Below, piece after piece: positions 1 through 64,000 of a stretch of DNA of 64,000 nucleotides. The DNA comes from an uncultured delta proteobacterium (GTDB lineage Bacteria; Desulfobacterota; RBG-13-43-22): positions 1,216,001-1,280,000 of the forward strand of contig CAWBOS010000010.1 of NCBI GenBank assembly GCA_963790475.1. Direction: 5' to 3'. Every line of letters starts with the position of its first letter. Position 1 is the first letter of the stretch. Made by a program: the position numbers and the translations under genes. Under the pieces are notes generated by a model, which saw only the letters and a list, made by a program, of their open reading frames with translations, did not search any database and was not told where the DNA came from.

Positions 1-2
1 AA

Positions 3-902
3 TCTTTAGCCGTCAGCGAGATGCTCAAGCCGAAAAAGAAATTGATGCTCCTGGCCTACGGGGCCAATATCAAACTTTGCGGCGAGTCTTGCAGCCGTTA
101 CACCTTCCTTTGCGGCCACACCCCGTGGAACCAGAGCTATCCGGCCGTAGACTGGTTCCTGAAGACTCTGGGAAAAAAGGTTTATCTGATCGGAGCCGAT
201 TATTCCACCGGTCATGAAGTCGTCAAATTTTTCAAGGAACCTTTTGAGAAAAAAGGCGGTCAGGTGGTGGGGTCCTTTTTTGCACCACTGGGAACGACTG
301 AGTTTGCACCCTACTTGGCCAAAATCAAAAGCGCCAGTCCCAAACCGGACGGCATCTTCGGTTTTATCGGTGGAAATGATCTGGTAAATTTCGTCAAGCA
401 GTATGACGAGTTCGGCCTCCGGAAAGAAAATATCCCCATCATCGTCGGCTTAGGGGGATTCGGACCGGCTTTGCTCCCAGCCATGGGCGATGCCGCCGTC
501 GGTAATTACCATGTCTTTCATTACAGTGATTGGCTGGAAAATAAGGAAAATGAGGCTTTTAAAACCGCTTATGCCAAAATGTTTCCTGGTGAACTGGCGG
601 AAGAATCCGCTGTTCTGGGTTACGAAGTCGGAACGATGATGGTCAAAGGGCTGGATTATGCCGGCGGCAACCCGGAGGATACAGAAAAGATCATCAACGG
701 TATCGAAAAAGTGAACTATCGGAGCCCCCGTGGTCAGATCAAGATGGATCCGAACCATGTAGCCAATGTGCCGATTTACATATTCCAGGTGGTAAAAAAG
801 GATGGCAAGTTAATGCTTAGAACAGCGGCCAGCTTAGGAAACTTTGGCACACCCTATTCCGGTCCGGATGCCCCCGGCGGCGAATGTAAAATGACCAAAT
901 AG
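3..902 (+). CDS. Liv/HAAT-family ABC transporter substrate-binding protein (5' end outside window)
   Basis: Frame is open back to the window edge. Motifs GADYSTG, FAPLGTTEFAPYL and SPRGQIKM. Followed by two permeases and two ATPases. Confidence 0.9.
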   Translation, partial: SLAVSEMLKPKKKLMLLAYGANIKLCGESCSRYTFLCGHTPWNQSYPAVDWFLKTLGKKVYLIGADYSTGHEVVKFFKEPFEKKGGQVVGSFFAPLGTTEFAPYLAKIKSASPKPDGIFGFIGGNDLVNFVKQYDEFGLRKENIPIIVGLGGFGPALLPAMGDAAVGNYHVFHYSDWLENKENEAFKTAYAKMFPGELAEESAVLGYEVGTMMVKGLDYAGGNPEDTEKIINGIEKVNYRSPRGQIKMDPNHVANVPIYIFQVVKKDGKLMLRTAASLGNFGTPYSGPDAPGGECKMTK

Positions 903-929
903 GAACTAAGCAAGGTATTTCAAATTCTG

Positions 930-963
930 AAACGGTCAAAGAAGGTCTTCCCTTTGGCCGTTT
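930..963 (+). terminator. Stem-loop after the substrate-binding gene (terminator or mRNA stabiliser)
   Basis: AAACGGTCAAAG-N10-CTTTGGCCGTTT inverted repeat. Confidence 0.55.
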
Positions 964-1015
964 ATAAAAATTAGAGATGAAATCTCAGATTTATGATGAA
1001 AGAATCTAAAAGCCC

Positions 1016-1879
1016 TTGGACCTTTCTCTTTTATTGACCAACCTCCTTTACGGGGTCACCATCGGCAGCGCCTTGATCCTCATCGCCAGCGGGCTTTCCT
1101 TGACCTTCGGGGTGATGGGTGTTCTCAACTTTGCCCATGGCGGCCTCTGTATGCTGGGGGCTTACTTAGGCTATACCCTGGTTCAGATAACCGGGAACTT
1201 CTGGCTTTCTCTGATTGTGGCCCCCCTGATCGTGGCTGGGATCGGTATTTTATTGGAAGCCTTCACCATCCGTCCTCTCTATGGTCTGAACCCCTTATAC
1301 CAGCTTCTTCTGACGGTCGGGCTGGCCATGATCATTGCCAATGTGGTTTTACTGACTTGGGGAGGGGATCAGCTATCGATCACCCTCCCCCCTTATTTTA
1401 AAGGCTATGTCCATTTCTTTGGTCTGGATTATCCCCGATTTCGTCTTTTCGTGCTCCTTTTCAGCGCGACCATAGCCGGGATTCTCTGGATCACTATCAG
1501 ACGCACTAAATGGGGTATTGTGATCCGGGCCGGCATGCACGACTTGGAAACGGTCAGTGCCTTCGGCATCAACATCTACCGGGTTTTCACCATCGTTTTT
1601 GCCATCGGTGCCGGCCTGGCCGCCCTGGCCGGGGTCATCATCGGATCCATGCGGGCCATCAATCCCGAGATGGACTTTGAGTTGTTGACCAGCGCGCTGC
1701 TGGTGGTAGTTATCGGCGGTATGGGTTCTTTTCGGGGAGCGGTGGTCGGTTCGCTCCTCCTGGGTATTACCGATGCCTTCGGGGCTCAATTTTTTACCGG
1801 CGCGGCTAAGTTTTCGGTCTGGTTTCTGATGGTCGTCGTTCTCCTCTTTAGGCCGGAAGGCCTGTTCAAGGAGGATTAA
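1016..1879 (+). CDS. livH: Branched-chain amino acid-type ABC permease, LivH-like
   Basis: GLSLTFGVMGVLNFAHG and VVIGGMGS motifs; hydrophobic; TTG start. Confidence 0.9.
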   Translation: MDLSLLLTNLLYGVTIGSALILIASGLSLTFGVMGVLNFAHGGLCMLGAYLGYTLVQITGNFWLSLIVAPLIVAGIGILLEAFTIRPLYGLNPLYQLLLTVGLAMIIANVVLLTWGGDQLSITLPPYFKGYVHFFGLDYPRFRLFVLLFSATIAGILWITIRRTKWGIVIRAGMHDLETVSAFGINIYRVFTIVFAIGAGLAALAGVIIGSMRAINPEMDFELLTSALLVVVIGGMGSFRGAVVGSLLLGITDAFGAQFFTGAAKFSVWFLMVVVLLFRPEGLFKED

Positions 1880-1880
1880 G

Positions 1881-2846
1881 GTGAAACGCCGCTATTGGAT
1901 CTGGATCGTTCTGGCCGCCTTGTTAGCCTTTCCCTTAGGGGCTAATTTCCTTTACAGCAGTTTCTATATCTCTCTGCTCACCCGGATTTTTATTTATGCC
2001 ATAATCGTGCTTGGCTTTGACTTGCTGGCCGGATATACCGGCATGGTTTCCTATGGTCACGCCCTGTTTTTCGGCACCGGGGCCTATCTGACCGGCATGA
2101 TACTTAAACATTGGACCGCCTGGTTTTGGCCGCCGATTTTTATCACCATTGTCGCCAGTGCCGGTATCGCTTATATTATCGGTTTATTATCCATCCGCAC
2201 CCGTGAAATTTATTTTGTTTTTCTGACCTTTGCTTTTGCCCAGTTCTTTTTCGTCACTGCCAACAGCTTGGATTTTATCGGGGCCTCCAACGGTCTTTCC
2301 GCCGTTCCCAAACCGATTATCTTTCCGGGAATAAGTCTTTCCGGGGAAAATGCCTTTTATTATTTTGCCCTATCCTGCCTGGTCGCCGGCTATCTATTGG
2401 CCCGCTTGATCACTCAAAGCGCCTTTGGCCGGGTCATGGTCGGTATCAGGGAGAATGAGGAAAGGACCAAATTTTTAGGATACGATACCCGCCAGACCAT
2501 TCTGCGGGTATTTATCATTTCCGGGATATACGGCGGATTTGCCGGTGCCCTCTTAGCGGCCTTCAACTCTTTTGTTTCCCCGAACCTTTATCACCCGGCC
2601 GTTTCCGGAGAGATCATTATGATGGCCCTTTTAGGAGGGATGGGCACCCTGATAGGCCCGGTGATCGGTTCCGGGCTGGTCATCATTCTGGGGGACATCC
2701 TTTCCAGCTGGCTGGCGGAGTCCTGGATGATGATCCTGGGTGCCGTCTTTGTAATCATTATCTTATTCAGCCCCGGAGGGATCATGGCCCTCAGCCGCAA
2801 AATCAGCGAACGGTTGAAAATTGGGAGAGACCATGGCCCTTCTTGA
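1881..2846 (+). CDS. livM: ABC permease, LivM-like
   Basis: GYTGMVSYGHALFFG, IRENEERTKFLG, LLGGMGTLIGP. Confidence 0.9.
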   Translation: MKRRYWIWIVLAALLAFPLGANFLYSSFYISLLTRIFIYAIIVLGFDLLAGYTGMVSYGHALFFGTGAYLTGMILKHWTAWFWPPIFITIVASAGIAYIIGLLSIRTREIYFVFLTFAFAQFFFVTANSLDFIGASNGLSAVPKPIIFPGISLSGENAFYYFALSCLVAGYLLARLITQSAFGRVMVGIRENEERTKFLGYDTRQTILRVFIISGIYGGFAGALLAAFNSFVSPNLYHPAVSGEIIMMALLGGMGTLIGPVIGSGLVIILGDILSSWLAESWMMILGAVFVIIILFSPGGIMALSRKISERLKIGRDHGPS

Positions 2847-3573
2847 ATTACGCGGGGTTGGAAAAAGCTTCGGCGCCCTTGAGGTCCTGTCTCAGATCGA
2901 TCTTGACGTCGAAGCGGGTAAAATTACCAGCGTGATCGGACCGAACGGGGCCGGAAAGACGACCCTTTTTAATGTCATCTCCGGGCGTTTTCCGGCCAGT
3001 TCCGGGACCATCCTTTTCCAGGGACGCGACATTGCCCGACTGAAAGATCATGAAATAACCCTGGCCGGGCTGGCCCGCTCCTTTCAGATCACCAATATCT
3101 TCCAGAGATTGACGGTTTGGGAAAATATCTTTCTGGCCGTGCAAACCAGGTCCACAAAAAGAATGAGCCTTTTTACCCGTTTTCAGAAAATGGACAGCGT
3201 CAAAAGCCGGACCGGAGAGATCCTGAAACGGGTTGGTCTCGATCAATGGAAGGATAGTCCTGCCGGCCAGCTCAGCCATGGAGACCAGCGCCACCTGGAA
3301 ATAGGGATGACTTTGGCCACCGGCCCGGAGCTTCTCCTTTTGGATGAGCCCACCAGCGGTATGTCCCCGATCGAGGCTTCCCAGACCATGGATCTGATCG
3401 AGGACCTCTCCCGGGACTGCACCATTTTTCTCATTGAGCATAACATGGATATTGTCATGAACATTTCCGACCACATCTTTGTTCTGAATTTCGGCCGAAA
3501 AATCGCCGAAGGATCCCCGGAAGAAGTGGCCGATGATCCGGAAGTGTGCCGGGTATATTTGGGAGGGATATGA
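2833..3573 (+). CDS. livG: ABC ATPase, LivG-like
   Basis: Walker A GPNGAGKTT, LSHGDQR, LLLDEP, C-terminal YLG. ATG at 2833 after GGGAGAG. Confidence 0.9.
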   Translation: MALLELRGVGKSFGALEVLSQIDLDVEAGKITSVIGPNGAGKTTLFNVISGRFPASSGTILFQGRDIARLKDHEITLAGLARSFQITNIFQRLTVWENIFLAVQTRSTKRMSLFTRFQKMDSVKSRTGEILKRVGLDQWKDSPAGQLSHGDQRHLEIGMTLATGPELLLLDEPTSGMSPIEASQTMDLIEDLSRDCTIFLIEHNMDIVMNISDHIFVLNFGRKIAEGSPEEVADDPEVCRVYLGGI

Positions 3574-4313
3574 GTGCTCTGACCCTGGAAGCGATTCACA
3601 GTTATTATGGGAACAGCCATGTCCTGCAGGGGATATCGTTGGAAGTGCAGGAAGGGGAAGTGGTTTGTTTGTTGGGAAGAAATGGGGCCGGAAAGACCAC
3701 CACCATCCGTTCTATTATCGGGTTGACCCCCCCTCGAGAAGGAAAGGTCCGGATATTCGGACGGGAGATGCAGGGGAAGAAACCTTACGAAATCTTTCAC
3801 AGTGGTCTGCGGCTCATCCCCCAAGGCCGGCATGTATTTCCCATGCTGACCGTGGAAGAGAATTTAAGATTGGCCCTGGTAGCCACCGGCATCAAAGATG
3901 AGCGGGGAGAGCTGGACAAGGCCTACGCCATGTTTCCCGTTCTCAAAGAAAAAAGACAGGATCGGAGTCGGACTCTGTCCGGCGGACAATTGCAGATGGT
4001 GGCCAATGCCCGGGCCCTCATGGGTCCGGCAAAGCTGATTCTCATGGATGAGCCGACCGAAGGGTTGTCCCCTATCCTTATTGAACAGATCGGCCAATCC
4101 ATTTTGGAAATGAAACAAAGTGGAAAGACTATCCTGCTGGCCGAGCAGCATCTGCAGATGGCCCTGGCCGCCGGGGACCGTCATTATATTATCGATAACG
4201 GCCATCTGGTTTTCCAGGGGACTTCAGAAGATATCCAGGCCAATGAAGAAATCAAAGCCACCTATTTAGGCGTTTCCAAAAAACGCATCGTTTCAAAAAG
4301 AGGAGAATGCTGA
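3570..4313 (+). CDS. livF: ABC ATPase, LivF-like
   Basis: GRNGAGKTT, LSGGQ, MDEPTEGL. ATGA overlap with the previous gene. Confidence 0.9.
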   Translation: MSALTLEAIHSYYGNSHVLQGISLEVQEGEVVCLLGRNGAGKTTTIRSIIGLTPPREGKVRIFGREMQGKKPYEIFHSGLRLIPQGRHVFPMLTVEENLRLALVATGIKDERGELDKAYAMFPVLKEKRQDRSRTLSGGQLQMVANARALMGPAKLILMDEPTEGLSPILIEQIGQSILEMKQSGKTILLAEQHLQMALAAGDRHYIIDNGHLVFQGTSEDIQANEEIKATYLGVSKKRIVSKRGEC

Positions 4314-5158
4314 CAATGAAATGGAAAATTCATGTACTCTACCTTGGGGATATTACCATTCCCAAAGCCATGGGGACCATGGGTCTGGATTTGAACCTGG
4401 TCTTTCCGGCCCCCTATTTGGCTTTTCTGCTGGAATCCGGTCTTGGCAAAATTCTGGTGGATACGGGCATTCATTCCCGTTTCATCGTCGATGGGAAGGC
4501 CTGGGCCGGGGCCCCGGCCAAAGGAGGAGAGTCTTTTTTATTGAAAGCCTTGAAAAAGCACCGGACGCTTCCGGAGGAAATCGAAACGGTACTTTATACC
4601 CATCTCCACAACGATCACGCCGGGAACGGCCATCTCTTTCCAAAAGCCCTTCATGTTTTCCATTATGACGAATGGAACGAACTCGTCAATCCCCTCCCTT
4701 CAATGCGCATCAGACAGGATTTCGATCCGGCGGTCATTCCCATCCTGGAAACGTTTCGCTGTCGAAAGGTGGTCGGCGATGGGGAGTTTACTGAAGGCAT
4801 CCGTTATTATCATACTCCGGGACATACCATTGGCGGTCTGACCTTCGCCATAGATACCTTGGACGGCCCCTATGTTATCCCCGGTGATATCGTCAATATC
4901 TACCAGAACATGTTTCCGAAGATGTCCTGGATGCTGGGATTGGATGGAAAACGGCTTGACATAACTCCGGCCCCTGAGCGATACGGCCCCCTCGGGGTTC
5001 CTTCCGGAATTCTCTATGATCACTATGCCTGGTATCGATCGATCTGGAAGATTCGAGGATTACTGAAAACACCCAAACATCTGCTTCCCTGCCATGAACC
5101 GGCTATCAGCGGCAAAACTTTCCCGGGGGACAGCATCGACCTGGACATCCCGGAATAA
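4307..5158 (+). CDS. Metallo-beta-lactamase-fold hydrolase (N-acyl-homoserine lactonase family-like)
   Basis: LVDTG, THLHNDHAG (HxHxDH), TPGHT, GD, PCHE. Confidence 0.85.
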   Translation: MLTMKWKIHVLYLGDITIPKAMGTMGLDLNLVFPAPYLAFLLESGLGKILVDTGIHSRFIVDGKAWAGAPAKGGESFLLKALKKHRTLPEEIETVLYTHLHNDHAGNGHLFPKALHVFHYDEWNELVNPLPSMRIRQDFDPAVIPILETFRCRKVVGDGEFTEGIRYYHTPGHTIGGLTFAIDTLDGPYVIPGDIVNIYQNMFPKMSWMLGLDGKRLDITPAPERYGPLGVPSGILYDHYAWYRSIWKIRGLLKTPKHLLPCHEPAISGKTFPGDSIDLDIPE

Positions 5159-5258
5159 ACAGTACTAAAAGGCTTTATCCCAATTCGCGGATAAGAGAAA
5201 AATACAAAATCGGATGATAATAGCAATCAACCTACTATTCAAAATAAAGGAGAGTTAA

Positions 5259-6122
5259 GTGGAAAAAGTTATCATCAGTGCCGCCCTTACCGGAGCAGCC
5301 ACGCGAAAAGAACAAAACCCGGCAGTCCCCTACACCCCTCAGGAATTTGCCGATGAGTCTTATAAATGCTGGAAGGCCGGAGCGGCTATTGTGCATATCC
5401 ACGTCCGCGACCCGAAGACGGGCTTCCCCACGGCGGAACTTCCCTTGATCCGGGAGACCATCGACGCCATACGGAACAAATGTCCGGAAGTGATTCTGAA
5501 CATGAGTTCGGCCATTGGGGTCGGATTCAGCAACGAACAGCGGATCGCCCCCATTGTGGAAATGAAACCGGAACTGGCCTCTTTGAACACCAATTCCATG
5601 AACTTTTCCATAGCCGATCATAAAACAGGGCAGATCGTAATGAACGGAGACGCCATCTTTGAAAACACCTTCAATATGATGATTGATTTTGCCATTCAAA
5701 TGCGTCAAAACAGGGTCAAACCGGAATGTGAGGCCTACGACTTCGGCGGTATTTATAATATCCTTCTGGTCCGCAAACAGGGCCTCTTCGAAGAACCCAT
5801 GCACTTCCAACTCGTTTTCGGCGTGGCCGGAGGCGTTCCCTTTACCCCTCTGAATATGGTTCATATGCAAAGTCTTCTTCCCCCTGATGCCACCTGGTCG
5901 GTCTGTGGTGTGGGGCCTAATCAATATCCAGCCGCTATCCAGGCCTCAATCATGGGGGGACATATTCGGGTCGGGCTGGAAGATAATATTCGGGTGTTGA
6001 GGGGAAAGATGGCTAAAGGAAGCTGGGAACAGGTTGAAGTGGCCAAAAGGATCATAGAGCTGGCCGAAAGGGATGTGGCCACAGCGGATGAAGCCCGGGA
6101 GATCCTGAATCTGCATAGGTAG
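5259..6122 (+). CDS. Beta-keto acid cleavage enzyme (BKACE / 3-keto-5-aminohexanoate cleavage family)
   Basis: AALTGA, VPYTPQE, AGAAIVHIHVR, GGHIRVGLEDN signature. GTG start with GGAG RBS. Confidence 0.9.
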   Translation: MEKVIISAALTGAATRKEQNPAVPYTPQEFADESYKCWKAGAAIVHIHVRDPKTGFPTAELPLIRETIDAIRNKCPEVILNMSSAIGVGFSNEQRIAPIVEMKPELASLNTNSMNFSIADHKTGQIVMNGDAIFENTFNMMIDFAIQMRQNRVKPECEAYDFGGIYNILLVRKQGLFEEPMHFQLVFGVAGGVPFTPLNMVHMQSLLPPDATWSVCGVGPNQYPAAIQASIMGGHIRVGLEDNIRVLRGKMAKGSWEQVEVAKRIIELAERDVATADEAREILNLHR

Positions 6123-6261
6123 TGTAGTGTATCCGTAATCACTTTACAGTCTTGTCATTCCGGACTTGATCCGGAATCCAGTCTTTCAACCCTGGATTCC
6201 CGCTTTCGCGGGAATGACGGGATAGGGACATTGTAAAGGAAACATAGAAACACTACAGTAG
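6119..6261. mobile_element. MITE-like element with imperfect terminal inverted repeats enclosing a REP-like palindrome
   Basis: Left GTAGTGTAGTGTATCCGT versus right (reverse complement) CTACTGTAGTGTTTCTAT. Internal palindrome GTCATTCC...GGATTCCCGCTTTCGCGGGAATGAC at 6154-6218. Confidence 0.6.
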
Positions 6262-6309
6262 TATATACTCGGCCAGTTGCCAAACTTACATTTGCTATAA
6301 CAGGGATAG

Positions 6310-7113
6310 GGAATAAATTCTCTCTGCTATATAGAAGACATTAAAGATACCAGGGCATTCCTCAACGCCCTGGGCCGGACGACGGCCGAAAAGCCGGTCA
6401 TCATCCTCAAAGGCGGGAGAACGGAGACCGGAGCAAGAGCGGCCGCCAGCCACACCGGCGCTATGGCCAGTGACTACACTATCTGGTCTTCTGCGGTAAG
6501 ACAGTATGGAGGGATTTTAGTCGATGATTTCGATCAGATGATGAATCTGGTCATGCTCAGTACGGGGGAAAAAACACTGGGAGGAAAACGGGTGGGATTC
6601 TTCGGCGCAGGAGGAGGGATATCCGTTCTTTTCACCGATCTTGCCCTGCAGGCGGGGCTTTCACTGCCGGAATTGAGCGAAAAAACACAACGGATGATCG
6701 CTAAGAAAATCAAAGGCGTCAACACCTCGACGGCAAACCCCGTCGATCTGGGCGCCTTTGGCTTTGACCTCAAAGTCATGTCTCATACCATGAAGGCCCT
6801 GGATGAGGATGACGGCATCGATGTAATCATCCCCTATTTTTCCGTCGAGTACATCATGCGGTCGGAAATCTTTCTCAATGTGAAAAACAACGAGCAGACC
6901 TTTTTCGATATGGCCGAAGAAATAAAAAAGCCGATTATACCTATCCTTTCCTGTTTTACGGATGATAATCTTGATGTCGAGCGTTCCAGAATTTCCACTT
7001 TTTCCGCTTTGCGAAGGGCGGGCTTACCAGTGTACCCCAAAATACAGGACGCAATTTATTCTATCGGTATTTACTGGGAATGGGTGGCCAAACAAACAGC
7101 GGCCAAAAAGTAG
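6310..7113 (+). pseudogene. 5'-truncated NDP-forming acyl-CoA synthetase alpha subunit
   Basis: Frame upstream of ATG 6463 reads LCYIEDIKD...KPVIILKGGRTETGARAAASHTGAM and aligns to the middle of the paralog at 33835. In-frame TAG at 6307; about 200 N-terminal residues are missing. Confidence 0.8.
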
Positions 7114-7248
7114 CCAAATCTACTTGAAATTTTGGGAGGTCATCGGTAGTCTTTGGTAAAGGGTTAGAGATAAATCCTCGGATGATCTGATGAAAAAATC
7201 TGAGCCGATTTCGGCCTTGATTTGGATAAAGGGGATTTTGTGATTGGG

Positions 7249-7701
7249 TTATAGAAGGTGCTTCAAATACGGCCGGGCCTGGTTAAACAAGTCTGCAAAA
7301 ATGCTGATCGTACCAATTTCCGGCTCTCCTATGGAGAGGATAACGGTTTTTTTCCAGTAAAGGTTCCCTTCCCTCAACCCTTTGACCATTTCCCAGGGGA
7401 TGAATAACGGTTTAAGCCGGGAGGAAAAGGGAATGTTAACCTCCAAATAAAGCCCTTGTTCGGTGATCCCCACCGTGGCACATCGCCTATAAAACACCTG
7501 ACCTGCTTCTATGGTTTGTCCTTTGAACAAATCCCCCAGTGGTGGAGATGACGCCGGGAAGCGTTCAGCCAGCCTTGTCCAGCCCCCACCCCGGCCGCTG
7601 ATGTTTTTCAAAATTTTCGGAAGCAGAAAAACCAAGCCGATTATTAGGAGAATAACAATGACAATAGCCAGGGAAAGAAAGAAAATAAAAGATGAATCCA
7701 A
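7249..7701 (-). CDS. Hypothetical membrane-anchored protein
   Basis: 150-aa ORF with an N-terminal hydrophobic helix; GGWTRLAERF and LFIPW segments. Confidence 0.7.
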   Translation of the reverse strand: MDSSFIFFLSLAIVIVILLIIGLVFLLPKILKNISGRGGGWTRLAERFPASSPPLGDLFKGQTIEAGQVFYRRCATVGITEQGLYLEVNIPFSSRLKPLFIPWEMVKGLREGNLYWKKTVILSIGEPEIGTISIFADLFNQARPYLKHLL

Positions 7702-7737
7702 TGGCTGCCCTTCTATTTATTTTAATATCCGATGAAC

Positions 7738-7968
7738 TTATTTGGGTCCGAAGACTTCCCCAGCGGGGGTTTGGGTCTTTTTTGGGGTTCCTTTTTTCGC
7801 CGGGGCCTTGGTCTCTTTTGGCTCAGCAGGAGGAGCCTTGGGAGGCGCTTCCTTTTCCCCCGCAATAGATTGTTTCACGTCGTTGACTACATGTTTGACT
7901 TGAACGCAGCCTACCAAGAAGCAAAGTGACAAGAGGATGATTAAAAGGTTTTTTATCCGAGGAACCAT
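7738..7968 (-). CDS. Small putative lipoprotein
   Basis: GGAGG RBS, signal peptide with lipobox LVGC, Pro/Lys/Ala-rich tail. Confidence 0.65.
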   Translation of the reverse strand: MVPRIKNLLIILLSLCFLVGCVQVKHVVNDVKQSIAGEKEAPPKAPPAEPKETKAPAKKGTPKKTQTPAGEVFGPK

Positions 7969-8152
7969 GTTGGTAACCTCCGCTGTTAACGAAAAAAGAA
8001 TAGAATGGTGAAAGTATATGAGGGAAAAGAAAACAGGTCAAGGAGAAAAAAGATAAATATCTGACCGAATGGGCCCGACCCAGCTCCACATGATAACCTG
8101 CCCATTCACGTTGAATTGAACCGGGACCATTTTCATAAAGAGATTTGAATTA

Positions 8153-8395
8153 ATGAGAAAAGGTTTTTTTATTTTGGCAATACTGAACGGTTGGCTTTGC
8201 TGGCTTCCTTTTTCGGAAGCGGCCGTCACTCTTCCCAATGAACCTGTCGTGGACCACCCGGCAGATGTTGTCTTGCCTCGGGATTTTCCTTTTCCGATAT
8301 CAGAAAAGGTCATCGAGACCGGGGGCCTCAAAATCCTGGTTTTTGGGCACAGCGGTACCGGTGATGAGATTCAGATGAAGGTCGACCGGCCATGA
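8153..8395 (+). CDS. Hypothetical small secreted protein
   Basis: 80-aa ORF with a signal-peptide-like N-terminus (MRK + hydrophobic stretch + SEA). Confidence 0.45.
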   Translation: MRKGFFILAILNGWLCWLPFSEAAVTLPNEPVVDHPADVVLPRDFPFPISEKVIETGGLKILVFGHSGTGDEIQMKVDRP

Positions 8396-8452
8396 AAAAT
8401 TTTTGCGAAAAGAACGGGTGTCATCTGGGCCTCACCGGTCGCGTAGGCAAAA

Positions 8453-8659
8453 TCAGCGGAGCATTTCGATGGCACAGCTCGGGCACAGGATCCGGAGACG
8501 GGTAATGGCATCACCCTCTCTCAGTTTTTCAATTTCCCTGTGTTCCTTTCGCATTTGATCGGTACAGTGGAGGCAGTAAACCTTTCCGCAATCAGGGCAT
8601 TCTACCCAACCTTCGTCGGCAGTATAATCCTTTCCGCAGGATTCACATTTTTTCTTCAT
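8453..8659 (-). CDS. Small Cys-rich (double zinc-finger-like) protein
   Basis: Four CxxC pairs (CESC, CPDC, CLHC, CPSC) in 68 aa; GGAGG RBS. Confidence 0.75.
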   Translation of the reverse strand: MKKKCESCGKDYTADEGWVECPDCGKVYCLHCTDQMRKEHREIEKLREGDAITRLRILCPSCAIEMLR

Positions 8660-8842
8660 GTTGGTTTTTCCTCCCTCTTTTCTGTATAGCCTGTGAGTTA
8701 AAAGTTCCGGGTAGATTTTGAATTATAGGAAAGGGCCTGTTTACATGTCAAGGGTGAAATGACTCAAATTACAGGGTTAGATCCACCGAGGATATTTTAT
8801 CGAATAGGTTTTTGAAGTTGAGGTTTCTTGTTAGAAGAGACA

Positions 8843-8877
8843 AAAAAGGCAGGAGTCTATAAAACTCCTGCCTTTTT
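8843..8877. terminator. Intrinsic terminator, potentially bidirectional
   Basis: AAAAAGGCAGGAGT-CTATAAA-ACTCCTGCCTTTTT perfect stem with A/T tracts on both sides. Confidence 0.8.
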
Positions 8878-8915
8878 CTTTTCCAAAAAATAAATATTGA
8901 GTTAAAGGTTATCTT

Positions 8916-9149
8916 CTATTGAGACAAGGGAAACGGTGCTGGCAGTGAAGCTTTTTCCGTATAACCGTTTATTTTTACCTGAATGAAATACATATCTTTA
9001 GGACTTAAATTGGTGCCAAAAACCTTTTCCGCCCAATCCATGATCGATTTCTTGGTAATTCTTTCAGAATCGTTCCTCCTTTCTGGGAGAATACCAAGTA
9101 ACTCGTATCCCTTTGCTGGATCGTGCCAATAAAATTCGTAGGCAACCAT
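8916..9149 (-). CDS. Hypothetical 77-aa protein
   Basis: ATG at 9149 preceded by AGAGGA; sequence MVAYEFYW...GILPERR; terminator downstream. Confidence 0.65.
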   Translation of the reverse strand: MVAYEFYWHDPAKGYELLGILPERRNDSERITKKSIMDWAEKVFGTNLSPKDMYFIQVKINGYTEKASLPAPFPLSQ

Positions 9150-9366
9150 TAGAATTCCTCTCTTGGGTTTACAAACAACACCGAAAAAAAGGCACCCCTT
9201 TCTCAACTTGCCCTTCTTCACGAAATTTGTTCAGAGATTATTCGCGAATTTTTTCCCCGGACCCCTTGGTCTGGCAGACCAGACTTAAAAAGGAGAATTC
9301 ATATTTTTTTCTACTACTTTAAGTACTTAAGGTCAATCAACTTTTTTCTGATCCTTTACCTTTTTT

Positions 9367-9384
9367 TTGCAATTCGCATACCAA
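9367..9384 (-). promoter_or_regulatory. Sigma54 -24/-12 promoter
   Basis: Minus strand TTGGTATGCGAATTGCAA (GG-N10-GC) in an AT-rich intergenic region. Confidence 0.65.
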
Positions 9385-9448
9385 AAACACAACGTCAAGT
9401 AAATATTATATAATTATAATTATGGGTAATAGAGGGAAAGTTTGAATT

Positions 9449-9585
9449 TGTAAAGAAATCCGACAAAAAAACAGGATTCCGGAAGGAAAGAACTTAATAA
9501 AAAATAAATATCGTGTAATTTCAATAAGAAACAAATAACAGCACAGGATTTTGAGGAGTTTTCATTTCTGTTAAGAATTCCGACA
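9449..9585. promoter_or_regulatory. Pair of putative enhancer-binding-protein sites (TGT-N11-ACA)
   Basis: TGTAAAGAAATCCGACA (9449-9465) and TGTTAAGAATTCCGACA (9569-9585), 15/17 identical, upstream of the sigma54 promoter. Confidence 0.55.
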
Positions 9586-9805
9586 TTATTGAAAAAACCA
9601 ATCTTCCGGAATCATTAAGATCGGGACTTCCGATAAAAAGAAGGATTTTTTTTAAACTCAAGGATAGAAAATATTCTCAGGTAAATCTAAAGTATCAAGG
9701 GCGAAGTCCCGTTGAAGCAGGAATAAGGTGGCTCCTTAAACCTCAGGGAATATTCATCCAAGAATAATCGGAACGATCAGAATTTGGTTTCCCGGTTTGA
9801 ATCCT

Positions 9806-11161
9806 TCACTTAACGGTTTTGTTCGCTTCAGCCATAACGACCAGAGGAATTTTTACCTTGCCTTTTCCCAAGATGCGGTCGGCCGCTTCCTGGGATAAGC
9901 TCCTGTAAAGCAGTCTGACATTTATCGTCACCGGTTTCGAAAAGGTTCCGGGGATCGTCAGCACTTCCCTTAAAGACCCCAAAGGCGGCACGCGATGGTC
10001 TCTGAGGATCTGACGCGCCTTGGAAATGTTGTCCACTTCTTTGCCCTTCCCGTCTCCGAAGACGGTATTGAAAAGGATCGATCCCTTCGGCAGATATCCG
10101 TCCGGTTGGATCACTCCGCTGCTAAATATCGTCTTGGCTGCGGCGTCCTTAACCACAACCTCGAGCCACATTTGACGGACATCCGTAATCCCGGTCGGCA
10201 GCGAGTGACCGGCGCCGGTGTTCTTCACCGACACAATAATCTTGCCTTGTTCTATATTCGAAGGGTCGATATCCAGATCTGCGGCTTTTTTTAAATGCTC
10301 CTCAACCATTTTCGCCTTGATTTTGTCGCCGAACAGGGAAGGCACAGTCATATTACCCCCCAGGAAATAATGGGTATAGATATGCTTGCGCTGAGGTCCG
10401 TCCTGGGCGGCCTGACCCGGATTCTTCGGTCTCGGGGTGGAGCCGGTAGCCGGCACACCGGGTCGTTGAAACATATGACACCCCTGACAGGTTAGGCGTT
10501 TTTGGGGGTCAGGAGAATTATACCGACTCTTAGACCATTCTTCGTAGGTGGTATCAAGTTTTGTCCCAAATGCGGCATGGCGGACGTTATGGCAGACACC
10601 GCACATTTCTGAATTAGTGTGGAATTCCGAGTAACTGTTTTTATGGAAGTCTGATTCCGAATCCTTAAAAGGTCCCCGTTTAATCCCGGGATTTTCTTCC
10701 CCATGGCCCGGATCGAGTTTCATCTGGTTGTTGTAAACGGCATAGGCCCCGGTGGCCGAATGACAGAAATCGCACTGAACGCCCTGTTTGGGAATGGCGG
10801 CCACCTTGCCGGGGTTGTTTCGATCCTGAGAAACCGTGTTCGGGAACCCCGAAAAAAAACCAACCGGCGTATGGCATTTGACGCAGATTTCACTCTCCAT
10901 GATTTCGCCGGCATCGGTGAGACCTGTCAGGGACTGGTAGGCGACGGCGCGATAGATGGGGTCGACATGGGAAAGGTTGTGCATCGAGTATTTCCATTGA
11001 TTGTAGATTTCATCGTGGCATTCACCGCATTTCTCGGGTGAGATAAATCTTGAGAGTTCGAAATGTTGCATCTTGGGGGAGGAAAATAAGACCGGAGGAA
11101 AGGACAGACAGATAGTGAAAACGAAAAAAATGAGACTCTTCGATTTGAAGTATCTTATCAT
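9806..11161 (-). CDS. Periplasmic multiheme cytochrome c (5 hemes, c554-like family)
   Basis: Signal peptide. CxxCH motifs CGECH, CVKCH, CDFCH, CGVCH, CQGCH. C-terminal GAGHSLPTG domain. Confidence 0.9.
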   Translation of the reverse strand: MIRYFKSKSLIFFVFTICLSFPPVLFSSPKMQHFELSRFISPEKCGECHDEIYNQWKYSMHNLSHVDPIYRAVAYQSLTGLTDAGEIMESEICVKCHTPVGFFSGFPNTVSQDRNNPGKVAAIPKQGVQCDFCHSATGAYAVYNNQMKLDPGHGEENPGIKRGPFKDSESDFHKNSYSEFHTNSEMCGVCHNVRHAAFGTKLDTTYEEWSKSRYNSPDPQKRLTCQGCHMFQRPGVPATGSTPRPKNPGQAAQDGPQRKHIYTHYFLGGNMTVPSLFGDKIKAKMVEEHLKKAADLDIDPSNIEQGKIIVSVKNTGAGHSLPTGITDVRQMWLEVVVKDAAAKTIFSSGVIQPDGYLPKGSILFNTVFGDGKGKEVDNISKARQILRDHRVPPLGSLREVLTIPGTFSKPVTINVRLLYRSLSQEAADRILGKGKVKIPLVVMAEANKTVK

Positions 11162-11352
11162 GTTGTTTTATATTAGAGAGGAAAGACCAATAAGTCCACA
11201 AAAATATCTGCTCGAAAAAAAGGCTTTTTTAAATACCTCCCCTACCGTTATACAATATTGAGATATTCCATTTATAATACTCTAACCGGTTTGTAGATAT
11301 CTTTTTTAATTGAAGGGATCTCCCCAGCCCTATCGGTCAAATGCGTTGTTTG

Positions 11353-11670
11353 TTATCTTGAAGACCGTTTACCCAGTGTTCCCGGGCGATACCGGAGAAC
11401 TAAAGACACGGTAAGCAGAACGGAGACCAGCGAGATAGCGGTCGATAGAACCAGTGGCCATCCCCTGCCGTTCAGCAGGAGTTGAACTATGGCGTAGAAC
11501 AAGCCAAAAAAAGAGGAAAGGGTCCAGATACACCAGGACCTGAGAGAGATATCTCGACTCGATCTGGTGCGAACGAGTTGGACCCACTGGGGAAGATAGG
11601 CCGACAGGGCAATGACGGGTACAGCCATCTGACAGACATTGGCACTGGTGATTACGGATTCCGGGAGCAT
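11353..11670 (-). CDS. PQ-loop / SemiSWEET-like small membrane transporter
   Basis: AYLPQW..L.RTRSSRDIS motif and three hydrophobic helices. ATG 11670 with AGAGG RBS. Confidence 0.75.
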   Translation of the reverse strand: MLPESVITSANVCQMAVPVIALSAYLPQWVQLVRTRSSRDISLRSWCIWTLSSFFGLFYAIVQLLLNGRGWPLVLSTAISLVSVLLTVSLVLRYRPGTLGKRSSR

Positions 11671-11686
11671 ATCGATTAACCTCTTT

Positions 11687-12445
11687 CTATATTTTTCCCA
11701 CCGTCGCCAGGTAAATGACAAATTCATCTACGCCGTCGATTCTCAATAATCGGTCCATGGCTTCCTGGTCGTAAGCGGCTATCGCACAGGTCCCGCAACC
11801 TACCGCCTCACAAGCCAGATAAAGATTCTGACCGACATGTCCCGCATCCAGGGCAATGACCTTATGAGCCGCCAGTCCATACCGCCATTCCATCCGATAG
11901 GGTACGGCTGTCCAGATAAAGGTCACCGCCGCTTTTCCGGGATAAGGTTGTCTGAAAATGGCCCTGACTAACTTTTCCCCCAGCCCCTCTTCAGGTCCTT
12001 CAAACAGCAATTGATGTTCCTGGGGAAGATAGCGGTAAATCCCCCGGTCAAGACCTTCCACCTTCAAAACACACAGATAGGTTTCCAGGGCATGGCGGCA
12101 GCCGGCCGAAGGGACGGTCCGGTAGGCATGTCCCTGGTCAATCTGCTGACGGATCCCCTGGGTGGCCCATAAGAGAAAAGAAAGCTCATCCAATTTCAAA
12201 GGCCGGTCGATAAAGGTTCTATGGCTCTTACGGGTTTTGATGGCTTCTACCAGGCTGATACCGGCGATGTTTTCCCAGGAATCCATTTTTAAAAGGTTGA
12301 TCCTCAAGGCATCGGGGGAAAAGGGCTTTTCAATCGGAGGAGGGGCAATGCCCCGGTTTTGATCCGTTGTTGAGAAATCGAAATTCTTGCGAATCGTGTC
12401 CTTGAGAAAAGACCGGTATTGTTGGAGAAGATGATCGTTCATCAA
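11687..12445 (-). CDS. SagB/ThcOx-family FMN-dependent nitroreductase-like oxidoreductase
   Basis: RKSHRTF, LLWATQG, RTVPSAG, LDAGHVGQNLYLA. Confidence 0.88.
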   Translation of the reverse strand: MMNDHLLQQYRSFLKDTIRKNFDFSTTDQNRGIAPPPIEKPFSPDALRINLLKMDSWENIAGISLVEAIKTRKSHRTFIDRPLKLDELSFLLWATQGIRQQIDQGHAYRTVPSAGCRHALETYLCVLKVEGLDRGIYRYLPQEHQLLFEGPEEGLGEKLVRAIFRQPYPGKAAVTFIWTAVPYRMEWRYGLAAHKVIALDAGHVGQNLYLACEAVGCGTCAIAAYDQEAMDRLLRIDGVDEFVIYLATVGKI

Positions 12446-12613
12446 GGTTTCTCCTTTCTTTCAAACTTTTATTTTTAGTGAACCCTCATCCCCTCCGGCA
12501 CCACGCACAACGAAGCAAGAAAAAAAGATTCCAGGGGTCAAGGGCTCAAGACCGCTTGGCGGAGTAAAAGGCGTCGCAGTTAAACCATGTGGCCCCTGAA
12601 GAGGGGTGTCTTT

Positions 12614-14302
12614 TTAGGTCGGCCTGTCGACCTCCCGGGTCCCTGCTTTCTTGTTAAAAACCTTATAGGTCTCATATCCCCCGCTCAGGTTCCAGGCCCG
12701 AAATCCCTTCTGGGTCAGGATCCGATACCCGACGTAGGCCCGCTGCCCTACGGCGCAATAAATGACATAGTTTTTCTCTCGGTCCAGGTTCTTCAACTGA
12801 TCCCTCAGGTTATCCACGGGGATATTCAACGCCCCCGAAATGGCGCCCGATGCCTTGATTTCCGCTTTGGAACGCAAATCCAAAAAGAGATGCTCTTTCA
12901 GATCATGATCGTCAACCTCCTGAGGATAGACATTTTTCATATCCCCCTTGATCAGGTTGGAGGCCACAAATCCGGCAATGTTTACCGGGTCTTTAGCCGA
13001 TGAATAGGGCGGGGCATAGGCCAGTTCCAACTCCTCCAGATCAAAAACCGTCATTCCCCCGTGAATGGCCGTGGCCAGAACATCGATCCGTTTGTCCACC
13101 CCTTCTTTTCCGATGATTTGGGCGCCGAGAACAGTTCCCTTTCCGGGTGAAAAAAGGAGCTTAATGGTCATGGTTTCGGCCCCCGGATAATAGGAGGCAT
13201 GAGAACCGGAACAGGTGTAACTCACCTGATGTGGCAAATCGTAGGCATGGAGCGTTTTTTCGCTTAAGCCGGCTGAGGCGACCGTAAGATCGAAGACCTT
13301 GACAATCGAGGTCCGCATGGTTCCCCGGAAAACCGCCTTTCGCCCCAGGGCATTATCAGCCGCAATCCGACCCTGCTTGTTAGCCGGGCCGGCCAGGGCC
13401 GATATTAATGGAAACCCGGTGATAAATTCCCTGACCTCTACGGCATCACCCACTGCATAGATATCCGGGTCGGACGTTTGCATAGAGGCATCGACCTTTA
13501 TGCCTCCGGTTTTTCCAATTTCCAACCCCGCTTCTTTGGCCAGACGGTTTTCCGGCCGGATGCCGATGGACAGGATGACCATGTCACACCGAATATCTTT
13601 CTCATTTTCAACCGAGACTACCAATTGATCCCCTTCTTCTCTAAACCCCCTAACTCCTTTGCCCAACTTGCAAACGACCCCTTTGGATTCCAGATGGGCC
13701 CGCACCATTTCGGCCATCTCCGCATCAAGAGGCAACATCACTTGCTCGGCCATCTCCACAATGGTGGTCCGGACACCGCGCTGAACCAGATTCTCCACCA
13801 TCTCCAGTCCGATAAACCCGCCGCCGACGATGACGGCCGATTGGGGATTTTTTTTATCCACGTGAGACTTGATCTTGTCGGTATCCGGGATATTGCGAAG
13901 ATTAAAAATCCCTTCCAGATTGATCCCTTCCAGGGGTGGCCTCAAAGGTTCCGCGCCGGGCGCCAGAATGATCTTGTCATAGGTTTCCCAATAAGTCTCC
14001 CGGGTCTGGTGATCGTGAACGGATACCCGTTTATTCTTTCGGTCTATGACAGTTACTTCACAAAAAATTCGAATATCGATCTGATATCTTTTTCGGAAGG
14101 CCTCGGGGGTGGTCACCAACAGGTCTTTACGTTTTTTAATGACCTCGCCCACATAATAAGGCAACCCGCAATTGGCAAAAGAGATGTACTCACCCCTCTC
14201 CAAAAGAATGATTTCCGCTTCTTCATCCATTCGTCTGGCCCTGGCCGCGGCCGTAGCCCCGCCGGCCACTCCTCCGATAATAATTAGCTTGGTCTTGCTC
14301 AT
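12614..14302 (-). CDS. CoA-disulfide reductase with C-terminal rhodanese domain (CoADR-RHD / Npsr-like)
   Basis: GGVAGG, SFANCGLPY, GGGFIGLE, YAPPYS, rhodanese loop YCAVGQR. Confidence 0.92.
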   Translation of the reverse strand: MSKTKLIIIGGVAGGATAAARARRMDEEAEIILLERGEYISFANCGLPYYVGEVIKKRKDLLVTTPEAFRKRYQIDIRIFCEVTVIDRKNKRVSVHDHQTRETYWETYDKIILAPGAEPLRPPLEGINLEGIFNLRNIPDTDKIKSHVDKKNPQSAVIVGGGFIGLEMVENLVQRGVRTTIVEMAEQVMLPLDAEMAEMVRAHLESKGVVCKLGKGVRGFREEGDQLVVSVENEKDIRCDMVILSIGIRPENRLAKEAGLEIGKTGGIKVDASMQTSDPDIYAVGDAVEVREFITGFPLISALAGPANKQGRIAADNALGRKAVFRGTMRTSIVKVFDLTVASAGLSEKTLHAYDLPHQVSYTCSGSHASYYPGAETMTIKLLFSPGKGTVLGAQIIGKEGVDKRIDVLATAIHGGMTVFDLEELELAYAPPYSSAKDPVNIAGFVASNLIKGDMKNVYPQEVDDHDLKEHLFLDLRSKAEIKASGAISGALNIPVDNLRDQLKNLDREKNYVIYCAVGQRAYVGYRILTQKGFRAWNLSGGYETYKVFNKKAGTREVDRPT

Positions 14303-14409
14303 ATCATCCCCCTTTGTTTTGGCTGTGAGGTATTCATAACCACGTTGAATTATTATACCCCGGCAGAAATAATAAAAGAGCTAAACGATTACAAAAACAG
14401 AAAAGATTA

Positions 14410-15462
14410 TCACGATATCCAGACCCCCCATTCGCCGCCGGCCCCTTGGGGAAAATCCGGAACGACCCCCTTCTCCACCAGTCGGTCTGCGGCATAGGAA
14501 TAGGCCAGGTGAAACAGCATACAAAGGACGTCGGGCCAGGAACATTGAGCAAAAGAACACTGATCGGCACGATATCGGAGTCCTTCCATCTCGGGGAAAA
14601 AATGGTCTATTATTTTTTGGGAAGTTTTCCGACAAAGTTCGAAAACGGCCTCCCGATCGCTGTCATCAAAGACGGGGATGGCTAGCTGCGGGGGATTATC
14701 CAAAGTCAGTAACCCCGCCTCTTGGAGCGAACCCTCTACCCTTTTCCGAGATGAGGATTGATGCAAATCGAATAAGATTGTCCTATCGCCCTTGTCCCGT
14801 CCCTCAATAAAACGGTTAAGATAATTCCAGGTATCACGTCGGCTCAAAACAGCCTTGAGGCTCCCTCGGTCCATCCCGTGAGATCGAATAATGTGAAGCT
14901 GTTTTCCCTCCAAACCGTTATAGGTGGTGAATCCGAAAATTCTTTGAGGACCGGCGGCAAAGGCATAACCCCAGAAAAAGAAATTCCCGGCCACCCCTCT
15001 TGGGGGATAGGTCCCTATCACCTCCCGCCGAAGCAGTGAAAACACCCAAGAGTCCAAGGTCAGGGCACAGATCAGGATGGTCAGGAGGTTATCAACAATC
15101 TGCTTTGAAGAAAAAGTCCTTCCAGCCAAGGTCTGGGCTAAAGCCCGGTAGTCTTCCGCCTGATCCAAGACGGCCTTGGCCATAAACCGGGAAATATCGT
15201 CGAACCAGGTTTTCAGAATAGTCAGATCGTCGTCACTCATGATCGGTCCCAGGGGGACTGCCCTTTCTTTATCGAACCGGACAATCGCGGCTCGGTTCCA
15301 GGACGATAAAAGCTTCCACTTAGGATCCGATTCAGCCGGCAGGGAAATCCCCTTGGGATAAAGGTCCGCATATAGCCGGCGGGACGGTTCATCGGGAAGG
15401 AGATTTTGCCAGCTCCCGGAGCCGGACATGCGGAAACTGATTGAATTCATGGACCAGCTCAT
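14410..15462 (-). CDS. Hypothetical protein
   Basis: 350-aa ORF with no motif recognised. Confidence 0.65.
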   Translation of the reverse strand: MSWSMNSISFRMSGSGSWQNLLPDEPSRRLYADLYPKGISLPAESDPKWKLLSSWNRAAIVRFDKERAVPLGPIMSDDDLTILKTWFDDISRFMAKAVLDQAEDYRALAQTLAGRTFSSKQIVDNLLTILICALTLDSWVFSLLRREVIGTYPPRGVAGNFFFWGYAFAAGPQRIFGFTTYNGLEGKQLHIIRSHGMDRGSLKAVLSRRDTWNYLNRFIEGRDKGDRTILFDLHQSSSRKRVEGSLQEAGLLTLDNPPQLAIPVFDDSDREAVFELCRKTSQKIIDHFFPEMEGLRYRADQCSFAQCSWPDVLCMLFHLAYSYAADRLVEKGVVPDFPQGAGGEWGVWIS

Positions 15463-15650
15463 GGGACCAGGAAATAATCCTTAAGGGAAGAAAAAAAATA
15501 CCCTTTAATCAAACGTCTTTTTCAGGTTTACGGTTAAGTTACTTTTCCTTAGGTTTCGTTGCTCTCTTCTGGAACAAAAAATTTATTAAAAAAAATAATA
15601 CATAGAGTAACATAATTCCGGGACTCAATAAAGTCATAAAGATCGCCTCC

Positions 15651-17050
15651 ATGCCCTCTAAAATCATCCAAGAGCTGCAGGTAAAAGTCGAATTTTAGGA
15701 ACGGGTGCTGGACAAAGTCCGGAACGGGGTTATGATCACCGACCCTAAGGGCCGGATTATCTTTTTCAGCCGACTTATGGGAATTTCCTGGGGATCGACC
15801 CCAAAAAAGTTATCGGCAAACATTGCAGTAAGGTGGTGGAAAACACCCGGATGGTTGCGGTGGCTCAAACCGGTATCCGGGAGATCAATCATCCCCATCG
15901 CATAAAAGGGCTGGACATGGTCTTCAAAGGATTCCCATCCAGATGGGTCGGGTCCTTGCCGTTTACGGCCAGGTAATGTTTGAAGATGTCCGTGATGTCC
16001 AGGCCCTGGCCAAAAAATTATCCTTACTGGAATCCAAGGTCGAGCTCTATGAGAAGGAACTGGAAAGTTTACAGTCTTCCAAATATACTTTCAGTCACAT
16101 TGCCGGAAAAAGCATGTCCATCTTGGAATTGAAGAAAATCGCCCTCAAGGCCGCCAGGACCAATGCCCCGGTCCTGATTCTGGGGGAAAGCGGCACAGGC
16201 AAAGGGCTCTTCGCCCATGCCATTCATTATGCCAGCAACCGGCGGTTGTCCCCCTGTATCCGTTTAAATTATGCCGCCATCCCAGAGATCTTTTGGAGCC
16301 GGAGCTCTTCGGGTATCAGCCGGGTGCCTTTACCGGGGCCAGCAGTAAAGGCAAGCCGGGAAAATTAGAACTGGCTCATCAGGGACCGCCTTCCTGGATG
16401 AAATCGGAGTTCTTCCCTTGGAAATGCAGCCCAAACTGCTCGGTGATCGAGGAGAAAGAAACCGAGCGTCTGGGGGACACTCGGGTTTTTAAATCCGATT
16501 TTCGTCTCATTGCCGCTACCCATGAGAACCTGGAGAAGCTGGTCGACGAAGGCCGTTTTCGCAAGGACCTCTTTTACCGGCTCCAGGTCATCCCCATCAC
16601 CATCCCTCCTTTGCGGGAAAGAAAAGAAGATATTCCCATCCTGGCTCATCATCTGATGGGAACCCTGAACAACGATTTGGGGACCAAGATCACCCGGTTG
16701 ACTCCGGAGGTCCTTCGAAGTTTCGAAAGCTACCCTTGGCCGGGCAATGTCCGCGAACTGGCCAATATCCTGGAACGGATACTTTACTCCCTGGATGGAG
16801 GCCGTATTGAACGGCATCATTTACCGATTTATCTGCCGGACAAGACAAGAGGGCCCTCCCCACCCGCCACTGCCTCCTTGAAAAAAATCAGGGAAAGCCA
16901 GGAAAGGGAAATCCTTTTACAGGTCCTTGAACATTCCAAATACAATAAAAAAAGGCCGACCTGGTTCTGGGCATTCACCGCACGGCCTTATATAAAAAGA
17001 TGAAAAAAACATCAAATCCCTCTTTATCCTTATCTAACTCGGAATATTAA
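15651..17050 (+). pseudogene. Decayed PAS-domain sigma54-dependent (Fis/NtrC-type) activator
   Basis: PAS, GESGTGK, ELFGY..GAFTGA, FLDEIG, FRKDLFYRL, WPGNVRE and HTH LGIHRTALYKKM are spread over several frames. In-frame TAG at 15696 plus several frameshifts. 3' end approximate. Confidence 0.88.
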
Positions 17051-17129
17051 ATAAAAAAATAATTTCCAAACGGAGTCCTGTATTGAGGATCGCTGCTCTC
17101 GAAGCGAAAGATGTAGCTTTATTTCAATA

Positions 17130-17216
17130 TGTAGCTATTTATCTACAGTTCAATGAATTCCCTGTAATTGTTCTTCTTTTTTATCATATCTTCTTGAGTG
17201 TAGCCTGAGGTCTACA
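17130..17216. promoter_or_regulatory. Two palindromic activator-binding sites TGTAG-N8-CTACA
   Basis: TGTAGCTATTTATCTACA (17130-17147) and TGTAGCCTGAGGTCTACA (17199-17216). Confidence 0.65.
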
Positions 17217-17313
17217 GTATCGGATGAAAACTTTCAAATAAATTCATTTGGATATTTAAAAAAATATATTCAAATTTCTATTACTTAACTATTTTATGGC
17301 CTTGATTCATTTC

Positions 17314-17331
17314 TTGGCTTGTATCTTGCTT
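17314..17331 (+). promoter_or_regulatory. Sigma54 -24/-12 promoter
   Basis: TTGGCTTGTATCTTGCTT (GG-N10-GC), about 100 bp downstream of the palindromes. Confidence 0.7.
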
Positions 17332-17576
17332 ATAAAAATAAAAAGATGAATAAATCATTTTTCAAAGTCCCACCCGAATCGAACCAAATAAAAAAAAGAT
17401 ATTTAATCTTTATCAGCAATAAATGTTTTTTTTTAAATCTCTCTTCCCTGGGAGTCAGGAATGAACTAAAGACCGGAAAGTTCCCGGTCGTTCCAGACCA
17501 ATAGATTTATTCCCAATAAGTTTTCTTTTAGAAACGGATATTCCCCCGAGCGGAACCATCGAAAAGGATTTGTCTT

Positions 17577-18428
17577 ATGCGAGTAAGTAAAGAACTGATG
17601 GAGCCAGTGATCAGGAAGGATGATCTCCTGATTCTACCCGATTCGGATTTTAGTCCCGCTCATGTTTGCATCGTCACCGGGGCTGCCGGCGGTATCGGCC
17701 GGGCTACGGCCATTACGGCGGCCGCCAACGGCCTGATGACCGTTGGATTGGACATCGATCAAAAAGAGGGCAACAAAACCCAGCAAAAAGCCAGAGAAAT
17801 GGGCGGACAGATGATCTTTCTTCAAACCGATTTGACTCAAGATGAAGAACTCAAACAGGCGGTTGCCGAAGCCGCCAAACTGGGCGCCATTAAATACTTG
17901 GCCAATATCGCCGGGATTCAGCACATCGATTCCATCGAAAACTTTCCTATGGAAAGATACGACTATATGCAGCGGTTGATGTTGCGGGCCCCTTTTCTGC
18001 TTTCCCAGCTGGTGATCCCCCATATCAAAAAGAGCAAAAACGGAACCGGGGCTATTGGCAACATGGCTTCCATTCATGCCCACATCTGCACCCTGAACAA
18101 ACCGGTCTACAATATCGCCAAGTTCGGCCTGCGGGCCTTGACCCAATCTATTGCCGCAGAAGGGATGGGAAAAGTACGGTCATTTTCGGTTAGTACCGGA
18201 TTTGTAAAAACTGCGCTGGCCTTAAAACAGGTTCCAGTACAGGCCAAGCAGCGGGGGATCAGTCCCAAAGAGGTGATCCAAGAGGTAATGCTGGGCAATT
18301 CCCGGGTCAAAGAAATGATGGCCCCGGCCGAGGTGGCCAATCTCTTCATTTTCGGCTTTTCACGTTTTGCCAAATATCTGGTCGGCGGAGATCTGTTGTT
18401 CGACGGGGGGATGGTGCTCACCTATTAG
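17577..18428 (+). CDS. Short-chain dehydrogenase, 3-hydroxybutyrate dehydrogenase-like
   Basis: TGAAGGIG, NIAGIQH..IENFP, MASIH, YNIAK (YxxxK), DGG. Confidence 0.85.
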   Translation: MRVSKELMEPVIRKDDLLILPDSDFSPAHVCIVTGAAGGIGRATAITAAANGLMTVGLDIDQKEGNKTQQKAREMGGQMIFLQTDLTQDEELKQAVAEAAKLGAIKYLANIAGIQHIDSIENFPMERYDYMQRLMLRAPFLLSQLVIPHIKKSKNGTGAIGNMASIHAHICTLNKPVYNIAKFGLRALTQSIAAEGMGKVRSFSVSTGFVKTALALKQVPVQAKQRGISPKEVIQEVMLGNSRVKEMMAPAEVANLFIFGFSRFAKYLVGGDLLFDGGMVLTY

Positions 18429-18559
18429 TGAAATAAGGAGCGGATTCATTTTTATCTTACGAATTTTATGAGAAAAAGGGGAGGTGATCGATCCATAAAT
18501 AAAGGAGGTGGATGATATCAGTTTGGAAAAATCTGATTCCATTTAACAAAGGGAGGTTG

Positions 18560-19813
18560 ATGATGAAGCAAATCGCACTAAAAATCCTGGTCTTCTTGCA
18601 ATCCATTTTTATATTGGGGGGATTAGTTCTTTCTGGCCAAGTTATGGCCGCCGAGACGTATAATCTCGGGGTCGCTTTAGGCCTAACCGGCACCGGTGCT
18701 CTTTACAGCAAAGATGGTGTTGATGCCATTAAACTGGCCGTCGATGAAATTAATGCCCGCGGAGGCTTCTTGGGGAAACACCCGATCAAGTTAATCATCA
18801 GAGACGATCAGACCAAACCCGATGTGGGCGTCCGAGAGACCAAGGATCTGATCCTGCGAGACAAGGTCCGATGCGTCTTGGGGAGCTATTCTAGCGCTGT
18901 CGCCGAGGCCATCAAACCGGTCTGCCAGGAATATAAAGTTCTCCATATCGCCGCCATCAGCAACTCAGAAAACATCACTATGGTTAATTTCAGCCCTTAT
19001 ACATATCAGGTTGTTCCCAACACCTATATGCAGGCCAAGGCCGTGGTCTTAGGTGTGGCCCAGTTGGCCAAAAAGAAAGGTTGGAAAGATTACGTTACCA
19101 TCGCCTCGGACTATGAGTGGGGCAGATCCACCCAAGAAAATACAGTAAAACTCCTGAAAGAAGCGGCCCCTGATTTGAAGTTAAAAAAGGAATTTTGGCC
19201 GCCATTGGGAGAAACGCAGTTTACCTCCTATATTACGGCCATCATGGCCCAGAAACCTGATTTTGTAATCGGCTCTGTGGCCTCCAAGGATAACGTGGCC
19301 TGGATGCAACAGGCCAAGGCCTATGGGTTTTTTGATAAAATTCCCTACCCAGGATCATTGATCAGCGTCTCTGAGTTGATTATCGAGGCCAAAACACTGA
19401 CCCGGGGTCTGGTGGGACTGAGCCGGGCACCCTTCTTTGCCCATATGGATGTTCCCATGATGGCCAGTTTTGTAAAAAACTTTAAAGCCAAATATGACCG
19501 GTATCCGAGTGATTGGGCGGTCATGGAATATGATGCCGTTTATGCCTTGAAGCAGGGTATTGAGAAGGCGAAAAGCATCGACACAGAGAAAGTAAAGGAT
19601 GCCCTGAAAGGAGCGACCATTAGTACCACCCGAGGCAAGCTCTATTTCCGACAGATAGACAATCAACTGAGCTGCTCATCTTATCTCGGTGTGGTAGCGG
19701 ATGATCCCAAATATCCTTTCCCTATCTACCATGACCTGGTTGAGGTAAAGGGCCCGGATTCCTGGCGTCCTGAAGCTGAAATTATCGCTGCCCGAAAAGG
19801 CGAGAAAAAATAA
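18560..19813 (+). CDS. Liv/HAAT ABC substrate-binding protein
   Basis: Signal peptide, AVDEINARGG, DYEWG. ATG 18560 after GGGAGG. Confidence 0.9.
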   Translation: MMKQIALKILVFLQSIFILGGLVLSGQVMAAETYNLGVALGLTGTGALYSKDGVDAIKLAVDEINARGGFLGKHPIKLIIRDDQTKPDVGVRETKDLILRDKVRCVLGSYSSAVAEAIKPVCQEYKVLHIAAISNSENITMVNFSPYTYQVVPNTYMQAKAVVLGVAQLAKKKGWKDYVTIASDYEWGRSTQENTVKLLKEAAPDLKLKKEFWPPLGETQFTSYITAIMAQKPDFVIGSVASKDNVAWMQQAKAYGFFDKIPYPGSLISVSELIIEAKTLTRGLVGLSRAPFFAHMDVPMMASFVKNFKAKYDRYPSDWAVMEYDAVYALKQGIEKAKSIDTEKVKDALKGATISTTRGKLYFRQIDNQLSCSSYLGVVADDPKYPFPIYHDLVEVKGPDSWRPEAEIIAARKGEKK

Positions 19814-19825
19814 GCAGGAACAAAG

Positions 19826-20710
19826 ATGGATATTTCTTTGTTAATGTCGCAATTTCTGAGTGGCTTGGCCCGGGGTACCATGCTCTTTCTTATCGCCTCG
19901 GGCCTGTCCCTCATCTTCGGGGTAATGAATATTCTTAATTTTGCCCATGCCTCCCTATGGTTGGTTGGGGCCTATTTCTGCCATACTTTCTGGCTTATCT
20001 TTCAAAATTATGGTTTTGGGCTTTGGGTGAGTATCCCTATGGCGGCTTTGACCCTGGCTGTTATTGGATGGTTTATAGAGGTAGTGTTGATCCGCCGGGT
20101 TTACAACCGGGAACTTCCTGAGCAACTCTTGCTGACCTATGCCATGGTTTTGATCATCGGAGATCTGATAAAGCTCGTTTGGGGTGTGGAAGACAGGATC
20201 ATTGTTCGACCTACCATAGTGGAGGGACCGGTTTTTTTCTTTGGTATTCCCTTCGATTCTTATTTCATTTTCGTTATCCTAATCGGTGCCGCCATTGCCC
20301 TAGGCCTCTGGTGGTTTATGAAAAAAACTCGATACGGCCATATTGTGAGGGCCGCGGTTTTCAGCCGGGAAATGGTCGGCGCCCTGGGGATCCCTATTCC
20401 CAGGATCTATACCGGTGTATTTACCTTAGGAATCTTTATAGCTGGTTTAGCTGGGGCCGTTCAGGCCCCGGTGGGTTCGATCACACTCGGCATGGATATG
20501 GCGGTTATTGTTCAGGCATTTTGTGTGGTGGTCATCGGCGGGTTTGGAAGTCTCCCGGGTACCCTGGTGGGATCCATGATTGTAGGTGAAATCTACTCCT
20601 TTTCCATTCTCTTTTGGCCGGCAGGGGCCCTCGTTCTTATCTTTGTCGTAACCGCTTTTATCTTGATCATCCGCCCCTGGGGTTTATTCGGAACCCCCAT
20701 GAGAATCTAA
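19826..20710 (+). CDS. livH: ABC permease, LivH-like
   Basis: GLSLIFGVMNILNFAH, VVIGGFGS, RPWGLFG. Confidence 0.9.
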   Translation: MDISLLMSQFLSGLARGTMLFLIASGLSLIFGVMNILNFAHASLWLVGAYFCHTFWLIFQNYGFGLWVSIPMAALTLAVIGWFIEVVLIRRVYNRELPEQLLLTYAMVLIIGDLIKLVWGVEDRIIVRPTIVEGPVFFFGIPFDSYFIFVILIGAAIALGLWWFMKKTRYGHIVRAAVFSREMVGALGIPIPRIYTGVFTLGIFIAGLAGAVQAPVGSITLGMDMAVIVQAFCVVVIGGFGSLPGTLVGSMIVGEIYSFSILFWPAGALVLIFVVTAFILIIRPWGLFGTPMRI

Positions 20711-20735
20711 AGAGTTAAGCAGAAGGGATGCTCCT

Positions 20736-21683
20736 ATGAAGAGATACTGGTGGCTGGGATTGCTTTTTATCGCGGTCTTATTCCTTCCCTTGATGGTCGG
20801 GGAATTCTGGATTCATGTGGCTATTGAAATCCTGGTTTTAGGCCTTTTCGCGTCCAGCTTTAATATGATCTTTGGCTATATGGGTCAGCTTAGTTTTGGC
20901 CATGCGGCCTATTTCGGCGTGGGGGCGTATGCCACGGGTCTGCTTATGGTAAAGGCTTCACTTCCCCTTCCCATCTGTCTGGTCGCTTCCATCATAACAG
21001 CAGGGATATGGGCCTTGATCTTTGGATACTTTTGTGTCCGTCTTACCGGGATCTATTTCGCCATCCTGACCCTGGCCTTCGGCCAACTGATGTACTATAT
21101 CATATTCCAATGGTATTCCTTTACCGGGGGGGACAACGGCCTGCAGGGGATCAATCCCCCGGCTATACTTGTTAGAGCCAATTCCTACTACTATTTTACC
21201 CTCCTTATTGTCACCGCGGCCCTGGTGGTCATGTGGTTTATCAGTAAATCCCCCTTCGGGTATACTATGCGGGCCATCCGGGATAACACTGACCGGACGC
21301 GGTTTATTGGTATCCATGTCCGGAAATACATGCTCATCAACTTTGTGGTGGCCGGGATGTTTGCCGGCTTGGCTGGCGGCCTTTGGGGGCCCTTCAACCG
21401 GAGTGTTGCTCCTGATCTTTGCAACTGGCACCAGTCAGGAATTCCGGTGTTCATGACAGTTATCGGAGGTCCTTTGGGCTTTTTGGGGCCTATGCTCGGG
21501 TCTGTGATTTACACCTTCCTCATGGCCTTTGTCACCGGGTTTACCGAATATTGGCCCCTGGTTATTGGTTTGGTCATTACTTTCGTCGTCCTCTTTGTTC
21601 CCGGCGGAATTCTTGGGTTGGTAGAAGAAAAAACAAAGGGTAGACGGGCCAAGGGACTTGAGGCCGAAAGGAACAAATCTTAG
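20736..21683 (+). CDS. livM: ABC permease, LivM-like
   Basis: [26 protein letters not shown]. Confidence 0.9.
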
Positions 21684-21703
21684 AATTATAGAAAGTAGAG
21701 CAT

Positions 21704-22456
21704 ATGGCCGAAGAAGTGATCCTCAGAGTAAAGGGATTGTTCAAGTCCTTTGGCGGGCTTTTGGCCACAAATGATGTTAACCTTGAGATTAAAGCCGGAG
21801 AAATGTCCGCCATTATAGGCCCCAACGGCGCAGGAAAGAGCACTTTATTTAACCTCTTAACCGGATATCATGCCGTCGACAAAGGGCAGGTTTTCTATAA
21901 AGAAAAGAATATTACCAATTGGCCGCCTTATAAGATTGCCCGTCTTGGGATAGCCCGTGCCTTTCAGGTCAGTAATATTTATCCCAAACTGACCACCTGT
22001 GAGAATGTTCGACAAGCAATTTTAACTCAGCAAAAAAAGACACTTAATTTCTTTACCCCCGCCAGGCGGCTGGCCCAAAAAGAGACCCAGGACTTGATTC
22101 AAATCACCGGACTAACCGAAAACGCCGAGATGGTCGCCGGCAACCTTTCTCAGGGAGATAAGAAACGACTGGAATTGGCTATTGCCCTGGGGAGTAAGCC
22201 CGATCTACTTTTTCTGGACGAACCCACCGCCGGCATGTCCGGGGAAGAGACCCACGAAACCATGGAGTTGGTGGCTCGGCTCAACCGGGAAATGGGGTTG
22301 ACTATTCTTTTCACGGAGCATGATATGCCTGTGGTATTTGGGTATGCCCGAAGACTTACTGTTTTACACGCCGGGGCTATTATTGCTGAAGGCACACCGG
22401 AAGAAGTACGGGCCAACGAAGCAGCCCAAAAAATTTATCTCGGGGAGAAAGTATGA
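21704..22456 (+). CDS. livG: ABC ATPase, LivG-like
   Basis: [23 protein letters not shown]. Confidence 0.9.
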
Positions 22457-23160
22457 TTTTGGAGGTCAAAGAGGTCCATACCTTTTATGGGACGAGTCAT
22501 ATCCTTTTTGGGGTTTCTCTTTCCGTGGATCGTGGACAAATTGTCTGCCTTTTGGGGAGAAACGGGGCCGGTAAAACCACCACTATGCGCAGTATCATGG
22601 GTCTAACTGCGGCTCATTCCGGAACTATCCAATTCAAGGGTGAAGAGATAAAGGGGAAGCCTCCCCATTATATAGCTCAGAAAGGGATGGGCTATGTCCC
22701 TGACAATCGGTTGATTTTTCCGGACCTTACCGTCCGCGAAAATTTAGAGATAGCTATCAAGGTTCCCAAAGGGTTTCTGGGAGAATCTTGGACAGTGGAC
22801 CGAGTTTATGAACTTTTTCCTCTTCTTAAAAAATTGGACAAACACTTGGGGGGTCATTTGAGTGGTGGTGAACAGCAAATGCTGACGGTGGGTCGGACCT
22901 TAATGGGAAATCCGGAACTCATTCTTTTGGATGAGCCGGTGGAGGGGTTGGCCCCTTTGGTTGTCAGGGACTTAGGAGAACAAATCCTCAAACTGAAGGA
23001 GATGGGAGAAACCATCCTTTTTTCAGAACAAAATATTAAATTCGCTACCAGGATCGCCGAGAAGGCTTATGTGATTGAAAAAGGTAAAATACGATACGAA
23101 GGAAGTATTGAGGACTTGAAAGCTAACGATGAAGTTCGAAAAAAATATCTAATGATTTGA
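22453..23160 (+). CDS. livF: ABC ATPase, LivF-like
   Basis: GRNGAGKTT, LSGGEQQM, LDEPVEGL. Confidence 0.9.
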   Translation: MILEVKEVHTFYGTSHILFGVSLSVDRGQIVCLLGRNGAGKTTTMRSIMGLTAAHSGTIQFKGEEIKGKPPHYIAQKGMGYVPDNRLIFPDLTVRENLEIAIKVPKGFLGESWTVDRVYELFPLLKKLDKHLGGHLSGGEQQMLTVGRTLMGNPELILLDEPVEGLAPLVVRDLGEQILKLKEMGETILFSEQNIKFATRIAEKAYVIEKGKIRYEGSIEDLKANDEVRKKYLMI

Positions 23161-23365
23161 AGTTTAAGATTTCTAATTGCCTCTTCCTTCAAAACGGAAA
23201 TACTGTTTATTGTTAAGTCAGTGCTTGGCGTTCGGGTAACCTATTTTAATATTTCGTGGTTCTTCTCTTGAACAGGCATGTTAGTTTATCTCAGAAATAT
23301 GGGCCTGGTTGTTTAAGAATAACCGTTTTGAACAACCTCAGATTCAAGAACCACTGACAGGTAAG

Positions 23366-23443
23366 GTAGGTCGGGTTGCGACCAAAGGGAGCTTCCTGAC
23401 AAAATAAGTAGGTCAAGGAACCCAATATAGTGCCCTAACCTAC
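23366..23443. repeat. Degenerate GTAG-type REP doublet (REPIN-like)
   Basis: GTAGGTCGGG ... CCCTAACCTAC inverted ends in intergenic DNA. Confidence 0.4.
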
Positions 23444-23505
23444 GAGCTCGACGGTTTCATTTTCTATGGCCCTCCTGAAGCATGAGGGTATAAAAAGGAC
23501 ATTTA

Positions 23506-25143
23506 ATGCTAAAAAAGGGAAAGACCTACCTGGAGGTATATGATTCCTTCCGTTGGAAAATCCCTAAATATTACAATATCGGGGTGGATATCTGTGACAA
23601 ATGGGCTGACCAAAGATATCGTCTGGCTCTTATTTATGAAGATGAAAAAGGACATGTCGAAAAATACACCTTCTGGGACCTGAAACAGTTTTCCAATCGA
23701 TTGGCCAATGCCTTCCGGGCCTATGGCCTCCAACAGGGAGACCGGGTCGGGATCCTGCTGCCTCAATGCCCGGAAACGGCCCTTTCCCACATCGCCCTTT
23801 ACAAAATCGGAGCAATCGCTGTTCCGTTATTTACCCTCTTCGGTCCGGAGGCTCTGGAATACCGCCTGATCAACAGCAGGGCCAAAGCCATCATCACCGA
23901 CGGTCTGAATCTGGAAAAAGTCCTGGAGATCAAAGACCGGCTTCCGAATTTGGATCATATCATTTGCACCCATCCTTACCACCTCCCGGGGATCATTGAT
24001 TTTCACGATGCTATTGAAAAAGGTTCTCCTTCCTTTTCTCCGGTACGGACCAGGGCCGACGATCCGGCTTTAATTATTTTTACCTCCGGCACAACCGGTC
24101 CGCCCAAGGGGGCCTCGCATGCCCACCGGGTCTTGCTGGGCCACGTCCCGGGGGTGGAGTTCTTTCACGATTTTTTTCCTAAAAAAGACGACCTCTACTG
24201 GACCCCGGCCGATTGGGCCTGGATCGGCGGGTTGATCGACGTCCTGCTTCCCAGTTGGCATCACGGCGTTCCCGTTGTGGCCTTTCGGGCCAGGAAATTC
24301 GATCCGGAACAGGCCTTTTATTTCATCGCCAAATACGGCATACGCAACGCCTTCATGCCGCCTACGGCTTTGAAACTGATGCGTCAAGTCAAAGATCCCC
24401 GAAGCCGTTACGATTATCAAATGCGTACTATCGGTTCTGGCGGGGAGACCCTGGGGGAAGAACTCCTGCAATGGGGCCGGGAGGTCATGGGTTTAACCAT
24501 CAATGAGTTTTACGGACAAACTGAAGCCAATCTGGTCCTGGGGAACTGTTCGGAGATTATGGAGAACAAACGAGGTTCCATGGGTCGGCCCATTCCCGGC
24601 CACCGGGTGGAGGTGGTGGATGAATCAGGGCTGCCGGTTCCGCCAGGGGTGGTGGGAGAGGTGGCGGTCATGAGGCCGGACCCGGTTATGTTTCTGGGTT
24701 ACTGGGACAATCCCAGGGCTACCGAAGAAAAATTTTCCGGGGACTGGTGTCTGACCGGTGATCTGGCCCGCAAAGGTGAGGACGGCTATTTCTGGTTTAT
24801 CGGCAGGAAGGACGATTTGATCACCAGTGCCGGCTACAGGATCGGTCCGGCGGAGATCGAAGACTGCCTGATCAAGCATCCGGCCGTTTCCATGGCCGGG
24901 GTAATCGGCAGCCCGGATGAAGTCCGTGGGGAAATCGTTAAGGCCTTCATCGTGTTGAACCCTCAGTTCGCCCCGGATGAAGCCCTGAAAAAGGATATAC
25001 AGTCTTTTGTTAAAAACCGTCTGGCGGCCCATGAATATCCCCGGGAGGTTGAGTTTATTGCCGAGCTTCCCCTGACGGCCACCGGAAAAATCATGCGTAA
25101 AGACTTACGGAAAATGGATTTGGGAGCAAAACAAAAACTATGA
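23506..25143 (+). CDS. AMP-forming short/medium-chain acyl-CoA synthetase
   Basis: FTSGTTGPPKG, ADWAWIGG, EFYGQTE, GRKDD, TATGKI. Confidence 0.92.
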   Translation: MLKKGKTYLEVYDSFRWKIPKYYNIGVDICDKWADQRYRLALIYEDEKGHVEKYTFWDLKQFSNRLANAFRAYGLQQGDRVGILLPQCPETALSHIALYKIGAIAVPLFTLFGPEALEYRLINSRAKAIITDGLNLEKVLEIKDRLPNLDHIICTHPYHLPGIIDFHDAIEKGSPSFSPVRTRADDPALIIFTSGTTGPPKGASHAHRVLLGHVPGVEFFHDFFPKKDDLYWTPADWAWIGGLIDVLLPSWHHGVPVVAFRARKFDPEQAFYFIAKYGIRNAFMPPTALKLMRQVKDPRSRYDYQMRTIGSGGETLGEELLQWGREVMGLTINEFYGQTEANLVLGNCSEIMENKRGSMGRPIPGHRVEVVDESGLPVPPGVVGEVAVMRPDPVMFLGYWDNPRATEEKFSGDWCLTGDLARKGEDGYFWFIGRKDDLITSAGYRIGPAEIEDCLIKHPAVSMAGVIGSPDEVRGEIVKAFIVLNPQFAPDEALKKDIQSFVKNRLAAHEYPREVEFIAELPLTATGKIMRKDLRKMDLGAKQKL

Positions 25144-25181
25144 TGATGTAACTACGAATCCTGAAGGATTCAGAAAGAGTC

Positions 25182-25258
25182 GTCATCCCGGTGAAAACCG
25201 GGTTCCAGGAGACTCTGAATAATTGAAAGTTCTGGATTCCGGCTTTCGCCGGAATGAC
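25182..25258. repeat. REP-like palindromic element, same family as 6154-6218
   Basis: GTCATCCCGGTGAAAACCGGG ... CTGGATTCCGGCTTTCGCCGGAATGAC. Confidence 0.7.
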
Positions 25259-25324
25259 TCAAAGGATTATTTCCCAACTTATTATTAAGCCGTCAATATT
25301 CAAAAATGCTTTAGAGAAGAATCC

Positions 25325-26872
25325 ATGAACTTGGGAACATTGCTGCCGCGTCAGGCCCGATTTCGTTCGAATCACACCGCCGTGGTTTTTAAGGAGACCC
25401 GCCTGACTTATGAAGAGCTCAACCGAAGTGTCAACCGCCTGGCCAATGTCCTCTGGGATCTCGGGATTCGTAAAGGGGATAAGGTGGCCACTATCATGCC
25501 CAACAGTTTGGAACTGTACGAGACCTATTGGGCCGTGGCCCGAATTGGGGCAGTGGTGGTTCCCTTGAGCCCCTTGCTTCGAGGAACGGGTTTGATCAGC
25601 TTACTGAATGACTCCGACACTCTGGCCCTGATCACCAATAAACAATTTGTAGAAGTTCTTGATCCTATTAAGGATCAATTGCCAGCTATCCAGTCCAACC
25701 GATATCTGTTAACCGACGGAGAAGACCTGCCGGGTTATCAGAGCTATCATCTTCTGAAGGCCCAGGCCAAAGAAGAGGATCCTCCGAAGGTCGAAATTAC
25801 CGACCAGGACCCTTACAATATCATTTACAGCAGCGGGACTACCGGTCTGCCCAAAGGGATCATCCATACCCATTATGTTCGGTCCATGTATGGGATGATC
25901 TTTTCTTCCACTTATCGAATTTCTCCCGAAAGTGTTATTCTCCATAGCGGTTCCATTGTCTTTAATGGGGCCTTTTTAACACTTATGCCGGCCATGTTCC
26001 TGGGGGCCACCTATATCCTGCAGCCCCAATTCGAGACCGAGGCCATGATTGAAACCATTCATAAAGAAAAGGTAACCCATGTGGATGTCGTCCCGGCCCA
26101 GGTTATTGCCTTACTTAACTCCCCTAATTTTTCCCTGAAGACCCTCCAATCCCTGGAAATGTTCATGTCCCTTGGCGCACCTCTGTTGAAGGAACACAAA
26201 GAAGAGTTGAATCGGCGGTTACCAGGGCGGTTTTACGAGCTCTATGGATTGACCGAAGGTTTTGTAACCATCCTGGATAAAAATGATTTCCCGGCCAAAT
26301 TATCATCCGTCGGCTGCTGCCCTCCTTTTTTCGAAATGAAGATAATGAATGATCAGCGTCAGGAGGTGCCAGTCGGAGAGGTGGGGGAGATTGTCGGACG
26401 AGGACCGATCCTGATGCCCGGCTATTATAAACGTCCTGATTTGAGCGAGAAGACCATCATCGGCGGCTGGCTTTACAGCGGCGACCTGGGATATGTTGAC
26501 GAAGAGGGTTATCTGTATTTAGTGGACCGCAAGAAAGATATGATCATCTCTGGAGGGATCAATGTCTATCCCAAAGATATCGAAGAAATCATCGTCCAGC
26601 ACCCGGCGGTACGGGAGGTGGCTGTTTTCGGCATCCCCCATGAAAAATGGGGCGAGACCCCGGTGGCCGCCGTTATTCTTCATCAACCGGGAGAGGTTTC
26701 TGAAGAAGATCTAAAGAGCTGGATCAATGAAAAGGTGGGCGCAGCCTACCAACGGGTTCATCAAGTAGTTTTTAAGGACGACTTCCCGCGAAGCACCGCC
26801 GGCAAGACCCTTAAACGGGTTATGAGGGAAGAGTTCACCGGTGATGGTTTAAAGGGAAGAGTTCACCGGTGA
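25325..26872 (+). CDS. Class I adenylate-forming enzyme (acyl-CoA ligase)
   Basis: YSSGTTGLPKG, YGLTEG, SGDLG, DRKKDMIISGG, STAGK. Confidence 0.92.
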   Translation: MNLGTLLPRQARFRSNHTAVVFKETRLTYEELNRSVNRLANVLWDLGIRKGDKVATIMPNSLELYETYWAVARIGAVVVPLSPLLRGTGLISLLNDSDTLALITNKQFVEVLDPIKDQLPAIQSNRYLLTDGEDLPGYQSYHLLKAQAKEEDPPKVEITDQDPYNIIYSSGTTGLPKGIIHTHYVRSMYGMIFSSTYRISPESVILHSGSIVFNGAFLTLMPAMFLGATYILQPQFETEAMIETIHKEKVTHVDVVPAQVIALLNSPNFSLKTLQSLEMFMSLGAPLLKEHKEELNRRLPGRFYELYGLTEGFVTILDKNDFPAKLSSVGCCPPFFEMKIMNDQRQEVPVGEVGEIVGRGPILMPGYYKRPDLSEKTIIGGWLYSGDLGYVDEEGYLYLVDRKKDMIISGGINVYPKDIEEIIVQHPAVREVAVFGIPHEKWGETPVAAVILHQPGEVSEEDLKSWINEKVGAAYQRVHQVVFKDDFPRSTAGKTLKRVMREEFTGDGLKGRVHR

Positions 26873-26880
26873 TGGTTTAA
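26825..26880 (+). repeat. Perfect 28-bp tandem duplication over the ligase stop
   Basis: AGGGAAGAGTTCACCGGTGATGGTTTAA twice (26825-26852, 26853-26880). Confidence 0.95.
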
Positions 26881-27014
26881 TATGAAGATCGGCCTGACGC
26901 TTAATAATTTATCGGCCTTTTTTCTTGACATCTCTAACTGATTTTATTAGAAACCTAATAATATTATTAATATTTTTTGGAGATAAACATTCAAAATATT
27001 AAGGAGGGACTGTA

Positions 27015-28238
27015 ATGAAAACAAAAGGATTCATTGGGTTATTGTTGGCAGCATTTGTAATCGGCCTGTTTTTTGTAGCTGCGCCTGTCAAAGCGGCGGA
27101 GCCGATTAAAATAGGCACGATTTTGCCCTTATCCGATGCCACGGGTAAGGACGGGGTTCGGTCAATGCAAATGGCCGTAAAGGAAATCAACGCCAAAGGC
27201 GGTCTCCTGGGGCGTAAGGTAGAGCTGATCGTTATTGACGACGAAATGAAGCCCGATAAGGGGGCAGCCGCTTTGGATAAATTGGCCACTGTGGATAACG
27301 TTGATATATTGGTCGGCGGTATGTCCTCAGCCGTAACTATGGCCTTGATTCCCGGTATGAAAAAATACGGCAAAATCACCGTCTGGTGCGGCGGTGCCTC
27401 GGGCAGAATTGAAGAGGCCATGGCCGGCCAGGATTGGTTCTTCCATCTGCACACCTGGGATTATCAGCAGGGCGCCATGTATGAAGTGGGCTGGAAAGAA
27501 ATGATGCAGAAATATCCCCAAGTCAAGAGGAATAAGGTCTTCTTGGCCTATGAAGAAGGTGCCTTTGGTGCCAACAGTTTTAAGGCCAGTAAACCCTTGG
27601 CCGAGGCCAATAAGTATGAGTTGCAAGGCGAAGCCTTTAAGAGTGCCGCACTGGGCGGCGGCGATTATCGTTCCGTATTGCGTCATGCCAAAGAATATAA
27701 CCCGGATCAATTTGTTTGGGCAGGTTACGATAAGGACGCCTTACCGATGTTGGAACAGGCCAAGGAAATCGGCTTTGTCCCGCCAATGTATATTGGCGCT
27801 CCTCCGGCCTGGCCCGTTGATTTTGCCAAGTCACCCCTCAATGAAGGGGTGGTTTTTTACAGCATGTGGAATGAAGTCATGAGAAACGTGAGTAAGCCCA
27901 GCAAGGCCTACTCCGACGCTTTCCATAAAGCCTACAACGATTCTCCGACTACTTATTTTGGTCCCCTGGCCTACACCAATATTATGATTGTTGCCGAAGC
28001 GATTAAAAGAGCACGTTCTTTGGATAAGACCGCTTTGATTAAAGCTCTGGAAGCAACCAGTTACGACTCCCCCACCGGAGATAAATTTACTTTCGGCAAG
28101 AGCGCGGTGATCAGCCACCAGGCTGATCCGACTCTGAAGTTTATGCAGTGGCAAAAAGGGAAAGTGGTCGTTCTTTGGCCTTTTAAAGTGGCAACCGGGA
28201 AATTGATGTATCCCTTTCCAGCCTGGAACAAACGCTAA
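27015..28238 (+). CDS. Liv/HAAT ABC substrate-binding protein
   Basis: AAGGAGG RBS, signal peptide, AVKEINAKGGLLGRKVEL. Confidence 0.9.
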   Translation: MKTKGFIGLLLAAFVIGLFFVAAPVKAAEPIKIGTILPLSDATGKDGVRSMQMAVKEINAKGGLLGRKVELIVIDDEMKPDKGAAALDKLATVDNVDILVGGMSSAVTMALIPGMKKYGKITVWCGGASGRIEEAMAGQDWFFHLHTWDYQQGAMYEVGWKEMMQKYPQVKRNKVFLAYEEGAFGANSFKASKPLAEANKYELQGEAFKSAALGGGDYRSVLRHAKEYNPDQFVWAGYDKDALPMLEQAKEIGFVPPMYIGAPPAWPVDFAKSPLNEGVVFYSMWNEVMRNVSKPSKAYSDAFHKAYNDSPTTYFGPLAYTNIMIVAEAIKRARSLDKTALIKALEATSYDSPTGDKFTFGKSAVISHQADPTLKFMQWQKGKVVVLWPFKVATGKLMYPFPAWNKR

Positions 28239-28256
28239 ATACCTTAGAACAAAAAT

Positions 28257-28345
28257 GGGTTCGAGGGTTCCGGGGTTCAAGGGTTCAAGGGTTAATAATT
28301 CCATGCCTTTCACTTGCCCCCTTGATCCCTCGGCCCCTTGAACCC
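28257..28345. repeat. Inverted arrays of GGGTTCAA-like octamers
   Basis: GGGTTCGA GGGTTCCG GGGTTCAA GGGTTCAA ... TTGCCCCC TTGATCCC TCGGCCCC TTGAACCC. Confidence 0.7.
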
Positions 28346-28376
28346 TTTATAAGTTCAACCCAAGGAGGCAAAACCG

Positions 28377-29162
28377 ATGTCCACAATCACTTCCAACCAC
28401 ATCCATCTGTATTATGAAGAACACGGCCATGGTCAACCTCTGGTTTTCATCCACGGACTAGGCTCCAGCACCAAAGATTGGGAGTCTCAAGTGCCTGAGT
28501 TCTCCAAGTCATATCGGGTTGTCACCTTTGACTTGCGCGGTCATGGTCAATCCGACAAGCCCGCCGGTCCCTATCAGATCCCGATCCTGGCGGTTGACCT
28601 GGCCGGCCTGTTCCAAGCGTTGAACATCCCATCAGCCCACCTCGTGGGCCTCTCGCTGGGGGGTGCAGTCGCCTTCCAATTTGCGATCGATTACCCGGCC
28701 AAGGTTAAGACCCTGACCATTGTCAACAGCGGCCCCAGCCTGGGCGGGACCCCGGAACAAGCCCAGCAGGAAGTCGATCGCCGAGTAGGCATCGTCCAAC
28801 AGCTTGGGATGCGAGCCATGGGCGAGGCCTTAGCCCCAACTCTGTATCCGAACCCGAAGCAGGCCACTTTACGCGAAACCTTTATCAAACGGTGGGCGGA
28901 AAATGATCCGCGGGCCTACATTGAGGCCACCCGCTCGTTGCTGGGCTGGAATGTGGAGGGTCAACTGGGGACGATTAAGTGTCCCACACTGATTTTGGCG
29001 GCGGATCAGGATTACACTCCGGTGGCAACGAAAGAAGCTTACGTTAAGCTGATACCCCACGCTCGACTGGTTGTGATCCCGGAGGCTCATCATGCAACTC
29101 CGCTTGAACAACCGGAGAAATTCAACACGGCCTTGAGAGAATTCCTGGATCAGTATCGCTGA
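28377..29162 (+). CDS. Alpha/beta hydrolase (3-oxoadipate enol-lactonase-like)
   Basis: IHGLG, DLRGHG, nucleophile elbow GLSLGG, catalytic His in AHH. AAGGAGG RBS. Confidence 0.9.
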   Translation: MSTITSNHIHLYYEEHGHGQPLVFIHGLGSSTKDWESQVPEFSKSYRVVTFDLRGHGQSDKPAGPYQIPILAVDLAGLFQALNIPSAHLVGLSLGGAVAFQFAIDYPAKVKTLTIVNSGPSLGGTPEQAQQEVDRRVGIVQQLGMRAMGEALAPTLYPNPKQATLRETFIKRWAENDPRAYIEATRSLLGWNVEGQLGTIKCPTLILAADQDYTPVATKEAYVKLIPHARLVVIPEAHHATPLEQPEKFNTALREFLDQYR

Positions 29163-29252
29163 ATGCCGCCCAACGAGTGCGGCACCGAAAAACACCGGTT
29201 GGTTTCCACCTGGCTTGTCAATGGTCGATAGATTATTGTTAGACCACAGGGT

Positions 29253-29289
29253 AGTTCCTTGCGGACCGCAGGCCCGCAAGGAACTTTTT
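29253..29289 (+). terminator. Strong hairpin with T tail upstream of the permease
   Basis: AGTTCCTTGCGG-N9-CCGCAAGGAACT-TTTT. Confidence 0.6.
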
Positions 29290-29309
29290 ATGGTTGGGAT
29301 AAAAAGGTT

Positions 29310-30254
29310 ATGACCAATTCAATAGTCCATAAGTTCAAACAAAGAAATTTTCTTATCGGCTTTATCATCATACCTGTCGTCCTGATTCTGTTAGGGATAT
29401 ATAAACCTTATGTTCTTGTTGAAGGTCTGCAAAGATCGTGTTTGTATGCCTTAATTACTCTGCCGATGGCCCTTCTTTTAGGTGTTGTCGGAATCATCAA
29501 TCTGGCCCACGGCGATTACATGATGATCGGCGCCTATTTCGCCTACTGGCTGAATGTGCAATTCGGCATCGATCCCCTGGTGGCCATTATTCCCTCGTTA
29601 GCGGTATTCTTCATTTTTGGCATTATTTCTTATTATATCACTTTCAAGCATGTTATCGGAGCTCCCGAGCTTAACCAGCTGCTTCTGGGTTTCGGTCTCT
29701 CTATGGTTCTGGGACAGGGCGTAACTTTGGTGGCCACCAATGCGCCGCGTAAAATCAGTTTGGATTACGTTTCTTCTTCGATAAATATCGGGAGTTTTCA
29801 ATTTGGGACCTTTGAATTCATCTATGTTGCCGGAGCGATTATAGTACTTCTTGGCCTGCAATTATTTCTAAAAAAAACCAGGACCGGACAGGCGGCCTTG
29901 GCCGTAGGACAGAATCCCCGGGGGGCCAAGATTGTCGGAATTAATATAGGCTGGATTTACCTGTTCGTTTTCGCCTTGTCCATAGCTCTAATCGGCGCTA
30001 TCGGCCCGATGTTCGGAACAAGAAATACGATCTTCCCGGAAGTCGGCTTGGCCTTCACGCTGAAATCATTTGCCCTTATTGCTGTTGCCGGTATCGGTTC
30101 TCTTACCGGTGTCTTATGGGTAAGCCTGATTTTGGGTGTTTCCGAATGCCTGGTTCTTTCCTCGATCAGATATGCTAAATGGTCGGAGATTATCTTTTTT
30201 GCGCTAATCATTGGGGTTATTATGTATAGATCCCATCAAAGGCAGGTAAAATGA
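29310..30254 (+). CDS. livH: ABC permease, LivH-like
   Basis: GVVGIINLAHGD, VGQNPRGAKIVGI. ATG at 29310. Confidence 0.88.
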   Translation: MTNSIVHKFKQRNFLIGFIIIPVVLILLGIYKPYVLVEGLQRSCLYALITLPMALLLGVVGIINLAHGDYMMIGAYFAYWLNVQFGIDPLVAIIPSLAVFFIFGIISYYITFKHVIGAPELNQLLLGFGLSMVLGQGVTLVATNAPRKISLDYVSSSINIGSFQFGTFEFIYVAGAIIVLLGLQLFLKKTRTGQAALAVGQNPRGAKIVGINIGWIYLFVFALSIALIGAIGPMFGTRNTIFPEVGLAFTLKSFALIAVAGIGSLTGVLWVSLILGVSECLVLSSIRYAKWSEIIFFALIIGVIMYRSHQRQVK

Positions 30255-31171
30255 AGTCCTGGAAATATTTAATTTTTGCTGTTGGTGTGCTGATAGCGAT
30301 TTCACTTCCCAGGTTTCTGAGTGTTTATCATCTGCAAATGCTGAACATTATTTTGATTTATATGGCCTTGGCCTTGAGTTGGGATATATTGCTGCGATCC
30401 GGCATGATGTCCTTGGGTGTAGCCGGTTTTTGCGGAATAGGCGGTTATTCGGCGGTGCTTTGCACGACCAATCTGGCCTTAAACCCTTTGGTCGGGATTC
30501 TTATCGGTTCTATAATCGCAGCCATCATTGCCCTTCTGGTTGGCTATTCGGTGTTGCATTTAAGGGCCATGTACTTTGCCATAGTGACTCTGGCCGTAAC
30601 CGAAATATTCCGAATCCTGGCGCGTAACCTGGAATTTACCGGCGGGCCGGAAGGGATAATTTTACCCAATGCCATATTTAAAGGCGATGCGGGCGGCACT
30701 TACTGGTTAATGTTGACCATCGGTGTTTTTACGATCATTCTCTCCTGGCTTTTCCAGAAGACCAGAGTTCACTTTGCGCTGACCGCTATTGCCAATGATG
30801 AAATAGTAGCTTCCTCCGCCGGAATAAACATTTTTAAATATCTGGTGGCCATATTTGTGGTTACTTCGGCCATTCAAGCTCTGGTTGGCGGCGCCTACGC
30901 TCAGATTTACGGGTTTGTCGAGCCTAATACCTCCTTCAGTGTGAATTTTGTCCTTTTGCCGATTACCATGGTTTTACTGGGCGGGACAAATTCAACCTGG
31001 GGACCGGTGATCGGCGCCGTGATACTAAGTGTAGTTGCGGAAGCCTTAAAGCTGAAAATTCCCTATGGTCATTTGTTTATTTACGGCCTTATTATGATCA
31101 TGGCCATCATCTGGTTCCCCGGAGGACTTATCGGTATTTTGAAGAAGGGCACGGCAAAAGTTCCTCATTAA
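30251..31171 (+). CDS. livM: ABC permease, LivM-like
   Basis: SGMMSLG, TGGPEG, LLGG..S.WGP. Confidence 0.88.
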   Translation: MKSWKYLIFAVGVLIAISLPRFLSVYHLQMLNIILIYMALALSWDILLRSGMMSLGVAGFCGIGGYSAVLCTTNLALNPLVGILIGSIIAAIIALLVGYSVLHLRAMYFAIVTLAVTEIFRILARNLEFTGGPEGIILPNAIFKGDAGGTYWLMLTIGVFTIILSWLFQKTRVHFALTAIANDEIVASSAGINIFKYLVAIFVVTSAIQALVGGAYAQIYGFVEPNTSFSVNFVLLPITMVLLGGTNSTWGPVIGAVILSVVAEALKLKIPYGHLFIYGLIMIMAIIWFPGGLIGILKKGTAKVPH

Positions 31172-31195
31172 TTAAATAACGATAGGGATTAATAA

Positions 31196-31918
31196 ATGCC
31201 CATTTTAAGAACGACTGGATTAACCAGACAATTTGGCGGGCTGACCGCGTTAGAGGATATCAGCCTGGAGATCGATGAAAAGGAAATCGTTGGCGTCATC
31301 GGGCCGAACGGCGCCGGTAAATCAACCTTTACCAATGTCGTAGCCGGGGTTTATTTGCCGACGTCAGGTAAGATTGAATTTAAAGGCCGGGATATTTCCA
31401 TGACCGCGGCCCACACCCGCTGTCAGTTGGGCATATCCAGAACCTTCCAGCTTATGCGTCCGCTGCAGGGTTTAAACCTGATCGGGAATATCATGCTGGG
31501 CAGTATGTTCGGCAAGGGTCATTCTCAGAAGAAAGCACGGAACAATTCTCTGGAAATTTGTAAGTTTCTCGGTTTAGACAATGTGGAAAGATCGATTTCA
31601 GCCATGACGGCGCTGGAAATCAAAAAAATGGAAATTGCCCGGGCCCTGGCCACCGAGCCTTCTTTGTTATTCCTCGATGAAGTTATGTCCGGTCTTAATA
31701 AAGATGAAACCATGGAACTGATTGAAACGGTCCGCAAAATCAATCAGCGGGGGATGACTATAATCATTATTGAACACGTTATGCGAGTTATTCGGGAACT
31801 GACTCATCGGGTTGTGGTATTGGACTGGGGGCGCCTCCTGACCGAAGGTCCTTATGATAAGGTTTCTTCTGATCCGCGAGTAATTATTGCCTATCTTGGT
31901 GAGGAAGCAGAATGTTAG
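31196..31918 (+). CDS. livG: ABC ATPase, LivG-like
   Basis: [25 protein letters not shown]. Confidence 0.9.
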   Translation: MPILRTTGLTRQFGGLTALEDISLEIDEKEIVGVIGPNGAGKSTFTNVVAGVYLPTSGKIEFKGRDISMTAAHTRCQLGISRTFQLMRPLQGLNLIGNIMLGSMFGKGHSQKKARNNSLEICKFLGLDNVERSISAMTALEIKKMEIARALATEPSLLFLDEVMSGLNKDETMELIETVRKINQRGMTIIIIEHVMRVIRELTHRVVVLDWGRLLTEGPYDKVSSDPRVIIAYLGEEAEC

Positions 31919-32613
31919 AAGTTAAAAATTTGAATGTATTTTACGGAAAATTACAGATTCTTTGGGATCTATCCATGCAGGTCGGTGATGAATCGGTAGG
32001 CTTATTCGGGCCAAATGGCGCCGGAAAAACAACACTAATTAACACTATTCTCGGGCTGGTCAAACCGGTCAGCGGCCTCATTACCTTAGACGGTGAGTCG
32101 CTGGTAAGGCTGGAAACAGACAAGATTATCAAGATGGGAATTTCCATCGTTCCCCAGGATAGAGAATTGTTCCCTTTCATGACCGTTGAAGAAAATTTGC
32201 GTGCCGGCAACGCTTACATACCCAGGGCCCGGAAGAAGTATCAGGAGCGTTTGGAATTTGTCTTCGAGATGTTTCCCGCCCTCAAAGACCGCTTAACGCA
32301 ACCGGCCGGAAGTTTAAGCGGCGGTCAGCAGAGAATGGTGGCCATAGGAAGGGCCTTAATGGCCGATCCCAAGGTTTTGATTCTTGATGAGCCCTCCAGC
32401 GGATTGCAGCCATCGATAGTTACGGAAGTGTTTCACCAGTTAAAGGACATCAAGAAATCGGTATCCGTTCTGGTTACGGAGCAGAATGTTCGCCAGGCCC
32501 TAAAGGCAATCGACCGAGGCTATATATTGGAAAACGGTAAAATAGCCATGGCCGATACAGCCCAAAATCTTGCCGGAAACGATCACATCCGAAAATCTTA
32601 CTTGGGAATTTAG
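31912..32613 (+). CDS. livF: ABC ATPase, LivF-like
   Basis: GPNGAGKTT, LSGGQQRM, LDEPSSGL. Confidence 0.9.
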   Translation: MLEVKNLNVFYGKLQILWDLSMQVGDESVGLFGPNGAGKTTLINTILGLVKPVSGLITLDGESLVRLETDKIIKMGISIVPQDRELFPFMTVEENLRAGNAYIPRARKKYQERLEFVFEMFPALKDRLTQPAGSLSGGQQRMVAIGRALMADPKVLILDEPSSGLQPSIVTEVFHQLKDIKKSVSVLVTEQNVRQALKAIDRGYILENGKIAMADTAQNLAGNDHIRKSYLGI

Positions 32614-32670
32614 TTCGGCTATAATTCTCTCCGCGATCTTTGTGTCGGCGGTTAAAAAGGAGATCCTCCC

Positions 32671-33525
32671 ATGTCGGAACCAACCATGAAAAAAGTCAGT
32701 GGAGACGGGATCAAAATTCAATTGGCCCTTTGGGGAAATACCGGGAAACCAATTCTCTGCCTTCACGGCATCACCGCCAACTGTCGATCCTGGGATTGCC
32801 TGGCTTCCACCCTCTCTCCCCATCACCGGGTAATGGCCATGGATCTTCGAGGAAGAGGGCTTTCGGATAAACCGCCGAGCGGATATTCCATAGATCACCA
32901 CTGTCGAGATATCCTGGCGGTTATTGATGATCTTGGTTTGGAACGTGTAGTTCTCATGGGCCACTCCCTGGGGGCCTTCATTGCCCTCGTTTTTGCCGCC
33001 CAAAATCCCGAGAGAATGGATCGGCTGATCCTGGTGGACGGCGGAGGCAAACTTTCCGAAACTCAATCAACCAAGGTTTTCGCCGGGATTAAACCGGCCT
33101 TGGATCGTCTGGGACAGGTCTTTCCTTCTGCAGAGGCCTACCTGTCCCGGATGCGGGAAGCCCCCTATCTGCAGCCCTGGAATACCTATCTGGAAAACTA
33201 TGTTCGCTACGAAATTGAAGGGATCGAGGGGGGCATAAGGGTAAACATTGATCCCAAACATATTGAAGAAGAAGCTATCAATTTGGGGAAAGTGGATTCA
33301 AGCGGATTCTATTCCCAAATAAAGGTCCCAACCCTGATTTTACGGGCCGCTAATGGATTATTGGCCGAAGACGATCTTTTGCTACCGGAAGACGTCATCG
33401 ACCGAATGGTTCGTGAAATACCCGATGCCCGGCGGATAGATATAGAGGGAACCAATCATTATTCCATCCTTTTCCAACCCAATGCTCATCGTGACCGGGC
33501 CATTCTTGATTTCTTAAAGACCTGA
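32671..33525 (+). CDS. Alpha/beta hydrolase (esterase/lactonase-like)
   Basis: LHGIT, DLRGRG, GHSLG, NHY. Confidence 0.9.
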   Translation: MSEPTMKKVSGDGIKIQLALWGNTGKPILCLHGITANCRSWDCLASTLSPHHRVMAMDLRGRGLSDKPPSGYSIDHHCRDILAVIDDLGLERVVLMGHSLGAFIALVFAAQNPERMDRLILVDGGGKLSETQSTKVFAGIKPALDRLGQVFPSAEAYLSRMREAPYLQPWNTYLENYVRYEIEGIEGGIRVNIDPKHIEEEAINLGKVDSSGFYSQIKVPTLILRAANGLLAEDDLLLPEDVIDRMVREIPDARRIDIEGTNHYSILFQPNAHRDRAILDFLKT

Positions 33526-33635
33526 TGCCTAACTCCCCTTTTGGGCATTCCGGAGAAAGGCAAAACCCGCTTTGTCATGTGGGCAGTTGCCGAATTTTTA
33601 CCAGTGGCAGGAGAAATACCCTCTTTTTGTTTAAC

Positions 33636-33665
33636 TTGACATAATGAGCTGTTTTCCTATATTAT
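33636..33665 (+). promoter_or_regulatory. Putative sigma70 promoter
   Basis: TTGACA at 33636 with TATATT/TATTAT 16-18 bp downstream. Confidence 0.5.
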
Positions 33666-33834
33666 CCTAGTTTGAAGGGCTGTTATCATCCCATCCTTCT
33701 CCTGAGAGAAAAGTTTGGGATGGAAGGCCGATACGTCCCGGCACCGGAGCGCTGTTCGGCACTCCAGTTTTTTCATCAAGGCAGGTTCATTTTTCAGCCG
33801 TTCGAAATCCAATTATTCCAGGAGAGGTTTATTA

Positions 33835-35247
33835 ATGTCCAATCATCCACTGGAGGAGATCCTCCATCCGAAATCCATTGCCGTTGTCGGCGCATCCGAT
33901 ACCGGTCGGGGGGGTAGATTTCTTACTCCCCTTCAAGAGCAGGGATACCAGGGTCAAATATATCCTGTGAATCCAAAATACAGCCTGGTCTGCGGGCTGC
34001 CGGCTTATTCCAGGGTCAGGGACATACCTGGGCCGGTGGATTATGTCATCTCTTCCATCCCCGCCCACCAAATTCTGGATCTGGTCGAAGACTGCGGTCA
34101 AAAAGGGGTCAAGGGACTTCATCTTTTCACCGCCCGTTTCAGCGAAACCGGCAGAAAAGAGGCGGCCGATCTGGAGATGGAGATATTAAGGCGGGCCCGG
34201 AAATACGGCCTGCGCATCATCGGGCCGAATTGCATGGGGGTCTATTATCCCAGGGAAGGCATTGCCTTTAACAGCGGCATGCCCAGTGAATCCGGAAAGG
34301 TCGCCTTGATCTCCCAAAGCGGCCAGGTGGTCGGTGAGATGGTCAGTTTCGCCGGTCAGCAAGGGGTTCGATTCAGCAAAGCCATCAGCTACGGCAATGC
34401 CCTGGACTTCAACGAGTGTGATTTTTTGGAATATTTTGCCCAGGACCTGGAGACGGAAGTCATTCTCATGTACATCGAAGGGGTAAGGGACGCCCAAAGG
34501 TTCCCCGCTTCCCTGCGTCAGGCGGCATCGGTCAAACCGGTCCTTATTGTCAAGGGAGGACGGGGCCAGGCCGGAAACCGGGCCACGGTTTCCCACACGG
34601 CCTCTATGGCCGGTTCACAGCAGATTTGGGAGGCCGTGGTCAGACAGGCCGGAGCGATCAGTGTCAAAAATCTTGAAGATATGGTGGACCTGGCCATGGC
34701 TTTTAATTTTCTGCCCCCGGCCACAGGCCGAAAACTGGCGGTCCTCGGTGGAAGCGGCGGCAGCAGCGTCCTGGCTGCCGATCAATGCGAAGAGGCCGGT
34801 TTAGAGGTCATCCCCCTTCCCCAGGATCTACGTGAAAAACTAAAGAAAGCCCACAACCCCATTTGGGACTGGATTGGGAATCCGGCCGATTTTTCTATCT
34901 CCATGGGAGATCATGATCTAGCTTTCCAAATAGGGCAACTCATGGTGGATCATCCGGCCTTTGAGGTAATCATGACCTTTGTTCATGGACCCTGGGGCAG
35001 GCGAACGAAATATTTTTCGACTGAAGATCACCTTCTTCAATATAAATTTGCCATCCAATCCGCCAAACCGACTGTCTTCGTATATCAAGATTTGCGCGGA
35101 CAGGAGAAGGACGATCCGGAATTAGACAGAATAAGGCTGGAAATCAAGGGAAAATTAATTGAAAAGAATCTGGCGGTTTATCCTACCATCAACCGGGCCG
35201 CCAGGGCCCTCAGCGGGTTCATCGGTTACTATGAAAATAGGAAATAA
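33835..35247 (+). CDS. NDP-forming acyl-CoA synthetase alpha subunit (CoA-binding protein)
   Basis: PKSIAVVGAS, YPVNP, IIGPNCMG, SQSG, phospho-His segment SHTASMAG. ATG 33835 after GGAGAGG. Confidence 0.9.
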   Translation: MSNHPLEEILHPKSIAVVGASDTGRGGRFLTPLQEQGYQGQIYPVNPKYSLVCGLPAYSRVRDIPGPVDYVISSIPAHQILDLVEDCGQKGVKGLHLFTARFSETGRKEAADLEMEILRRARKYGLRIIGPNCMGVYYPREGIAFNSGMPSESGKVALISQSGQVVGEMVSFAGQQGVRFSKAISYGNALDFNECDFLEYFAQDLETEVILMYIEGVRDAQRFPASLRQAASVKPVLIVKGGRGQAGNRATVSHTASMAGSQQIWEAVVRQAGAISVKNLEDMVDLAMAFNFLPPATGRKLAVLGGSGGSSVLAADQCEEAGLEVIPLPQDLREKLKKAHNPIWDWIGNPADFSISMGDHDLAFQIGQLMVDHPAFEVIMTFVHGPWGRRTKYFSTEDHLLQYKFAIQSAKPTVFVYQDLRGQEKDDPELDRIRLEIKGKLIEKNLAVYPTINRAARALSGFIGYYENRK

Positions 35248-35493
35248 GAATTAACTCTTCCCGGAATTAATTAAGGGTCAAACCAGTCCATCCCAATTAG
35301 GGGGCTTTCGGCGTTATTTCGACCGCATCAGCAATCCGCTTCTTCGCGGCAATTAAGACTGCCTGATTTTGCCGTGGAGACTACTTAGGGGTGAGTCTCC
35401 CTAAGTGAATAACGCCTGGCCCACTCCCTGTTTTTCTCCGGTTGTCTTCCAACCTTTTTTCCATCCACCCCAATCTATAGTTTATTCGTTATT

Positions 35494-35539
35494 AAAATAC
35501 TGTATTTTCTGGTGAAAAATTACGGTTTTCCGGTATTCC
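35494..35539 (+). promoter_or_regulatory. Conserved 46-bp upstream motif, copy A
   Basis: AAAATACTGTATTTTCTGGTGAAAAATTACGGTTTTCCGGTATTCC; ungapped matches at 38351-38396 (-) and 61771-61816 (+). Confidence 0.75.
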
Positions 35540-35586
35540 ATTCATGGCCTGGCTCCGTTATTCTTTCGGCTAAAGGAGACCAGACC

Positions 35587-35865
35587 ATGAACGGACATGT
35601 CAAGATCCTACATATTGATCCCGATTACCGAATCAACTATTTCATTTTTCGCCCGCGATTGTCCATCAGGACCTCAGTTCCCCTGCCGACAGCGATTGAA
35701 TTATTGAAAACAATTGATTTTGATATGATTCTATCGGAACCGCATGACAAGGTCATTCTGAAAGGGCAACAACATACCCTTAAATCCAGAATCATTAGGG
35801 GTGATAAATCCATGGAGAACGACCTTGGCGATCTCAGGAAAGTCCGCTCCAATCGATTTATCTAA
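35587..35865 (+). CDS. Small protein resembling the N-terminal half of a receiver domain; paralog of 61863-62147
   Basis: AAGGAG RBS; KILHID...AIELLK..DFDMILSE; 38/59 identical to the paralog over the N-terminal part (hand count). Confidence 0.8.
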   Translation: MNGHVKILHIDPDYRINYFIFRPRLSIRTSVPLPTAIELLKTIDFDMILSEPHDKVILKGQQHTLKSRIIRGDKSMENDLGDLRKVRSNRFI

Positions 35866-35879
35866 AGAGGGAGGGTTCT

Positions 35880-36071
35880 ATGAAACAAGATTTATTCGGC
35901 GACATTGTAAATTTGTACGACCAGACCTTTAAATTTTTAGAGGAGGAAGGAATTGCGGATAACCCAGCGGCCCCCGGTCCGACCCGCACCGAGTACCAAA
36001 ATACCTTCCGAACCGTACCTGAAAAGTATCACTTAAAGGACAACCTCTTACTCCTCCTGAAGGATGTCTGA
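35880..36071 (+). CDS. Hypothetical small protein
   Basis: 63-aa ORF with GGAGG RBS, 14 bp after the previous stop. Confidence 0.6.
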   Translation: MKQDLFGDIVNLYDQTFKFLEEEGIADNPAAPGPTRTEYQNTFRTVPEKYHLKDNLLLLLKDV

Positions 36072-36149
36072 GGCTGGGCAGGGAATTTCCCCTAAGGGTT
36101 AATTACCGAATGTTAGCTCTATATTAAATCAAAAACAAGGAGGCAGCTT

Positions 36150-36488
36150 ATGGCTCAAACTTTGGAATGTAACGATCTGGTGTGTTGTGTCAGTGATGCT
36201 TGGGGAGTCTTCATGGATGGTCTGGAAAAGTCAATCCAGATGCTCGATGAAAAATTAACCGAAGCCGAACAAATGTCAGCTAAAGTCACCGGAGAATGGG
36301 CGGTGGCGATTGAACATGTCATGGATGACCTGGAAAATTTTGTTTTTTCCATCAGTGAGCCTCGCAATAGTTCCGAGGCTTATTCGAAGCGATTGAGAAA
36401 TCTCCGGCACAGGCTCCATGAACATTATGTACGTTTCAAGTCCATCAAGGAAACCAAGGGGCTGCAAGTATATTCCCCTGCGGCCTGA
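36150..36488 (+). CDS. Hypothetical helical protein
   Basis: AAGGAGG RBS; 112 aa; IEHVMDDL...FSISEPR segment. Confidence 0.75.
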   Translation: MAQTLECNDLVCCVSDAWGVFMDGLEKSIQMLDEKLTEAEQMSAKVTGEWAVAIEHVMDDLENFVFSISEPRNSSEAYSKRLRNLRHRLHEHYVRFKSIKETKGLQVYSPAA

Positions 36489-36523
36489 GTTGGAAAACCT
36501 TCGGAGAATAGGGGATAAGAAAA

Positions 36524-36844
36524 ATGGGAAGACGAGCCACAACCATCCAGGAATGGTTTTTATTGAACCAGGAGGAATTAATCCAATGCCCGTATCAAAT
36601 GGGCAACCTCAAGATCACCAGATCTTCCTGCCTTAAGCAGCGCCGGAGATCCGGAGAATGGGTATATGGAACCACAACTGATAACTTTACCCTCTTTTCT
36701 TTTGAAAATCACCTCAAGGTTTGTCGTCAATGCGATCAAATGAAACCCGGAGAATCCGACCCGGGTCCTACCATTCTCCGGCACCGGAAGACCGCTCGAA
36801 CTCCTGGAAGCCCTTATAGGCAAAAGGAACCAGCGAGAATGTGA
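36524..36844 (+). CDS. Hypothetical Cys-containing protein
   Basis: 106 aa with CPY, SC and CRQC cysteines; follows the previous gene. Confidence 0.65.
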   Translation: MGRRATTIQEWFLLNQEELIQCPYQMGNLKITRSSCLKQRRRSGEWVYGTTTDNFTLFSFENHLKVCRQCDQMKPGESDPGPTILRHRKTARTPGSPYRQKEPARM

Positions 36845-37049
36845 TGAATTGAGAGTAAGATTCCTCGTCTTGCTCCGGATAATATAATCCCGATGTCCTG
36901 GGTTTTTATTCGGCCTCAAATAGGGTTGATACGCCCTTCCATCAGGCGTCGACGCCTTACTTTTTTCCAAGGTAAAAGAATGCGGAAGGAAGGCCTTCGG
37001 GCCTCACCGGGTGGTCTTCCCGGAGGGACCCGTCTTGGGGATGAGACAC

Positions 37050-37088
37050 GGCCGAAGCAGCCGGATAAACCGCTTCGGCCAGCCTTTT
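37050..37088. terminator. Hairpin between convergent genes
   Basis: GGCCGAAGC...GCTTCGGCC followed by AGCCTTTT. Confidence 0.55.
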
Positions 37089-37092
37089 GGGA

Positions 37093-37776
37093 TTATGATT
37101 TTTCCTTTCTCCGACGAGCCTCTTTCAGGATTTCCAGCATCTCCTGATCACTGACCTGTTCGAAGTTCCGGTAAAACTGTCCTACCGCCCTGAAATCGGG
37201 GGGTAGCCGAAGACATAGGGTTTCATCCGCCTCCTCGGCCAGCTGACTGACCGAATCCGCCGGACCGACCGGGAGAGCAAGAAACAACCTGGCCGGGCCC
37301 TCGAAGCGGGCCGCACGGATAGCAGTCAGTGTGGTAGCTCCGGTCGCCACCCCATCATCAGTAATAACAACCTGATGGTTTTCGAGAGGTACCCTGGGCA
37401 ATATCTGACGAATTTTCTCCGCCCGGCAGTTCAATTCATTTAGCTGAATAGCCTTCTCCTGCTCAATCTGGTTAACGCTGATGCCCAGCAGGCGAACGAT
37501 CTCGGGATCAACAAAGGTAATGCCGCCTTCGGCAACAGCCCCCATGGCCACTTCAGGCTGGCCCGGCGTCCTCAATTTATGAGACAGGATCACATCCAGA
37601 TGGCCGTCCAAAGCCAGAGCCAGTTCACGGGCGGGAATAATTCCCCCCCGGGGGATGCCCAAGACGACTACCTTCTGTCCCCGCAGGAAATCGAATTCCC
37701 GCGCCAGAAGGCGGCCGGCCTCTATCCGATTTAAAAAAGGTTCGCTGCCATAAGAGACGATACGCAGCTTTCCCAT
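37093..37776 (-). CDS. Phosphoribosyltransferase-family protein (Rv0571c/Rv2030c N-terminal type)
   Basis: F.NR.EAGR.LA, LGIPRGG, PRPP loop ITDDGVATGAT, AVGQFY..FEQVSD. Confidence 0.9.
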   Translation of the reverse strand: MGKLRIVSYGSEPFLNRIEAGRLLAREFDFLRGQKVVVLGIPRGGIIPARELALALDGHLDVILSHKLRTPGQPEVAMGAVAEGGITFVDPEIVRLLGISVNQIEQEKAIQLNELNCRAEKIRQILPRVPLENHQVVITDDGVATGATTLTAIRAARFEGPARLFLALPVGPADSVSQLAEEADETLCLRLPPDFRAVGQFYRNFEQVSDQEMLEILKEARRRKEKS

Positions 37777-37785
37777 AGCGGTCAG

Positions 37786-38235
37786 CTAACCTTCAATCTT
37801 TATCTGTTTGGTTTCGGTCACTTTTTTTTGGGGCATGGTCAGTCTCAATACCCCATTTTTGAAATTGGCCTGCACCTTCCCCTCATCGATTTCACCGGGT
37901 AGCCGGAGGCTCCTGGAGAAAGAACCGTAAGACGATTCCAGCAAATAGTAATTCGCCTTCTTTTCCTCAACCTTGGATTCCTTTTTCCCGCTGACTGTCA
38001 CCACATTCTTGTCAATCGTCACCGAGATGTTGTCCTTGTCCACTCCCGGGATTTCGGCCTCCAACTTGTAATTCCCCTCTTCCTCATAAAAGTTGAAGGT
38101 TGGGACCCATTCTTCCCCTTTCATCCTCTGCCATACCGGGAAGAGGCGATCCGACCAGACATCCCCCGCGGCTTCATCCCCCCAGGGTGACATCCACCAC
38201 GGCCTTCTCTCTTTCTTAAGCAACGGCATATTCAT
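37786..38235 (-). CDS. Hsp20/alpha-crystallin small heat-shock protein
   Basis: AEIPGV, YGSFSRSLRLP, ANFKNGVLRLTMP. AAGGAG RBS. Confidence 0.95.
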   Translation of the reverse strand: MNMPLLKKERRPWWMSPWGDEAAGDVWSDRLFPVWQRMKGEEWVPTFNFYEEEGNYKLEAEIPGVDKDNISVTIDKNVVTVSGKKESKVEEKKANYYLLESSYGSFSRSLRLPGEIDEGKVQANFKNGVLRLTMPQKKVTETKQIKIEG

Positions 38236-38350
38236 GATCCTTCCTCCTTTTTAAAATTGTTTTTAATCCTTTGGAACCTTTCGATTTCAAATGACAAAGA
38301 TCCCTCTTATCCAGATTATGAAAAAAATATGACTCTTATTGATTAAAAAA

Positions 38351-38396
38351 GGAATAACGCCAATTCATAATTTTTCTATGAGAAACACAGTATTTT
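38351..38396 (-). promoter_or_regulatory. Conserved 46-bp upstream motif, copy C (upstream of Hsp20)
   Basis: Minus strand AAAATACTGTGTTTCTCATAGAAAAATTATGAATTGGCGTTATTCC. Confidence 0.7.
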
Positions 38397-38659
38397 AATG
38401 GAATATTAGTAGTACGACCAAGTGTTGAATCCATTGCCATTACCAACTGTGAGATGAGGTGGTTGTCCGCCCCTTTGGTGTACCGGTTTCATCTTTGACA
38501 CGGCCTGGAGTTGTTCATCTTATGGAAGAAACCCGGATTTTTGCTTTTGCCCTTTGCGACGGAGGCCGTTCAGGCACGCCCTTCACCCTAAGCTTTTAGA
38601 ACGGCGTATAGATCGTCTCACCTTTTTCATAGGTCTCTCCTTGGTTAGATATTCGACGA

Positions 38660-39463
38660 TTATTTGCTTCCTACGGCCTTGAAAAAAGTATAACAGAACA
38701 CGCCGTCAGCCTCGGCCGTTCGATATAAGTCCCTAATTCCTCGTTCAAAAACATGCGGTTCAATCATTCCGGCCTTGATGGCCGATTCGCGGATACCCTC
38801 GGTCATAGCCGTAAAAGTCTTCTTGGTGAATCCTTCGACCAGCTCAGGTTTGCTGGAATCAACGTAAACCATTCGAGGAGAGACTCGAACGGAATTAAAA
38901 CCTGCTTGTTGTAACAGCGGATACAGTTCTCTCCCAATCATGGCGTTGCCACCGGCCCGCTGTTGCAGTTCAACCTGGCAAAGAATCGCTTTATGGGCGG
39001 CTTCGCTGTCCGGATAAAAATAGACCGAGCCGTGGTCCCCTTCGATGACCGTGATCGTGCCGCCTTCCCTCAAATAATCTTTCAAGATGGAGAGGGCCTG
39101 AACTGGCCGGGAGAGATGTTCCAGGACGAAACAGATGAAAATATGGTCGAAGGACTCCGGCCCATAAGGTAAATTGAAAATATCCGCCTGTTCAAATTTA
39201 ACATTCGTCAAACCGGCCGCCGCCCCTTTTTCCCTGGCTTCAGCAAGGGAGGTCTCGGAAATATCCACTGAAGTAATCAAGGCCATGGGGCTGTTCCGGG
39301 CCAGGGTAATCGTTTGGGCGCCAACGCCGCAACCGGCCTCCAGAACATGGCTTCCTGCTGGATAGGAGGTGTCGGAGTGCAGCAACTCGACTAAGGTTGT
39401 GGCCTGGTCTTGTAAACGCAGGTTTTCGCGGTGATCGTAACCGTGTACGTAAGCTTTGTTCAT
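38660..39463 (-). CDS. Class I SAM-dependent methyltransferase
   Basis: VLEAGCGVG motif I, FDHIFICFVLEH. Start moved to ATG 39463 (AGAGGA RBS). Confidence 0.9.
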   Translation of the reverse strand: MNKAYVHGYDHRENLRLQDQATTLVELLHSDTSYPAGSHVLEAGCGVGAQTITLARNSPMALITSVDISETSLAEAREKGAAAGLTNVKFEQADIFNLPYGPESFDHIFICFVLEHLSRPVQALSILKDYLREGGTITVIEGDHGSVYFYPDSEAAHKAILCQVELQQRAGGNAMIGRELYPLLQQAGFNSVRVSPRMVYVDSSKPELVEGFTKKTFTAMTEGIRESAIKAGMIEPHVFERGIRDLYRTAEADGVFCYTFFKAVGSK

Positions 39464-39478
39464 GCTTTCCTCTTTGGT

Positions 39479-39527
39479 GCTGAACAGGAGGCCTGCGGCT
39501 CGAGGCCGCTTGGGGGCATCGTTATAG
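39479..39527 (-). other. Short degenerate attC-like site
   Basis: Minus strand CTATAAC (holds the upstream stop)-gatgc-...GCGGC-ctcga-GCCGC...-ctcct-GTTCAGC, then RBS and ATG of the next gene. Confidence 0.4.
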
Positions 39528-40139
39528 GGTTCCTTCATGGGCTTCTTTGTCGGGGAATATGGAATCAATCATGGCCTTCACCTCATCAAGCCACTGCCTT
39601 CTTTGAGCCTCAGTGCTGGTAATAATCGCACTGAACGTCCGGCGGCGGAATACGGGGACGCCGCAAAGCCCGAAAACACAATTTTTCCAAATCGTTTCCA
39701 GAGGGTCTCCAAAAACGTTTTTCTCTCTTTCCGGTTCCGTGTTCGAGGTGTTGAATACAACGGCGGCCCTGGCCCGAAGTAGTCCGCTTGGTATGCCCTC
39801 CCCGGAGTCTCCTTCTACAAACTCGTAGGCGATTCCGGGACGAATCACCCGGTCGATCCAGCCTTTCAAGATAGCCGGGGGTTGACCCCACCAGTTGGGG
39901 TGGACCAGGATGATGCCCTCGGCTTCGCCAATCTCCTGACAATGCCTTTCAATTTCCCACGGCAAAGGGGCATCATAGGGGATCTCTTTCCCGGCCAGCA
40001 GGGGATCGAAGTTCTCGGCATAGAGGTCATGGAATAAAACCTTGTGCTTGTTCTTCTCCAGTTGCTCGACCACGGTTCGGGCAATGGCCTGGTTAAAACT
40101 GCCCTGATCGGGATGGGCGAGAATGACTGATATTTTCAA
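39522..40139 (-). CDS. Flavodoxin-fold NAD(P)H dehydrogenase (quinone)
   Basis: LAHP..SFN, HDLY...FDP, HPNWWGQPPAILKGWIDRV. Confidence 0.9.
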   Translation of the reverse strand: MKISVILAHPDQGSFNQAIARTVVEQLEKNKHKVLFHDLYAENFDPLLAGKEIPYDAPLPWEIERHCQEIGEAEGIILVHPNWWGQPPAILKGWIDRVIRPGIAYEFVEGDSGEGIPSGLLRARAAVVFNTSNTEPEREKNVFGDPLETIWKNCVFGLCGVPVFRRRTFSAIITSTEAQRRQWLDEVKAMIDSIFPDKEAHEGTL

Positions 40140-40224
40140 GACCGCTTCCGTTTTCCCATTTTTTTATAAAAGAGGATTCATTGTTTTTGAGATCCGGCCG
40201 GCCTATGCTATCCCGGCGTTCTGA

Positions 40225-40986
40225 TTAAAAACTTTTTTTATCCTTCATTTTTTTGTCGGAGGCCTTCCTTCCGCCAAACAAAGCCAGCTCAAATACTTTG
40301 AAAAAACAATCCACATCCTGGAACCCTATCCGGCGAAGCCATTGGCACTGTGTTTCAACGGAGGTCAGAAAGTTCTCCTTCTTGTCGGGCCGCTGGTAGT
40401 AGGCCTCTTCGACCTCCGGCCTTGTTTTACCCGGATTTGCGTCTCGGTGGAAACGCAACAGGTGGTCGACAAAAAAACTGTCAAAAAGCGTGCTGCCCGG
40501 AGGGGTCGCTGAACTGACGTGTTCGAGGTTCAAGAAAACACCTCCCTCGTTAAGGAGTCCATGAATTTCGGCATAGAGCCCCCTCTTTCGCGCATCCGGT
40601 TGGTGGTGGATGGCAAAACCGGATACAATGACGTCAAAAGGTCTTTCAAATTCAAAGCCCTTCACCCAGGCCGGTGTTGCAAAATTAACCTCGGAGATTG
40701 TTGCCCGTTGGTTGCGGCCGACCTGGTTTCGTAACGCTTCCAACATGGGCTCCGAGAAATCAGCGAAGACCACCTGTACTCCGGGGCAGGCATCAAGCAG
40801 CACCCGGCCAAGGGCCCCATCTCCGCACCCCAGGTCCAATATCTTGGATGGCTGCGGATACCACATGTTTACGATCTTGCTGAGCACTTCCAACTGGAAA
40901 TCGGCTCCGGGGATAGCCCTTCGAACGCCTTTTAAAAAGGTCCGGGCCAGTTCCTCGGTTTGCCATTGGCTATGCTGCTCTTCCAT
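40225..40986 (-). CDS. Class I SAM-dependent methyltransferase
   Basis: ILDLGCGDG, FDVIVSGFAIHH, GGVFLNLE. Confidence 0.9.
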   Translation of the reverse strand: MEEQHSQWQTEELARTFLKGVRRAIPGADFQLEVLSKIVNMWYPQPSKILDLGCGDGALGRVLLDACPGVQVVFADFSEPMLEALRNQVGRNQRATISEVNFATPAWVKGFEFERPFDVIVSGFAIHHQPDARKRGLYAEIHGLLNEGGVFLNLEHVSSATPPGSTLFDSFFVDHLLRFHRDANPGKTRPEVEEAYYQRPDKKENFLTSVETQCQWLRRIGFQDVDCFFKVFELALFGGRKASDKKMKDKKSF

Positions 40987-41115
40987 CCCTATTCCTCATC
41001 CGAGAAGTACCTCTATTGTCTCTGGAAGCCCCGCCCCCGAAGCCCTGACCTTTAGCGATTGTTATCCGTCCCGGCGCAGGAAGCGGGGATTTCATATCAT
41101 CCTAACACTTTCCCT

Positions 41116-42552
41116 CTATGAGGTAATACCCGCAGCCGCCATGGCCATGGTTTCATAGCGTTTCAGCGGAGATTCGATGTAAATCATCATCTTTTGGGCC
41201 GCCATCGAACCTTCGGCATGAACGGTGGTTACTTCATGGAAGGCCGACTCATGGGAGCAGACATGCCTCATGGTTTCGTGGACCATCTTGAGCCGGTCCA
41301 GGGTGCTGTATTTTTCCGATCCTCCCAGATAGTGTTCCAGGTAATCATGGATATCGGGATTCTCCCAGTCTTTTTTATCCGGTGAGGTGGCGATGATGCC
41401 CCCGCTGATATCCTGAATCAGTTCGACAAATTCGTGATATTTACTGGCGAAATGGAGTTTGGCCATGTTGGCGATCAAAGGATTGGGAACGGCGATGTTC
41501 CCATGCATGACCGGGTCATTAGCCGCCGCATTGGCCAGAGCGCGGAGGGTCTCCACGTAGGCGGCGATGTCCGCCAGTTTGTCGCGGATGTGCCCTACCC
41601 TGTCCAGCCCGTTAAATTTGGCCATGGCCACGGCACAACCGGCCATCACCTCCACGGCCGGGACCTTGTAGCTGATGGCCGTAAAACGGTGAAAGGTGGC
41701 AAAGGTGTAAGCCAGGAGCATGGAGAACTGCCATTCCCCGCACATGAAGACCCGCTCCCAGGGGACAAAAACATTATCAAAAACGATCATGGCCTCAGTC
41801 AGCTCCCGGACCGGCCGGTCGGCATGAAATTCATGGTCCGACCAGGCACCGCGTCCGCTGCGGCAAATGAAGGTCACCCCCTTGGTGTTGGCCGGAATGG
41901 CAAAACTCACCGCATAGTCGGCCTCATCTTCACGCATCTGCCGGGTGGGGACGACCAGGATCTCGTTGGCTGCCGGGGCGCTGGTGATGTGGATCTTGGC
42001 CCCCTTGACGACGATGCCCTCTTTGTTCTTATCCACCACATGGAGATAGTAATCAGGATGCTTCTGTTTGGACGGTTCCTTGGATCGATCTCCCTTGACA
42101 CAGGTAACCGCCCCGCAGGTATGCAAGTCATTCTTCCGGAGGTGTTCCAGAAAATTTTTGGCATTATCCTGGTATTGTTTCTTTCCCATCTGTCCGGCCA
42201 CGACAAAGGCGGCATTGAGGCAATCGGTCCCGATATCCTTTCCGAAGGGAAGCCCTCCGATCAGTTGAATGGATTGCTGAATCATCCTGGTGCGGTCGGC
42301 CAGGTCTTTTTTATTACCCGGGGTAATGAAATAGCGATTGATCGGCTCGCCCGTTTCCGGATGAGGGGCCACAAAAAGGTCATGGACCTCCGGGTCCTTG
42401 GAGGCCGTCAGTTCATAACCGGCGGCAATCGTGTCACAAGTGATTCCCAGGATCCGGTGTTTGGTGATATCTTCCACCTTCTCCCCCCGAATATATACCC
42501 GCCTTCCATCCCGCAAACTTTCCTTGTATTCTTCCACGGTACGTATTCCCAT
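41116..42552 (-). CDS. 4-hydroxybutyryl-CoA dehydratase / 4-hydroxyphenylacetate 3-hydroxylase (HpaB) family flavoprotein, divergent
   Basis: EEYKESLRDGR.VYIRGE, KGDRS, GIVVKGAK, FDNVFVPWERVF. Confidence 0.85.
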   Translation of the reverse strand: MGIRTVEEYKESLRDGRRVYIRGEKVEDITKHRILGITCDTIAAGYELTASKDPEVHDLFVAPHPETGEPINRYFITPGNKKDLADRTRMIQQSIQLIGGLPFGKDIGTDCLNAAFVVAGQMGKKQYQDNAKNFLEHLRKNDLHTCGAVTCVKGDRSKEPSKQKHPDYYLHVVDKNKEGIVVKGAKIHITSAPAANEILVVPTRQMREDEADYAVSFAIPANTKGVTFICRSGRGAWSDHEFHADRPVRELTEAMIVFDNVFVPWERVFMCGEWQFSMLLAYTFATFHRFTAISYKVPAVEVMAGCAVAMAKFNGLDRVGHIRDKLADIAAYVETLRALANAAANDPVMHGNIAVPNPLIANMAKLHFASKYHEFVELIQDISGGIIATSPDKKDWENPDIHDYLEHYLGGSEKYSTLDRLKMVHETMRHVCSHESAFHEVTTVHAEGSMAAQKMMIYIESPLKRYETMAMAAAGITS

Positions 42553-42672
42553 ATTCTTTCTCCTTTTCTAAATTTTGCCCTATCCGGGAAATAATCCATT
42601 TCCCAATGGAGTCTTCGGCGTTCAGCTACCCGCCGTGGTTAATAAATTTTGCATAAATTTTTTGAGAAATTT

Positions 42673-42876
42673 TTATCGACCGCTCTTTCTTAAAACGGTG
42701 ACGGTCTCCCCGCCGAACCCCCAGTTGTCGGTTTCCACCTCATCAATAACCACAAATGTGCTCTGAGGTGGCTTACCCAAAACTTCCTGAAGCAGTTTGG
42801 TCGCCCCTTCGATAAGTTGTTCCTTCTGTTTGGCTGTTACCCCTTCCTTGGTTACTCGGATATTAACATAAGGCAT
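42673..42876 (-). CDS. 4-oxalocrotonate tautomerase family protein
   Basis: Catalytic Pro after Met; VIDEV...NWGFGG; 67 aa; AAGGAG RBS. Confidence 0.92.
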   Translation of the reverse strand: MPYVNIRVTKEGVTAKQKEQLIEGATKLLQEVLGKPPQSTFVVIDEVETDNWGFGGETVTVLRKSGR

Positions 42877-42959
42877 AAGATTCTCCTTCCAGATAATTAA
42901 TATATATTTTGGACAGTATAGAATAAAATGTGAATACTTTCAAAGTTTGTTTATTCCAT

Positions 42960-44246
42960 TCAGGAACGGACCGCAAGGCAGAAGATGAACAAGCCCAGGA
43001 GGATCATCGCCAAAGCCCGCGAATGGCGGGCCAAGAACCAGCGGCTGATCGCATAGCTTAGTCCAAGACCGGCCATAAAAACAATGGCCACCTTTCCTGG
43101 TACAGGGCCACCCGCCCATTCTAACAGTGCGGTCTGAATGGCCACTACGAACCAAAAGTGGGTCAGATAGATATCGTAGGACGTCGCTGAAAGTTGTCGG
43201 TCCAAACCACTCGAGTGGTTCCAATGGCGGGCGCCAAAAGAAACGAGCGCCACCAGTACAGACAGGAACAGGAAAGAACGGAGAAAAGCGAAAACCAGCA
43301 AAAAAGCAGCCGGCAGATTGGCTGTCCCACCAAGGTCGGTGAATATCGGGCGGCCGACCAGGAGATAGGTCACCGCCAGCAGACAGCTGATCAACCCCCA
43401 TAAGGCCACCGAACCCAGCGGTTTTCCATCTGTAAACCACCCCCGCGATTGGGCATAGACACCGAAGGCAAAGCTGCCGGCGAATGGTACCAGCCGCGTC
43501 ACCTGAAACTCCAAAAAAGCGTGCAGCGTGAACCAACTCGAATCCGGGAAGTATAGCAGAAGGGAAAAATACCCGGCAGAGATCAGCAGGCCGAAAATCA
43601 CCAATTGAGTAACTACCAGTTTTCCCGATCTCGATTGGCCTTTGGCAGGAGGGATTAATCCGCCTTGCTTCCCGTGTGTTAACTTATGGACGACCACGAA
43701 AAGCAGGAAAAAAGCAAACAGTAAAGAGATAAACCAGTAAACTGCCTGGGTTGTCGGTCCGGCAGGTACCTGGGTAGATCTCAGACGGACCTCAAAGCTG
43801 CCCAAGTACCACAGCCAATACCTCCAAAACGGCCTGAGGTGTTTAATGGGTTGGTCATACAAGGCAAGAGGAAGGACAATGAGAACGGCCAAGGCCCAAG
43901 GAATCAATAGTCGTTTGACCTTGTCCTTGAAAAATTCCCACGGCCCTTTCTTCTCCAGGGAGACCGGGGCGAAGAAACCGGCAACAAAGAACAGCACGGG
44001 CATCATAAAAACATCGAACAGTTCCCGCATGACGTCCGCTGCCAAGGAAACGGTATCGTGGACCACCCAATGAGGGGCCACCGAGGCATAGGCCCCTAAA
44101 GCATGGTAAAAAAGTACGAACAGGATCATCAAATAGCGGAGGTTATCCAGAAAAGCGACCCGCACAAAATTGATGGGGGTCGATGGTTCTGCCCGAGGTC
44201 TTGTACCTTCCCTACCAATAACACCTGCAGCTCCTGAGGTTTTCAT
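42960..44246 (-). CDS. Acyltransferase family 3 membrane protein
   Basis: FLDNLR, FMMPVLFFVAG, KRLLIP, WF, SYDIYLTH. Confidence 0.88.
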   Translation of the reverse strand: MKTSGAAGVIGREGTRPRAEPSTPINFVRVAFLDNLRYLMILFVLFYHALGAYASVAPHWVVHDTVSLAADVMRELFDVFMMPVLFFVAGFFAPVSLEKKGPWEFFKDKVKRLLIPWALAVLIVLPLALYDQPIKHLRPFWRYWLWYLGSFEVRLRSTQVPAGPTTQAVYWFISLLFAFFLLFVVVHKLTHGKQGGLIPPAKGQSRSGKLVVTQLVIFGLLISAGYFSLLLYFPDSSWFTLHAFLEFQVTRLVPFAGSFAFGVYAQSRGWFTDGKPLGSVALWGLISCLLAVTYLLVGRPIFTDLGGTANLPAAFLLVFAFLRSFLFLSVLVALVSFGARHWNHSSGLDRQLSATSYDIYLTHFWFVVAIQTALLEWAGGPVPGKVAIVFMAGLGLSYAISRWFLARHSRALAMILLGLFIFCLAVRS

Positions 44247-44524
44247 TTTTGTTATCTCTTTTTAATTTTGAGTTTCGGACCAGATAACCCCGTTCTGCCC
44301 AAGGCCTTATATCCCGATTTCATCTTATAGAAGGTGTTCGTCCAGGCGTTAGCGGGTTGTTTTAAGCAACCGGGGTCAATCGCCTCGTTGAAGATCATTG
44401 TTGCCGGAGAAAGACCAAACCAGGTTTCCAAATCATTGCTCCCTAAGGCGCCCGGCGTTTGGGCCGGTATTGGGGGGCGGATTAGACCACCCTATTCAAG
44501 CATTGCCGGTGATCGTGTTCAAAT

Positions 44525-45358
44525 TTAAACAGGAATTTTCTCTTGAGATGAATTCATGCCCTTCAGGTACCAAATCAACAGGCCCAGGCTGATAATAAAT
44601 ATTGTCCCGAAAATTACAATCTGCGGGACGGCTACGGGATGGCCTTTGCCGGTCATGAACACCCCCATAGACAGAATGGCCGATATTAAAAAAACGACAT
44701 AGGAAAGCAAGGCCCCGGCCAGGGTGTACCCCAAGGCCTGTTTGCGCCACAGGCTGATGGCTGTAATTCCGAATGCCGGAAGTATCCAGGCCATGTCCAA
44801 CACCTGCACCGGGTTGGTCGGGGTCCGGTTATCCAGCAGGCTTTGGGGAATCCTTCCCCCCACTAATGCCGGGATAATCTCACCCAGCCACAGGAAATAG
44901 AAAAGGGCTGCCATCACACCCAGATAAATGCTCACCGTTTTGACAGGAGTCTTTTCGGTGAAGCAGGACTTGATTCCAGCCACATCCGCCGTGACCAGAC
45001 CACCAATCAAAGCATAGAGCGAACAGCCCAACAAGGCGACGTAGACGAGGAAGAACGCGTTGAACTTAACGTCAAAGGCAGCGATCACATAGGTGTACAC
45101 CAGATAGACCATTTCCCCCAGCCAGATCAGACGCGCTCCGGAAGACCCCCGATTGGCCAGGATGGCGGTGACGATCAGAGTGGGGAGGACTATAGTCAGC
45201 GAGATCAGGTCCTGCCCTATGGCTTGGGCCACGAAATAGGGCGCATCGTGGTATACACCGGTGATAAACACACCGCCACCGGCGGCGACCGCAAGCAACA
45301 AGGAGATGGGTAAGGTGAACCACAACCACCCATTTACAGGTCTGATGCCGCCATTCAT
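44525..45358 (-). CDS. Hypothetical multi-pass membrane protein
   Basis: 277 aa with about 8 hydrophobic segments; QAIGQDL and VLDMA motifs. Confidence 0.8.
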   Translation of the reverse strand: MNGGIRPVNGWLWFTLPISLLLAVAAGGGVFITGVYHDAPYFVAQAIGQDLISLTIVLPTLIVTAILANRGSSGARLIWLGEMVYLVYTYVIAAFDVKFNAFFLVYVALLGCSLYALIGGLVTADVAGIKSCFTEKTPVKTVSIYLGVMAALFYFLWLGEIIPALVGGRIPQSLLDNRTPTNPVQVLDMAWILPAFGITAISLWRKQALGYTLAGALLSYVVFLISAILSMGVFMTGKGHPVAVPQIVIFGTIFIISLGLLIWYLKGMNSSQEKIPV

Positions 45359-45382
45359 CCTTTACTCCGTTTCCTTTCGTTC

Positions 45383-45468
45383 CCTAAACGGCGGATATCG
45401 CCACCCAAAGCTCGGGTCAGCCGCGCTCCAAGGATATTGTCCGCCTTGGGCGGATACTGTGGTTAGAT
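45383..45468 (-). other. attC-like integron cassette recombination site (degenerate R')
   Basis: Minus strand: stop, ATCTAAC, 5 bp, TATCCGCC ... GGCGATA, 6 bp, GTTTAGG. The L''/L' arms differ by one extra base, as in attC. Confidence 0.55.
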
Positions 45469-45472
45469 GATA

Positions 45473-45865
45473 TTAAGGCTGTTTTGTCGTCTTAGGGTAG
45501 ATAAAACCCGTGGTCTTTTCCGCTGTTTTTATGGGACGGACTTCAACCCTTGCCGTATCCCCATATTCAAATTCGGGGTTTCTTTTGGCGATGGCCATGG
45601 CCTCGTTGAGGTCTTCGGCGAAAATGTGATAATAACCGACAATGACTTCCTTGGCTTCATGGAAAGGCCCTTCCTTCCAGGCTCCTTTTGATCCGGAAAT
45701 CATCCTCCCTTCCCGGATCAGCGGCTGGGCTGATTTTAATTTCCCTTCTTGGGTCAGCTCAGCAATATAGACCTCACATTTTTTCAGAAACTGCTGCAGT
45801 TGTTCGGGCGGCCAGGAGGCCTGATGGTCAATCTCATTGCGGATGAGCAACATAAATTCTTTCAC
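45473..45865 (-). CDS. YciI/DGPF-family protein
   Basis: FMLLIR, EGPFHEAKEVIVGYY, VEVRPI. GTG start after AAGGAG. Confidence 0.85.
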   Translation of the reverse strand: MKEFMLLIRNEIDHQASWPPEQLQQFLKKCEVYIAELTQEGKLKSAQPLIREGRMISGSKGAWKEGPFHEAKEVIVGYYHIFAEDLNEAMAIAKRNPEFEYGDTARVEVRPIKTAEKTTGFIYPKTTKQP

Positions 45866-45904
45866 AATGGTATCTCCTTTCTCTATCACTCATTCTTATG
45901 GGAT

Positions 45905-46780
45905 TCATCTGCCTTCCGATAATAACTGATCAGCATATCGGGCATTATTTCCGGTTTCATCTATGATCAGGCAGGTCATCGTCAGTGAACCTCCAACGGG
46001 CAGATCGTTGAAATAAAGTACGGATTCGTTTTTCTGTTTCAAGGCCAGGGCATATAGCATCGGCAGGTAATGTTCGGGGGTAGGCACGGCCAACCGGGCC
46101 GCCTGGCCCAGCGAGGGATAGTCGGCCAGTTCGAGATGACGGTTCTCGTTGATCAGTCTCTTGAAAAGCTCACTGGCCTCAATGGCCCAATCAAACCCCA
46201 AAGGTTTATTGAAATCCCGGAGACCATCCCCTTTGACCACCACTCGACCCAGGTTATGGACCATGTTTCCGCTGCCGATAATGAGGACCCCCTTTTGCCG
46301 CAGGGGAGCCAATTCTTTAGCCAGGGAATAATGCTCCGGTCCCGGACTGGTATAGTCCAGGCTCAGTTGGACTACAGGAATATCGGCCTCAGGAAACATC
46401 TGCCTCAAGAAACTCCAGCATCCATGGTCGAGTCCCCAATCGTCATCCAGTCTTACTTCGGTTTTATTTATCGTATTTTTCGTCTCCCGGGCCAGCCACG
46501 GGCTGCCCGGAGCAGTATACTGAACTTCGAAAAGCTCTCGGGGGAAACCGCCAAAATCATGAATAGTTCTCGGCTTCTCCATGCCCGTGACCTGACTTCC
46601 CTCCGTTTCCCAATGCGCTGAAATACACAAAACGGCCTTGGGCCTGGGTAGAATTTCTGCCGCTTTTCGCCACCGCCTTGAGAACTCATTATCCTCAATG
46701 GCATTCATCGGGGTGCCGTGCCCGATGAAGAGAACGGGCATTGTTTTTGGACTTTCCAAATTATTGGCCCGTTTATCCAT
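45905..46780 (-). CDS. ygiD: 4,5-DOPA extradiol dioxygenase (LigB family)
   Basis: MPVLFIGHG.PMN, ISAHW, IHDFGGFP, WGLDHG, GSGNMVHNL, PTPEHYLP. Confidence 0.92.
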   Translation of the reverse strand: MDKRANNLESPKTMPVLFIGHGTPMNAIEDNEFSRRWRKAAEILPRPKAVLCISAHWETEGSQVTGMEKPRTIHDFGGFPRELFEVQYTAPGSPWLARETKNTINKTEVRLDDDWGLDHGCWSFLRQMFPEADIPVVQLSLDYTSPGPEHYSLAKELAPLRQKGVLIIGSGNMVHNLGRVVVKGDGLRDFNKPLGFDWAIEASELFKRLINENRHLELADYPSLGQAARLAVPTPEHYLPMLYALALKQKNESVLYFNDLPVGGSLTMTCLIIDETGNNARYADQLLSEGR

Positions 46781-46798
46781 TTATTTGTTCTCCGTGAA

Positions 46799-48214
46799 TC
46801 ACGACGCTTGTTTTAGCAGCCGATCCGGTTGGGATTCAATGATATTTTTTTTAGGTTCAAGCCCAAATTCTTTCATCCGGTTCCAAATGGTGATCCTGGA
46901 TACCCCTAGGAGTCTCGCGGCCTCCGATTGGTTTCCTTTGGAGCGGTCCAAGGCCGCCAGCAAATCCCGCTTTTTTCTTTCTTTGGTATTGATTGAGGGG
47001 CTCTCCGACAAAGGACTTTTTCCAATTTTTGTGACTATGTTGACCGGAAGGTGATAGGGTTGGATCAACGATTCCTGACAAGTCACAAAGGCATATTCAA
47101 AGGCGCTTCTTAATTCCCGGACATTGCCCGGCCAATCATAGCCTATGAGGATGTCTATGGTGTCTTTGCTGATTCCTTTGATCGGCTTTCCGCTTTTGAG
47201 CTTGATCCGGCGGAAAAAAGAATCGGCCAATAAAGGGATATCATCCCTTCTCTCTCTCAATGGAGGCAGATGGATGGGGATGACATTAATCCTGAAAAAA
47301 AGATCTTCCCTGAATCGTCCTTGGGCCACCAAAGCATTCAAATCTTTATTGGTGGCCGAGATGATCCTGACATCAATGGGAATAGGTCGTTGATCCCCAA
47401 CCCGTTCGATCACTTTATCTTCCAAAACCCGTAGCAACTTGACTTGGGTGGAAACAGGAAGATCCCCGATTTCATCCAAAAAGATATCCCCACCCTGGGC
47501 GGCCTCAAACCGGCCTTCTCGATTCCGGTAGGCACCGGTATAAGCCCCTTTGACATGCCCGAACAACTCGCTTTCCAACAAAGCCTCAGAAAGGGCGGCG
47601 CAATTGACCTTGACCAAGGGCTTACCTTTTCGAGGACCGCTTTCATGAATGGCTTCGGCGGCCAACTCCTTTCCGGTACCGCTTTCCCCAAAAATAATCA
47701 AAGGGGCATCGGACTTCGCGGCATTGGCTATCAGATCAAATACCCGGGTCATGGCCGGAGAGATACCGAGCAATCCATGAAAGCCGTCTTTTGATCTTAG
47801 TTCGCGGCGAAATTCTTCGATCTGGTTGTCTTTTTCGATAATCTCGGTAATATCCGTCAGCGTTTCAACAGCGCCGATGACCTTTCCTTTCTCATCATGA
47901 AGGAGTGAGGCATTTTTCAGAATATGGAAAGGATGACCGTTTTTTTTTCTCATGGTGCATCGCTTCATTTTGATATCACCGGTCTTAAATAAGGTACACC
48001 AGTGATGACCGGTCTGATCCCGGACGATGTTGCACATATTGCAATCCAGAACAGAACAGGGTTTCCCGATCAACTCCCCGTTTTTGTACCCCATGAGTCC
48101 GGTTATGGCCTTATTGACTGAGACAATAAAACCCTCCCGATCAATAATAATAATCCCTTCCTTGATCGTATCCACAACGGTTTTCCAGTATTGGTTCATT
48201 TTGTATTCCAACAT
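46799..48214 (-). CDS. PAS-domain sigma54-dependent transcriptional activator
   Basis: Cys-rich PAS, GESGTGKE, ESELFGH.KGAYTGA, FLDEIG, WPGNVREL, Fis-type HTH. Confidence 0.93.
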   Translation of the reverse strand: MLEYKMNQYWKTVVDTIKEGIIIIDREGFIVSVNKAITGLMGYKNGELIGKPCSVLDCNMCNIVRDQTGHHWCTLFKTGDIKMKRCTMRKKNGHPFHILKNASLLHDEKGKVIGAVETLTDITEIIEKDNQIEEFRRELRSKDGFHGLLGISPAMTRVFDLIANAAKSDAPLIIFGESGTGKELAAEAIHESGPRKGKPLVKVNCAALSEALLESELFGHVKGAYTGAYRNREGRFEAAQGGDIFLDEIGDLPVSTQVKLLRVLEDKVIERVGDQRPIPIDVRIISATNKDLNALVAQGRFREDLFFRINVIPIHLPPLRERRDDIPLLADSFFRRIKLKSGKPIKGISKDTIDILIGYDWPGNVRELRSAFEYAFVTCQESLIQPYHLPVNIVTKIGKSPLSESPSINTKERKKRDLLAALDRSKGNQSEAARLLGVSRITIWNRMKEFGLEPKKNIIESQPDRLLKQAS

Positions 48215-48227
48215 AGGAATTTACTCC

Positions 48228-48265
48228 TGTAAAATATTAAACAACTGTTAATTAATAATTTAACA
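48228..48265. promoter_or_regulatory. Putative activator-binding palindromes
   Basis: TGTAAAATATTAAACA (48228-48243) and TGTTAA-N8-TTAACA (48246-48265), about 110-150 bp upstream of the sigma54 promoter. Confidence 0.5.
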
Positions 48266-48373
48266 CATCAATCCTTTCTTTGCAACTCTTCCGTTTAAAA
48301 TTAATAAAATTTATACTTAATTATATTAATAAGTTATAAGAACTGACAAGCTTAAAGACTGTCAAAAAAAGTT

Positions 48374-48390
48374 TTGGCACCGGTTATGCA
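48374..48390 (+). promoter_or_regulatory. Sigma54 -24/-12 promoter of the tusA-hdr operon
   Basis: TTGGCACCGGTTATGCA, near consensus TGGCAC-N5-TTGCW. Confidence 0.85.
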
Positions 48391-48446
48391 GTGAATAATG
48401 GACAATTGTTAAATTCGATTAATACCCAACAAGGAGGAACACGATA

Positions 48447-48701
48447 ATGACCCCAGCAGAATTAACCGCTATTCAAGCAGCTAACGTCGTAGACGCCCGA
48501 GGCAGTGCCTGTCCCGGTCCCATTTTGGAAGCCAAAAAGGGGATCGGCAAGGTCAAGGTGGGGGAAATTTTGGAAGTCTTATCCGGTGACCTGGGTACCC
48601 GACAGGACATCCCGGCCTGGGCCAGAAAAGTGGGACACGAATATTTAGGGCTGGTGGAAGCGGACGGTTATGACCGGCTCTATGTAAGAAGGAAAAAGTA
48701 G
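48447..48701 (+). CDS. tusA: TusA-family sulfur carrier
   Basis: VDARGSACPGP motif, DIPAW...GH; AAGGAGG RBS. Confidence 0.92.
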   Translation: MTPAELTAIQAANVVDARGSACPGPILEAKKGIGKVKVGEILEVLSGDLGTRQDIPAWARKVGHEYLGLVEADGYDRLYVRRKK

Positions 48702-48710
48702 GAAAGAAGG

Positions 48711-49115
48711 ATGACTACACCGGCCAACCAAGGGAAGATTCTAATCTTAGCCACAGACCACTGTGCCTATCCGGGGGCCAACTCGGTCGGGCAGGCCCAT
48801 AGCCCTTACCCGGCTAATACCTATGTGCTCAGGGTGCCTTCCCCGGTGCTCTTTCCAGAAACCTTTTACTTGGATTGTTTTCATAAAGGGATCGGCGGGA
48901 TCATTATCATGTCCTGTGGAACCGAATGCCCTTATCCCGGCGCCTATGAGGTCTTGGCTAAAAGGGTCGACCGGGTTTATTCCATGATGAAGGAGAAGGA
49001 TCTGGATATACGACGGCTTAAGCTTACTGCCATTTGTACGGTCTGCAACCGGGCTTTTCTTAAAGAGGTAAACGAGATGAACAACTTGGTTCAGGAGTTG
49101 GGGGCGATCGGCTAA
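48711..49115 (+). CDS. mvhD: MvhD/FlpD-like iron-sulfur subunit (atypical Cys pattern)
   Basis: HCAYPGA, YP....LRVP, MSCGTECPY, ICTVC...F. Confidence 0.8.
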   Translation: MTTPANQGKILILATDHCAYPGANSVGQAHSPYPANTYVLRVPSPVLFPETFYLDCFHKGIGGIIIMSCGTECPYPGAYEVLAKRVDRVYSMMKEKDLDIRRLKLTAICTVCNRAFLKEVNEMNNLVQELGAIG

Positions 49116-49118
49116 GAG

Positions 49119-50426
49119 ATGAATAATACTCAGAACCTGAAATTTGATACCTTGATCATCGGCAGTGGTATTGCCGGCCTCCAGGCCGCCCTGGACCTGG
49201 CTGATCAAGGGTTCAAGGTAGCCGTCGTGGAAAAAGACGCCACCATCGGCGGGAAGATGATTCGGCTTTCCAAGGTATTTCCCACCCTGGATTGCGCCAG
49301 TTGTATAACCACCCCAAAAATGGCCGCAGCCGCCCATCATGAAAACATCACCCTCTTCACCTTCTGTGAGTTGAAATCTCTGGATCGTCAAAATGGTCTT
49401 GTTGCAGCTACGGTAACCCAGAAACCCAGGTATGTGGACCCGGATAAATGTATCGGCTGCCGGCAATGCGAATACGAGTGCCCGGTCTATGTTCCGGATG
49501 AGGAACAGGGGGGGTTCAATGCCCGCAAGGCTATCTATATCCCCTTTTCCAATGCCATTCCACAAATCGCTCTCCTCGACCCTGAAAACTGCCTGTTGTG
49601 TGGAAAGTGTGTCAAAATCTGCCCTACTGAAGCCGTAAATTTTTTTCAAGAACCCAAGGACCTTTTTCTTGAGGCTAAAGCCGTTATTGTAACCACCGGT
49701 TTTGAATTAACCCCTTTAGAGGACAAACCGCAATATGGACAAGGGAAGATCCCTAATGTGATCACGGCTCTCCAAATGGAAAGGCTTCTGGCCCCCCATG
49801 GGCCTTATAATCGAGTCTTACGCCCTTCAGACGGCATGGAGCCGGATTCGATCGCCTTTGTCCAGTGCGCCGGTTCAAGAGATAAAAGCATGGGCATCTC
49901 TTATTGTTCCAGAGTCTGTTGTATGTACGCGATTAAGCAGGCCATGCTGCTCTCCGGGGCCTTGCCCTTAGCGGATATTACTATTTATTATATGGACATC
50001 CGGGCCTTTGGAAAGGGCTACGAACAATTTTTTCAGAACGCTCAGGCTATGGGTATCCAATTTGTAAAAGCCAAGGTGTCCATTGTTAACGCAACTGTCG
50101 AGAGCACTGTGTCTGTCCGTTATGAGGCCCAGGATGGCGAGGGAGTGGTCATGGCTGAACATGATCTGGTGGTCCTTTCCCTGGGGATGGTCCCTGGCTG
50201 GAATCCAGGCAACTATAGTAAACTGGATGCCGATTCGGATGGGTTTATCAGAACCATACAACCCAAGATAGCCCCAACCCTGACCGCTCAAGAAGGTTTT
50301 TTCGTGGCCGGTACGGCCGCTGGACCAAAGGATATTGTTGACACTATTGCTGAAGCCGGAGCGGCTGCCATGGAGGCTACCAAGTATTTACTTCGTAATA
50401 ATAAGACGACTCAAATGGCCAAATAA
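49119..50426 (+). CDS. hdrA: Heterodisulfide reductase subunit A-like protein, short form
   Basis: GSGIAG, FPTLDCASC, two CxxCxxCxxxCP ferredoxin motifs, QCAGSR, YCSRVCC, GPKDI. Confidence 0.9.
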   Translation: MNNTQNLKFDTLIIGSGIAGLQAALDLADQGFKVAVVEKDATIGGKMIRLSKVFPTLDCASCITTPKMAAAAHHENITLFTFCELKSLDRQNGLVAATVTQKPRYVDPDKCIGCRQCEYECPVYVPDEEQGGFNARKAIYIPFSNAIPQIALLDPENCLLCGKCVKICPTEAVNFFQEPKDLFLEAKAVIVTTGFELTPLEDKPQYGQGKIPNVITALQMERLLAPHGPYNRVLRPSDGMEPDSIAFVQCAGSRDKSMGISYCSRVCCMYAIKQAMLLSGALPLADITIYYMDIRAFGKGYEQFFQNAQAMGIQFVKAKVSIVNATVESTVSVRYEAQDGEGVVMAEHDLVVLSLGMVPGWNPGNYSKLDADSDGFIRTIQPKIAPTLTAQEGFFVAGTAAGPKDIVDTIAEAGAAAMEATKYLLRNNKTTQMAK

Positions 50427-50468
50427 CGTTTTGAAAAAATTTTCCAACAATCCCTTGGGAGATAGGGA

Positions 50469-52397
50469 ATGACCGAGTCAATAAATAATAAAGCCACAGA
50501 AATCCAAGATCCGAAAGTCGGTGTATATATCTGTCATTGCGGAGGAAATATTTCCGATCATGTGGACATGGAAACCCTTCAACGGAGGACGGAAAAAATC
50601 CCCGGAGTAGCCCTGGCTCGTACCAATATGTTTATGTGTTCAGATCCAGGACAGGAATTGATTATCGAGGATCTTAAAAATGGTTTGGTGGATCGGGTGC
50701 TGGTGGCCTCCTGCGCCCCCAATCTCCACGAGACGACTTTTCGCCAAACCCTTTCTCGAGCAGGAGTCAACCCTTATCTTTACGAACATGCCAATATCCG
50801 AGAACAGGTAAGCTGGGTGCACCACGGTCAAGCCGCTACAGACAAAGCAACCCGGCTCGTCGCCGCCGCCGCAGGTAAGGCTAAAAATCTAAAGCCTTTG
50901 GAACCTCTGCGTGTGAAAGCCAAACAACATGTGACGGTCATTGGTGGGGGTCTGGCCGGATTGCGCTGTGCCAAGGATCTGGCCGATCGAGGTTTCGAGG
51001 TGGTTCTAATTGAAAAGTCTCCTTTTCTGGGAGGGAAGGCCGTGCTCATTGACCGTGTGGCCCCTACGGGAGAAAAGGCGGTTGATTTGGTTTCCGAGCT
51101 GACCACAGCGGTACTGAAAGCCCCCACTATTAAGGTCTTCACCTGCGCTCAAGTAACCGGGTTTGAGGGTTATATAGGCAATTTTCGTCTTAAGATAACC
51201 GCCTCACCCTCGGTTTCAGACGAAGATCGGAAAAAAATTGCCGACACGGCTAAAGACGGCCGCTCCCCTTACCAATGTGATCCTTTCATTGGGGTCTATG
51301 CCAAAGATATCCCCCAAGAGACCGAGGAACTAATCATTGAAACAGGGGTAATCGTGTTGGCAACTGGTTTTAAATCCTATGTCCCGAAAATAGGAGAATA
51401 CGGGTACCAAGAATTTAATAAGGTGATTACCCTGCCTGCCTTTATCCAAAAGTTCGCAGAAAGGTCAAAAAAGGGAAGCTTTCTGGAAATTGATGGTCGG
51501 GAAATACATAATATAGCTCTGATCCACTGTGTGGGCAGTAGACAAATCCCGGGCATACATGAAGAAAATGAATCGGGAGAACTGAATGAATACTGTTCCC
51601 GTATTTGTTGCACCGCTACCCTGCAGGCAGCCCTCCGGATCCGTGAAAATTATCCGGAGACACGCGTCTATGAATTGTATCGGGACATCCGTACCTATGG
51701 GCGGGGACAAGAGGAACTTTATAACCAAGCTTCCAGCGAAGGAGTAGTCTTTTTGCGTTTCAAGGCCGAGGATTCCCCGGTCGTAACCGCTAACGATTCT
51801 TCGAGTCCCTACCCCTTAAGGGTTACGGTAAAGGATACGCTCACCTTTGATGAAGAGGTGGAGGTCCCGGTAGATCTGGTGGTCTTGGCTAACGGCCTGG
51901 AACCGCATCCGATCCCCGACTTGGTTGAGATGATGAAACTCCCTGTTGGGGGAGATCGTTTTTTATTGGAAGTGCATCCCAAACTTCGGCCCGTTGAACT
52001 TTCCATCTTGGGCATCTTTCTGGCCGGGACCTGTCAAGCCCCCATGGATATGGGAGAAGTCTGTAATGCGGCCGGGGCCGCAGCGGTAAAAGCCTCGGCC
52101 CTACTGGCCCGGGGATTTGTGGAAATGGATCCTTTTGTGGCCGAAGTGGATCTTAACAAATGTAAAGGTTCAGGGGCCTGCGTAGAAGCCTGTTTAAATA
52201 AAGGGGCTCTGGAAATGGCCGAAGTGGAAGTTGAAGGTCAAACGGTTTTACGGGCCCGAATATCTCCGGCTTTATGCAAGGGATGTGGGGCTTGTGTGGC
52301 CGTATGTCCGGAAAAGGCCATCAATCTTCAAGGCTGGACCTTGAAACAATATGAAGACATGGTTGATATGATCGTCTCCGATGATCTGATCACCTGA
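50469..52397 (+). CDS. hdrA: Heterodisulfide reductase subunit A-like protein, long form
   Basis: CHCGGNI, FMCS, ASCAP, NIREQ, GGGLAG, HCVGSR, YCSRICC, C-terminal CKGCGACVAVCP. Confidence 0.9.
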   Translation: MTESINNKATEIQDPKVGVYICHCGGNISDHVDMETLQRRTEKIPGVALARTNMFMCSDPGQELIIEDLKNGLVDRVLVASCAPNLHETTFRQTLSRAGVNPYLYEHANIREQVSWVHHGQAATDKATRLVAAAAGKAKNLKPLEPLRVKAKQHVTVIGGGLAGLRCAKDLADRGFEVVLIEKSPFLGGKAVLIDRVAPTGEKAVDLVSELTTAVLKAPTIKVFTCAQVTGFEGYIGNFRLKITASPSVSDEDRKKIADTAKDGRSPYQCDPFIGVYAKDIPQETEELIIETGVIVLATGFKSYVPKIGEYGYQEFNKVITLPAFIQKFAERSKKGSFLEIDGREIHNIALIHCVGSRQIPGIHEENESGELNEYCSRICCTATLQAALRIRENYPETRVYELYRDIRTYGRGQEELYNQASSEGVVFLRFKAEDSPVVTANDSSSPYPLRVTVKDTLTFDEEVEVPVDLVVLANGLEPHPIPDLVEMMKLPVGGDRFLLEVHPKLRPVELSILGIFLAGTCQAPMDMGEVCNAAGAAAVKASALLARGFVEMDPFVAEVDLNKCKGSGACVEACLNKGALEMAEVEVEGQTVLRARISPALCKGCGACVAVCPEKAINLQGWTLKQYEDMVDMIVSDDLIT

Positions 52398-52414
52398 ACT
52401 TTTAGAGGGACTCG

Positions 52415-52717
52415 ATGTCTACAAAACAGAAAGAAGGATTGGTCGATCAGGGGGCTTTGAAAATACTTCGGGAGAAAAGAAAAGAGACGATCGCCCGAGT
52501 CTCTGCCATCATCAAACGACAGCGTAAGGATATCCAAGCCTTAAAAACCCTTTTACGAGAGGGAGAACGAACCATCCCGCAACTTGCAGAAATAATGAAC
52601 CGGCCCTCTTCAGAGGTTTTCTGGTACGTGGCCGCTCTTAAAAAATACGGAGAGATCTTCGAAGGGGAAAAGGTCGGGAGCTACTTCCTTTACAGGTTGG
52701 CTGACAAGTCCGAGTAA
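52415..52717 (+). CDS. Small winged-helix-like protein
   Basis: TIPQLAE...SSEVFWYVAALKKYG.I pattern. Confidence 0.7.
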   Translation: MSTKQKEGLVDQGALKILREKRKETIARVSAIIKRQRKDIQALKTLLREGERTIPQLAEIMNRPSSEVFWYVAALKKYGEIFEGEKVGSYFLYRLADKSE

Positions 52718-52742
52718 GAAGAATGATGTTAAGAAAGAAACC

Positions 52743-53060
52743 ATGACCATGATAACCGTTCATCCTGACTTTGCTAAGGAATTGAAACATTTTGGCGTAG
52801 ATCACGCATTGGATTGTTTCAATTGTGGCACTTGTACGGCCATCTGCCCCCTGATTTTTGATCATTTCCCGAGAAGATTAATCCGCTACATCCAAATAGG
52901 GGCCAAGGATAAGATAATGGAAAATCCCAAGGAATTATGGCGCTGCCTCCATTGCGGGCTTTGCACCCGGACCTGCCCGAGAGAAGCCGATCCCGGCGAG
53001 GTAATCCTGGGATTAAAACGCTATGTAGTAAACTACTGGAGGAAATCCAGACATGTATAA
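52743..53060 (+). CDS. HdrC-like 2x[4Fe-4S] protein
   Basis: CFNCGTCTAICP and WRCLHCGLCTRTCP. Confidence 0.88.
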   Translation: MTMITVHPDFAKELKHFGVDHALDCFNCGTCTAICPLIFDHFPRRLIRYIQIGAKDKIMENPKELWRCLHCGLCTRTCPREADPGEVILGLKRYVVNYWRKSRHV

Positions 53061-53988
53061 CCCAAGGGATATCATAGATATATTAGCTGGGAATGTCAGA
53101 AAAACCAGAAGTCCTTTCGCAATCCCCAATTTTCTAGTGAACCGGTGGTGGAAAACACTTAATCTTCCTAAAAAAGGGGATGCTCTTCTTTACACGGGGA
53201 TGATGTATCAACTGGTCCCCTATATAAAAAAAACAACTCAGTATTTGGAAATGTTTGAAGACCGTAAACCGGCCGATTGGGTAGGCTTAGGCCGATATCA
53301 GCCCAAACGCCTTTCCGGGATCGGTATCGCCATGATCACCCCAGGAGTTGAAAAGCGAAAAGCCAACCAAGTCTTGCAAGATATTTCCTTAATTCTGGGC
53401 AAGTCCCGGGTAGACTTTTATTATGAACCCCGGTTGGATTATTACAGCGGCATATTGCTTTACGATTTAGGAGATCAAGAAAGCTTTATTCAACACGCCC
53501 AATTTGTTGCCGGTAAACTCCAAAGGGCTGGGGTCAAAAAAATAATCACCGTGGACCCTCATACCACTTATGCCCTGAAGGTCCTTTATCCAAAATACAC
53601 AGGGATAAGTTTTGATGTCCAATCCTACATTGAACTGATCAATTTCGAGTCGAACCAAGGAGGTGTTCAGGTTACTCTTCACGATCCCTGTTTTTACGGA
53701 AGGTATCTGGAGCTTTCCGATGCCCCCCGGGAGGCCTTAAAAAAGCAGGGGATCGAATGTCTCGAAGTGAGAAATGCCAGGAGTTTTACCAACTGTTGCG
53801 GAGGCCCGGCGGAGTCTATTTCTCCTAAACTTTCCAGGGAAGTTCTGGACCGTAGGGTTGAGGAATTACGGTTTACCGGGGCACCTATTATTGCCATGTG
53901 CCCTATCTGCCTGGGCAATCTCCAGAGGTCGGGTGCCCAAGTGGAGGACCTGTCCCAGGTGCTTGCTCGTTGTGCAATATCAGCTTAA
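53053..53988 (+). CDS. CCG-domain (HdrB/HdrD-like) Fe-S protein
   Basis: HDPCFYGR, CCGG, MCPIC. The first CCG repeat is degenerate (TVDPHT, no Cys). Confidence 0.85.
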   Translation: MYNPRDIIDILAGNVRKTRSPFAIPNFLVNRWWKTLNLPKKGDALLYTGMMYQLVPYIKKTTQYLEMFEDRKPADWVGLGRYQPKRLSGIGIAMITPGVEKRKANQVLQDISLILGKSRVDFYYEPRLDYYSGILLYDLGDQESFIQHAQFVAGKLQRAGVKKIITVDPHTTYALKVLYPKYTGISFDVQSYIELINFESNQGGVQVTLHDPCFYGRYLELSDAPREALKKQGIECLEVRNARSFTNCCGGPAESISPKLSREVLDRRVEELRFTGAPIIAMCPICLGNLQRSGAQVEDLSQVLARCAISA

Positions 53989-54054
53989 AGGCGAAGAGGA
54001 TTGTCCTCTCTGCTTCAAGATAAAAAATAACAAAAAATTTGAAGGGAGAATAAA

Positions 54055-54429
54055 ATGTCGGAAAAAGAAGAAATGGTTATGTTTATGTGTACCCATGCAG
54101 GAGAAAACCCTGAAAAAGCGGCCATACCCTTTGTTATGGGCAGCGCCGCCTTGGCTATGGACGTCAAGGCCCTGGTGGTTCTACAAGAAGAAGGGGTATA
54201 TCTGGCCCAAAAAGGATACGCCGAACATATGACTAAACCGGGAGGGTTTGAAGCCTTGCCGAAGTTAATCGCCGATTTTTTGGAATTAGGTGGGGAACTG
54301 AAGGTCTGTGTCCCTTGTATCAAGGCCAGAAATATCAGCGAATCCGACCTGATCGATAAGGCCCAAACCACGGCTGCCGGTCAACTCATTACCGATTCTC
54401 TTAGGGCTGACTCTGTCTTTACCTACTAG
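54055..54429 (+). CDS. DsrE-family sulfurtransferase
   Basis: THAGENPEKA..PF, LQEEGV, VCVPC..AR.I. Confidence 0.88.
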   Translation: MSEKEEMVMFMCTHAGENPEKAAIPFVMGSAALAMDVKALVVLQEEGVYLAQKGYAEHMTKPGGFEALPKLIADFLELGGELKVCVPCIKARNISESDLIDKAQTTAAGQLITDSLRADSVFTY

Positions 54430-54457
54430 GAATCCATTCTTAAAACATTTTCCCCGG

Positions 54458-54490
54458 AAAAGGCCCTGGAACTTGACCAGGGCCTTTTGG
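54458..54490 (+). terminator. Intrinsic terminator of the tusA-hdr-dsrE operon
   Basis: AAAAGGCCCTGG-AACTTGA-CCAGGGCCTTTT. Confidence 0.8.
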
Positions 54491-54542
54491 TTCTCATACC
54501 ATGAACCTGAAAACTCAGAGGGTGAAATGGGGTCGTTAATAG

Positions 54543-54923
54543 ACCTGCTTTACGTACAGTCCCATTTTAGAAACGAATCCGGTGGCTTCCTCGCGTTATC
54601 AATCCATTGCCGACCGGCTTTTGGAAAAGCGGGAGAAAGCGGACCCCCAAGCGAGAAAGATGCGGGAATGGCGCAATGTAGCGGACAGCCGGATACAATC
54701 CACCTCGGCCGGAATCGCTTATCTATTACTCATACTCCATCAGATGGGACTTGGGGCCACCTGGATGACCGGCCCTATGCAGGCTACGGGAGCCATTCAG
54801 AAAATCCTCAAGGTAAAGCCCGGATGGGAGATAGTCACCTTCATCCCTGTGGGCTATCCCGATGATCAGCCAAGGCCAAGAAGCCGCAAGCCGGTCAACG
54901 AGGTCACGGAAGCAATCAGATAG
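54543..54923 (+). pseudogene. C-terminal fragment of a nitroreductase
   Basis: LLLILHQMGLGATWMTG...IPVGYP....PRSRKP; in-frame TAG at 54540; N-terminal RRSIR region absent. Confidence 0.75.
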
Positions 54924-55070
54924 GAAGGAGAAATGGATAGATAGCCACGACCAGGCTGGATAAACGGCCAGGATAAACCGTATGACGAGGCGCATTATCT
55001 GCAAAAGTTTTTGACGATGTTAGAAGAGGCATGAAGTTTAATTAGAAAAGCCAGTGACCCTATCTCAAGC

Positions 55071-55400
55071 CTATCGAACTGGCAAATAATCTTCTCGTAC
55101 CGGCGAAAAGACTTCGATGGCCACCGAATCCGCGAGAATCTCGGCCCGGTGCTCCATATTACCGGGCACACACCAGCTGTCACCGGGTTCCACTTCAAAG
55201 GTCTCCTCCCCGATGGTAAGCCGGATTCGCCCGGAAACGAGATATCCCGTTTGCTCATGGGGGTGAGCGTGCCCAGGCAACTGCCTGCCCTTTTTCAGAA
55301 GAAATTCCGTGAAAAGAGTTTTGTCCCCATAAACTAATGTCTTAAGCTCTATACCCTCAAGAACCTGCTTATATCCTTCTGGGTTGCGTTTATAAAACAT
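55071..55400 (-). CDS. Cupin-domain protein
   Basis: HAHPHEQTGY, PGNMEH, EVFSPVREDY. ATG 55400. Confidence 0.9.
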   Translation of the reverse strand: MFYKRNPEGYKQVLEGIELKTLVYGDKTLFTEFLLKKGRQLPGHAHPHEQTGYLVSGRIRLTIGEETFEVEPGDSWCVPGNMEHRAEILADSVAIEVFSPVREDYLPVR

Positions 55401-55559
55401 CAGCGATTCTTCCTTTCTATAATAACCTTTTTGAGCGTTGGGGCGGACCAATCTTTTCCTATCTGATTGTCCGATCCCCCGGAACCCGTTCCAGAACGGA
55501 TTGAAACGACCTTACATGATCCCCCAATCCATAGTGGCTGACTACCGGTAACGACATTA

Positions 55560-55826
55560 TTAAGCCAGCACTTCATTCCACTCGCGTAAACTCCAACTGG
55601 ATACGACACCGTTGAGTACAAAGGGGTCACCCTGAATAAATTCCTCCGCTGCTTCGCGGGTAGTGAACAAGCCCATAGCCCCTTCTGTTGGATCGGCGAA
55701 AGGTCCGGCCATAAGAAGAACGCCGCGGGCATAAAATTCGTTTAGTCGAGCCCGATGGGCCTCGAAGTTAGATCGTGCCTTGGATAAACTCTCCGGAGTG
55801 ACCTCATAAACCATAACGATTTTCAT
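55560..55826 (-). CDS. YciI-family protein
   Basis: AHRARL, LMAGPF, DPFV..G; AAGGAG RBS. Confidence 0.88.
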   Translation of the reverse strand: MKIVMVYEVTPESLSKARSNFEAHRARLNEFYARGVLLMAGPFADPTEGAMGLFTTREAAEEFIQGDPFVLNGVVSSWSLREWNEVLA

Positions 55827-55881
55827 ACCCTCTCCTTATCAAGAGAAAACTTTTTTTGCATCTTGCAGCAACGATAATTTT

Positions 55882-56568
55882 CTATCGTCCACGGCCAAGG
55901 GATGACCCTGTTGTCCTGTCCGACTGCAGGCAATGGTCAGAGATTAATTTCGTTAATTCCGTAGGTGAACTAAAAATAAATAATGGATCTTGTGCTGATA
56001 ATTCCGTCCTGTCCCCATATCCCCAAAGGACACCGGCAGAATGCAGTCCGTTTTTATGGGCGGCCATTATATCCAGGTCACGATCGCCTACCATAATTGA
56101 CTTTGAAGTAATTATATTCTTTTGAAGCAAACCTTCCAGTTGCTGCGATTTAGGGATACCAACCTCTCCGCCACAAACAAATTTGAAATATTTCCGGAGA
56201 TCAAACAACTCCAGGATTTTTTCAGCAAAGTCCAGTCGCTTAGATGTGCAAACCCCAAGATTGGCCCCGGATTTATAGAGATCTTGAAGGGCAGTTTCTA
56301 TCCCTTCATAAAGTTTATTTTCAGAATAACCCACACTGGAATATCTTTCCCTGAATATGGTGACCAGGCTGTTGATACGGGCCCGGTCTGATGAGGCCGT
56401 AAGGTGAGCGAATATTTGATCAATCGGCGGCCCCATATATTTCAATAGATTGGTGATTGAGTGCTCACCATATCCATGGTAACTCAACGAATGATTAATT
56501 GACCTTGTGATCCCAATAATTGAATCGCTTAATGTTCCGTCAAGATCAAAAATAATAAAATCATACAT
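55882..56568 (-). CDS. HAD-family hydrolase (phosphoglycolate phosphatase / 5'-nucleotidase-like)
   Basis: FDLDGTL, CTSK, MVGDRDLD, GVLWGYG. Confidence 0.92.
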   Translation of the reverse strand: MYDFIIFDLDGTLSDSIIGITRSINHSLSYHGYGEHSITNLLKYMGPPIDQIFAHLTASSDRARINSLVTIFRERYSSVGYSENKLYEGIETALQDLYKSGANLGVCTSKRLDFAEKILELFDLRKYFKFVCGGEVGIPKSQQLEGLLQKNIITSKSIMVGDRDLDIMAAHKNGLHSAGVLWGYGDRTELSAQDPLFIFSSPTELTKLISDHCLQSDRTTGSSLGRGR

Positions 56569-56624
56569 ACTTATATCCTATCAATCCTTACCCTGAAGTT
56601 CACCGGATTTCACGGAGGACAACT

Positions 56625-57443
56625 TCATTTCAGTCTGGCCCTGGCAATGAGCACAGGGGGTATTTCGCTGTAATTTCCGTTCCAGAACAAAGGGAATGTT
56701 CCTCCTTTATAGTCCGGCGGGAAGGCGCACTCCTCAAGTCCATCCAGGACGAACCCATTCTGGAAAAGAAGCCGTAGAATCAAATGAAGAGGCCGATGAA
56801 AATAGGGGTGAGGCTCGGGTTGTCCCGGGATACCGATTCCCTGTGAAATCGTGGGGGTCATGTAATCCCATATCTTTATCCCGTATCGGGTGGAGATTTC
56901 CCCTAACCGATCTTCCATTTCGCCTATTTGAGCCATCCGACCGCTATTGAAGCAGGGATGGAGCAAGGAAAAAACAAACCGGCCCTTTGGTTTCAGCAAT
57001 TTCGGCAGTGTTGTAAAAAGAGGGTTGATATCGGCCATATCGAAAAGCGCCATACAACAAAGGGCGGCATCGAAACGGCGGGTTCCCAAATCAAGCAGGG
57101 CCGAGGAATCGGTCGCGTCCAGTTGACGGTAATCGATTTTATGATTGACCTCCGACTCGACTGACTTGGCGGCCTGAATCATGGCCCCGGAAAAATCAAA
57201 CGCGGTGACTCTTGCACCCATCTCGGACAACTTTCGCGAGGCAAAACCATTCCCACAAGCGATATCCAAGACCTCTTCGCCGGACTTCAGTTCCAGCTGG
57301 CGTTCAGTAGCGGGCCATATCAGATAACGGACAAAATCATTTCCTTCGCCCATCTGCTGATTCCAGAATGCCGCATTGATATCCCAGATCCTTCGAGCCC
57401 ACTCGTTTGCCTCTCCAGGTTTAACCTTGGGCATGATGAACAC
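56625..57443 (-). CDS. Class I SAM-dependent methyltransferase
   Basis: VLDIACGNG, FVFSLLHPCF, YFHRPL. Confidence 0.9.
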   Translation of the reverse strand: MFIMPKVKPGEANEWARRIWDINAAFWNQQMGEGNDFVRYLIWPATERQLELKSGEEVLDIACGNGFASRKLSEMGARVTAFDFSGAMIQAAKSVESEVNHKIDYRQLDATDSSALLDLGTRRFDAALCCMALFDMADINPLFTTLPKLLKPKGRFVFSLLHPCFNSGRMAQIGEMEDRLGEISTRYGIKIWDYMTPTISQGIGIPGQPEPHPYFHRPLHLILRLLFQNGFVLDGLEECAFPPDYKGGTFPLFWNGNYSEIPPVLIARARLK

Positions 57444-57475
57444 ACCTCGCCATCCCTATTAGCTTATTTTTCTCC

Positions 57476-57829
57476 TCAAACATCTCGAGGTTCGGTGAGC
57501 AATTTGAAGCCGTCAAGAATCTCTGTTAACCTATTTTTTGAGACCTGTCCGATTTTATCAACGAGATCACTCTTGTTAACTGTGAAGATTTGAGAAATGT
57601 TAACTACGCTTTTTCGGGGGAGATTGGCTTCACCTTTATTCAGCAGGACATTACCGGGAGCCTTGGCCCGGTGAAGGTTCGTGGTAAGGGAACAAACGAC
57701 CACAGTATTGATTTGACTGGTGTTAAATAGATTGTTTTGAATGACGAGATGGGGATGCCGATATCCCGGTTCCGATCCCTTAGGATCAGAAAGGTCTAGC
57801 CAATAGATTTCACCTTGCTTAATCACCAA
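57476..57829 (-). CDS. mazF: MazF/PemK-family type II toxin
   Basis: QGEIYW, GSEPGYRHP.LVIQ, SVVNISQIFTVNK. Confidence 0.92.
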   Translation of the reverse strand: MVIKQGEIYWLDLSDPKGSEPGYRHPHLVIQNNLFNTSQINTVVVCSLTTNLHRAKAPGNVLLNKGEANLPRKSVVNISQIFTVNKSDLVDKIGQVSKNRLTEILDGFKLLTEPRDV

Positions 57830-58080
57830 GACTCTTTCTCAATCAATTTTTTTTGTTTGCCGCGCATGGATTTTAAGATTCTTCTTTCTTCTTCTTCAGG
57901 AAAGTCTTTATAAGCCTCATTCAACCGGGTCAGCAAAGCCTGATTTTCTTGTTTTTTAACATAGTCTTGCACAGCCAGGGTGAATACCTTGCTCCGGGAA
58001 ATATGCAAGTTATTGGCTAATTTATTAATTTTTAAAAATAATTCTTCATTAAGGGATATAGCTGTTTTGACACCGGCCAT
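57823..58080 (-). CDS. Ribbon-helix-helix antitoxin
   Basis: VKTAISL....ISRS; overlaps the toxin start; GGAGG RBS. Confidence 0.88.
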   Translation of the reverse strand: MAGVKTAISLNEELFLKINKLANNLHISRSKVFTLAVQDYVKKQENQALLTRLNEAYKDFPEEEERRILKSMRGKQKKLIEKESW

Positions 58081-58118
58081 ATAAAACCTCCAACTCTAAT
58101 GAACTTTTTATATCTATA

Positions 58119-58147
58119 AGTATGACTATTATTTATACATTTGTCAA
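58119..58147 (-). promoter_or_regulatory. Sigma70 promoter of the toxin-antitoxin operon with overlapping inverted repeat
   Basis: Minus strand TTGACA-N17-CATACT; GTAT...ATAC inverted repeat across the spacer. Confidence 0.65.
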
Positions 58148-58246
58148 TACCTATTAACCCTCTTAGAGTATGCCGTTTATTCTCACTTTTTCTGGAAGCA
58201 TACCAACCCTATCAAAGAAGCGGTCGGCTTGGTGCCCCCAACCCCA

Positions 58247-58576
58247 TTATCCGTTCTTTAAGGAATCGATCATTTCCACCAACTGAGTTTCATTCAATCC
58301 TCTGCCAATAATCCCATCCAGCCGTTTTGCAATCTTACCATTCTTAAAGAAGATCACCGTTGGTACTACCGCGATAGAATAGTTTTCTTTGCAACTTTTA
58401 ATTTCATCCGTTAAAACACGACATAAATTATTCTGGGTATTCTCGCCATATTTTTCGAAAATCGGCAAAAATCTCTGCGAGTAAGGACACCAAGAGGCAT
58501 AAAAAAGAACCAATAGGCTTGGGCACTCGCTCAACCTCTTATCAAATTCGGATTCGCTTTCAATTATTTTACTCAT
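58247..58576 (-). CDS. Thioredoxin-family protein (CxxS)
   Basis: FYASWCPYS, cis-Pro VVPT, FKNG. ATG 58576 after AAGGAG. Confidence 0.88.
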   Translation of the reverse strand: MSKIIESESEFDKRLSECPSLLVLFYASWCPYSQRFLPIFEKYGENTQNNLCRVLTDEIKSCKENYSIAVVPTVIFFKNGKIAKRLDGIIGRGLNETQLVEMIDSLKNG

Positions 58577-58606
58577 CCTAACTCCTTTAGAACCCATCCA
58601 AAGATG

Positions 58607-59338
58607 TTATATCTCAACTTTACTTCTCCGCTGAAAATCCATAGCCGCTTGCAGGTAGGCGATTATCAGACGGTGCGGGCTGTCGAGGCTTGAAGAAAGC
58701 TGCGGCAGAAAAAGTGTGGCCAAGAAAAAACGATGATCGGGCATCTCTACTATTCTGCCTTCTCCTTTGGAGTCCACCCCGGATATTTTGAGTTCCCCGG
58801 CGCCGATTTTATCCCTATATTGAGGATTCAGGCCATAATTGCAACGGAATTCCTCAACTATTTCTTCTTGCCCATACACCCGGTGGGCCAGGGTGCCTGG
58901 CACGATTTTTATAGTCAGCGCCTGATCGACAAGCGAACAGCTTAATTTGCTGATCACCAGGTTTGCTGCCTTCGGAGCGGATTCTTCGTGCTCCGCATCA
59001 GGGATCCCCAACACATTCCGTGCATACTCTACCAGAGTATGTTGAAACCCTCCTCAGGTTCCCACAAATGGCCAGTCGTTTTCGCGGGCGAATCTAATGG
59101 CCCTCAGGGCCCCGTTCATGCTCTGGTAAGGGCTGCCCGGAGAACACCAAAGGGCGTCAAAATGCTTCAACACCATTTCAGCGCCTTCATCATCCAGCGA
59201 GGGGGTCGGCAGCCAGGAGCAATCCACAATCAGGGACACGGCCCTGGCGGCATGACTTAGGGCGTCATTAGTGGCCGTGTGATACGGGGATTTCGGATCA
59301 AAATCCCCGATGATCCCAACGCGAACGGTCCGGTCCAT
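58607..59338 (-). CDS. Stand-alone CTP-synthase glutaminase-like (class I GATase) protein, probable selenoprotein (UGA at 59056-59054)
   Basis: The ORFs 59054-59338 and 58607-59014 are in one frame and join as PFVGT-UGA-GGFQHTLVEYARNVLG. Hairpin CATACTCT-GGT-AGAGTATG starts 12 nt after the UGA. Confidence 0.85.
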
Positions 59339-59411
59339 ACCCTATTTCTCCTGACCTGGTGTAGGTAGATATTTTGTCCAAAGAAGATCCACCTGACTAA
59401 TTAATATTTTC

Positions 59412-59501
59412 TCACACTCTTTCATGTTTAGTGGATGAGGATACATAAATCGGGGATTTCCGAAGTTGCAACGCATGCTTCTGTAAAAAATATCGAGTAT
59501 A
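59412..59501 (-). pseudogene. 3' end of the GNAT acetyltransferase split off by IS1380
   Basis: Reads (Y)TRYFLQKHAL...ERV*, continuing FPEGY of 61044-61437 once the IS is removed. Confidence 0.8.
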
Positions 59502-61043
59502 CCCGGATGTTGCATAAAAAAAGTGCAAATTTTGTAAAGACCGATCAGGCGGCCTTTTTAAAAGCATCCAGATACACAAAAAAGTCTCTTTGGACTGATT
59601 CATTTCCATTAAGCGTCAGGGTTAGTTGCTTTTGGGGTAACGTTAATCTCCCTGCTCTTTGAATAATCAGATGGCGTAAAGTTTTTAATTCTTCAAAACA
59701 CCATAGAGGGGCTCTTTTCTCGGTCGTCCCTCTTTCCCTTGGACGAGCCGCCATTTGTAATTCGCGGGTTAAATTGTGGGCCATGATTGCAGCCATCGTA
59801 TAAAGCTGGTTTCCGCCCCAGCGACGAACAGGGATATAATCCATTTGAGCTTGAGATTTCAATTCTCCAAAGAGTCCTTCCTGGTCGGCGCGCCCATTAT
59901 GGAACATCAATACCTTCTTAGCCTTGACCCGCTTGTTGGTTACGATGACTTTAAATTCGTAGCCTTCCTCCCGAGGAACGAATAAGTCCAGTTGAATCGG
60001 ACCTCGGAAAGCCAGGGAGACTCGTTGACGGATGCACAGGAAACGAAATCGGTTATCCCATTTCTTGGGTTTCCAAAACGTTTCAAACCAAGACCATCGG
60101 TCATCCAGCCGCTTCCAACGTTTTCGCTCCTGGATCATTTGTTTCCATTCGGCAAAACGTTCAAAAGGCACTGACAGAGTAAACTCAACCCCTTGTTCTT
60201 CTAAAAACGGTACGAGGTTATCGTTAAAAAAGGCGCTGTCCAGTCGGGCTTCTATGATTACGCCGGGAAGGGCTTCCTTCAAGAGGCGTAGGCATTGTTC
60301 GATAAATTCCCGTGCTCCATTAGAGTCGTGGACATTTCCGGAACGAAACAGGGTATCGAAAACCTGCCCGGTTTGGGCAATGGTGCAGAACAAAGGATAA
60401 TAACTGCGGGCTCCTTTTTTCTTTTTGTTATACCCCACAGCGGTTCCCTCCGCTCGACGCTGACAGGTCCAAAGAACGGATCCGTCAAAATCCAGTGTCA
60501 GACGAAAAGGAGCCAACTTTTGCAGTCTGGCAATAACCTGGTTCCGGCATAGTTCCCGAACTTTTTCGATGGCCGAAATATCAATCGTTCGCAAAGCGCG
60601 AGAAACCGTTGAGACCTCTGGCAGCCTTTTTAACCCTAATAAACGCTTGATCAAGGGATCATCTTGGTAATAATCCAGATCCCTCAGCTTACGGAAACCC
60701 AGTAAAAGGTGAAAGATCAAAAGAAGCATAATGAGGTGATGACCAAATATCTCGGAAACTTTTAAATGGTCAAAACATTTCTTGAGTTGTGCTTTGAGAT
60801 TCAGGTTCTGGAGCAGTGGCTGATAAATAACTAGCCCGGCAAATGAGGTCAATTGTTGATTTTCAAACTTGATGGCTGGAATTTTAAACATTCGACTAAA
60901 AATATTCCTTTTGCTATACTTCACCTTAGGTGGCCTCCTGTATCGGTTCTTTTGAGATGTGCTAATTTCACTTTAGCCAATACTGGAGCCACCTTCAAGC
61001 ATTTTCATGGTGTTTTATGCACTTTTATTATGCAACTATGAGG
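59502..61043 (-). mobile_element. IS1380-family insertion sequence (1542 bp)
   Basis: Inverted ends CCCGGATGTTGCATAAAAAAAGTGCA / CCTCATAGTTGCATAATAAAAGTGCA (20/26); TATA duplicated at 59498-59501 and 61044-61047. Confidence 0.9.
59545..60924 (-). CDS. IS1380-family DDE transposase
   Basis: LTSFAGL, TLDFDGS, YYPL, RSGNVH, RLDSAF, HNGRA.QE..FGELK. Confidence 0.92.
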   Translation of the reverse strand: MKYSKRNIFSRMFKIPAIKFENQQLTSFAGLVIYQPLLQNLNLKAQLKKCFDHLKVSEIFGHHLIMLLLIFHLLLGFRKLRDLDYYQDDPLIKRLLGLKRLPEVSTVSRALRTIDISAIEKVRELCRNQVIARLQKLAPFRLTLDFDGSVLWTCQRRAEGTAVGYNKKKKGARSYYPLFCTIAQTGQVFDTLFRSGNVHDSNGAREFIEQCLRLLKEALPGVIIEARLDSAFFNDNLVPFLEEQGVEFTLSVPFERFAEWKQMIQERKRWKRLDDRWSWFETFWKPKKWDNRFRFLCIRQRVSLAFRGPIQLDLFVPREEGYEFKVIVTNKRVKAKKVLMFHNGRADQEGLFGELKSQAQMDYIPVRRWGGNQLYTMAAIMAHNLTRELQMAARPRERGTTEKRAPLWCFEELKTLRHLIIQRAGRLTLPQKQLTLTLNGNESVQRDFFVYLDAFKKAA

Positions 61044-61437
61044 TATAGCCTTCAGGAAATCCTTCCGGGGACCCAAACACTTGATACCCCAGCTTCTGAC
61101 AAAATCCAAGCGCCTGAAATTCAAACGTGTCCAGATGCGCGTGTCGGCAACCACAATTGACGACTTCCTGCTCTGCCCGCGCCACAAGTTCCCTGCCATA
61201 ACCCCGACTCCGAATAGACTCCGCCAGCCACAAATGACTGATGAAGAGCCAGCCCCAATGAGTATATCCGTACAAGCCACCCATTATCTCACCTTGTTCA
61301 TCACCGATGAAAATGGCAAGGTGTTGCCAATTTTCTTTTCCCGCCTGAGCGTCATTGTAAGAAACCAAATTTCGAGCCAGAGTGCAAATATCGGCTTCGG
61401 AAGCCTGATCGTCCATCGAAATCATGTAATCTGCCAT
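61044..61437 (-). pseudogene. GNAT N-acetyltransferase interrupted by IS1380
   Basis: LWLAESIRSRGYGREL, LDTFEFQA.GF..KLGY; broken at PEGY. Confidence 0.85.
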
Positions 61438-61770
61438 ATCGCGTTCTCTGGTGTCCCAAAATATACTATTGAAGCCCGATCATGGCACCGTATTTGGAAT
61501 AAACTTCCTGGACCAATTCACCTGCTTTTGGATTGTTCCAGTCATGCATCCATTCCGATACAGTTCCAATTTTCCATCTGTCAAGTCGGCCATTTTTATT
61601 TCCTCCTTTGGCAAAGGTAAGTTACCAATGTTTTTGCCGATTTGACTACTTCCAGACCCCCCGGTCAGTGAATAATCCGAAAAAATCGATCCCCGGCTTG
61701 ATTCGCTCCCCTTTAACCCGTTATGGGCAGCAATTTTTCTTCCGCTATTAAATTATACTTAACGGCTTTC

Positions 61771-61816
61771 AAAATACTACTCTTTTTATCAAAAAATTAC
61801 GGTTTCCCGTTATTCC
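61771..61816 (+). promoter_or_regulatory. Conserved 46-bp upstream motif, copy B
   Basis: AAAATACTACTCTTTTTATCAAAAAATTACGGTTTCCCGTTATTCC. Confidence 0.75.
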
Positions 61817-61862
61817 ATTCATTGTCTGTCTCCATTATCCTTTCCAACAAGGAGACCACCCC

Positions 61863-62147
61863 ATGTCCGGATTTATCAGAATACTGCATATCGATCCTGA
61901 TTACCAGATCACCTATTTGATCCTTCGCTCTCCATTGTCTATCCGAACCTCGATTCCCCTGCAGAAGGCTATAGAACTTCTGAAAAAAGAGGATTTCGAT
62001 CTGATCATCTCGGAACCGCACAACAGGATAATTATAAAAGAGCAAGACCATTCCTTCAAATCCAGACCCATTAAGTTTGACAAACAATCCATTATGGAGA
62101 CCGACCATGACAATCTTGGGGAAATACACCCCGATCTATATTCCTAA
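61863..62147 (+). CDS. Small half-receiver-like protein; paralog of 35587-35865
   Basis: AAGGAG RBS; RILHIDPDY...AIELLKKEDFDLIISE. Confidence 0.8.
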   Translation: MSGFIRILHIDPDYQITYLILRSPLSIRTSIPLQKAIELLKKEDFDLIISEPHNRIIIKEQDHSFKSRPIKFDKQSIMETDHDNLGEIHPDLYS

Positions 62148-62200
62148 AATCGGCAAGCGAGAACCGGCAAAGTTTCATATATACATAACAGGTTTGAATT

Positions 62201-62389
62201 ATGAAGGTCATTGTAGACGAAGAGGTTTGCATCGGTTGCGAAACGTGCACCGAATTATGCCCGGAGATCTTCCGGATGGATGAGATGAAAGAAAAGGCTG
62301 AAGTCATTCAGCCTGAAGGCGGTTCGGTGAGTTGCATCGAGGAGGCCATGGAGGCCTGCCCCGTCTCCTGCATTCATTGGGAGGAATAA
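62201..62389 (+). CDS. Single-cluster [4Fe-4S] ferredoxin
   Basis: CIGCETC...CP and ACPVSCI in a 62-aa acidic protein. Confidence 0.92.
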   Translation: MKVIVDEEVCIGCETCTELCPEIFRMDEMKEKAEVIQPEGGSVSCIEEAMEACPVSCIHWEE

Positions 62390-62427
62390 CCCTTTGGATT
62401 AGCGGGATTCGGAAAAACTCATTTCTC

Positions 62428-62554
62428 ACAGGTTGCTCAAAAAGGTCCAGATCCAAGGCGCCCGAAATCCGGAGGAATGAGGCGGACAGAGAAGTACGCC
62501 GCAATGACGAGGGGTGAGGGCAACACAGGCGATGGGCTTTTTTCAGCAACCTGT
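62428..62554. mobile_element. MITE (non-autonomous inverted-repeat element)
   Basis: ACAGGTTGCTCAAAAAGGTCCA ... TGGGCTTTTTTCAGCAACCTGT inverted ends; 127 bp; no coding capacity. Confidence 0.75.
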
Positions 62555-63228
62555 TAGAGATCAGACAGATGATCTCTGAACCAGAGGGCGGCCAGCCGAG
62601 CGACCTCTTCCAGGGTCCCCCGTTCTTCAAACAAATGGGAGGCTCCGGGTATAACGACCAGTTCCTTCTCGGAGGAAAGCTTCTTCAGGGCTTCCCGGTT
62701 CATCGTGATCACCGGATGATCGTTGCCCCCAACAATGAGCAAGGTCGGGGCTTTTACCTGATAGAGTGCGGCTCCGGCCAGGTCCGGGCGACCACCGCGG
62801 GACACTACGGCCCGAATAATGTTCTGACGGTAGGCCGCGGCTACCAGTGCCGCCGCACCCCCTGTACTGGCCCCGAAATAACCTACCGCCGCTCCTCGTA
62901 GTTCTGGGTTCACGGAAACCCAGTCGGTGACGGCCGTCAATCTCTCTGCCAGGAAAGGAATATTGAACCGGTACTCTCCCGTATGAAGATCTTCAGCCTC
63001 TTCCGCAACAGTCAGAAGATCGAACAGCAGGGTTCCCAATCCCGCCCGTTGGAGGGACTGAGCCACGAACCGATTTCGAGGGCTTTTTCGGCTGCTTCCG
63101 CTGCCATGGGCAAAGACGACCAACCCCCCGGCCTGATCGGGCCGAACCAGATTGCCTTCCAGTATTGCCTCTCCCGCCGGAACTTTTACTGGCGATTCTA
63201 TCGGACCTGAGGCCTTCCCGCCAGACAT
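62554..63228 (-). CDS. Dienelactone hydrolase-family alpha/beta hydrolase (PRT-associated type)
   Basis: FAHGSGSSR.SPRN, GYFGASTG, VSRGGRPDLA, PGASHLFEE. Confidence 0.92.
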   Translation of the reverse strand: MSGGKASGPIESPVKVPAGEAILEGNLVRPDQAGGLVVFAHGSGSSRKSPRNRFVAQSLQRAGLGTLLFDLLTVAEEAEDLHTGEYRFNIPFLAERLTAVTDWVSVNPELRGAAVGYFGASTGGAAALVAAAYRQNIIRAVVSRGGRPDLAGAALYQVKAPTLLIVGGNDHPVITMNREALKKLSSEKELVVIPGASHLFEERGTLEEVARLAALWFRDHLSDL

Positions 63229-63234
63229 GTCAGC

Positions 63235-63639
63235 TTATTCCTCCAGGTCGCTGTGGGGCGCTAGTTTGAATTCCAGAATTTGATTAACCTGAACGACCAG
63301 TTCACGGTAGACCTGAGGTATTGGGCCCTTCTTGGCCAGGTCGGGGCTGTAGCCGTTCAGCATTTCCAGGTCCTTCATTTCCTGCAATTCCCCCAGTATC
63401 TGAAACCCTTGATCCGCTACGGCATCCCAGGCGACCAGGGAAATAGAACGGTTGACCTGCAAGTTATTCAATGTTTCGGGGCATAGCCACTCGGAAACCA
63501 CTAGCCGGTTCTCCGCACCCAGGGAAAGCCTTCGAGCGGCACCCAGGTGGGGTTTCCCGGAAGGATCCGCCGTAGCAATGAAAACATGGCCGACCTGGTC
63601 AGCCAGATCAACCGCTTCGGTTAGCCTCTTGGGATTCAT
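63235..63639 (-). CDS. Pyridoxamine 5'-phosphate oxidase-like FMN-binding protein
   Basis: FIATAD..G.PH, T..NL..N, GFQILG. Confidence 0.8.
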   Translation of the reverse strand: MNPKRLTEAVDLADQVGHVFIATADPSGKPHLGAARRLSLGAENRLVVSEWLCPETLNNLQVNRSISLVAWDAVADQGFQILGELQEMKDLEMLNGYSPDLAKKGPIPQVYRELVVQVNQILEFKLAPHSDLEE

Positions 63640-63702
63640 GGTTCTTCCTTTCTCCGATGAGCCTCTTTCAGGATGTCCAGCATTTCCTGATTACTGACTT
63701 AT

Positions 63703-63999
63703 TTACGAAGTCTTTTCTGCAAAGCGCTGTCGAACTTTGACCGCAATCTGGCGATCCGTCATCTTGTCTACGGTCTCAACACCGGCGATGCGTCCGCCCA
63801 GTCCCTTCTTGACCAGACGCTTCTTCAGTTCAACCTTTGCTTCCCCCGGGCCAAAGATCAAAATGGTTTCCGCATCCCCAATGCAGGCAATCACCCCATC
63901 GTAATAGAGATTGAGATGCCCCGTACGAGCTTTCTGTCGTTTGTCATCCGCCGGTACCTGATGCAAATCATAGGGACCCTTAAGAGGTGAATCGCCGGA
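63703..63999 (-). CDS. eRF1 domain-2 / baeRF-like protein (5' end outside window)
   Basis: ILIFGPGEAK.EL.KRL, ETVDKMTD.QI..KVR; frame open to the window edge. Confidence 0.7.
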   Translation of the reverse strand, partial: SGDSPLKGPYDLHQVPADDKRQKARTGHLNLYYDGVIACIGDAETILIFGPGEAKVELKKRLVKKGLGGRIAGVETVDKMTDRQIAVKVRQRFAEKTS

Positions 64000-64000
64000 A

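Follow-up and report, generated by a model that had tools for sequence, protein, structure and literature searches.

A predicted selenoprotein on a CTP synthase glutaminase-type fold, from a family lacking the catalytic histidine

The window, meaning the whole 64,000-nt stretch of DNA analysed here, comes from an uncultured delta proteobacterium and carries a putative selenoprotein gene with a thioredoxin-fold gene on one side and an IS element on the other. The features of this locus are as follows.

58607..59338, minus strand: predicted selenoprotein gene, 243 sense codons plus a TAA stop, with one in-frame TGA
59054..59056, minus strand: the in-frame UGA, codon 95, predicted to be read as selenocysteine (Sec) and aligned with the nucleophile Cys of CTP synthase
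59023..59041, minus strand: SECIS-type hairpin, CATACTCT-GGT-AGAGTATG, a perfect 8-bp stem with a GGU loop
58247..58597, minus strand: thioredoxin-fold gene with a monothiol WCPYS motif (PF00085, 52.7 bits)
58080..57823: 85-aa ORF overlapping the start of the toxin gene, with no Pfam match
57829..57476: MazF/PemK-type toxin gene (PF02452, 93.3 bits)
59509-61036: IS element with 19-nt terminal inverted repeats (59509-59527 and 61018-61036, 95% complementary)
60924..59545: DDE transposase gene in the IS element (PF13701, 128.5 bits)
61437..61036: GNAT acetyltransferase gene, beyond the IS element from the selenoprotein gene

The 94-aa ORF 59338..59054 and the 135-aa ORF 59014..58607 are the two halves of one minus-strand frame. 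Re-reading the frame from 59338 to 58607 bore out the single 243-aa product proposed in a preliminary description of this DNA. The sole TGA inside the frame, codon 95, sits in PFVGT-U-GGFQHTLVEYARNVLG, and an AGGAG was found about 9 nt 5′ of the ATG. The gene caller had output only the 135-aa C-terminal piece (P0073). Reassignment of UGA was considered and rejected, because TGA is an ordinary stop elsewhere in the window, where it terminates 19 of the 43 open frames of at least 250 codons. Contigs of four DNA runs were compared with the stretch. One of 763 nt, which comes from a second study and differs at 53 positions over 644 nt, covers the TGA; among the 40 of 78 difference rows listed, none lies at 59054-59056. 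No RNA run was listed as containing the stretch.

The first ATG of the thioredoxin gene lies 9 nt past the selenoprotein stop. An alternative ATG at 58576 follows an AAGGAG at a distance of 5 nt and leaves a gap of 30 nt; it appears the more likely start, and the two genes are probably co-transcribed in this genome. The thioredoxin scored below every thioredoxin equivalog cut-off. The link to a thioredoxin drawn earlier held in so far as the WCPYS protein does adjoin downstream, but the association is confined to the window: no relative of this thioredoxin (E ≤ 1) was found in the 82 other loci compared below, including two of the same genus. In those two, L029 and L030, an HhH-GPD gene lies downstream instead (L029 was scanned, and the L030 ORF clusters with it). 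On the other side, the IS element lies 170 nt upstream of the selenoprotein start, and without it the GNAT gene would adjoin. The 85-aa ORF and the MazF/PemK-type toxin gene probably form a type II pair, with the ORF encoding the antitoxin. A scan of the locus for promoters and terminators returned counts as in shuffled sequences.

The product is a stand-alone CTP synthase C-terminal domain of the class I GATase-like type. It has no CTP synthase N-terminal domain, and its homologs are 233-297 aa long. The Pfam scan returned PF00117 alone (28.2 bits against a cut-off of 22.8). The NCBIfam profile NF004836 matched residues 5-232 at 339.6 bits (cut-off 260; profile positions 1-227/228), and a six-frame search of the genome with the same profile gave 331.9 bits with one TGA inside the match. 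NF004836 carries a selenoprotein label, so the earlier guess that the family might already be labelled in RefSeq was right. PyrG models, on the other hand, reached only about 136 bits against cut-offs of 308-463 and matched with their C-terminal parts; TIGR00337 scored 136.3 bits against 462.75, over profile positions 289-526 only, which falls short of a PyrG equivalog. A full-length pyrG with its own GATase domain is encoded on another contig of the window genome. The database search returned 5241 relatives of similar length at E ≤ 0.001. Solved structures found by sequence search were CTP synthases only, with no NF004836 member among them. The AF2 model (pLDDT 93.9, pTM 0.92) was matched by Foldseek to CTP synthase GATase domains at a TMq of about 0.9. 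For the PyrG glutaminase domain (for example PDB 3nva, 1s1m and 1vco) the Foldseek E value was 8.7e-27 with a TMq of 0.90, and the profile E value was 1.4e-47. The earlier description had the UGA replace the nucleophile-elbow cysteine in a class I GATase fold of the CTP synthase type, and both alignment and fold match agree with this.

Homologous loci were collected by scanning one genome per species. Of 600 candidate stretches, 582 were relatives, and the best 80 of these 582 by similarity were kept; because similarity to the window query decided which were retained, the sample leans to close relatives. Adding the window's own locus and two more of the same genus gave 83 loci. When they were aligned for Cys/UGA alternation, codon 95 was TGA in 20 and TGC or TGT in 63, all at the same column. 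The TGA forms span at least six phyla, and two archaeal MAGs are among the 80 genome loci. The MAGs with TGA forms are labelled as Clostridia, Anaerolineales, Ardenticatenaceae, Dehalococcoidia, Syntrophobacteraceae, Desulfobacula, 'delta proteobacterium', Actinomycetota and Rokubacteria/Methylomirabilota. In 120 database homologs, residue 95 was Cys in 112 (the window's own protein being entered as C), Trp in seven and Leu in one. The Trp entries are the metagenomic homologs P0004, P0005, P0010, P0012, P0016, P0025 and P0074, and the Leu entry is P0053. The seven Trp entries are probably TGA codons rendered as Trp by a gene caller, which would make them further unrecognised Sec forms.

The part of the gene that follows the TGA was compared as well. 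In five close pairs of TGA forms, dN/dS 3′ of the TGA was 0.17-0.34, and the 5′ part gave similar values; as judged by these ratios, the sequence 3′ of the TGA is under purifying selection. The pentapeptide GGFQH comes after the TGA and ahead of any further possible start codon; it was kept in 19 of the 20 TGA forms and reads GGFQY in L064.

The preliminary description had also claimed a perfect 8-bp hairpin 12 nt past the UGA with G in its loop, and both its sequence and its position were confirmed. The hairpin begins exactly 12 nt 3′ of the TGA, so that with a stem of 8 bp the distance from the UGA to the apical loop is 20 nt. Its isolated folding energy is -8.5 kcal/mol. The fit to a bacterial SECIS was judged by the values printed in the legend of Fig. 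2 in PMC13188914, namely a loop of 3-9 nt, a stem of 4-16 bp, a UGA-to-loop distance of 16-37 nt and a limit of -7.5 kcal/mol. Against the bSECISearch consensus in that legend, the window hairpin has a 3-nt loop that opens with G followed by G, an 8-bp stem, the 20-nt distance and the -8.5 kcal/mol; all of these lie within the bacterial values published there, in keeping with the SECIS-like element proposed just 3′ of the UGA. An Rfam scan of the hairpin matched no family and gave only three sub-threshold chance matches.

In stretches of 63 nt and 52 nt of the window's own sequence, the RNAfold minimum favours a longer imperfect stem-loop on the same bases over the 8-bp hairpin (-21 kcal/mol, z -2.03, with 5 of 200 shuffles equally good). 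Among these alternative pairings, the 8-bp hairpin is the form kept in relatives. All eight pairs are present in 12 of the 13 TGA loci with the window's hairpin type (type 1), and seven of eight in the remaining one, L064. Scored in the window's register, 11 of 18 TGA forms have 8/8 pairs, whereas the 57 Cys forms reach at most 6/8. Across phyla, no third codon position within the stem varies, while the glycine codons directly ahead of it do so freely. The seven TGA loci from Rokubacteria/Methylomirabilota, a sister clade, have a different, GC-rich hairpin that starts 11 nt 3′ of the UGA, with energies of -9.1 to -16 kcal/mol in the four that were folded. Covariation is weak: five of the eight pairs never vary, 268 of 500 shuffles score equally high, one pair shows A-U, G-U and one G-C, and only one cell is changed on both sides. 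The case for the hairpin therefore rests on its conservation and on the contrast with the Cys forms.

In a sediment metagenome (run X2), the summed contig depth rose from about 5 to 25-51 over the TGA and the hairpin (58999-59092 of the window), with eight contigs at 59038. The same nucleotide-conserved segment of Sec codon and SECIS thus seems to be carried by several other organisms in the sample.

The genome was searched for the machinery of Sec insertion. SelB (390.6 bits), SelA (629.5 bits) and SelD (394.1 bits) all scored over their cut-offs, the selD gene has an in-frame TGA of its own (GAG-U-ASK), and ARAGORN reported a tRNA-SeC with the anticodon tca; selA, selB, a Sec-containing selD and tRNA-Sec are thus all found in the genome. 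In other genomes, selA scored over the cut-off in 5 of 5 with a TGA form and in 2 of 5 tested with a Cys form. A second selA copy in the window genome (G000), on contig C13 (443305-444664, loci L010-L013), is fragmented into four frame pieces and contains a TAA; the intact copy is found at the beginning of the short contig C20.

These data bear on an alternative in which codon 95 is a real stop created by a nonsense mutation or by splitting of the gene, and the remainder is dead or separately expressed. The frame is indeed broken by table 11, gene callers give the 135-aa C-terminal piece only, and an IS element lies 170 nt upstream. However, 20 loci from different phyla share this TGA, the hairpin goes with TGA forms only, dN/dS is 0.17-0.34 downstream, GGFQH is conserved after the TGA and before any start codon, and the Sec machinery is complete. 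The preliminary description had named a genome without Sec machinery and the absence of UGA homologs as the signs of a nonsense mutation; the machinery is present, and 20 of the 83 loci have the UGA. By these comparisons, both a nonsense mutation and a split gene are effectively ruled out, and the window gene is a case of genuine recoding, for which we infer insertion of Sec. We put the probability that this is a functional NF004836-family selenoprotein gene, its UGA read through with the help of the hairpin, at about 80%. The ribosome at UGA95 would then meet the 8-bp/GGU hairpin acting as a bacterial SECIS, which would recruit SelB with Sec-tRNA(Sec). Sec would be inserted to give the full 243-residue protein, and this would fold as a CTP synthase glutaminase domain with Sec at the nucleophile elbow.

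The distribution of the family was examined on a tree of 80 rows, from which the partial rows L030, L060 and L066 were left out. The Sec label requires three changes on this tree, at least two of which are forced by well-supported branches, and 0 of 500 shuffles were as low. The Sec forms fall in a mixed-phylum cluster with the window, in two small groups and in a Rokubacteria clade. Among 60 relatives of the window genome (61 with G000), the family was found in two, both of the same genus and both with TGA; the 18 remaining matches were full-length PyrG. In a 121-genome sample of the phylum of L050, a Syntrophobacteraceae MAG, the family was found in the genome of L050 alone. Such a sporadic distribution fits an accessory gene that moves horizontally.

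The active site was compared by aligning the family profile to E. coli CTP synthase and counting positions along the alignment. We take the triad of the E. coli enzyme to be Cys379/His515/Glu517. Gly352, Gln383, Glu403 and Arg470 have glutamine-binding roles, Gly352 being the oxyanion glycine. The correspondences from this profile alignment are as follows.

U95: E. coli CTP synthase Cys379
G68: E. coli CTP synthase Gly352
Q99: E. coli CTP synthase Gln383
E119: E. coli CTP synthase Glu403
N167: E. coli CTP synthase Arg470
L211: E. coli CTP synthase His515
Q213: E. coli CTP synthase Glu517

Gly352, Gln383 and Glu403 have counterparts in the selenoprotein, which also shares the nucleophile elbow with the PyrG glutaminase domain. 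Unlike PyrG, the selenoprotein lacks the N-terminal amidoligase domain and about five residues of the GGTMRLG lid, and its family has [VLQ]PQ in place of HPE, has lost the counterpart of Arg470, and has extra invariant cysteines, Cys134 and Cys166, plus His100. In the window protein, F-L-P-Q occupies the place of F/A-H-P-E in CTP synthases, with L211-P212-Q213 aligned to H-P-E; the alignment to solved CTP synthases agrees with the earlier observation that His-Pro-Glu is replaced by FLPQ and the triad altered. At the His position, the 120 homologs have Val (85), Leu (30), Gln (4) or Glu (1), and at the Glu position Gln (110), Pro (8), Ser (1) or Leu (1), so that neither catalytic residue stands in its place in any of them. 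The 83 genome loci have no His either, and Glu in ten, all Cys forms. The Arg470 counterpart is replaced by N, Q, S or D in the 120 homologs. On the other hand, C166 is present in 120/120 homologs and 83/83 loci, C134 in 119/120 and 83/83, and H100 in 119/120 and 82/83. H117 is found in 116/120 homologs, and Q99 and E119 are each found in all 120. C65, a fourth frequent Cys, occurs in only 48 of the 83 loci and is dispensable. The window protein has all the family hallmarks, i.e., GT[C/U]GGFQH, F[VLQ]PQ for HPE, C134 and C166; it is one more member of NF004836, and nothing sets it apart from the family.

The preliminary description had spoken of a glutaminase. As a working enzyme of this kind, the protein would use Sec in place of the catalytic Cys and would deliver ammonia to a partner. 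The CTP synthase GATase fold (TMq about 0.9), the GxCxGxQ elbow and the literature label 'glutamine amidotransferase', as it stands in the available text of PMC12013277 and PMC13188914, speak for it. So does L053 (1324-3690), from an Ardenticatenaceae MAG, where a full-length pyrG (558 aa, CTP_synth_N plus GATase) ends one base before the TGA-containing family gene; this arrangement is the sole case among the 83 loci. Of the canonical Cys-His-Glu arrangement, however, the fold and the elbow were found and the His and the Glu were not. Because the catalytic His is missing from every member sampled (0/120 and 0/83), the family as a whole is unlikely to hydrolyse glutamine in the canonical way; the Glu is missing in 120/120 and 73/83 as well, the counterpart of Arg470 is gone, no partner of the synthase type turns up repeatedly among the neighbours, and the window genome already has a full-length PyrG with a GATase domain. 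We regard a working glutaminase as quite improbable, and this part of the preliminary description was not supported.

We were also interested in whether the genes around the family point to its role. All-vs-all clustering of 526 neighbour ORFs from the 83 loci gave a biggest cluster that spans four loci. A Pfam scan of 58 close same-strand neighbour ORFs found four GNAT, three DinB_2, one Redoxin (L096), one TauE and one full-length pyrG. The GNAT neighbours are not one orthologous partner, because they are only 23-32% identical over partial lengths. With no cluster in more than four loci and no dominant Pfam theme, the neighbourhood was dropped as a guide to function. Rare fusions, each seen in a single entry, pair the domain with DinB_2, GNAT, DJ-1/ThiJ, a transglutaminase core or a lipid A-type acyltransferase. 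Neighbours and fusions give hints of thiol or detoxification chemistry, no more.

Sec normally replaces a redox-active or metal-binding Cys. Among the mechanisms weighed, a selenol/thiol redox centre seems the most likely, and we propose it tentatively, with somewhat less than even odds. The counterparts G68, Q99 and E119 are kept, while the catalytic His, nearly always the Glu, and the Arg470 counterpart have been lost family-wide. In a redox mechanism, Sec/Cys95 would be oxidised or would exchange with a substrate, and C134 or C166 would resolve it. In this genome the probably co-transcribed monothiol thioredoxin could act on the Sec95 centre. With two extra cysteines invariant, conservation speaks more for redox or other non-canonical chemistry than for the non-redox fold of the preliminary description. 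Further hints of redox function are the thioredoxin adjoining in the window, the Redoxin neighbour in L096, and DinB_2 in three loci and in one fusion. The retained G68, Q99 and E119 count against it, as do the non-conserved neighbours, a thioredoxin without relatives in the other 82 loci, and the absence of C65 from 35 of the 83 loci. We rank the redox centre first, acyl chemistry second, a metal site third and a canonical glutaminase last, because the base and its partner are lost, residue 95 is invariant and is Sec in several lineages, and two more cysteines are invariant.

The retention of G68, Q99 and E119 suggests that an amino-acid-like ligand may still be bound, which would fit acyl chemistry equally. 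Sec/Cys95 could then attack a carbonyl to form a (seleno)thioester, with H100 or H117 as the base. The substrate would be another amide or a gamma-glutamyl-type compound; conjugates of low-molecular-weight thiols, processed in concert with DinB-type transferases and GNAT acetyltransferases, are one possibility. The elbow and the three binding residues are kept (Q99 and E119 each in 120/120), and both candidate bases are widespread, H100 in 119/120 and H117 in 116/120. GNAT genes account for four of the 58 same-strand neighbour ORFs, and the window GNAT is parted from the gene only by the IS insertion; DinB_2 neighbours occur in three loci, with single fusions to DinB_2, GNAT, DJ-1/ThiJ and a transglutaminase core. 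However, these GNAT neighbours, at 23-32% identity over partial lengths, do not amount to a single orthologous partner, GNAT and DinB_2 are abundant families, and each fusion is a lone database entry. Moreover, the Arg470 counterpart is lost (N/Q/S/D), and the invariance of C134 and C166 is left unexplained. We know of no hydrolase with Sec as the acyl-accepting nucleophile, which also counts against non-canonical covalent catalysis, and we consider it possible but on balance unlikely.

A metal or iron-sulfur site, with Sec/Cys95, C134, C166 and H100 as ligands and a selenium ligand as in formate dehydrogenase or [NiFeSe] hydrogenase, is less probable again. Three invariant Cys/Sec residues and a near-invariant His do stand in for the hydrolytic triad, and in the AF2 model each candidate ligand lies at or just past the end of a beta-strand (strands 91-94, 126-131 and 159-164). 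Against this, CxxC-type spacing is absent, no metal-handling genes recur nearby (83 loci; 58 neighbour ORFs), and the pLDDT is lower around C134 (75 for the block 131-140), suggesting a mobile loop.

The preliminary description had presented the selenoprotein as hidden, and this does not hold, as the family has already been published as a predicted selenoprotein (PMC12013277; PMC13188914, each as far as its available text goes). According to that text, the selenoprotein predicted by deep-Sep (2025) in Desulfosediminicola ganghwensis is a 'glutamine amidotransferase (COG0504, PyrG)' that has homologs with TGA as well as homologs with Cys (PMC12013277), and the 2026 review tabulates the family with the motif GxUxG (PMC13188914). 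The window protein matches the family predicted by deep-Sep in its GT-U/C-GGFQH motif, its single Sec and its mixture of Cys and TGA homologs. A literature search by family name returned nothing beyond the review PMC13188914. The available text of PMC12013277 and PMC13188914 mentions no function, and it makes no mention of the missing His and Glu, of the invariant C134 and C166 or of two SECIS types. What is added here, as read from the alignments and loci, is the loss of the catalytic His throughout the family and of the Glu in nearly all members, the invariant or nearly invariant C134, C166 and H100, and the non-conserved neighbourhood, with the thioredoxin confined to the window.

As the discovery of a selenoprotein, the window gene adds little, since the family already figures in the NCBI annotation rules and in two recent papers. 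Its interest lies in a widespread family in which Cys or Sec at the elbow is invariant and the rest of the hydrolytic triad has been discarded. A protein that is annotated everywhere as 'CTP synthase' or 'glutamine amidotransferase' therefore very probably does something else, to go by its sequence conservation. The Sec variants single out residue 95 as chemically critical, and natural Sec/Cys pairs together with two SECIS types make this a well-defined family for biochemical characterisation. We would suggest, as a speculation we hold at well under even odds, that NF004836 is no amidotransferase and that its scaffold may have been rebuilt on Sec/Cys95-Cys134-Cys166 (with His100) for redox, chalcogen-transfer or metal-dependent chemistry. 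If this is true, the class I GATase fold would have its first selenoenzymes in the Sec forms, and the scattered associations with DinB_2, GNAT, Redoxin and thioredoxin genes would indicate a function in thiol-based detoxification.
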